The notes below the pieces were generated by a model. The model saw nothing but the letters and a program-made list of their open reading frames with translations, did not search any database and was not told where the DNA came from. From contig JANPJS010000253.1 in the NCBI GenBank assembly GCA_031425655.1, positions 1 through 33,140 of the forward strand: 33,140 bases of DNA. Reading direction: 5' to 3'. Positions within the stretch are counted from its first letter, which is position 1. Every line of letters starts with the position of its first letter. This stretch comes from Abditibacteriaceae bacterium (GTDB lineage: Bacteria; Armatimonadota; Abditibacteriia; Abditibacteriales; Abditibacteriaceae). Shown here piece after piece: positions 1-33,140 of this stretch. A program made the translations under genes and the position numbers.

Positions 1-48
1 CTGACTTTTCAGACTGATTCTAACGCTCCCCAGCCCCGCTGATTCTCT

Positions 49-353
49 TCATCCATCGCCACACAAGCTATCGGCCAGATCATGCCAACCCGGATTTATT
101 GCTTCAATCAACGCCAACTTCTTTGCTCGAACCCAGCCTTTGATTTGCTTTTCACGGGCCATGGCCTCTTTGATATTGGTGAATTGCTCGTAATAAGCCA
201 GCCGCGTCAAATTGTATTGTGCCGTGAAACCGGGAATGGATTACTCTTGTGTTCCTGCATCCGGCACGCCAGATCGTTAGTAACGCCTACATATAAGCGG
301 CGATTATGGCCGGTCATTAGGTAAACGAAATAATTGTGCGCGGTTCGCATCAT
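49..353 (-). pseudogene. Frameshifted GIY-YIG nuclease (small stand-alone type)
   Basis: Hand translation from ATG 353 gives MMRTAHNYFVYLMTGHNRRLYVGVTNDLACRMQEHKS. After a 1-nt shift near 241 it continues SIPGFTAQYNLTRLAYYEQFTNIKEAMAREKQIKGWVRAKKLALIEAINPGWHDLADSLCGDG*, stop at 49-51. The FVY..LYVGVTNDL and AREKQIKGW.R.KK motifs are typical of GIY-YIG. Not in the ORF track. Confidence 0.85.
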
Positions 354-375
354 GAAATTTCAAGACGCCTGATTC

Positions 376-422
376 TCTGTCATTCTGAGTCCTGCCCAGA
401 GGGCAGGACTCAGAATGACAGA
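376..422. repeat. REP-like perfect palindrome, 22-bp arms
   Basis: TCTGTCATTCTGAGTCCTGCCC (376-397), loop AGA, GGGCAGGACTCAGAATGACAGA (401-422). Confidence 0.9.
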
Positions 423-462
423 CCGTTAGCTGATAGGAACAGTTAACACGCCTTTCCGCACC

Positions 463-2925
463 TCAATAAACCAACTGGAACTCCGGGAGCATGGCCAGCA
501 CCCACAGCAAATCCTCGACGCCTTCGGGCTGCGCCGGGTTGCCGATCAATGCGGTGGCGTCAGCCAATTCCTTGGCGGTCGGCGTGCGGCCTAAAGCGCG
601 CTGCCACAGGCTGGTGGCGATGAGTTTCGGGGCGTTCGATTCGGCCAGCGCGCGTTTGGCACCTTGCTGAATGTATCCGGCCAGCGTGCGCCCGTTGGTC
701 AGTTCCAACGCCTGCAACGTCGTCGCGGCGCTTGGGCGCTGGGTGACGGCGACGTCGCGATTGGGACGGCCCAGCGCAATGGCCATCGCGTCGGGCTTGA
801 GCAGTGCGGCGCGCACCGGACGGTCGTAAATTTGGCCGCCGAGCGCGGCGCGCAGTGCCGTCCCAAGTTTCCAAGGGCCGCCATCGGCATCGAAAAGCAC
901 CACGCTGTTTTTCCAGCCGGTCGCGTCGAAGCCGGGCTTGTCCCAGCCTGCGGGGGCGGCCCCGTTGGGCGTCGGTGCCACCTGCCAGGTCGCATCGCTG
1001 ACGACGGTCGCTTCGGGCAATTTTTCAAACCGCAGCAGCGCGTTGAAAATCAAACCCGACGGGCTGCCACCCTCGATTTGCAGGCCTTTTTTCAGCTCCG
1101 CGTCGGGCCAGTTGATGGCCTGCACCGCGATGACGTTTTCGCCCTTTTTCAAAAACGGTTTCAAGTTCAGAGCGACAGGCTTTTCCCACGCGGCACCATC
1201 AGCCGCCTTTTTGCCGTTAACCCACAGCACGAACTCGTTGTCGCAGCTTATCACCGCCGCCGCGAGGGTTGGCACGTCGGCCAGCGTCACGACTTTGCGT
1301 AAATAAATATGCCCGCCGGGCGCGGCACCTGCGGCGATGGGGTTGTCCCAAATCCACTGCGCGCTCACGTTGGCCGGTTTGCCGCCGAGCGGAACTGCCG
1401 GAGTTTGCGGCCAGGTGCCGGTGAGAGTGAACATCGCGTCGGTGAACATTTCGGCGTTCATGCGCTTGACGCTTGGCCCGGCGAAAACGAATTTCTCAAC
1501 CTGCTCTGCATTCTGCGGCGCGGCGGCCAACTGATAGGCCTTCGAGGTGGCGATTTGTGCCATCAGCTTTTTCAAATCGTAGCCGCTGGCCGCGAAATCG
1601 GAAGCTAAATAATCGAGCAAATCTTCGTTCCACGGACGCCGGTCCATTTCGTCGTTCGGCTCGATGAGGCCGGTGCCGAGCAACTTCGCCCAAATGCGGT
1701 TGACAATTGTGCGCGCAAAGCGGCCGTTGCCTTTGCTGGTCAGCGCGGCGGCCAACTGGCGCAGGCGTTCGGGGCGCGGCGCGGCGGCGTCCACCGTGCC
1801 GAGTTCGGGATAAAGAAACTTCACCGGCGCGATGCGGCCCAACGGCACATCGCAGCGCACCATTTCCAGCGGCTTGTCGGCGTAGATTCCCGCCAGACCG
1901 TAGGCATCGGTCAGCTTCCAGTCGCTGGTGAAACTGTCGTGGCACGACGCGCATTTCATGTTGATGCCGAGGAACACCTGCGACACGTTTTGTGCGGCCT
2001 GCATTGGCGTTGTCTGGCTGGCGTTGACGGTGCCGCGCCAGACGATTCCATTGGTAAACCCTTCCGAATCGGGCGTGGGATTGACCAGTTCCGACACGAA
2101 GCGGTCGTAGGGCTTATTGGTTTTCAACGCTTCGTAGAGCCACGGCGTTATCTGCTTGCGCCCGCCCGTAATGAAGCCGGTGCCGACGTAGTCGTTGCGC
2201 AGCGCATCGTTCCAAAAAGTCAGCCAGTGCGTGGCGTAGTCGTCGTTGCGCGCCAGCAAACTGGTCACCAGTTTTTCGCGTTTGTCCGGCGCGGTTTCGG
2301 CGATGAAGGCGTCGAGTTCGGCGGGCGGCGGCAGCAGTCCGATCAAATCCGAATAAACGCGCCGTGCGAAGGTGCGGTCGCTCACGATGGTTTTGGCTGC
2401 GACTTTATTGGCCGCAAAATACGACGTTAGAATCCTGTCAATCGGGTTGCCGGCACCGGGCGGAACCTTCACCTCACGCGGTGCAAGTTGCGGCTTGTAG
2501 GTGCTAACTGTGGCACTTTGAAACGAAAGTCCGCCATCAATCCAGGCGCGCAGCGTGGCGATTTCTTTAGGCGTGAGCCGCGCGCCCTTGGGCGGCATTA
2601 ACCGTTCCAAATCGCCGCCTTCGACGAGTTTCACCAGCAGCGATTTCGCGCTGTCGCCAACGACAACCGCCGGGCCGCTTACCCCGCCGGTCAAAGTGTT
2701 CTCGCGCGTGTCGAGGCGCAGTCCTCCTTTGTTTTTGCCGTTCAGATGGCACGCGCCGCACTTTTCCTGCAACAGAGGATGCACCTCGCGCATATAATCT
2801 ATTTTTGGCGTAGCTTGGGCCAAACGAGGCGCGTCTACCGCGACAATCGGCACCCACCGCACTTCAGCGTGAGCAGCGGCACTCAACACAACTAACCAGA
2901 GTATCATTTCACGAAAATTCAGCAT
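463..2925 (-). CDS. Planctomycete cytochrome c / DUF1549 / DUF1553 (PSD1) protein with inserted carbohydrate-binding-like beta-sandwich
   Basis: Signal peptide; CGACH..GGLRLD..MPP..WIDGG (PSCyt1); NPID, RRVYSDLIGLLP, NKPYDRFV, CASCHD (DUF1549); NRIWAKLLGTGL, DLLDYLA, LQALELTNG, EFQLVY (DUF1553); inserted AQWIW..YLRK..SCDNEFVLWVNGK segment. Confidence 0.9.
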   Translation of the reverse strand: MLNFREMILWLVVLSAAAHAEVRWVPIVAVDAPRLAQATPKIDYMREVHPLLQEKCGACHLNGKNKGGLRLDTRENTLTGGVSGPAVVVGDSAKSLLVKLVEGGDLERLMPPKGARLTPKEIATLRAWIDGGLSFQSATVSTYKPQLAPREVKVPPGAGNPIDRILTSYFAANKVAAKTIVSDRTFARRVYSDLIGLLPPPAELDAFIAETAPDKREKLVTSLLARNDDYATHWLTFWNDALRNDYVGTGFITGGRKQITPWLYEALKTNKPYDRFVSELVNPTPDSEGFTNGIVWRGTVNASQTTPMQAAQNVSQVFLGINMKCASCHDSFTSDWKLTDAYGLAGIYADKPLEMVRCDVPLGRIAPVKFLYPELGTVDAAAPRPERLRQLAAALTSKGNGRFARTIVNRIWAKLLGTGLIEPNDEMDRRPWNEDLLDYLASDFAASGYDLKKLMAQIATSKAYQLAAAPQNAEQVEKFVFAGPSVKRMNAEMFTDAMFTLTGTWPQTPAVPLGGKPANVSAQWIWDNPIAAGAAPGGHIYLRKVVTLADVPTLAAAVISCDNEFVLWVNGKKAADGAAWEKPVALNLKPFLKKGENVIAVQAINWPDAELKKGLQIEGGSPSGLIFNALLRFEKLPEATVVSDATWQVAPTPNGAAPAGWDKPGFDATGWKNSVVLFDADGGPWKLGTALRAALGGQIYDRPVRAALLKPDAMAIALGRPNRDVAVTQRPSAATTLQALELTNGRTLAGYIQQGAKRALAESNAPKLIATSLWQRALGRTPTAKELADATALIGNPAQPEGVEDLLWVLAMLPEFQLVY

Positions 2926-2945
2926 GATGATTCAGTTTAAGACCT

Positions 2946-3041
2946 TAGAAACTGTCTGAGAATTAATTTCTCGAAAAAGAAAGCGTTTTGTCGTTCTGAG
3001 TCCTGCCGTGAGACTTAACGCAAATTACCAGACAGTTTTTG
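2946..3041. mobile_element. Putative MITE with CTGTCTG(AG)AA terminal inverted repeats
   Basis: Left end TAGAAACTGTCTGAGAATT (2946-2964), right end AATTACCAGACAGTTTTTG (3023-3041), 15/19 complementary. Similar termini occur at 13325-13560. Confidence 0.55.
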
Positions 3042-3121
3042 AAATATTTCACGTTTGCCGGTTGCAAATTGGAATTCGAGCGGCCCGGCTTTTGCTTGAT
3101 GAGCGATGCTCAGGAGTTTCC

Positions 3122-4243
3122 ATGACAGAGGTTATCTCGCCCCGCAAAACGCAAGCCGCACCTGCCAGTTTGACGCGCGTGGCGAAAGAAATCGCCGGCG
3201 AAGTGGCCGTCTCGCGCGGGAAGCGGCACGGCAAGCAAATTACGCTGCGCCAACTCTTGACGCGCTGCGGCTACGAGCAGCGCAACACGCAAAACCTGCA
3301 ACGTATCACAGCGGCCCTTGATGCCGCCGGCGTGCAATGCCTGCCGCCGCCGTCGGGCGTCAGCGATCTCGACGCGCCTTTGCACCTTGCGACGGCAGCG
3401 CCGCGCAAATCCATCGAAAACTCCGCAGCCAAAGCCGCGCCGCGCGCCAAAGAAAAGCCGGCGCGTTTGCCGAAATTCAAATCGCTGGAAGATATGCTGG
3501 CCCACGCGCGCCGCGCGACGGTTTTGCTCGCGCTCGAAGACGGGCACGGCAGCGGCTTCGTGATTGACAAATCGGGACTGGTTCTGACCGCGCGGCACGT
3601 CGTGGAAGACGCCGAAAAAGTATGCCTGCGCTTTGAAAGCGGGCGCGAAGACCAAGCGCGCGTGGTGTTTTCAGATGCCGCACTCGACTACGCTTTTCTG
3701 CAAGCCGAGCCGTGCGACGACTTTTTAGCACTGCACGACGATGTGGAACTTGCCGTCGGGCAAACGATTTACGCCATCGGCACGCCTTTGCAATCCGACC
3801 TGGCCGGCAGCGTCACGCGCGGCATTATTAGCGGTTTGGATCGCATCATCGGCGGCGTTTCGTATATCCAAAACGACGCCACGGTTCACGCCGGGCATTC
3901 CGGCGGGCCGCTCCTCACCGAGCGCGGAGAAGTGGCCGGCATCAACCTTTGGGGCCGTCCCGAAGCCGGGATTCGCTTCGCTTTGCCGATTCCCTATGCG
4001 CTCGAAGCCTTAGGCGTGATCAAGCCGCAATTGCAAGACATGGCCTCGCGGCTTTATTGCACAGGCTGCGGTTTTCTCAACGACGCCGGCAGTTGGATTC
4101 TCTGCGCCAGTTGGCTGTGTTGCGGACATTGCGGCGCGGTTTTGGGCGATTTGAACGCGCACGAGGAAGAAGATCAAAGCGAATGCGCTCTCAGCGAAGC
4201 CGAAGCCGTGCAAAAAGACAAGCAAGCCGAGGTCGGGCCATGA
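3122..4243 (+). CDS. Cytoplasmic trypsin-like (S1C) serine protease with C-terminal zinc ribbon
   Basis: GSGFVI, LTARHVV (His), DYAFL (Asp), GHSGGPL (Ser); C-terminal CTGC...CGHC; no PDZ or signal peptide. Start placed at ATG 3122 because the upstream extension runs through the MITE. Confidence 0.85.
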   Translation: MTEVISPRKTQAAPASLTRVAKEIAGEVAVSRGKRHGKQITLRQLLTRCGYEQRNTQNLQRITAALDAAGVQCLPPPSGVSDLDAPLHLATAAPRKSIENSAAKAAPRAKEKPARLPKFKSLEDMLAHARRATVLLALEDGHGSGFVIDKSGLVLTARHVVEDAEKVCLRFESGREDQARVVFSDAALDYAFLQAEPCDDFLALHDDVELAVGQTIYAIGTPLQSDLAGSVTRGIISGLDRIIGGVSYIQNDATVHAGHSGGPLLTERGEVAGINLWGRPEAGIRFALPIPYALEALGVIKPQLQDMASRLYCTGCGFLNDAGSWILCASWLCCGHCGAVLGDLNAHEEEDQSECALSEAEAVQKDKQAEVGP

Positions 4244-4746
4244 ATCTGATGAAGCTCGATGCCGTTCAAGACACCGCCGAAGCCTTCGCCAAACGCGGCG
4301 CGCCTCTCCCCGACGATCAGGAGCCGTTTCGCGCACTGATTTCCGCGCTTCTGACGAAAAAAGGCTTAAATCCGGCGCAAATTTACCGTCCCGACAGCAA
4401 GTTATGGGTTATCCCGGCGCAACCCGCGCCGGTTGTTTTGCGCTTGCTGCGCGAAGGCGAGGCCGAAGCGGCCATAGATTTCATCGAAACCATGATGCGT
4501 GTGGCGCCGCTGCCTGCCAAGAACATCCTTCCGTTTTACCGCTATTTATTGGAATCGAACCAGAAAATGAACAACGCGGCGTTTTGCGTGGACGGCGACA
4601 GCGTGTTTTTGCGCTCTTCGCGCCAACTCGAAGACTTGGACGAAGCCGAACTCGACGACATGATTTCCTCGCTCGTCGAAGCCGCCGAAGATTATTTCGC
4701 GCCGCTGTTAGAGCAATTCGCCTTCGGCGCTTCAATTTTGCGTTGA
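4240..4746 (+). CDS. YbjN / CesT-like (T3SS chaperone fold) protein
   Basis: ATGA overlap with the protease stop; FYRYLLESN..AFCVDGDSVFLRSSRQLEDLD..ELDDMI pattern; acidic. Confidence 0.65.
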   Translation: MNLMKLDAVQDTAEAFAKRGAPLPDDQEPFRALISALLTKKGLNPAQIYRPDSKLWVIPAQPAPVVLRLLREGEAEAAIDFIETMMRVAPLPAKNILPFYRYLLESNQKMNNAAFCVDGDSVFLRSSRQLEDLDEAELDDMISSLVEAAEDYFAPLLEQFAFGASILR

Positions 4747-4747
4747 A

Positions 4748-5302
4748 CTACGCAAAAATCTCCGCCACCGGCACTTTGAATCCGGGCACCACATCTTCGC
4801 CGCTGAGTTCGTCATTGACGCCTAACAAAGCCGTTTCACCGGATGCCCGATGAACCTCCACGCTTTTGCGGCGTGGGCGCAGCACCCAAACCATCAACGC
4901 GCCGCCATCCAGCCACGCCGAAACTTTGTCGTCCACTTCCTGCACGGTATCGCCCGGCGACACAACTTCGACGGCCAAATTCGGCGCACCGGGAAAATAG
5001 CCGCGCACGGGCGTGTCGGGAATACGCGCTGCGCTAACAAAAGCCGCATCCGGCGCCCGCACCGTATCAGGATTCGTTTCGAGCTTAAAGCCGGTTTCCG
5101 CGCCGAGAGTCACGCCTAACTGGTGTTCCTCGACAAAATTAGAGAGTGGACGGGCAATATCCACAGTTACGACTCCATGTTCAAATCCGGTTGGCGGCAT
5201 TTGCAGCAGCTCTCCTTTAACCAACTCGTAGCGAAACTTGCCGCGCGGCAGACGCAATAGCTCCTCGGCGGTCATTAATTGTGTGGCTGTGACAACGCTC
5301 AT
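4748..5302 (-). CDS. Uma2 family endonuclease (DUF820)
   Basis: MTAEELL..RYELVKGEL..H, TVRAPDAAFVS, PNLAVEVVSP, VWVL, LSGEDVVPGF. Confidence 0.93.
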   Translation of the reverse strand: MSVVTATQLMTAEELLRLPRGKFRYELVKGELLQMPPTGFEHGVVTVDIARPLSNFVEEHQLGVTLGAETGFKLETNPDTVRAPDAAFVSAARIPDTPVRGYFPGAPNLAVEVVSPGDTVQEVDDKVSAWLDGGALMVWVLRPRRKSVEVHRASGETALLGVNDELSGEDVVPGFKVPVAEIFA

Positions 5303-5398
5303 GGGGGACACCTTCTCTTTTGGATTTTAATGCGGATTGTTTGTCGAAATCCTCGGAGGGTTCAAGTTGCGAGCGCAACTTTGATGGATAAAGTGGAG

Positions 5399-5620
5399 TT
5401 AAGCAGCCTTCCGATGCGGCCTTTGCGATTCTGCGCGACGCGCCTCCGCATCAGCTTCCCACTGATCAATTTCGGCATTCGTTTGGCGCCAGGCGTCCAA
5501 AGCGGGCTGGTGCTTAGGGTCTGCCTTTGCCATCTTTTCCAGTGTGCGCCCAACAGCAGCGTGTTCTTCGGGGTCGAATTCAACTTCCGAACGGTGAATG
5601 GGCGTGCGTAAATTTGTCAT
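5399..5620 (-). CDS. Small hypothetical protein (73 aa)
   Basis: ATGA overlap with the upstream JAB-like gene; AAGGAGG SD upstream of the start. Confidence 0.65.
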   Translation of the reverse strand: MTNLRTPIHRSEVEFDPEEHAAVGRTLEKMAKADPKHQPALDAWRQTNAEIDQWEADAEARRAESQRPHRKAA

Positions 5621-6201
5621 GCAAAATGCGCCTCCTTGCGAATGCGAAAATCTTTAAAATAAGGCTGTCGCAAAAGCCTCTTATTAGTTTCATCAACGTG
5701 AGCCGCTTTGTCTTGTGCGGCAAAATCGGGGTCTTTTCTCACTGCATTCAGGGCGCGGTCAAAAAGAGAGCGAATGGGGGAAACCCATTTGTCCGTAAGT
5801 TGAGAACGCAACTGGGCCGCCTGAGAAATCGCCTCTTGAAACTGCCACGGTTCCGGCTTTTCCACGATATGCGTTGCCACCACGTCCACCACTTCGAGGC
5901 GCCCGACCTGAAATTGAACGCCTAACACTTCCCAATCCTCGCCACCCGGCCCGCCGGGATCGGGATGAGAATGCAGAGCAACCACACGCTGGCCGGGTTT
6001 GACTTTTTCCCAATCGGGAGAAACCTCGTCAACCTCGCCCTCTTGCCTATCAATGATCTCACCCGAATCGGCATCTACCAAAAAAGAAAGTTCGCGCCGA
6101 CCATCTTCGGCGTAGCGGAGCAATTCGGCAATGAGGGCAGGGCGTTCCCGTTCGTAAGCGGGCGAAACCTGAAACATAAGAGAGTGCCGCCCTCGTGCCA
6201 T
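5617..6201 (-). CDS. JAB/MPN-like domain protein
   Basis: RRELSFLVDADSGEII followed by VALHSHPDPGGPGGED, resembling the E...HxHP...D metal-binding JAB motif with the Ser position replaced by Gly. Confidence 0.55.
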   Translation of the reverse strand: MARGRHSLMFQVSPAYERERPALIAELLRYAEDGRRELSFLVDADSGEIIDRQEGEVDEVSPDWEKVKPGQRVVALHSHPDPGGPGGEDWEVLGVQFQVGRLEVVDVVATHIVEKPEPWQFQEAISQAAQLRSQLTDKWVSPIRSLFDRALNAVRKDPDFAAQDKAAHVDETNKRLLRQPYFKDFRIRKEAHFA

Positions 6202-6204
6202 TTT

Positions 6205-6453
6205 TCAATCCCAACTCGCGCGTTCGTCTTCAAGATGCGCTTCGACATCAGCCGGCGTGGGCGGCACGAAACCGCGCGCTTGCTGACGTGCCCAAATGCG
6301 AGTCAGCACTTCCCGCCGCTCACTGCTTAGACGAAATTCTTCCACCGGCTCAACGACAAGGCGGACTTGCGCCGAGGCCATCGGCAATTCTTCGTCCAGC
6401 ACAACAGTGCGCCCATCTATTAAATGTCCGGTCACGACGTAAGCGTTTTGCAT
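6205..6453 (-). CDS. Small antitoxin-like hypothetical protein
   Basis: N-terminal beta-rich GHLIDGRTVVLDEELP...VRLVVEP; C-terminal ERASWD tail like those of PIN-toxin partners; TATAAT upstream on minus strand (6468-6473). Confidence 0.6.
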   Translation of the reverse strand: MQNAYVVTGHLIDGRTVVLDEELPMASAQVRLVVEPVEEFRLSSERREVLTRIWARQQARGFVPPTPADVEAHLEDERASWD

Positions 6454-6506
6454 AGCAATCAACAGGAATTATAGCGCCTCCGCCACGAATCGGGCTAACT
6501 ATTCGG

Positions 6507-7820
6507 GTGTTTATTGACGAAGCAACCATTGAAGTGAAGGGCGGCGAGGGGGGCAACGGCGTGATCGCGTTTCGCCGCGAGAAATATGTGCCGCTGGGCG
6601 GGCCTTCGGGCGGCGACGGCGGCAACGGCGGCGACGTGATTTTGCGCGCCGACCCGCATCGCAAAACTCTTGTCGAACTGTCTCGCCTGCGCCATCACAA
6701 AGGCGGATTCGGGCGCAACGGCGAAGGCAGCAAGCGCAGCGGACAGGACGGCGAAACTGTCATCATTCCCGTTCCCCTCGGCACGCAGGTTTTCGATGAC
6801 GAAAGCGGAGACCTGCTCACCGACATGGTGCAGCCGGGCCAACAGTTCATCGCGGCGCGCGGAGGCGGAGGCGGACGCGGCAACGTGCATTTCGCCTCGT
6901 CGGTGCGCCACGCGCCGCGCTTGTCGGAAAAAGGCCTGCACGGCGAAGAACGGCGCTTGCGCTTGTCGCTGAAACTTTTAGCCGACATCGCTTTAATCGG
7001 CCTGCCCAACGCCGGAAAAAGCACGCTGATTTCAGCGATTTCCGCCGCGCGGCCCAAAATCGCCAATTACCCGTTTACGACCTTGATTCCCAACTTGGGC
7101 GTGGTGCGCCTCGACCAATCGCGGCATTTCGTGGTCGCCGACATTCCCGGCCTGATTCGCGGCGCCTCAACCGGCGCGGGATTAGGGCATCAATTTCTCA
7201 AGCACATCGAACGCGCGCCGATTTTCATTCATTTGTTGGATGCCAGCCAGCATTTGCAAGGCAGCCAATCGCTGTTTCGGCATTATATGAGCCTCAACCG
7301 CGAGCTTAAAATCTGGAATCCCGACTTGATTCAACGCCCGCAATTGGTGGCCATCACCAAACTCGACGTAGTTGCCGGCGACGAAGACGCGCAGGCCGAA
7401 GTTGAGCGCACCAAAGCCAAACTCGCGGCGCGCGGCTGCGAAGTTTTCGAGATTTCCGCCGCGACCGGACAAGGATTGCCACCACTTTTAGAGCGCGTCT
7501 GGCAACTCGTCGAAGTGGCGCGGGCGCAGCAGGCCGCCATTGATGCGCTGCCGCCCGTCGAAATCACGCGCGTGCAAGTGGACAAGCCGTTCAGCCTCAA
7601 AGAAATCGCGCGTTACGCCGACGGCATGAGCGAATGGGAAGCGCAAGGCGGCGCACTCGAACGCCTGATTAGCCGCTTCGAGTTGGACAATCACGAAGCG
7701 TTGCTGCACGTCCATCGCCTGCTCGAACGGCAAGGTGTCATCGAGCAATTGCGACAGGCCGGAGTCAAACCCGGCGATTTGGTTCACGTCGGCAAAATGG
7801 CCTTTGAGTTTGAAGAGTGA
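6507..7820 (+). CDS. obgE: GTPase ObgE/CgtA
   Basis: MFIDEA..GGNG..FRREKYVPLGGPSGGDGG, GLPNAGKST, YPFTTL, DIPG, TKLD; C-terminal DUF1967-type domain. Confidence 0.98.
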   Translation: MFIDEATIEVKGGEGGNGVIAFRREKYVPLGGPSGGDGGNGGDVILRADPHRKTLVELSRLRHHKGGFGRNGEGSKRSGQDGETVIIPVPLGTQVFDDESGDLLTDMVQPGQQFIAARGGGGGRGNVHFASSVRHAPRLSEKGLHGEERRLRLSLKLLADIALIGLPNAGKSTLISAISAARPKIANYPFTTLIPNLGVVRLDQSRHFVVADIPGLIRGASTGAGLGHQFLKHIERAPIFIHLLDASQHLQGSQSLFRHYMSLNRELKIWNPDLIQRPQLVAITKLDVVAGDEDAQAEVERTKAKLAARGCEVFEISAATGQGLPPLLERVWQLVEVARAQQAAIDALPPVEITRVQVDKPFSLKEIARYADGMSEWEAQGGALERLISRFELDNHEALLHVHRLLERQGVIEQLRQAGVKPGDLVHVGKMAFEFEE

Positions 7821-7827
7821 GTTCGGA

Positions 7828-7944
7828 ATTAAACACAAAGACACAAAGACACAAAGATTTTCAAAAGGTAAAAGCGCATCATGCCACAAAATCCCTTTGT
7901 CGTCTTTTGTGCTTCCTTTGTGCCTTTGTGTCTTTGTGTTTAAT
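7828..7944. repeat. Octamer (ACACAAAG)x3 tandem/inverted repeat hairpin between obgE and proB
   Basis: ATTAAACACAAAGACACAAAGACACAAAGA (7828-7857) vs CCTTTGTGCCTTTGTGTCTTTGTGTTTAAT (7915-7944), 28/30 complementary. Confidence 0.9.
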
Positions 7945-7950
7945 CAAAAC

Positions 7951-9063
7951 ATGAAAACCATCGTTGTTAAAATCGGCACCAGCACGCTCGTGAAGCGCGG
8001 CGTGGTGGACGAAGAATATATTGCGGGCATCGCGCGGCAAGTCGAGCAGTTGCAGCGTAGCGGGCATCGTGTGGTGATTGTCACATCGGGCGCGGTGCGA
8101 TTGGGCCTTGACACCATCGGACGCGAACGCGCCGTGCGCTTGCCCGAAAAACAAGCGGCGGCGGCCATCGGGCAAAGCCTGCTCATGCGCGCTTATCGCC
8201 GCGCTTTCAACGAGGTCAATCTGCACGTCGCGCAGCTTTTGCTAACGCGCTCCGACATCTCCGACCGGCGCCGCTTTCTCAACGCGCGCCACACCATGAC
8301 GCAGCTTTTCGAGTGGAACGTGGTGCCGATTGTCAACGAAAACGACACGGTCGCCGTCGAGGAAATCCATTTCGGCGATAACGACACTTTAGCCGCCTTA
8401 ACCGCTTTAGTCGCCGAAGCTGAGATTTGTCTGCTTTTGTCGGACGTGGACGGCTTTTATCTGCCCGGCGAAAAAACGCCGATTTCGCGCGTTGAACGCA
8501 TCACGAAGGAAATCGAAGCCGCAGCCGGCGGGGCGGGAACCGTTGGCGGCACGGGCGGAATGCGCACCAAAATCGAAGCCGCGCGCATCGCCATGCACGC
8601 CGGTATCGAACTCGTGATCGCGCACGGACGCGCCGACGCGATTCTGCGCCGCGTCGCCGAAGGCGAAGCTATCGGCACCCATTTTCTGCCGCGCGCCGGG
8701 CTACGCGGGCGCAAACGCTGGATCGCTTTCGGACGCAGCGCGCAAGGCACTTTAGTTTTAAACGAACGCGCGCGTTCGGCGCTGATCGAAAACGGCTCGT
8801 CGCTTTTGCCCGTCGGCATTATCGAAGTGCAGGGCCAATTCGAGCCGGGCGCCTTAGTTTCCATCCGCGACGGCGCCGGCGAATACGCGCGCGGCCTGAC
8901 CAATTATTCGGCGGACGATTTGCGGCGCATCGCCGGATTGCATTCCTCGAAAATCGCCCACGCTTTAGAACGCGCCGATTTCAAAGAAGCGATTCACCGC
9001 GATAATTTGACGCTTTTAGAGAAGCCGGAAGTCAGAAGTCAGAAGTCAGAAGGAGATGTATGA
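7951..9063 (+). CDS. proB: Glutamate 5-kinase
   Basis: IVVKIGTS, VTSGAV, KQAAAAIGQ, NENDTV..FGDNDTL, GTGGMRTK, C-terminal PUA domain; start at ATG 7951. Confidence 0.97.
   Translation: MKTIVVKIGTSTLVKRGVVDEEYIAGIARQVEQLQRSGHRVVIVTSGAVRLGLDTIGRERAVRLPEKQAAAAIGQSLLMRAYRRAFNEVNLHVAQLLLTRSDISDRRRFLNARHTMTQLFEWNVVPIVNENDTVAVEEIHFGDNDTLAALTALVAEAEICLLLSDVDGFYLPGEKTPISRVERITKEIEAAAGGAGTVGGTGGMRTKIEAARIAMHAGIELVIAHGRADAILRRVAEGEAIGTHFLPRAGLRGRKRWIAFGRSAQGTLVLNERARSALIENGSSLLPVGIIEVQGQFEPGALVSIRDGAGEYARGLTNYSADDLRRIAGLHSSKIAHALERADFKEAIHRDNLTLLEKPEVRSQKSEGDV
9020..9054 (+). repeat. Heptamer AGAAGTC tandem repeat, left arm of four-helix-bundle cassette
   Basis: AGAAGCC GGAAGTC AGAAGTC AGAAGTC AGAAGGA; ends in the AAGGAG SD of the next gene. 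Confidence 0.9.
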
Positions 9064-9416
9064 CTGCCCGGAGCTTTCAAGATTTGGAAGTTTGGAAAAA
9101 GGCTCATTTTGGGGTGTTGGGCGTTTATCGGTTCAGCGAGACTTTTCCTAAACAAGAAATGTTTGGGCTGACTTCTCAACTTCGCCGTGCTGCGGTTTCT
9201 GTTCCGGCAAATATCGCAGAAGGCTTCAAAAAACAAGGTAAAGCCGACAAAGTTCGCTTTTATAACATTGCTCAAGGCTCGTTAGAGGAATGCCGCTATT
9301 ACTTGATTTTGAGCCGAGATTTGGCATATGGTGACAGCGGCGCGCTAACTCTTCAACTCGAAGAAATCAGCCGAATGCTTGATGCTTATATTCGAGTCAT
9401 TCGTTCCGATTTCTGA
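9060..9416 (+). CDS. Four helix bundle protein (23S rRNA-IVP / TIGR02436-like)
   Basis: SFQDLEVWKKAH, FPKQEMFGLTSQLRRAAVSVPANIAEG, IAQGSLEE; more AT-rich than its neighbours. Confidence 0.95.
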   Translation: MTARSFQDLEVWKKAHFGVLGVYRFSETFPKQEMFGLTSQLRRAAVSVPANIAEGFKKQGKADKVRFYNIAQGSLEECRYYLILSRDLAYGDSGALTLQLEEISRMLDAYIRVIRSDF

Positions 9417-9435
9417 TTTCTGATTTCTGATTTCT
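9404..9435 (+). repeat. Heptamer GATTTCT x4, right arm of four-helix-bundle cassette
   Basis: GATTTCT at 9408, 9415, 9422 and 9429; pairs with the left arm through G.U. Confidence 0.9.
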
Positions 9436-9440
9436 TCCTC

Positions 9441-10211
9441 ATGCGCCGCGCTTTTACTCTCATCGAATTGCTTGTCGTCATCGCGATCATCGCATTGCTG
9501 GCGGCGATTTTGTTTCCCGTCTTCGCCCGCGCGCGCGAAAACGCGCGTAAATCGAGCTGCGCCAATAACCTCAAGCAAATCGGGCTGGGATTGCTTCAAT
9601 ACACGCAGGATTTCGATGAAGTGACCACGTTTTCGTTTTACGGCACGCCGGGAGATTCCAACAACGCGGGCAATTATAAATGGATGGATGCCATTTATCC
9701 TTATGTGAAAAACGAGCAGTTGTTCACCTGTCCCAGCGACAACGCGGCCAACCGGCGCTACGTCTGGCATCGCCGCATTACGGCCAGCGACGCCAACCCC
9801 GGCAAAGATTACGGCAGCTACGGCTTAAACGGCGCTTATGGCGCAGCCGGCGACAGTCAAACGCCGCCGCGCTCGTCCGCCGCGTATTTGGTGCCGTTGT
9901 CCAACATCGCGGTGCCATCGCAAACCGCGTGGGTAACCGACAACAACAATGCGATCAGCACAAGCAATCCCGGCGGTTCGCAGGGCTTTTTCTGGACGAA
10001 TGCGGGGGCGAATCCGCCCATCAGCAGCACGTCACCGCGCCAATTGAACAACATCGTCGAACGCCATCTGGAATCTGTGAACACGCTGTTTTGCGACGGC
10101 CACGTCAAATCGCTCAAACTGGACGAGATGGCGCGCAAAAAAACTTTATTCGACCCACTGGATAGCGCCACCAAAGATGTCATGACGCTCTTCACCATTG
10201 AAAACGACTGA
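9441..10211 (+). CDS. DUF1559 prepilin-type N-terminal cleavage/methylation protein with H-X9-DG C-terminus
   Basis: [59 protein letters not shown]. Confidence 0.95.
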
Positions 10212-10216
10212 TTTCG

Positions 10217-10324
10217 AGTGACGAACTACGAGTGACGAGTGTCGAGTAATGAGGCCGAATCAAAAATGACGAATCCGCGCGCCGTTACTGAACACTCGTA
10301 ATTCGTCACTCGTAATTCGTCACT
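10217..10324. repeat. Heptamer (ACGAGTG/ACGAATT) tandem-inverted hairpin
   Basis: AGTGACGAACTACGAGTGACGAGTGTCGAGTA (10217-10248) vs CACTCGTAATTCGTCACTCGTAATTCGTCACT (10293-10324). Confidence 0.9.
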
Positions 10325-10329
10325 TTCCT

Positions 10330-13188
10330 ATGTTTCGCCGCTTATCCTTCAAACGCGCGCTTCGCTTTGCACGCCGCAAAGCGCGGCGGGCGGGCGCCAA
10401 TTTGTGGCTGTGGGCCGTGCCCGAACTCAATCCGTTTTTGCGAAAAGCGTTGCGCATCGAGGCGCGCCGAAAGCGTCCGTTTTTTACCGTCGCCGGCCTG
10501 ATGATCGCCATGCTGCTGGTCAACGGCGGTCTGTGGTGGTTTTGGAACATCCTGCACGACCAGTTTCCGCGCGAGTTAAATCCATTCGGCGAACGCTATT
10601 TACTCCCCGGATTTTTAGGCGGCAATGTGATCGGCGGCGTGGCGATTTTCACTCTGGCGTGCTGCGCAACCGCTGTTTTTCTGACCTGTGGCACGCACGC
10701 CGCGCAGATTTTGCGCGAAGAAGTGCTGGGCGGCACGCTGGAACAATTGCAACTGCTGCCGCAACGCGAAGAACGCTGGCTGTGGATGATGCGCGCCCAC
10801 AAAACGGCGCTCTCGCTACTAATTTTCGCGTGCGGACTGCCCATTTTCAGCTTGGCCGTTTTCACCGCACATTGGTCAGTTTGGGATATTTTCGGGCTGC
10901 TGCTGATTTTCGTTTGCATCGGGCACACGGCGCCGATTTGGATGCCGTTGCAGTGGCAGGTCAAACAAAATCAAGGACGCCGCTTCGATTGGAAAGCGTG
11001 GCAGGAAGCCGTCAAATTGTCGCAGCGCGAAAACGCCGATCTCGCCAAAAGCTCGCTGGCCGGCCAACTCGAAGCGCAGCGGCGCTTGAGTAAAGTCTGG
11101 GATAACCTCGACGAGAAGGAGACCGGCGCGCCTGATGAAAATCCCAAAAAAACAGTGGGATTCTTTAACGTGACGCAGCGCAACAACGCGCAAGGCGGCA
11201 ATTGGTGGATGATTTTCGTGGGTTTGCAGATGCTCAACCCGATCATCCAAATCTTATCGCGTGCGCCGGGCAGCCCGCTCAGTGTGCTGTGGAGCAATCT
11301 CAAAGCAGCCTTGCCGCCCGAAGTGCTGACTTTAGCGCCCGGTTTCCTCGTGACATGGCCGCTGCTGCTGGAAAAAATTCTGCGCGCTCCCCTGCCGTTT
11401 TTCGCCTTCGCTTTGCCGCCGCTTGTGATTTGTGTGCCTCTCTGGCTGGCGCGCCAATATTTGGGCAACATGACTTTAGCCGCCAGTGTTTCGCTGGGCG
11501 AAACCTTCTGGAATCCGCGCCGCGTGCGGACACGCAAAATCGCCGCGACGGTCAGCGCGCTGTGCTTTTTTCTCTTGATTTTTGGCTACGGCTGGCAAAC
11601 CCTGATTCCCGACGCCACGCTGGCCGCCGTTCTTCGCAGCGCGCCTTTAAAGCCGCATCCTTTAACGCCGATTTGGTCGCTGGCCGCGCTGTGGACATTG
11701 CTGCTCATCGTCGCCACTATCGTAGGCGGCAACGCGCAGGAAGCGCCTTTCAAACGCGCGCAAAGTGCCGAATCTTCCGCCGCGCAAGCCGTGCGGCAAG
11801 CGTTTTTTATCATGCCGCGCGCATTGGCGTTAGCAGTCGCGGCCTATTTCGTGTGTTGTCTGCTCGGAGCGCATAACGGCGCGAATTCCCTGTTTTGGCA
11901 GCGATTGGCGCCCACGACGATGACCGCTTTGGCCTTCTGGCTGGCCGATTTCAGTGCCGGCGCATTGTTATTGGCTTTGCCCGCAGCGCAGCGCGGTTTC
12001 TGGCGTGCGCTGCGCTTTTTGTGGTTCTACGGTTTGCTGCTGGCGGCTCTGGCTCATGGCCTCGCCGGGGCCATCGAAGACGTGTCGTTTTCCTTCGCGC
12101 GGGCGCCTTACGTTATGCTTTCGCCTTTCGTGACGCTGTTTGCCCTGCTCCGCACCGACCTCAACTCCGGCGTCCCGTGGCTGACAGCCATTGTCGGGCA
12201 ACTGCTACTGGCGCTGCTTTGCTTCGGATTGGCGGCGCGAAAAATTTATGGCACTGAACCACGCGCAGGAGCGCAAACCGAGGCCGTGACAAGCGGTTTG
12301 CCGTTGCCGCTGCGTTGGATTAGCGATGCCGTTGTCGCGTTTTGGCGCGGCATCGCGGCTTTTTTCAACGGCATCGGCGAGCTTTCGCGGCGTGCTGAAA
12401 ATGGCGTAGTGCGTTGGAGTGCGCGCTGGGGCAACCCCGTTATCAACGACGAAGTAAAGCGCCGTGTGCGCCGTGAACACTGGCCGGCTGTATGGCTGCT
12501 GCTGCCGCTGTCGGGCGCGCTGTTGTGGTGGCAGGCCGAGTGGTTTGGCGGCACCGCGTTTGGGACGCCGCGCCCCGAAGTCGCGGGAGTTACGTTATTT
12601 CTCGCAGGTATTGTCGCGTTTCTCAGCGCGTTGCGGCTTGGCTCGGCTTTCGACCGCGACCGCGCTAACGGCACCTTAGTTTTTCTGTTTCTCACGCCGC
12701 TGACCGAAACCCAAATCGCCACAGGAAAATTGGTGGCCGGGTTGATTTTCAGCTTCGGACTCTTGCTTGGCGCACTGCCATTTTTAGCCGTAGCGACGCT
12801 TTTGCAGTGGTTCAGCGGCGATTTTCTGCTGCCCTTTTACTGGCTACTCGCGCTGATTTTTATCTTCACGGCACTGATGTATTTTTCCCATGTAAACCTG
12901 CTCTGCGCCGTGCTGTCCCGCAAGCCGACGCAAGGCACCGGTAACGGCCTCGTAGTCACCATGTTTAGCCAAATGCTGCTGGCCGGCACGCCTCTTTTCG
13001 CGGCGTGGATCGTTGAAAAATTCACCGGCCACTTCCCATGGGACAACGATACCGGCCCGGTTCTGCTGGTTTTATGGGTGTGGCTGGCCAACCTGACATT
13101 AACCGTCTTCGCTTGGCGTTTCACGATTAAGGCGCTGCGCAAACAGCGTTATGCCGACGATGTCACGCGCGGCAAAGGCGCTTCGTAA
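10330..13188 (+). CDS. Large polytopic membrane protein with two ABC-2-permease-like modules
   Basis: Many TM segments; NPFLRKALR...REEVLGGTLEQLQLLP and NPVINDEVKRR...RDRANGTLVFLFLTPL...GKL repeats. Confidence 0.75.
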   Translation: MFRRLSFKRALRFARRKARRAGANLWLWAVPELNPFLRKALRIEARRKRPFFTVAGLMIAMLLVNGGLWWFWNILHDQFPRELNPFGERYLLPGFLGGNVIGGVAIFTLACCATAVFLTCGTHAAQILREEVLGGTLEQLQLLPQREERWLWMMRAHKTALSLLIFACGLPIFSLAVFTAHWSVWDIFGLLLIFVCIGHTAPIWMPLQWQVKQNQGRRFDWKAWQEAVKLSQRENADLAKSSLAGQLEAQRRLSKVWDNLDEKETGAPDENPKKTVGFFNVTQRNNAQGGNWWMIFVGLQMLNPIIQILSRAPGSPLSVLWSNLKAALPPEVLTLAPGFLVTWPLLLEKILRAPLPFFAFALPPLVICVPLWLARQYLGNMTLAASVSLGETFWNPRRVRTRKIAATVSALCFFLLIFGYGWQTLIPDATLAAVLRSAPLKPHPLTPIWSLAALWTLLLIVATIVGGNAQEAPFKRAQSAESSAAQAVRQAFFIMPRALALAVAAYFVCCLLGAHNGANSLFWQRLAPTTMTALAFWLADFSAGALLLALPAAQRGFWRALRFLWFYGLLLAALAHGLAGAIEDVSFSFARAPYVMLSPFVTLFALLRTDLNSGVPWLTAIVGQLLLALLCFGLAARKIYGTEPRAGAQTEAVTSGLPLPLRWISDAVVAFWRGIAAFFNGIGELSRRAENGVVRWSARWGNPVINDEVKRRVRREHWPAVWLLLPLSGALLWWQAEWFGGTAFGTPRPEVAGVTLFLAGIVAFLSALRLGSAFDRDRANGTLVFLFLTPLTETQIATGKLVAGLIFSFGLLLGALPFLAVATLLQWFSGDFLLPFYWLLALIFIFTALMYFSHVNLLCAVLSRKPTQGTGNGLVVTMFSQMLLAGTPLFAAWIVEKFTGHFPWDNDTGPVLLVLWVWLANLTLTVFAWRFTIKALRKQRYADDVTRGKGAS

Positions 13189-13324
13189 CTATCATTTCTT
13201 ACTTCAGTCCGACCATTTCTTGTTGCGTCATGCGATGAAAACGACGTGCTAAGCACATAGGAATACTGCCCACCGTCTCTAAAAAGCAACCACAGCGACC
13301 ACACAAGGTCAAATGCAAGAGTTT

Positions 13325-13560
13325 TAGGAAGCTGTCTGAGAAGTGTCATTAATCCTGAGTTGAGTTGCTTTTTAATAGGACGCGGAGCTTCGCTTCACGG
13401 AAACGGCTTTGGTTTTCGCGGTTTTACAGAAAAATGTCAAAAATCCGCGAAAATCCGCGCATGAAATCGGGGCGCCCGCTTGCGGGTCGGGAAGCGAAGC
13501 TCCGCGTCCCCTTAAAAGTCTTTGGTGTTAATCTGCAACGAATTCTCAGACAGTTTTTAA
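13325..13560. mobile_element. Putative MITE with nested 19-bp inverted repeat
   Basis: Termini CTGTCTGAGAA (13332-13342) / TTCTCAGACAG (13543-13553); internal perfect IR GGACGCGGAGCTTCGCTTC (13378-13396) / GAAGCGAAGCTCCGCGTCC (13491-13509). Confidence 0.65.
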
Positions 13561-13570
13561 GGGTTTATCC

Positions 13571-15106
13571 ATGAAGAAACATTTTATCGCACGAGGCTGG
13601 CGCTGCACTATCACTTGCGTAGCGCTGGGTTCCATTGGCGCCACAACCTTGATCGGGTTGGCACAAGACGCTCCACCGCCCTTTGGTGTTGCCAAGCCGG
13701 CACCCTTACCGCCCGCAGCGCCCGTAGTGCCCATAGCGCCCGTTGCCCCTCCTACCTTTTCGCCTGCTGTGGCGCAACACCCGTGCGTTGCGCCGCTGCC
13801 CGGCTTGCTCGTTTGGCTTCCGGGCGAAGAAAAATCCGACGATATTTTCGCCAATAAAGTGCTAATGGACGAGAGTGTCACTTTTGCGCCGGGCAAGGTG
13901 GGACAAGCCTTCAGCCTGCGCGGAGCGGGCTTAAAAATTCCAGCCTCGCCCAAACTCGATGTCGGCACCGGGGCCGGATTCACCCTCGAAACATGGATTA
14001 ACCCAAGCGATGTGCAGCCTCAGCACCCTATTTTCGATTTCAACAACGGAACGGATTTCGGGGTTCATCTGTGGATTTTCAGCTTGAATCGCACTCCGGG
14101 AATGCTTTATGCCAACTTTATGGATACCGCCGGCGTTGCGCATATTATCACCACACAGGCGGAGGCGGTAAAAGCCGGTGAGTGGCAGCATATCGCCATG
14201 ACATATGACAAAAAAACCGGCGTGGGTGCCGTCTACGTTAACGGACTTCCTGCGGCGCAGCAAAATATAGGACAATTCCGCCCTCAAACGACGTATGACC
14301 TGATTTTAGGTTATCGTCCCGGCGGGCTGGGCAAAGGAATGCGTTATAGCGGGTTAATGGACGAAGTCAGTGTTTACAACCGCCCTTTAGCGGAAACTGA
14401 AATCCGTTCCATCGTCCAAGCCGGGATTTCCGGCAAATGCAATCCTCAAAACGTAAAAGTCGCCGCCCCGGCCATCGCAGTCAAGTCAACACCGACGCCG
14501 GTGCCGACACCGACTCCCACACCTCTGCCCAAGCCGACTCCCACCTTGATTCCAGCCATTAAGTTGCGCCAACCTCTGGCAGCGTTCACATTCGCTACGG
14601 GAAAAGAGATTAACACCGACTTAGCCACTAAGATTACAGATAGCTTGACGGAGGCACTTCGTCAAACCGGTGTGATAGTTAAGCCGCGCCAACATCTGGA
14701 TCGTGTGTTTGGAACATTGGCCGGCGAGAATCCGACCGTGCCTGCCGATAAAGTGAAACCAACAAGCCCGGCAACGGCGGCTGATTCCACCTCCGGCAGT
14801 GAATTGCTCGCTCCTGCGCTACGCGATGCCGCGTTACGAAGGCGTGCAGCCCAGCAGATGACGGCGACCACCATTCTTTGGGGCGAAGTTCAACAAATTG
14901 CGGTCGCTAAAGGCCAAACGGCACGATTGACGTTCGTAGTAAGGCTCATTGACGTGGTTAGCGGTGTCGCAGCGCCAGAAGTGGTCGTGTCGGAAAGTCT
15001 CGCCGAAGAGACGGTCATCGCTTCACCGGAGGAAGCTACAGCCCAATTAGTGACTAAAGGTGTCGCTGCCGCTGCCGCACGAATAAAACCACTGCTCTCG
15101 AATTGA
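13571..15106 (+). CDS. Secreted LamG-like jellyroll protein with Pro/Thr linker and C-terminal CsgG/TolB-N-like domain
   Basis: Signal peptide; GKVGQAF, FTLETWINP, WQHIAMTYD, YVNG, GLMDEVSVYNRPL; PTPTP linker; C-terminal ILWGEV..VRLIDVVSG. Confidence 0.8.
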   Translation: MKKHFIARGWRCTITCVALGSIGATTLIGLAQDAPPPFGVAKPAPLPPAAPVVPIAPVAPPTFSPAVAQHPCVAPLPGLLVWLPGEEKSDDIFANKVLMDESVTFAPGKVGQAFSLRGAGLKIPASPKLDVGTGAGFTLETWINPSDVQPQHPIFDFNNGTDFGVHLWIFSLNRTPGMLYANFMDTAGVAHIITTQAEAVKAGEWQHIAMTYDKKTGVGAVYVNGLPAAQQNIGQFRPQTTYDLILGYRPGGLGKGMRYSGLMDEVSVYNRPLAETEIRSIVQAGISGKCNPQNVKVAAPAIAVKSTPTPVPTPTPTPLPKPTPTLIPAIKLRQPLAAFTFATGKEINTDLATKITDSLTEALRQTGVIVKPRQHLDRVFGTLAGENPTVPADKVKPTSPATAADSTSGSELLAPALRDAALRRRAAQQMTATTILWGEVQQIAVAKGQTARLTFVVRLIDVVSGVAAPEVVVSESLAEETVIASPEEATAQLVTKGVAAAAARIKPLLSN

Positions 15107-15166
15107 TACTCGATAAATGAACGGATGTTTCACATGAAACATCCGTTCATTTATCGAGTATCAATT
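15101..15166. repeat. 66-bp palindrome (perfect 32-bp arms) centred on parS
   Basis: AATTGATACTCGATAAATGAACGGATGTTTCA-CA-TGAAACATCCGTTCATTTATCGAGTATCAATT. Confidence 0.95.
15126..15141. promoter_or_regulatory. parS site 1
   Basis: TGTTTCACATGAAACA, one mismatch to consensus TGTTTCACGTGAAACA; upstream of parAB. Confidence 0.93.
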
Positions 15167-15210
15167 GTTTCCGCAACTTTTCCCGCAACTACTTCCGCTT
15201 GAGGATTTTT

Positions 15211-15226
15211 TGTTTCATGTGAAACA
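15211..15226. promoter_or_regulatory. parS site 2
   Basis: TGTTTCATGTGAAACA (reverse complement of site 1). Confidence 0.93.
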
Positions 15227-15383
15227 AACTCTTTCTTCAGCCGCTTTTAACGAAATGATGCTGAGCTGCGTTGTGTGATGCCACGCGATTCCGATTACAC
15301 TTGCAGTGTCGAATACAGCGTCGAATATTTTATCGGCAAAGCATCCTGAATTTGCAGCTTTGAACGTGCCTTATCGGAAATTA

Positions 15384-16259
15384 ATGGCGATTATCTCAGT
15401 CGTAAATCAGAAAGGTGGCGTCGGCAAGACCACTACGGCGGTCAATCTGGCCGTGAGTCTGGCCCAATGGGGCCAACCTACCCTATTGCTGGACTTAGAC
15501 CCTCAAGGCAACGCGACCAGCGGAGTTGGGCTACATCATATTCCCTCGCCGACGCTTTACGATGCCTTAATCACTCAACATCGCTTACAGTGGAATGGCC
15601 CAACCACTGGTATCAATGAAGCAAGCGGTGAGCAGGCTCACGATGAGCAGACTCAATCTATTACTCCCGCTGCTGCCGATGGGCCGGTTCCCAGACTATC
15701 TATTATAGGAGCCGCGCCAGAGTTGGCCGGCTCCGAAGTAGAACTTCAAGGCAACCCGCGCCGCGATGATTTGAAGAGGGTGATTTCAACACTCCGCCAG
15801 CAATATCCTCTGATTATCATAGATACGCCGCCTTCGTTATCACTTTTAACTGTCAACTCGTTGGTCGCAGCCGAGCAACTCATCATTCCCGTGCAGTGTG
15901 AATATTATGCGCTGGAAGGCTTGGGGCAACTGCTTCGCACCTTGGAGCGTATCAAGAGGAGTTTAAATCCTAATTTGCGTGTCATGGGATTAGTGCGCAC
16001 TATGTTCGATGCGCGCCTCGGTCTCAGCACTCAAGTTTCGCAGGAAATCGTGCGCCATTTTCCCCAGCTATTGTTTCAAACTATTATCCCTCGTAACGTG
16101 CGCTTAGCGGAGGCTCCCAGTCATGGACTGCCGGTAGCACTTTATGACCGGCGCTCACCCGGCGCCGATTCTTATCGTAGGCTCGCGTTAGAGGTTTTAG
16201 ATCGCTGCGGACTACAGCCCGAACTCACTTCACAAAGCAAACGCGGTCTGTTTAAATAG
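15384..16259 (+). CDS. parA: Chromosome partitioning ATPase ParA/Soj
   Basis: NQKGGVGKTTT, DLDPQGNATSG, IDTPPSL, PVQCEYYALEGL, IPRNVRLAEAPSHG; start at ATG 15384. Confidence 0.97.
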   Translation: MAIISVVNQKGGVGKTTTAVNLAVSLAQWGQPTLLLDLDPQGNATSGVGLHHIPSPTLYDALITQHRLQWNGPTTGINEASGEQAHDEQTQSITPAAADGPVPRLSIIGAAPELAGSEVELQGNPRRDDLKRVISTLRQQYPLIIIDTPPSLSLLTVNSLVAAEQLIIPVQCEYYALEGLGQLLRTLERIKRSLNPNLRVMGLVRTMFDARLGLSTQVSQEIVRHFPQLLFQTIIPRNVRLAEAPSHGLPVALYDRRSPGADSYRRLALEVLDRCGLQPELTSQSKRGLFK

Positions 16260-16272
16260 GGAGCTTAATTTT

Positions 16273-17370
16273 ATGGCAACTGTAAAAAAGGGGTTAGGAC
16301 GAGGACTGTCCGCTTTGATCCCTGATAGTGACATGGAGTTTTTGAGTCGCGTAGCCCGCGGGGATAGCTCATTGCCGGCTGTTTCTATTGACGACACAGC
16401 TTTTCAGGGTCGCATTGAACCTTCTGCAGGCGATGCGCTGCCTGGTAAGTTCGCAACGCCATTCCAGCAGCGTGCGGCCTCACTTGAAGTGGAAAACAGC
16501 ATTGACCCATCCACATTCGAAGCCACGCCTTGTTGGATCGAACTAAAGCATATTGAAGCGAATCCTTATCAACCGCGGCGCTTATTCGCCGACGCGGAAA
16601 TGCAAGACCTGGTAGCTTCGGTTCAAGAGCATGGTATTATTCAACCAATCCTTGTGCGTCCCACATCCAGCTCAACGTTAGATAACCCTAAATTTCAGTT
16701 GATAGCAGGCGAACGCCGCTGGCGAGCTTCGCAGGCCGCCGGATTAACGAAGATTCCGGCTGTGGTTCGTCAAGTGAGCGACCAGCAGGCATTAGAGTTG
16801 GCCTTGATCGAAAACGTGCAGCGACACGATATCAGCGCCATTGAAGCGGCCAAAGCGTATCGCCGATTAGCCGATGAGTTTGCTTTATCACAGGAACGGA
16901 TCGCGCAGCGCGTCGGCAAAAGCCGCCCTTCCATCGCCAATACGATGCGCCTTTTGGATTTGCCGGATGAGGCACAGCAGGCGATTGAAGAAGGTGCGAT
17001 CAGTGAGGGACATGGACGTGCCATACTGCTTGCGCCCGGTGACGGCGCCCGCCGGGCCGTCTTTCGCCGTATTATTAGGGACAAGGTCACGGTGCGTGAG
17101 GCCGAAGAATTAGCCAGGAAGTCCGGTTCTATGCGCGAGGATAGCGCCGCCGCAGAGAGCGTCGGTCAAAACCTATCAGGTGCCAAGCAATCTCGTCTCA
17201 CCGGCGTAGAAATGCGGGCGTTAAGGGCGACTGAAGAAGAATTGTCCAAGTCTTTGGGCACCAGAGTGCGGGTTAAGCCGCGAGCAAAGGGCGGACAGAT
17301 TTGCATTGAGTATTTTTCTGCTGAAGACTTGGATGATTTGTTGGGGCGCCTGCGGGTGAAAGCCAACTAA
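16273..17370 (+). CDS. parB: Chromosome partitioning protein ParB/Spo0J
   Basis: KGLGRGLSALI, NPYQPR, GERRWRA CTP motif, ALIENVQR, HTH VGKSRPSIANTMRLL. Confidence 0.97.
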   Translation: MATVKKGLGRGLSALIPDSDMEFLSRVARGDSSLPAVSIDDTAFQGRIEPSAGDALPGKFATPFQQRAASLEVENSIDPSTFEATPCWIELKHIEANPYQPRRLFADAEMQDLVASVQEHGIIQPILVRPTSSSTLDNPKFQLIAGERRWRASQAAGLTKIPAVVRQVSDQQALELALIENVQRHDISAIEAAKAYRRLADEFALSQERIAQRVGKSRPSIANTMRLLDLPDEAQQAIEEGAISEGHGRAILLAPGDGARRAVFRRIIRDKVTVREAEELARKSGSMREDSAAAESVGQNLSGAKQSRLTGVEMRALRATEEELSKSLGTRVRVKPRAKGGQICIEYFSAEDLDDLLGRLRVKAN

Positions 17371-17399
17371 AACTCGTAAAGCTCAGGATTGCACTAAAT

Positions 17400-17415
17400 T
17401 GTTTCACATGAAACA
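17400..17415. promoter_or_regulatory. parS site 3
   Basis: TGTTTCACATGAAACA between parB and nrdR. Confidence 0.93.
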
Positions 17416-17438
17416 AGACTTATGAAAGAGCAGCGGCG

Positions 17439-17957
17439 ATGAAATGTCCGATTTGCGGCCATGCAAATAGCCGCGTGGTTGACTCACGTCCGGCGGAAGA
17501 GGGCACGTCGCTTCGGCGCCGGCGACAATGTGACGATTGCGGCGCTCGTTTCACAACCCATGAACGAATACAGCATCTGCCGTTAATGGTCGTGAAAAAG
17601 GACGGTCGTCGGGAAGGATTTAATCCTGACAAGCTGTATGGAGGCATCGCCAAAGCTTGTAATAAGCGTCCTGTCCCCACCGCCGCCATAGCCCAATTAG
17701 TGCAGAATGTCGAGACTTTTTTACGACAGCAGGGCTTAATGGAAGTAACCTCCGAGCGCATCGGAGACATTGCGATGGAGCGCCTGATCCAACTGGATCA
17801 AGTCGCTTATGTCAGATTTGCGTCCGTTTATCAGCAATTCGATGATGTCAGACGCTTCGCACAGGTTTTAGAACGCATTTCACGCCGCACGCGAAGACAA
17901 AGTGACCGAGCCTCCGACACGAAGCCGGACGCATCAAAAGATTTAAATGCTGAATGA
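17439..17957 (+). CDS. nrdR: Transcriptional repressor NrdR
   Basis: MKCPICG..SRVVDSR..RRRRQC..CGARFTTHE, ATP cone VVKKDGRRE, VAYVRFASVY. Confidence 0.98.
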   Translation: MKCPICGHANSRVVDSRPAEEGTSLRRRRQCDDCGARFTTHERIQHLPLMVVKKDGRREGFNPDKLYGGIAKACNKRPVPTAAIAQLVQNVETFLRQQGLMEVTSERIGDIAMERLIQLDQVAYVRFASVYQQFDDVRRFAQVLERISRRTRRQSDRASDTKPDASKDLNAE

Positions 17958-18813
17958 GCATCCGCTAAATGAGCCTTCAATGGCAGAAAATATTAGCTCC
18001 GAACGCATCATGGCTTCTGTTATTTCGCAGATTGAAATAGCGCCGCGTTATTTCCGACTTCGATTTTTGGCACCGCACATTGCACAGCGCGCTACAGCGG
18101 GCCAATTCGTGCATATCTTGCCGCGCGCTCATTACACACTCGATCCGCTACTGCGGCGCGCATTTTCGATCATGTCTACGTGCGGTGAAACATTTGAAAT
18201 TCTTTACCGCGTTGAGGGGCGAGGCACGGCGCTTATGTCCCAGTGGAATGACGGCGCCTTAGTAGATGTGTTGGGGCCGCTTGGAAATGGCTTCGCCGCA
18301 CTGCCGACTCCGCCTCAGCGCGCAATTTTAGTGGGCGGGGGCGTTGGAATTCCGCCGATGGCAATGCTGGCTTCGCGCTGCACCGCTAACCATGCTTTAG
18401 TGGCGCTTATTGGCGCGCGTTCACAAGAGGAGGTGATATGCGTTGAGGATTTCGCCCAGTATGACGTGCCGGTTCACATCGCTACAGACGATGGCTCGGT
18501 TGGACATCATGGCTATGTCACCGAACTCCTAAAAATCGAGTTGCAGACAGATAAGCAGGCCGTGGTTTATGCGTGTGGCCCTCTGCCGATGCTGCGCGCC
18601 GTAGCGCGTGTGTGCGCAGATTTTAACGTGCCATGTCAGGTGTCACTTGAAGAAAATATGCCGTGTGGAGTTGGAGTCTGCAACGGCTGTGTCGTGCCGG
18701 TTGCGAACGCAGGCGACGATTACGAGCGATTCCGCCGAATTTGCATCCAAGGGCCGGTTCTGTGGACACATGAGATTGACTGGAGCGGATTTTGGCACAG
18801 CGGGACTTTATGA
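17947..18813 (+). CDS. pyrK: Dihydroorotate dehydrogenase electron transfer subunit
   Basis: GQFVHI, LLRRAFSI, GPLGNGF, GGGVGIPP, TDDGSVG, CGPLPML, EENMPCGVGVCNGC; start could be 17980. Confidence 0.95.
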   Translation: MLNEHPLNEPSMAENISSERIMASVISQIEIAPRYFRLRFLAPHIAQRATAGQFVHILPRAHYTLDPLLRRAFSIMSTCGETFEILYRVEGRGTALMSQWNDGALVDVLGPLGNGFAALPTPPQRAILVGGGVGIPPMAMLASRCTANHALVALIGARSQEEVICVEDFAQYDVPVHIATDDGSVGHHGYVTELLKIELQTDKQAVVYACGPLPMLRAVARVCADFNVPCQVSLEENMPCGVGVCNGCVVPVANAGDDYERFRRICIQGPVLWTHEIDWSGFWHSGTL

Positions 18814-19733
18814 GCGATGTTTCACGTGAAACGGACTTAACAACTCGGATTGGGCCACTGACTTTAGCCAATCCGGTTCTGACGGCATCGGGAACTTTTG
18901 GCTACGGCGAAGAGTTGGCGGGTTGGTTGAATTTATCCCGTTTGGGCGCTCTCGTAGGCAAGACGGTAACGCGCTATCCGCGCTCAGGCAACACGCCGCC
19001 GCGCACCTGCGAAACCGCAGCCGGGATGCTCAACGCTATCGGATTGCAAAATGTGGGAATTGAGCGATTTATAGCGGACAAGTTGCCTTATTTGCGGCAA
19101 TTTGACGTGCCCCTCATTGTCAATATCGCAGGAGAAACGATTGAAGATTTTGGTTATTTGGCAAGAGAGATTACTCAGCAGCCGCAAATTGCGGCACTGG
19201 AACTTAATATTTCATGTCCAAATGTAGCCCATGGATTGGACTTTGCCACTGACCCTGGCCTGACAGAGCAGGTTATAGCTCACGCGCGACAATGCACGGA
19301 GCTTCCCATTATTGCCAAGCTCTCACCAAATGTCACCGACATTTCGCTGATCGCACGCGCCGCCGAAGCCGGAGGTGCACACGCTCTGTCTGTGGCAAAT
19401 ACCTTCGTTGGCATGGCCATCGATATTCGCACGCGGCGACCGCGCATTTCTAATATTACCGGCGGATTGAGTGGCCCGGCGATTAAGCCTTTAGCTCTGC
19501 GCGCTGTTTATCGGTGTGCGCAATCGGTTAAAATTCCGATTATCGGCATTGGTGGTGTTATGACTGGTGCGGACGCGATTGAGTTTTTTCTTGCCGGCGC
19601 AAGTGCGGTGCAAGTCGGCACTGCGACCTTTGTTCAGCCCGACGCGGCGCTGCGTGTGCTGGAAGAAATCGAAGGTTATATGAAAGCCAATAATATCGCG
19701 GCAGTGAGTGAATTGGTTGGCGCAATGCAATAA
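18810..19733 (+). CDS. pyrD: Dihydroorotate dehydrogenase B catalytic subunit
   Basis: NPVLTASGTFGYG, GMLNAIGLQN, ELNISCPNV, KLSPNV, GGLSGPAIKP; ATGA overlap with pyrK. Confidence 0.97.
   Translation: MSDVSRETDLTTRIGPLTLANPVLTASGTFGYGEELAGWLNLSRLGALVGKTVTRYPRSGNTPPRTCETAAGMLNAIGLQNVGIERFIADKLPYLRQFDVPLIVNIAGETIEDFGYLAREITQQPQIAALELNISCPNVAHGLDFATDPGLTEQVIAHARQCTELPIIAKLSPNVTDISLIARAAEAGGAHALSVANTFVGMAIDIRTRRPRISNITGGLSGPAIKPLALRAVYRCAQSVKIPIIGIGGVMTGADAIEFFLAGASAVQVGTATFVQPDAALRVLEEIEGYMKANNIAAVSELVGAMQ
18818..18833. promoter_or_regulatory. parS site 4, inside pyrD coding sequence
   Basis: TGTTTCACGTGAAACG, read as D-V-S-R-E-T. Confidence 0.88.
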
Positions 19734-19738
19734 AGTCA

Positions 19739-19801
19739 AATACGAAAAGTTCAAACGCCACAAAGAACGTAATTCTTTGTGGCGTTTGAACTTTTCGTAT
19801 T
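19739..19801. terminator. 29-bp perfect inverted repeat between convergent genes, likely bidirectional terminator
   Basis: AATACGAAAAGTTCAAACGCCACAAAGAA-CGTAA-TTCTTTGTGGCGTTTGAACTTTTCGTATT. Confidence 0.7.
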
Positions 19802-20843
19802 AGTCGGTGCGCGTGAATTTGCTATCTTCAGATTCCGTGGGCAAAGGCAACGAATGCCCTGCCCGGCTCGACTTTTCGGCAGTTTCAAGGATTGCGATAA
19901 CGCGGCGCGCCTGTTCAGGCTTGACTTTCAAATCTTCCCCATGCAAAAGATGCGCAGCGATATTGGCGTAATAAGTCTTCCAATCACTATCGCCTTTATA
20001 GGGAACACGCAGCGTTGCCGCATAGCCTTCAGCATTGAAGCCGCCTGTCACCTCAAAATAACCACCACGATCTACCGCCGCTCCTTTTGTGCCTAAAACC
20101 CACCATCGTGGCTTGCCGGCGTGAGCGATGCTTGACATAGTTACGTTCGCCACACAGCCGTTCTCGAAGCGAATAACCGCTTGCACCTGGTCTTCGTTGG
20201 TGACATCGTGCCACAAGCGTTTGTGAAAATAGCCGCTTACGTCAGCAATAGGGCTGAGGATTAAACCCAGCAGCCAATCGAGATAATGCGCGCCCCAGTC
20301 GTAGAAATGTCCGCCGCTGATTTCCTTGGAAGAACGCCACCAATCAGGGTTTTGCGGGCCGAAGCCGCCGCCCCACATTTCCACGCTGAAAACATCGCCT
20401 AATAATTGCTTTTCGACAATAATTTCGCGGAGCACGCGATAATCGGCGTCCTGCCGCCGATTGTGAAAGACCGACACCATTTTGCCGGATTTGCGGCCTG
20501 CTTCGATCATCGCGGTGGCTTCATCAACGGTGATACACATCGGTTTTTCAACAATGACGTGTTTACCGGCGCTGAGGCACTGAAGCGCGATCTTTGCGTG
20601 CATATTATGCGGCAAAACAACTACAGCTAAATCTACGTTTGGCGCCGTTAGCAAGTCTTCGACCGCATTATAAGTCGTGATTTGCGGGAAATCTTGCTGC
20701 GCGACCTCAGTTCTTTTCGGATCAAGGTCGCAGATCGAAGTCAGTTCCAGCCCTTCGGTTTCCGTAATGTAGTTGGCGTGCGCGCGGCCCATATTAAAGG
20801 CACCGCCATAACCGATGACGCCACAGCGAATGGTATCAAGCAT
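19800..20843 (-). CDS. Gfo/Idh/MocA family oxidoreductase
   Basis: GVIGYG, AGKHVIVEKPM, VFHNRR, GGHFYDWGAHYLD. Confidence 0.95.
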   Translation of the reverse strand: MLDTIRCGVIGYGGAFNMGRAHANYITETEGLELTSICDLDPKRTEVAQQDFPQITTYNAVEDLLTAPNVDLAVVVLPHNMHAKIALQCLSAGKHVIVEKPMCITVDEATAMIEAGRKSGKMVSVFHNRRQDADYRVLREIIVEKQLLGDVFSVEMWGGGFGPQNPDWWRSSKEISGGHFYDWGAHYLDWLLGLILSPIADVSGYFHKRLWHDVTNEDQVQAVIRFENGCVANVTMSSIAHAGKPRWWVLGTKGAAVDRGGYFEVTGGFNAEGYAATLRVPYKGDSDWKTYYANIAAHLLHGEDLKVKPEQARRVIAILETAEKSSRAGHSLPLPTESEDSKFTRTD

Positions 20844-20856
20844 TGTATCCTTTCAG

Positions 20857-20925
20857 GAATTGCGAATGTGGAATGGAGAAATAGGCTCACATTTCTGCAT
20901 TCTACATTCGCCATTCTTCATTCTA
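20857..20925. repeat. Heptamer (GAATGNN) tandem-inverted hairpin
   Basis: GAATTGCGAATGTGGAATGGAGAAAT (20857-20882) vs ATTTCTGCATTCTACATTCGCCATTC (20891-20916), 23/26 complementary; more units continue up to the AKR stop. Confidence 0.85.
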
Positions 20926-21891
20926 CTACGCCCACATATTGGTTTTCTCTGCGGGCAGATGGTCGGTGATAGTGCGGCCAATCTGATCTATCGCGACGAG
21001 GTCATCCGGCGAGATTTCAAGGCCGGCGGCATGGGCGTTATCGCGCACTTGCTCGGCGTTGCGGGCGCCGACGATGGCGGAAGTGATGCCCGGCTGCGCC
21101 AAAACCCACGCGATAGCAAGTTGGCCGGTGCTGGTGTTGTATTTCTCCGCGATGGGCTTTAATCTTTCGACAGCGGCCAAAGCGCGGTCGTAGTTTTCAC
21201 CTTGAAAGAGCGTGCTGCCGGCGCGGTTGTCGCCTTCTGCAGGCCGATTGTCATGCGAAAACTTGCCGGTGAGAAGCCCCTGCGCGATGCTCGAATAGGA
21301 AATGATGCCGATTTCGTTTTGACGACACACATCGTAGGTGCCGTTGAATTCGTAGGGTCGAAAAAAGAGCGAGTAGGGCGGTTGCAGCGAATCAATGCGT
21401 CCGAATTTCAAGGCTTCTTCAATCAAATCACCATCGAAATTCGAGACACCGATGGCGCGAATTTTACCTTGCTCTTTTAGTTTGAGCAATGCGCTCATTG
21501 TGTCTTCAATCGGCACGATGGGAGAACCCCAGGTGCCGGATGGCCAGTGAATCTGGTAAAGGTCAATATGATCGGTCTCAAGGCGAGTAAGGCTGTTTTC
21601 ACAGGCTTCGGCGACCTTTTCTTTGGCCATGTTGCCGGCGCCAAGCTTAGTGGCGATGTAAATTTCGTTACGCACGTCCTTCAATGCTTGGGCCACGATT
21701 TTCTCGCTGTGCCCGCCACCGTAACCTTCGGCAGTATCGAAAAAGTTGACGCCCGCGTCGTAGGCAGCGCGCAAGGCAGCAACACTATCTTCGTCGGTGA
21801 CGTTGCTCCACTGCGACTTGCCGGCCTGCCAGCAACCCATCGTGAGCGTGGTAATTTCCAAGCCCGATTGACCCAGTTTACGTTTTTGCAT
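20926..21891 (-). CDS. Aldo/keto reductase
   Basis: RKLGQSGL, FFDTAEGYG, IATK, SLTRLETDHIDLYQIHWP, GKIRAIGVSNF. Confidence 0.95.
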   Translation of the reverse strand: MQKRKLGQSGLEITTLTMGCWQAGKSQWSNVTDEDSVAALRAAYDAGVNFFDTAEGYGGGHSEKIVAQALKDVRNEIYIATKLGAGNMAKEKVAEACENSLTRLETDHIDLYQIHWPSGTWGSPIVPIEDTMSALLKLKEQGKIRAIGVSNFDGDLIEEALKFGRIDSLQPPYSLFFRPYEFNGTYDVCRQNEIGIISYSSIAQGLLTGKFSHDNRPAEGDNRAGSTLFQGENYDRALAAVERLKPIAEKYNTSTGQLAIAWVLAQPGITSAIVGARNAEQVRDNAHAAGLEISPDDLVAIDQIGRTITDHLPAEKTNMWA

Positions 21892-21941
21892 AGCTACTTC
21901 TCCCTTACCAGTCAACGAAAATTTCCAGAATCACTACGCTC

Positions 21942-21980
21942 AAAACAACGCCCATTGCATGAAGCAACGGGCGTTGTTTT
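21942..21980 (-). terminator. Intrinsic terminator after the YtxH/BON gene
   Basis: AAAACAACGCCC-ATTGC-ATGAA-GCAAC-GGGCGTTGTTTT; the single mismatch is G.U on the minus strand. Confidence 0.75.
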
Positions 21981-22007
21981 TGTTCGCATTTGCGTGGCGC
22001 TGGAGTT

Positions 22008-23078
22008 TCAACCTACGAAGGTTTGCTCTTCCTCGGCGGTTTCGACCAGCAAGGCCGTTGTGACATCGCGGACGCCAGCTATGGCGCGCACCACGCTTTC
22101 GACGCCGGCACGCGTGGCTTCGTCCACCATCGGGCCGCGCAGCGTAACCGAGCCGTCAATCACGTCCACGTTGAAGCGTGCAAGATTGCTCAACGCGGCA
22201 TTGTGGCCGAGCGCGGTGCGCACGCGCGCTTCGATAGTGGCGTCGTCAACGGCATCAACCGAAGGATGCACACGATCTTTAAGATCATGCGCGAGACCGG
22301 CGGCACGGTGCGTCAGGTCTTCGGCCTTCTTTTTAGCGACGTTGCCCAACTCGCCGGCGTCATGGCCAGCTTTGGTCAGCTTATCGCGCACGGCGGCGCG
22401 GCTGCGGCGGCCTGAAGCCGGCGCCAGCAAGATGCCCAAAGCAACGCCGGTGAACACGCCAACGGCCAGCCAGAGCAGCTTAGTCGTGAAATCGGCTTTC
22501 TTGTCCACGATCTTCACTTCCGGGATGTAATCGGGCACATATTGCGCGGCGCGGTCATGCAAAGCCTTGCCCGCTTTTATGCCTATCGTGCCGGCTTTGT
22601 GCGCAGCGTTTTGCGCGGCGTTTTGCCACAGCAAGGGCGCGTGCGCCGCTGCGCCGCGCGCCATTTCAGAGGCCCGCGCCTTCGCATCTTGCGCGCGATC
22701 CGCTGCTTGATGCCGGGCGTCACTCAAACGCTCGCGTGCCGCCTGCGCCGCTTCGGCGGCACGTTGGGCAGCGATGTGGGCCGGTTCGTCCAAGCGGTCG
22801 TGAGCCGCTTCGCTGGCTTTGTGCGCGGCTTCGGTGGCGCGTTGGGCCAAATCATGCGCCAAATCGCCCGCTTTGTGCGCCATCACGCCCCACGCCGACG
22901 TGGCGGCATCGGCCACCGAATCCTTCCAACCGTGCAAACGCTCGCCGGTTTCCTGCGCCTTGTCGCTTGCTTTCTCGCGCGCTGTTTCAAAGTGCGCCGC
23001 GACGGCGTCTTTGGCTTCGTGTGCCGCATCTTGAACCGCGTCCTGCATTGCCTCGCACTTTGTTTTTTTGCCAAACAT
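22008..23078 (-). CDS. YtxH-like / LEA-like helical protein with C-terminal BON domain
   Basis: Ala-rich helical repeats; GVALGILLAPASGRRSRAAVRDK (YtxH); DDATIEARVRTAL..VDVIDGSVTLRG (BON). Confidence 0.85.
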   Translation of the reverse strand: MFGKKTKCEAMQDAVQDAAHEAKDAVAAHFETAREKASDKAQETGERLHGWKDSVADAATSAWGVMAHKAGDLAHDLAQRATEAAHKASEAAHDRLDEPAHIAAQRAAEAAQAARERLSDARHQAADRAQDAKARASEMARGAAAHAPLLWQNAAQNAAHKAGTIGIKAGKALHDRAAQYVPDYIPEVKIVDKKADFTTKLLWLAVGVFTGVALGILLAPASGRRSRAAVRDKLTKAGHDAGELGNVAKKKAEDLTHRAAGLAHDLKDRVHPSVDAVDDATIEARVRTALGHNAALSNLARFNVDVIDGSVTLRGPMVDEATRAGVESVVRAIAGVRDVTTALLVETAEEEQTFVG

Positions 23079-23216
23079 AATGGGCCTCCCGTGTAATTTT
23101 CGGACGTCGTTGCGCTTGTTGTCCCTTCAAATAAGCATCGCCACGGTCAGCAAATGAAGTGCCGCCGGAGCCGCGCACAGGCATCGCCGGCGAGTTCGCG
23201 GTGAGTGTCATCCGCT

Positions 23217-23245
23217 TTGACTCAACACCGCTTTTGCGCTATGCT
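23217..23245 (+). promoter_or_regulatory. Sigma70-type promoter of efp
   Basis: TTGACT (23217-23222), 17-nt spacer, TATGCT (23240-23245); SD TAAGGAG at 23321. Confidence 0.65.
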
Positions 23246-23335
23246 GACATTGTAAAAATTCTACAAAATCCGCGCGTTTGCAAGCGTTTTTTGCTGTCGC
23301 AGCCGCTCATTTTGAACTGCTAAGGAGTATGACAA

Positions 23336-23899
23336 GTGGCGATCTCAACTTCCGATTTTAAGACCGGACTCACCATCGAATACGAAGGAAATGTTTTTCA
23401 AATCATTGAATTCCAGCACGTTAAACCCGGTAAAGGCGGGGCGTTTGTGCGCTCGCGCCTGAAAAACCTGATGAACGGCTCGACGCTGGAACGCACCTGG
23501 CGCGCCGGCGAAAAAATGGAAGCCGCTTTGGTCGAACGACGCAACGTAGACTTTCTTTATCGTGACAAGGACGACTTGGTTTTCATGGATATGGACGACT
23601 ACGAGGAAATGCGTTTGCCTTCGGCGCAAGTCGGCGATGCGATCAAGTTCCTCAAGGATAACACCACGGTGCAGCTCATGACGTGGAAAGACCGCCTGCT
23701 CAACCTCGAATTGCCGCAGACAATGGAATTCGTGATTACGCAAACGGATCCGGGACTGCGTGGCGACACGGCTCAGGGCGGCAGCAAGCCGGCAACGCTC
23801 GAAACCGGCGCTGTCGTCACCGTCCCGCTGTTCGTCAACGAAGGCGAAGTCATTCGCGTAGACACCCGCTCCGGCCAATACCTCGAACGCGCAAAATAA
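23336..23899 (+). CDS. efp: Elongation factor P
   Basis: FQHVKPGKGGAFVR, PGLRGDTAQGGSKPATLETG, VPLFV, VDTRSGQY. Confidence 0.98.
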   Translation: MAISTSDFKTGLTIEYEGNVFQIIEFQHVKPGKGGAFVRSRLKNLMNGSTLERTWRAGEKMEAALVERRNVDFLYRDKDDLVFMDMDDYEEMRLPSAQVGDAIKFLKDNTTVQLMTWKDRLLNLELPQTMEFVITQTDPGLRGDTAQGGSKPATLETGAVVTVPLFVNEGEVIRVDTRSGQYLERAK

Positions 23900-23958
23900 G
23901 TGACGAATTACGAGTGACGAGTGACGAATCAATCACTCGTCACTCGTAATTCGTCACT
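23899..23958. repeat. Heptamer (ACGAGTG/ACGAATT) perfect 26-bp hairpin
   Basis: AGTGACGAATTACGAGTGACGAGTGA (23899-23924), 8-nt loop, TCACTCGTCACTCGTAATTCGTCACT (23933-23958). Confidence 0.95.
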
Positions 23959-23969
23959 CAACACTCAAA

Positions 23970-24920
23970 ATGGTTGATCGCCGCGAAATTATTACCCTCT
24001 GCCGGCAAATCGGCAACATGATGGATGCGGGCGTGGACATTCTGCGCGCCACGCAGGTTTTGCGAGCGCAAACCGAGAACGCGCGCCTTCTGAAATTCTA
24101 CGATCAGTTCGATCACGATCTTCGCATGGGAGCCAGCATCGCCGAGGCCATGGCGCGCGCCTCGGACGTGTTTTCGCCGTTTATGGTGACTCTGGTGCGC
24201 CAAGCCGAGCAGCGCAGCGATCTGGAGACGATTTCTAAACACGTCGCGGCGGCTTTTCTAAAAATCGCGGAATTTTTGCAGCAAGACGAAGATACGCAAA
24301 GCGCGAACGAAGCCGCATCCGCAGCTACGGCTCCTCTCAATATCAGCGCGTTCTCGGAAACGCCCGAAACATGGCCTCTTACACTGCACGCCATTGAAAA
24401 CTTTACCGATAAATTACAACTGATCGCGCTGCGAGTGCTGACGTTGTCTGCCGGCCTGCTTTTATCGCTGGCAGCGGTCTGGTGGAGCATGGAAATGGGC
24501 TGGCTGGAAAAACGCTGGCTCAATGTCACGCTGTTTAGTGTGTCGGCATTGTTTATTAGCGGTGCCGGAGTGTGGGTGCGGCGTCAGATTGAAAAAGAAC
24601 ATCGCCGGACGAACCGCTGCTCTTTTTGCAGCCGCGAAGAAAGCGAAAAGTTGACCTTGCGTCCCGTTCCGGGCTTTGCGGGTGCGGCGATTTGTGCGAC
24701 TTGCGCCAATTTGCTGGCTCAGCGCAGCGCGGAAACCGCTGTGGTTGCCGATAAAATCGTTGCCGAGCCGCCAGGCACAGCGGTGGCGAAAACTAAAATA
24801 CCGATAAAAGCCTTCGAGACCAATTCTTCGACTTCGCGCCACGAGATTTCGCCGGCAGCGTCTCCACCACGCAGCGGACGCGCGTCGGCGTCCGGCACTG
24901 AGGAAATTTCTTACGAGTAA
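23970..24920 (+). CDS. GspF/PilC-like domain + 2 TM + ClpX-type C4 zinc finger protein
   Basis: LCRQIGNMMDAGVDILRA..G.SIAEAM...VFSPFMVTLVRQAE; hydrophobic hairpin; CSFC...AICATC. Confidence 0.75.
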   Translation: MVDRREIITLCRQIGNMMDAGVDILRATQVLRAQTENARLLKFYDQFDHDLRMGASIAEAMARASDVFSPFMVTLVRQAEQRSDLETISKHVAAAFLKIAEFLQQDEDTQSANEAASAATAPLNISAFSETPETWPLTLHAIENFTDKLQLIALRVLTLSAGLLLSLAAVWWSMEMGWLEKRWLNVTLFSVSALFISGAGVWVRRQIEKEHRRTNRCSFCSREESEKLTLRPVPGFAGAAICATCANLLAQRSAETAVVADKIVAEPPGTAVAKTKIPIKAFETNSSTSRHEISPAASPPRSGRASASGTEEISYE

Positions 24921-24950
24921 GGTTGAAAGTCGAAAGAAAAGCGCAGTATC

Positions 24951-25307
24951 ATGAAAGTTTTGATCGTAGACGATAACGAGGAATTACTCGAATTTTTCCT
25001 GCTTTCTCTGAGCGAAGTCGGTGTTCAAGCGGTCGGCGCTAAAAGTGCGGAGGAAGCTTTGGAACACGTTGGTAAGGAAAAATTCGACGGCATCGTGGTG
25101 GATGCCACGTTAGGCGACAGCGACGGAATCGGCTGCGCTCAGCGCATTCGTGAAACAAAAAGTGGGCGCGGTGTGCCGCTGCTCGTGATGTCGTCGTTTA
25201 GCACGCCTTTGGCGCGCCGCATGGCCAAAAGCGTCGGCTGTGACGATCTGCTGGTCAAACCCTTCGGCGCCGCACAGTTCATTGAACGCGTAAAAACCTT
25301 GAAATAA
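24951..25307 (+). CDS. Single-domain response regulator
   Basis: KVLIVDDN, IVVD (phospho-Asp), DG, KPF. Confidence 0.93.
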   Translation: MKVLIVDDNEELLEFFLLSLSEVGVQAVGAKSAEEALEHVGKEKFDGIVVDATLGDSDGIGCAQRIRETKSGRGVPLLVMSSFSTPLARRMAKSVGCDDLLVKPFGAAQFIERVKTLK

Positions 25308-25322
25308 TGGAACCCGAACGAG

Positions 25323-25354
25323 AAAAGCCCCCGGCACAGGCCGGGGGCTTTTTT
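25323..25354. terminator. Bidirectional intrinsic terminator
   Basis: AAAAGCCCCCGGC-ACAG-GCCGGGGGCTTTTTT between convergent genes. Confidence 0.9.
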
Positions 25355-25374
25355 GTGTTTTTTAAACCTGATTT

Positions 25375-25629
25375 CTATTGGACAATCAACACGCCTTTGT
25401 CGTAAACGTCCCTGACGCCGCGCAGGGCACGAATGTGCTGCTTAAGCGATTCCATCTCTTTTTTGAAGTTTATGTCGCCGCGATAACCGCGTGGAGCGCG
25501 CACTTTCCCGGTCAACTCGATGTAGCCATCCACGCAGTGAACTTGCAATTCTCCGACATCTAAAACGGTGCGGGCAAACGAGGTGCGCGCTAATTTGGCC
25601 AGCGCGCGGTCTTCTGATTTGGTGTTCAT
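25375..25629 (-). CDS. Small BON-domain-like protein
   Basis: LQVHCVDGYIELTGKV...IRALRGVRDV; ATGA overlap with the upstream gene. Confidence 0.7.
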   Translation of the reverse strand: MNTKSEDRALAKLARTSFARTVLDVGELQVHCVDGYIELTGKVRAPRGYRGDINFKKEMESLKQHIRALRGVRDVYDKGVLIVQ

Positions 25630-26264
25630 GGTTTCCCCTTTTGAGAATTCTCTGGCAGCGCCTCAGCAGTGTTTTTCGGCCTGACAATGATCGTGGCCTG
25701 ATAGTCGCCCGGCTCATGGCCTTTAACATAAACCGTGGCCCGCAGTTTATGTTCGCCTCGGCGTAGCGCTTTAAACTGCACGTTGATTTGCCCGTCGCGC
25801 GGCAACTGCCCCAGAGCAAAATATTCTCCTTTTCCAAGCGTTGAGGGCCTTTGCAATTTGGGCTGCGAACCGGTTATTTGAAAATCGTGCAGGAACTTTT
25901 TATCAAAACGCAGTGTAACGTCTTTAAAAGCCGTAATACTTTTGGCGTCAATTGTGTCCGGCACCAGCGCCAGTGAAAGTGTGCTGCCAAGCTCAATGCG
26001 GCGCTGAACTTGCCCGTAGAGGGCAATTTTGCCCTGTGAAATGCGGCGCGCATCAAGTAGCATCAGCGAAGCCACGGCGGTGGCGACCGCGCCTCCAACG
26101 ATGGTCGCCCACAAAATCGGCCCGACAGGCCGCCTCCAAGCCGCCCAGGGCAATTTGCGCGGCCCGGTTTCGGCCAAAAGCGCGCCGCAGCCGGCGCAAT
26201 GCGGATAAGTGATGAATTTTTCTAAATTGACGACGGCGCAATTGGGGCAGCGGATTTTTCTCAT
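25626..26264 (-). CDS. Hypothetical zinc-ribbon + single-TM + beta-rich protein
   Basis: CPNC...CAGC, TM segment ILWATIVGGAVATAVASLMLL; start uncertain (26264 or 26351). Confidence 0.65.
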   Translation of the reverse strand: MRKIRCPNCAVVNLEKFITYPHCAGCGALLAETGPRKLPWAAWRRPVGPILWATIVGGAVATAVASLMLLDARRISQGKIALYGQVQRRIELGSTLSLALVPDTIDAKSITAFKDVTLRFDKKFLHDFQITGSQPKLQRPSTLGKGEYFALGQLPRDGQINVQFKALRRGEHKLRATVYVKGHEPGDYQATIIVRPKNTAEALPENSQKGKP

Positions 26265-26331
26265 GGGGCGCGTCAAAGCATAAGCGGACGCCAAGTCGGA
26301 AACCGGCGGCGCTTCACCCAATCGAGCGGTT

Positions 26332-27033
26332 TTACGCGATTTCAGTTTCATCTTTCAACGCGGCCTCAATCACTTCACGCATGGCATGGACGTTCTGCGC
26401 CGGCGATGCGGCTCCACCAAAGATGTTCGAGCCGCACACCAGAACATCGGCTCCGGCGCGCACGGCAAAAGGCGCAGTTTGCGGGGACATTCCGCCGTCT
26501 ACCTGAATCAGAAAATTTAGCTCGCGTTCGACGCGCCTGTGATGCAATTGCGCGATCTTATCCGCCGCCAAAGGCAGATATTTCTGGCCCGAAAACCCCG
26601 GATTCACGCTCATCACCAAAACAAAATCCAAGTCGGGCAGCAGCGTATCGAGAACATTGACCGGCGTGGCCGGATTCAGCACGGCCCCGGCTAACACGCC
26701 CCCGTCCTTAATTTGCGCGATCAGGCGATGCAAATGCGGCTGCTCTTCGACGTGAACACTGATGCTGTCGGCGCCCGCCTTGAGGAAATCTTCGATAAAG
26801 TCGCCGGGGTTTTGCAGCATGAGATGCGCGTCGAAATGCAGTTTCGAGTGCGGACGCAAAGCCGCCAAAAACATCGGGCCGAGCGTGAGATTAGGCACAA
26901 AATGGCCGTCCATCGCGTCCCAGTGCAGCCATTCGACGCCGGCTTCGGCCAACTCGCGCACCGTATCGAGCGGGCGCGACCAATCGGAGGCGATCATCGA
27001 AGGCGCGAGCTTTACCGAACGCGCGGCGCTCAC
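26332..27033 (-). CDS. rpe: Ribulose-phosphate 3-epimerase
   Basis: LAPSM, HWDAMDGHFVPNLTLG, DAHLM, LVMSVNPGFSGQ, QVDGG. Confidence 0.97.
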   Translation of the reverse strand: MSAARSVKLAPSMIASDWSRPLDTVRELAEAGVEWLHWDAMDGHFVPNLTLGPMFLAALRPHSKLHFDAHLMLQNPGDFIEDFLKAGADSISVHVEEQPHLHRLIAQIKDGGVLAGAVLNPATPVNVLDTLLPDLDFVLVMSVNPGFSGQKYLPLAADKIAQLHHRRVERELNFLIQVDGGMSPQTAPFAVRAGADVLVCGSNIFGGAASPAQNVHAMREVIEAALKDETEIA

Positions 27034-27353
27034 GAAATCTCCTCGCGCGCGGCAAGAGCTTGCTCGTTAGTGCGCGGCGGCTCCGGCGGATTTGGCGGAA
27101 TCAGCGCTGTCGGAATCGGCATCGGACGCAGCGCGCCGGGCGTTGGCACACCAGACGGCGAAGGCTCGCCTTTGCTGCTTTCGCGCTCTGCCCACTGCTC
27201 AACGGCGCCCGCCAGACGGTCAAGGCCCGCAGCGGCACGGCTCAGGCAAAAAAGCGCGTAAACCCCGCCGAGCAGCAGCGCCATCACCATGATTAATTGA
27301 ACCATGAGCCAAAGGCCCAGCATCCCGGTTATAGTTTGCGAAGCGTCGTTCAT
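27030..27353 (-). CDS. Small membrane-anchored hypothetical protein
   Basis: N-terminal TM, Pro-rich tail; GTGA overlap with rpe. Confidence 0.7.
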   Translation of the reverse strand: MNDASQTITGMLGLWLMVQLIMVMALLLGGVYALFCLSRAAAGLDRLAGAVEQWAERESSKGEPSPSGVPTPGALRPMPIPTALIPPNPPEPPRTNEQALAAREEIS

Positions 27354-27375
27354 AATGATTCGGATAAATAGTGAG

Positions 27376-27488
27376 AAAAAGTGAAAAGTGAAAAGTAAAA
27401 AGTGAAAAGTAAAAAGTGAAAAGTGAAAAGCAAAAAGTAGTGCGCTGGAAGCCGTTACTTTTCACTTTTTACTCATTACTCTTCACTT
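27376..27488. repeat. Heptamer (RAAAAGT)x9 with inverted copies
   Basis: Nine units at 27376-27438; ACTTTTC/ACTTTTT/ACTCATT/ACTCTTC/ACTT at 27457-27488, overlapping the PfkB gene's stop. Confidence 0.9.
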
Positions 27489-28414
27489 GTGTTCATAAAT
27501 TCCAGCGTTTCGTGCAATGGGCGAATGCCCGCGACGGTGCCGACCTGCCTCACGCACGAAGCGCCGACGGCGTTGGCCAGAAGTCCGGTTTGTTCCAGAT
27601 CGAAATCGTTGACGACTCCGGCTAAAAAGCCCGCCGCGAAGGCATCGCCGGCGCCCGTAGCGTCTACCGACTTGACTTTATAAGCCGGCAGGCGCCATTC
27701 GTCGTCGCCGGAGCGAATATAACAGCCTTGCTCGCCCATTTTCAGAGCGACTACGCCGACGCCCTCGTCTTGAAACGCGCGGGCGACTTCTTCGGGCGTC
27801 GTTGCTCCCGGCACACATTGGCGCGCTTCGTGAAAACTCGGCACGAAATAATCAATGTAGGGCAGGGCCGGGCGCAGCGTTTCCATCCAGCGGCCCGATG
27901 CGTCCCAAACGGTGTCGAGCGAGGTTTTCAGGCCCATTTCGCGCGCTTTTTTCAAGACTTGCGCGGCGGGCGAGCCATCGAACTTCGGCATCACGAAATG
28001 CCCGGCGACGTGCATCAATTTCGCGCCGCGCAGCAAGTCCCAGTTGATGTCCTCGGCACTGAATTCGGCGTTGGCACCCAAGTAATGAATAAACGAACGC
28101 TCGCCGTCGCCGGCAATCATTACCATCGTCGCCGAAGTTTTGGCGCTTTCATCGGTGGTCAGGCCCGTAATGTCGAGTCCGTGAGATTGCAAAATACCGC
28201 GCACCATGTCGCCAAAGCCGTCGCGCCCGACTTTGCCGATAATCGCTGTCGGCACACCGAGCTTTTGCAGTCCGATGCTGGTATTGGCCGCGCAGCCGCC
28301 TATCGAAGGCCACATTTCGCGGCAAAGGGACAGCTCGCCGCGCTGCGGATAAGCGTCCACAGGCCGCGCGATGACATCGGCAACAATAATTCCAATGCAA
28401 ACCACATCAGGCAT
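27476..28414 (-). CDS. PfkB family carbohydrate kinase
   Basis: GGCAANT..LQKLG..IGKVGRDGFG, DATGAGDAFAAG. Confidence 0.95.
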   Translation of the reverse strand: MPDVVCIGIIVADVIARPVDAYPQRGELSLCREMWPSIGGCAANTSIGLQKLGVPTAIIGKVGRDGFGDMVRGILQSHGLDITGLTTDESAKTSATMVMIAGDGERSFIHYLGANAEFSAEDINWDLLRGAKLMHVAGHFVMPKFDGSPAAQVLKKAREMGLKTSLDTVWDASGRWMETLRPALPYIDYFVPSFHEARQCVPGATTPEEVARAFQDEGVGVVALKMGEQGCYIRSGDDEWRLPAYKVKSVDATGAGDAFAAGFLAGVVNDFDLEQTGLLANAVGASCVRQVGTVAGIRPLHETLEFMNTSEE

Positions 28415-28436
28415 TAATTTCCTCGTCAGACAGCCA

Positions 28437-30116
28437 CTAAAATCGTTCGCTCGCTTCGATGCCGAGCATTTTCAGGGCATTAGTAATCGCGGCTTGCGCG
28501 CCGCGCAACAAATCAAGACGCTGTTGTGACGCCGAAGCGGGCCGCGAGGCGCTCAAAACACGCCGCACCGCGCCCGCGAAATCCACTGTCCAGCGCGCCA
28601 CCAGTTGCGGTTCGCGGCGCAATGCGGCGTTTTCCGCCGTGTCGGGCCACAAAGCGACTAAACGCGCCAATTCGGTTTCCTCGGCATTCAAAACGCCTTC
28701 GGCAAGTGGCGCGGCCCCGCATTCGCCGATCATGGTGACCAAGCGAGAAGGCGCCAGACGCGCCGCGTAAGCCGGATTGCGCTCGTCGTCGCGCGCGGCG
28801 ACTTCGAGATCAATTTCGCAAACTTCGTCCCACGACGCCAAAAGAAAATGCAATCGCAGCGTGTCAGCGTCTACTTCGTCGAGCGCGTCTTCGAGCAAAA
28901 GCGGCTCGCCGCCGGCGCTTTTCACGGCTTCGCCGTCTTCGAGCAGTCGCGCGCCTTCGCAAATCAGCGTTTCCAGACGCGCCCCATCGCAGCCAATGGC
29001 CAAAAGCGCCGCCCGCGTGCGCGCCACGTAAGGCCGATGCTCCGCCGTCCAGATGTCAAGAATCAGGTCGAAGCCGCGCTCAAATTTCCATGCGTGATAA
29101 GCGATGTCCGAAGCCAAATACGTCGGCTGATTGTTGCTGCGCACCAATGGACGGTCGCTTTCGTCGCCGAATTGGGTGGTGCGAAGCCATAAAGCACCAT
29201 CGCGCTCGAAGGTGTGACCAAGTGCGCGCAGCTTTTCCACGACGGCGTTAATGCGGCCTTCGGCGCGCAAAGTGTTTTCTGAAGTCCACAAATCGAAGCG
29301 CACGCCGAACGTTTGCAATGCGGTTTTTTGCACGTCAACAGCGGCCATCGCGGCGCGGCGCGCGAAAAACAGATTCCGCTCGCTTTCGGGTTCGAGCAAA
29401 TGCGAATTACCGTCGCGCGCGGCGATTTCCTGCGCCACACGACGCACAAACGCATCTTGCAAAATGCCTTCGGGCGCTTCGCCGTGACGCCCAAACGAGG
29501 CCTCGTAAAACGCGCCGACGCTTTCGCCGAGCAGGCGCATTTTCGACGATGACGGCACGTCGTTCACGAAATACTCGCGCGTGACTCCAGCGCCCTGCGC
29601 TTCCAATAAACGACACAGCGCCTCGCCCGAAGCCGCGATGCGCGCCGCCGAAAGCGTTAAAGGCCCGGTCGGGTCGCTCGATACGAATTCCACATTGGCG
29701 CGACGGCCCGCTAAAGTGCTGCCGGCGCCGAAACGCTCGCCTTCGCGCGTCGCGCGCGTGAGTTGTTCCATCACAAATGCCTCATCCATGCGAAAATTCA
29801 AAAATCCGTTTGCGGTTTCAACGACACCCGGCCACAGTTTCATCGCTTGCAGCCGGATTCGCAAAACTTCGGCGATTTGGCCGGCGCTGCTTTCGGTCAG
29901 AGCGCCCAAAGCCAGCGCCGCCGTGCAAGAAAACTCGCCGTTTTCGCGGCGCGCCAACCGCATTTCAAACGCCAAATCGTGTGCGTTACAACCTTCCGGC
30001 AATTCGATTTCGCCGGACTTACAAGCGCTTAAAATCGCAGCGCGCACGGCTTCGCGCAGCGATTGGCGCGTTACAAAGCCTTGAGAATCCACTGCGCCGC
30101 CCAGCTTTGCAGCCAT
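28437..30116 (-). CDS. Arginine--tRNA ligase-like protein with degenerate HIGH/KMSK motifs
   Basis: ArgRS architecture throughout (GFLNF, EFVSSDPTGPL, REYFVND, LWLRTTQFGDESDR, TYLASDIAYH, LGI..SERF), but HIGH reads TLSA and KMSK is absent. Confidence 0.85.
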   Translation of the reverse strand: MAAKLGGAVDSQGFVTRQSLREAVRAAILSACKSGEIELPEGCNAHDLAFEMRLARRENGEFSCTAALALGALTESSAGQIAEVLRIRLQAMKLWPGVVETANGFLNFRMDEAFVMEQLTRATREGERFGAGSTLAGRRANVEFVSSDPTGPLTLSAARIAASGEALCRLLEAQGAGVTREYFVNDVPSSSKMRLLGESVGAFYEASFGRHGEAPEGILQDAFVRRVAQEIAARDGNSHLLEPESERNLFFARRAAMAAVDVQKTALQTFGVRFDLWTSENTLRAEGRINAVVEKLRALGHTFERDGALWLRTTQFGDESDRPLVRSNNQPTYLASDIAYHAWKFERGFDLILDIWTAEHRPYVARTRAALLAIGCDGARLETLICEGARLLEDGEAVKSAGGEPLLLEDALDEVDADTLRLHFLLASWDEVCEIDLEVAARDDERNPAYAARLAPSRLVTMIGECGAAPLAEGVLNAEETELARLVALWPDTAENAALRREPQLVARWTVDFAGAVRRVLSASRPASASQQRLDLLRGAQAAITNALKMLGIEASERF

Positions 30117-31441
30117 GTCATCAGCACACTCACGAGCATGATGCCGAGTGCCGAATAAATCATGCCCGACCGCAGCAGGCTGGCCCCAAACGGCGGCATG
30201 ACGTGCGGCTGATCTTGATATTTTTCCAGCAACGCGCGTCCGGCATCAATGCCGCTTTGCAGTTGGCGCGGCGTTGCCGGTTTGGTCGTGAAAACCAGTT
30301 GTAACATCTCGCCGAAGTTACGCCACGTCAGATAAATAAAGAAGAGCGCAAACAAAATTGTGCCGCCGTCGAAGCTGGGCAAGTGCTGAAAAATAATGGT
30401 AATCAGACCGCTTAGCGCCAGCAAATTGGTGCCGCAGCGCGGATGAGCGCGCGGCATTTTCGCTACGACTTCGGGCACAAGAGGCAAGCCTCGTTCGATA
30501 GCCCACACCGTTTGGTGTTCGGCGGCGTGGACGCCCGAAATCGGCAAACATCGCATTGCCGACACAAACACCAGCGAATGCACGAGGGCGATCACTAAAT
30601 TGAGCAGGCTGCCTTCGCTGGAAAAAGCGCCCAGCCGCCCTGAAGAAAATAACGCCGCCCATTCGGGGTTGATGAAGGCCAGCGGAATCAGCAGCGCAAA
30701 ATACGCGAAGATCATGCACAGGCCCAGCGTTGCGCCGGACAGAAACAAGCCCAGCGGCGGCGCTCCGGCGCTGAGAACGCCGGTTGTCAGCCACACGCCC
30801 AGCGGCGTGGCCATGCCGCCCACGACCGGCGGTCGCACGTTGCGTCCCAGTGCCGAAATGGCATCGGCGCGCGAAATCATGCCGCGAAAACCGCCGTCCG
30901 GCTCGATAACGGGCAACGCCGCGCAATCGTAGCGGTCGAGCGTAATCAGCGCATTGTGCAGAGAAAACAACGCCGGCACGATGCCGAAATCGCTGCGCAT
31001 CACGTCGCGCGCCGTGAGTTGCGTGATGTCGGCCAAAGGCGGCAAAAGCGGCGCGTCTTCGCTTTGTGTGAAAGGCCCGAATTCGCCGCCCCCGTTTTGC
31101 TCATGTCCGTTGCGCGACAAAGCGGAAAACGCATCGTTTTCCACCGTGCCGACTGCAACCGGCACAGCCCGGCGCGCGATTTCCTGCGCGGCAAGGACGG
31201 GAAGCACCGCATTGGCGAGATCGCGCTCGTCAATTACGCCGATCACGCGCGCCTGACGCGCCATGCGCTGCCAGTTGGCGCCGCCGGGATCGGCTTCGTC
31301 GCCGCCCGCCACAAGACGATCCACCACGGGAATCGCCCCGCAGCCCGACGCGCGCAAATTTTCGGCGACCAGACCAATCGGATCATCCGCGAGGGCCACC
31401 GGCGTAATGCGGGCGACTTGTCCGGCACGAGAAAAAGGCAT
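30071..31441 (-). CDS. CBS-pair + DUF1385 membrane protein
   Basis: CBS motifs AIPVVD..VIGVIDERDL and LPVIE..FRGMISRAD; DUF1385 motifs VGGMA..GV, HAAEH, HPRCGT, LQ..TTKP. Confidence 0.85.
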   Translation of the reverse strand: MPFSRAGQVARITPVALADDPIGLVAENLRASGCGAIPVVDRLVAGGDEADPGGANWQRMARQARVIGVIDERDLANAVLPVLAAQEIARRAVPVAVGTVENDAFSALSRNGHEQNGGGEFGPFTQSEDAPLLPPLADITQLTARDVMRSDFGIVPALFSLHNALITLDRYDCAALPVIEPDGGFRGMISRADAISALGRNVRPPVVGGMATPLGVWLTTGVLSAGAPPLGLFLSGATLGLCMIFAYFALLIPLAFINPEWAALFSSGRLGAFSSEGSLLNLVIALVHSLVFVSAMRCLPISGVHAAEHQTVWAIERGLPLVPEVVAKMPRAHPRCGTNLLALSGLITIIFQHLPSFDGGTILFALFFIYLTWRNFGEMLQLVFTTKPATPRQLQSGIDAGRALLEKYQDQPHVMPPFGASLLRSGMIYSALGIMLVSVLMTWLQSWAAQWILKAL

Positions 31442-31446
31442 GAGAG

Positions 31447-31500
31447 AAGTGCGGGGTGTGGAGTGCGGAATTCGCCATCTGCAATTCACAATCCGCAATT
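31447..31500. repeat. Degenerate heptamer tandem-inverted hairpin
   Basis: AAGTGCGGGGTGTGGAGTGCGGA (31447-31469) vs TCTGCAATTCACAATCCGCAATT (31478-31500), 17/23 complementary. Confidence 0.65.
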
Positions 31501-31513
31501 AGGAAAGCCGTCT

Positions 31514-31547
31514 AAAAATCAAAAGCGCGCCGCGAATGGCGCGCTTT
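31514..31547 (-). terminator. Intrinsic terminator after serS
   Basis: Minus strand AAAGCGCGCC-ATTCGC-GGCGCGCTTT followed by TGATTTTT. Confidence 0.8.
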
Positions 31548-31588
31548 AATTAAGCAAAGCGACGAATTAGATTATACCAAGCTGCTTT

Positions 31589-32881
31589 TCATGCGATAAC
31601 GCTTAGACCGCCCATATAAGGCCGCAAAGCGGGCGGAATCGTGACCGTGCCGTCGTGATTTTGGAAATTTTCTAAAATCGCCGCCATTGTGCGCCCGACG
31701 GCCAAGCCCGAACCGTTCAGCGTATGCACGAATTCGGGTTTGCCTGCCTTTCCGGTTTCATCCAGCGGGCGATAGCGAATGCTGCTGCGCCGCGCTTTAA
31801 ACGCCTCGAAATTGGTGCAGCTTGAGATTTCCCGATAAGTGTTTTGGCTGGGGAACCACACTTCCATGTCGTAGGCTTTGGCGCCTTTGAAACCCAAGTC
31901 GCCGCTGCACAATTCAACGGTGCGATACGGCAAATCGAGCAATTCCAGAATCGCTTCGGCGTGACGGCGCAATTGTTCCAAAGCCTCATACGACTGCTCC
32001 GGGCAGGTAAACCACACTAACTCGACTTTATTGAATTGATGCACGCGAATAATGCCGCGCGTGTCGCGTCCGGCGGCGCCGGCTTCACGGCGGAAGCACG
32101 CCGTATAAGCCGCATACTTCACCGGAAGCAGCTCGGCGCCAAGAATCTCGTCGCGGTGCAGGTTGGTGACGGGCACTTCGGCGGTCGGCACAAGCCACAA
32201 ATCGTCGGCGGGCAAATGATACGAATCTTCGCCGAATTTCGGCAAATTTCCGGTGCCGATCATGCTTTCCGAGCGCACCAAAAACGGCGGAAAAACTTCC
32301 TCGTAGCCGTGCCGCGCCGTGTGAACATCCAACATCAGCGCGATTAAAGCGCGTTCCAAGCGCGCACCGGCGCCGCGCAAAACGTAAAAGCGCGAGCCGC
32401 TGATTTTCGCGCCGCGCTCGAAATCAATGATGCCCAACTTTTCGCCGATGTCGTAATGCGCTTGCGCCTCGAAATCGAACTGCGGAATCTCGCCCCACTT
32501 CGCCACTTCGACGTTTTCATGCTCGTCGGCGCCGATTGGCGCCGATTCGTGATGGATATTCGGCACTTCGAGCAGTCGCGCATCTAACGCGGCTTCGATT
32601 TCGCGGCTTTGCGCGTCGAGTTGCGTGATGGTTTCGCCCAAAGTGCGCGAATCGTCCATCAAATCGTCGGCGTTTTCGCCGCCTTTTTTGGCTTTTGCCA
32701 CCTGGGCCGAGATTTCGTTGCGCCGCCGTTTATGCTCTTCGACTTCGAAAAGCAGACTGCGCCGCTGTTCGTCGAGCGCCAAAACTTCGTCTACCAGTTG
32801 CGCGGCATTTTCGATTTGCTTGTGCGCGAGGCGTTCTTTGACCAAATCGGCGTTGTTGCGAATGAATTTCAGTTCGAGCAT
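31589..32881 (-). CDS. serS: Serine--tRNA ligase
   Basis: [63 protein letters not shown]. Confidence 0.98.
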
Positions 32882-32888
32882 CGAAGAG

Positions 32889-32897
32889 ATTTTAGCA
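32889..32897 (-). promoter_or_regulatory. Extended -10 promoter; serS probably leaderless
   Basis: Minus strand TGCTAAAAT-CTCTTCG-ATG; no SD. Confidence 0.55.
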
Positions 32898-33037
32898 AAG
32901 ATTCTCGTTCCCGAATTTGAGAAGTGCGTGAAGAAGATTAATTTTCGGAGTTAGTTTGCGCAGATTCTGCTTTTGATGGCATGGAAGCGCGAGGCTTAAA
33001 AACCTGTAAATAACATGAGTTGTTACCTGTGGCGGAA

Positions 33038-33140
33038 CCCTCCCCTAACCTCCTGCCCAGAGGGCGCCCGCGTTGGAGGGGAATACGCTTTCTCAGACCA
33101 ATTTTGAACTCAAACCGCGTAAATTCCCCTCCAACGCGGG
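33038..33140. repeat. REP-like inverted repeat element, truncated by window end
   Basis: CCCTCCCCTAACCTCC lead-in; perfect 18-bp IR CCCGCGTTGGAGGGGAAT (33067-33084) / ATTCCCCTCCAACGCGGG (33123-33140). Confidence 0.8.

Follow-up and report, generated by a model that had tools for sequence, protein, structure and literature searches.

For several amino acids, examples of repurposed synthetases have been described; in the present case, a whole bacterial family, the Abditibacteriaceae, keeps an apparently retired arginyl-tRNA synthetase (ArgRS) under selection like that on a working enzyme. Among the known examples, GluQ-RS (YadB) is ATP-dependent and has no anticodon domain, and the cyclodipeptide synthases (CDPS) have lost the ATP motifs. 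HisZ is an aaRS-derived protein without adenylation activity which has kept amino-acid binding, and SbzA and the CDPS are class I relatives using charged tRNA (PMC9437257). Vertebrate DALRD3 has kept a tRNA-Arg-binding DALR domain and has no recognisable catalytic motif (PMC7237682), and ArgRS itself can transfer arginine to thiols, which leads to Arg-Cys peptides (PMC5370406). A literature search for NrtL, an ArgS-related anticodon-binding protein (NF045898), brought up no paper. The term ArgRS does not occur in the available main text of the aaRS-paralog reviews PMC9437257 and PMC5388404; the supplements of the latter may list ArgRS duplicates. No published description of the protein studied here was found in the literature searched, outside of which most subscription papers and supplements lie.

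The gene, referred to as altered argS, is located in a window of 33,140 nt (the whole stretch of DNA analysed) together with the features listed in Table 1. As an earlier note made from the bare sequence had stated, it is an uninterrupted ORF of 559 codons colinear with ArgRS; it starts with ATG on the minus strand, and its product carries the Pfam domains tRNA-synt_1d and DALR_1. The product scores 213.6 bits against the ArgRS model TIGR00456 (argS), below the cut-off of 261.65, compared to 450 bits for the sole-copy ArgRS of genome G031. Its AlphaFold model (pLDDT 95.5) shows the ArgRS fold consisting of Add1, Rossmann and DALR parts. The best structural matches are solved ArgRS, of which the C. 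jejuni structure 3fnr is the closest (TM 0.90 by target length), and matches in the ESM Atlas belong to ArgRS clusters only. The reported overlap with the upstream CBS-DUF1385 gene, which ends at 30071, amounts to 46 nt when counted from the ATG, and a start at the in-frame GTG codon 9 would cut it to 22 nt. Residues 1–8 are modelled with low confidence, and a homolog with 87% identity is 551 aa long. All motif changes quoted in the earlier note (residues 143–157, 356–363, 398–404, 447–458 and 559) were confirmed, as was the near-canonical segment at residues 309–341. Identical changes recur in 120/120 best homologs, which rules out chance or sequencing error as their source.

Table 1. Features of the altered argS locus, in window coordinates.
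Feature	Position	Strand	Basis
rpe, ribulose-phosphate 3-epimerase, same gene run	26332..27033	(-)	profile match
PfkB-family kinase, downstream	27476..28414	(-)	Pfam, locus comparison
Altered native argS, 559 aa (551 aa from GTG at codon 9), full ArgRS fold	28437..30116	(-)	ORF, Pfam, TIGR00456, AlphaFold, structure match
SC-fold and DALR domain, residues 421–559	28440..28856	(-)	homolog and control alignments
KMSK window	28905..28928	(-)	sole-copy control alignment
Residues 356–367, H360 = E. coli Q341	29016..29051	(-)	family and control alignments
Guanidinium pocket Y333, D337, K344	29085..29120	(-)	alignment of 120 homologs
E280, invariant	29277..29279	(-)	alignments
HIGH position, residues 154–157, relaxed	29646..29657	(-)	alignment of 120 homologs
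Arginine-binding strand, residues 143–148	29673..29690	(-)	alignment, E. coli equivalents per PMC3956977
N-terminal Add1 domain, residues 17–135	29712..30068	(-)	alignment; A20 pocket motif from PMC3956977
CBS-DUF1385 gene, upstream with overlap, ancestral at this locus	30071..31498	(-)	Pfam, locus comparison
serS, upstream	31589..32881	(-)	profile match, locus comparison

A search of the source genome (G000, 97% complete) for a second, canonical argS, as the earlier note had proposed, was successful. The second ArgRS (G000:C300:6905-8668) scores 478.8 bits, above the curated cut-off, has an intact HxGH motif as well as the loop lysine, and shares 22% identity with the altered argS product. 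Both ArgRS types are present in 27/27 Abditibacteriaceae genomes searched, which were placed in the family by named relatives. HxGH and loop lysine are found in 24 of the 25 second copies aligned, G015 being the variant; the alignment left out G010, whose copy is divided between contigs. The second copy of G017 contains internal stop codons and has the motif. These second copies sort into several distant groups. All four main tRNA-Arg of the source genome carry A20, the major bacterial determinant (PMC9976931), and thus no isoacceptor obviously requires a second enzyme. ARAGORN also revealed clusters of atypical tRNA genes on contigs C61, C217, C317 and C70 of this genome, including one gene whose anticodon (Arg/Pro) may consist of four bases and, in the C70 cluster, a gene with a TTA anticodon; they may represent mobile-element tRNAs or pseudogenes.

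Altered argS lies directly downstream of CBS-DUF1385 in 23/27 Abditibacteriaceae loci, and the same arrangement of argS occurs in 8/15 genomes outside the family, four of them sole-copy. The closest intact relatives of its product are Armatimonadota enzymes with 36–37% identity. This shared position and these relatives show that altered argS is the lineage’s own inherited argS at its ancestral locus and no fresh duplicate. We infer that the working second ArgRS is a horizontally acquired xenolog of another subfamily. The label paralog was therefore replaced: altered argS is the native ortholog, whose place as the working enzyme a xenolog has taken. Likewise, the CBS-DUF1385/PfkB/rpe neighbourhood, formerly regarded as a clue to the role, was passed on from the time when the gene was a working one and tells little about a new role. 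The PfkB-family kinase adjoins argS outside the Abditibacteriaceae too, and serS is near altered argS in 17 loci of the family and near argS in 0/15 outside genomes. CBS domains fused to DUF1385 were found in 30/35 phylum genomes searched. As an obligate partner CBS-DUF1385 was ruled out, because it is found in 8/11 genomes without a native copy, in three of which it adjoins a foreign-type ArgRS. At loci L119, L120 and L123 (G055, G125 and G205), a foreign-type ArgRS directly downstream of CBS-DUF1385 apparently replaced the native gene in place.

Elsewhere at the locus, two small genes flanking rpe (27030-27353 and 25626-26351) have no Pfam or NCBIfam match and recur in 13 and 10 Abditibacteriaceae loci, respectively. 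The product of the gene at 22008-23078 combines YtxH-like and BON-domain parts and begins with a long helical stretch rich in alanine. Downstream of argS in several Armatimonadota families, a protein of 840–940 aa is encoded (L253:9343-11961, counterparts in L246, L248, L252 and L254) which matches no Pfam family over cut-off; its Atlas look-alikes are unnamed and provide weak glycoside-hydrolase/CBM leads. Neither this protein nor an uncharacterised gene of about 870 aa, which comes after the altered copies of two further families, was found in G000. No biosynthetic gene cluster was seen around altered argS, which lies in a housekeeping locus. An Rfam search of the window gave 0 matches, and the promoter and terminator counts equalled those of shuffled sequence.

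For the assessment of the motif changes, 51 single-copy ArgRSs of the phylum were aligned (40 chosen from single-match genomes, 11 from prior searches); two foreign-type sequences were dropped, leaving 49 native sole copies as controls. The loss of both HIGH histidines is real, as had been claimed, but fails as evidence of inactivity: both are missing in 22/49 sole copies. HIGH loss as proof of inactivity is ruled out by these controls, and by itself it is no marker of a dead ArgRS. Sole, presumably essential ArgRSs (L029/G031, L030/G034 and others in L159–L198) carry Thr, Ser, Asn, Gln or similar residues instead of the HIGH histidines. Among the best 120 homologs of altered argS, the HIGH position is occupied by 50 different four-residue words and position 151 is G in 94%; the HIGH-loop lysine is absent from the altered copies.

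The KMSK window, earlier considered the more variable and weaker sign, turned out to be the cleaner signal, with its motif present in 49/49 sole copies and 0/27 Abditibacteriaceae copies. As a rule, ArgRS needs either this motif or the HIGH-loop lysine, and the altered copies have neither. The same distribution (49/49 against 0/27, with a few rows gapped at the C-terminal sites) was observed for N148, Y451, Y454, Y521 and the terminal Met. Nearly all sole copies (at least 47) have D359 and Q387, both of which are absent from the Abditibacteriaceae copies (D359 in 0/27), whereas G357 is kept in 8/27 of the latter. In the SC-fold/DALR region of the altered copies Y451, Y454, H456, H518, Y521 and the terminal Met are all replaced, and a new conserved patch specific to the Abditibacteriaceae comprises residues 442–456, W490 and R518. 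Based on work on the yeast and Thermus enzymes, we take the lost positions to be ATP- and anticodon-contact residues; Y454 and the terminal Met are presumably tRNA contacts. As both ATP-site motifs and anticodon-domain residues which sole copies never lose are missing, the altered argS product very probably can no longer charge tRNA. The earlier statement that the protein probably cannot adenylate arginine yet remains intact is thus supported as probable, not by the HIGH motif but by the KMSK window, N148 and other positions. Databases name the altered proteins arginine--tRNA ligase, an annotation which this result would correct.

A slow, specialised or condition-specific synthetase, or an ATP-dependent arginine ligase, with a non-standard ATP site appears improbable. 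Such an enzyme would be in agreement with the full fold and length and with the A20 asparagine, which is mostly retained (N107 of the A20 pocket in Add1 is N in 22/27 and Q in 5/27 Abditibacteriaceae copies). The subfamily also tolerates the loss of both histidines and, in 2/49 sole copies, Thr in place of the KMSK lysine, and a degenerate KMSK is a feature of many ArgRSs (PMC3956977). It would nevertheless have to function after the joint loss of the KMSK window, N148, D359, Q387, Y451, Y454, Y521 and the terminal Met (occurrence of every one: at least 47 sole copies, 0 Abditibacteriaceae copies), and with A20 in all four main tRNA-Arg no isoacceptor is obviously in need of it.

Altered argS is intact and under purifying selection across the Abditibacteriaceae. 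The altered form is present in 27/27 genomes, and its pairwise dN/dS values (0.08–0.24, median 0.15) are similar to those of the working ArgRS (0.07–0.32, median 0.15) in 12 genome pairs, which share ancestry and hence are not independent (NG86, own code; dS up to 1.3). Both the conservation of the motif loss and the dN/dS below 1 for which the earlier note had advised to look were thereby found. That altered argS is a redundant gene in neutral decay, retained solely through its operon position, is barely credible with these values, which match those of a working enzyme. Related lineages do have shortened copies (406–483 aa) or none, and the family copy of G003 is frameshifted; however, serS and CBS-DUF1385 of G003 are broken up as well, a sign of probable assembly errors. 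Moreover, polar residues are invariant among homologs at 44–87% overall identity, and altered argS persists in three Abditibacteriaceae genomes where it is separated from the CBS-DUF1385 gene. Neutral decay is thus largely refuted, and the retention of altered argS points to a second, undescribed job.

In the phylogenetic tree, a long stem (1.0 change per column) precedes the radiation of the Abditibacteriaceae, so that the history of altered argS is a burst of change followed by constraint. Altered copies of different families cluster (support 99/98), and a tree uniting the Abditibacteriaceae with their class relatives was borderline rejected (p-AU 0.032), with long branches. The tree did not include G027, G075, five short copies or the G025 copy, which is split between two contigs. 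One origin of the altered form and several origins are both compatible with this long-branched tree.

The arginine pocket shows the opposite behaviour to the lost sites. E143, S146, E280, Y333, D337 and H360 are found in 120/120 best homologs, position 344 being K or R in all of them, and E143, E280, Y333, D337 and H360 as well as W356, Y363, R366 and T367 are kept in 27/27 Abditibacteriaceae copies. By alignment, E143, S146, Y333, D337, H360 and K344 correspond to E. coli D118, A121, Y313, D317, Q341 and R324, which make up the arginine site of ArgRS; the substitutions D118A and D317A abolished arginine binding (PMC3956977). The counterparts of the other E. coli main-chain binders, N123 and H132, are D148 and position 157, whose residue has been lost. 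Residue 148 is N in 49/49 sole copies, D or E in 27/27 Abditibacteriaceae copies and in 120/120 best homologs, and D in 7/14 altered copies of other families, with no other residue seen. E280 aligns without gaps, in a weak alignment (E 0.057), to yeast E294; we take this residue to be an A76 contact, and R326 is presumably a tRNA contact. Of the roles under discussion, arginine binding is the one supported, by a pocket kept in 120/120 best homologs.

A similar pattern was observed in 14 altered native copies from four other families that also carry a second ArgRS match. They keep the same arginine pocket and have lost the anticodon residues; position 157 is H in 12 and Q in 2 of them, half keep N148 and half have D148, and the A20 asparagine is lost in several. 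Some of the 14 are shortened to about 400–480 aa, and a named record from the Capsulimonadaceae shows a similar altered pattern. The Abditibacteriaceae copies (27 rows) share 37 kept positions with the altered copies of other families (14 rows). All of these are located in residues 143–395 and none in Add1 or DALR; some may be structural, and no catalytic nucleophile stands out. This split common to several families, with the pocket kept and the ATP and anticodon sites dropped, constitutes a natural experiment which parts a second function from aminoacylation. Genomes G111, G164 and G184 carry a largely intact native copy alongside a second ArgRS. At least 11 genomes have a foreign-type ArgRS only, a native copy not being found with the queries used, and the second role is therefore not universal. 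In G025 the native copy extends over two contigs (L088, L089) and has an intact HIGH motif, D148, altered residues 361–362 and an altered C-terminus, possibly representing an early stage of the change. Besides a separate full ArgRS, G027 contains a 390-aa native argS remnant (L090:6862-8031) with deleted catalytic centre and conserved Add1 and DALR, an NrtL-like layout (147 bits, cut-off 340).

The G027 remnant has the pattern expected for a tRNA-Arg adaptor of a modifying or processing enzyme, for which vertebrate DALRD3 with METTL2 is a precedent (PMC7237682), and in altered argS Add1 N107 is retained and DALR has new conserved residues in the Abditibacteriaceae. An adaptor role of altered argS is nonetheless quite improbable: in this family the pattern is reversed, with an invariant arginine pocket and the canonical DALR residues gone, and no modifying enzyme linked to the locus was seen. 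The plain tRNA-binding role suggested before is a poor fit as well, because it is residues of the anticodon domain that have disappeared, and a GluQ-like role, which needs ATP motifs, found no support.

Since the arginine pocket and nearby acidic and basic residues are kept while the ATP and anticodon sites are dropped, our best reading, adopted tentatively, is that the altered argS product may bind Arg-tRNA at its arginyl end independently of ATP and act as a transferase, deacylase or sensor. It would most likely bind the arginyl-A76 end of Arg-tRNA(Arg) charged by the xenolog, without ATP; it would next hand the arginine over to an acceptor, release it by hydrolysis or report the charging level, and transfer or hydrolysis is favoured over reporting. 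In this model E143, Y333 and D337 would hold the guanidinium, S146 and D148 the alpha-amino group, H360 the ester carbonyl, and E280 and the D321/R326 segment the tRNA 3′ end. N148D and the loss of H157 would take away the partners of a free carboxylate, which an ester does not have. Arg-tRNA is ranked first because the two carboxylate partners are lost and the carbonyl partner is kept in the Abditibacteriaceae, and because E280 and R326 are kept although, as we understand known structures, they are unneeded for the binding of free arginine. The latent thiol-arginylation activity of ArgRS (PMC5370406) adds to this ranking. Against it, the 14 other altered copies (H157 in 12/14, N148 in half) fit free arginine equally well, and no acceptor or partner emerged from the analysis.

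An intact arginine pocket would likewise suit a sensor of free arginine (or agmatine), i.e. a HisZ-like allosteric subunit or regulator whose remodelled C-terminal surface would relay the signal to a partner, and the new conserved patch at residues 442–456 could bind a protein. We rank such a sensor second and consider it somewhat unlikely. In other lineages the pocket, H157 included, is retained although tRNA-binding domains have been shed, and ArgR (PF02863) was not found in 5/5 genomes searched, but one of these five is also without the native copy. ArgB appears to have its own arginine site, formed by an N-terminal helix seen by alignment and a C-terminal segment which we take to be the arginine signature. 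By inspection of 21 Abditibacteriaceae loci, no shared leader or Arg-rich peptide was seen upstream of argC. Finally, the two carboxylate partners are changed in the Abditibacteriaceae, and a sensor of free arginine would not need the invariance of E280 and R326. Without bearing on the role, ATE_C occurs in 2/5 genomes (not in G000) and L/F-transferase in 5/5, and a stand-alone B3/4 protein is absent from 5/5 genomes searched. The probability left beyond the readings listed belongs to roles outside the list.

Extending the Arg-tRNA reading, it is possible, if rather doubtful, that the inherited ArgRS of the phylum has a hidden ATP-independent activity which transfers or hydrolyses the arginine of Arg-tRNA, and that a foreign ArgRS freed it, possibly several times, to become a stand-alone enzyme. 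If true, altered argS would represent tRNA-dependent arginyl-transferases or deacylases with an ArgRS scaffold, a class not described so far.

Compared to the ArgRS described by TIGR00456, altered argS has the same fold, domain order, arginine side-chain pocket and ancestral gene position; unlike these enzymes, it scores below the cut-off and lacks the KMSK window, N148, the G357/D359 pair, Q387, the conserved DALR tyrosines and the terminal Met. NrtL is also bacterial and ArgS-derived, and its model omits most of the catalytic domain. Altered argS scores 66.1 against this model (cut-off 340), whose 327 positions cover the N-terminal and DALR parts, whereas altered argS conserves the catalytic domain most. 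DALRD3 resembles it as an ArgRS-related, non-aminoacylating protein retained for another role, as predicted for altered argS; however, altered argS keeps the catalytic pocket and loses the canonical DALR residues. GluQ-RS is, similarly, a class I paralog repurposed outside protein synthesis, but altered argS has lost the ATP motifs and keeps the anticodon domain. With HisZ it shares the aaRS origin, the predicted lack of adenylation and the amino-acid pocket; HisZ in contrast belongs to class II and has HisG as partner, and no partner emerged for altered argS. With CDPS and SbzA it shares the proposed transfer from charged tRNA (PMC9437257), in altered argS proposed from the conservation pattern alone, and it differs from them by its full ArgRS length, its housekeeping locus and the absence of any sequence or Pfam match. 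Altered argS thus appears to resemble known repurposed synthetases and yet to depart from ArgRS, NrtL, DALRD3 and CDPS in the features tested.
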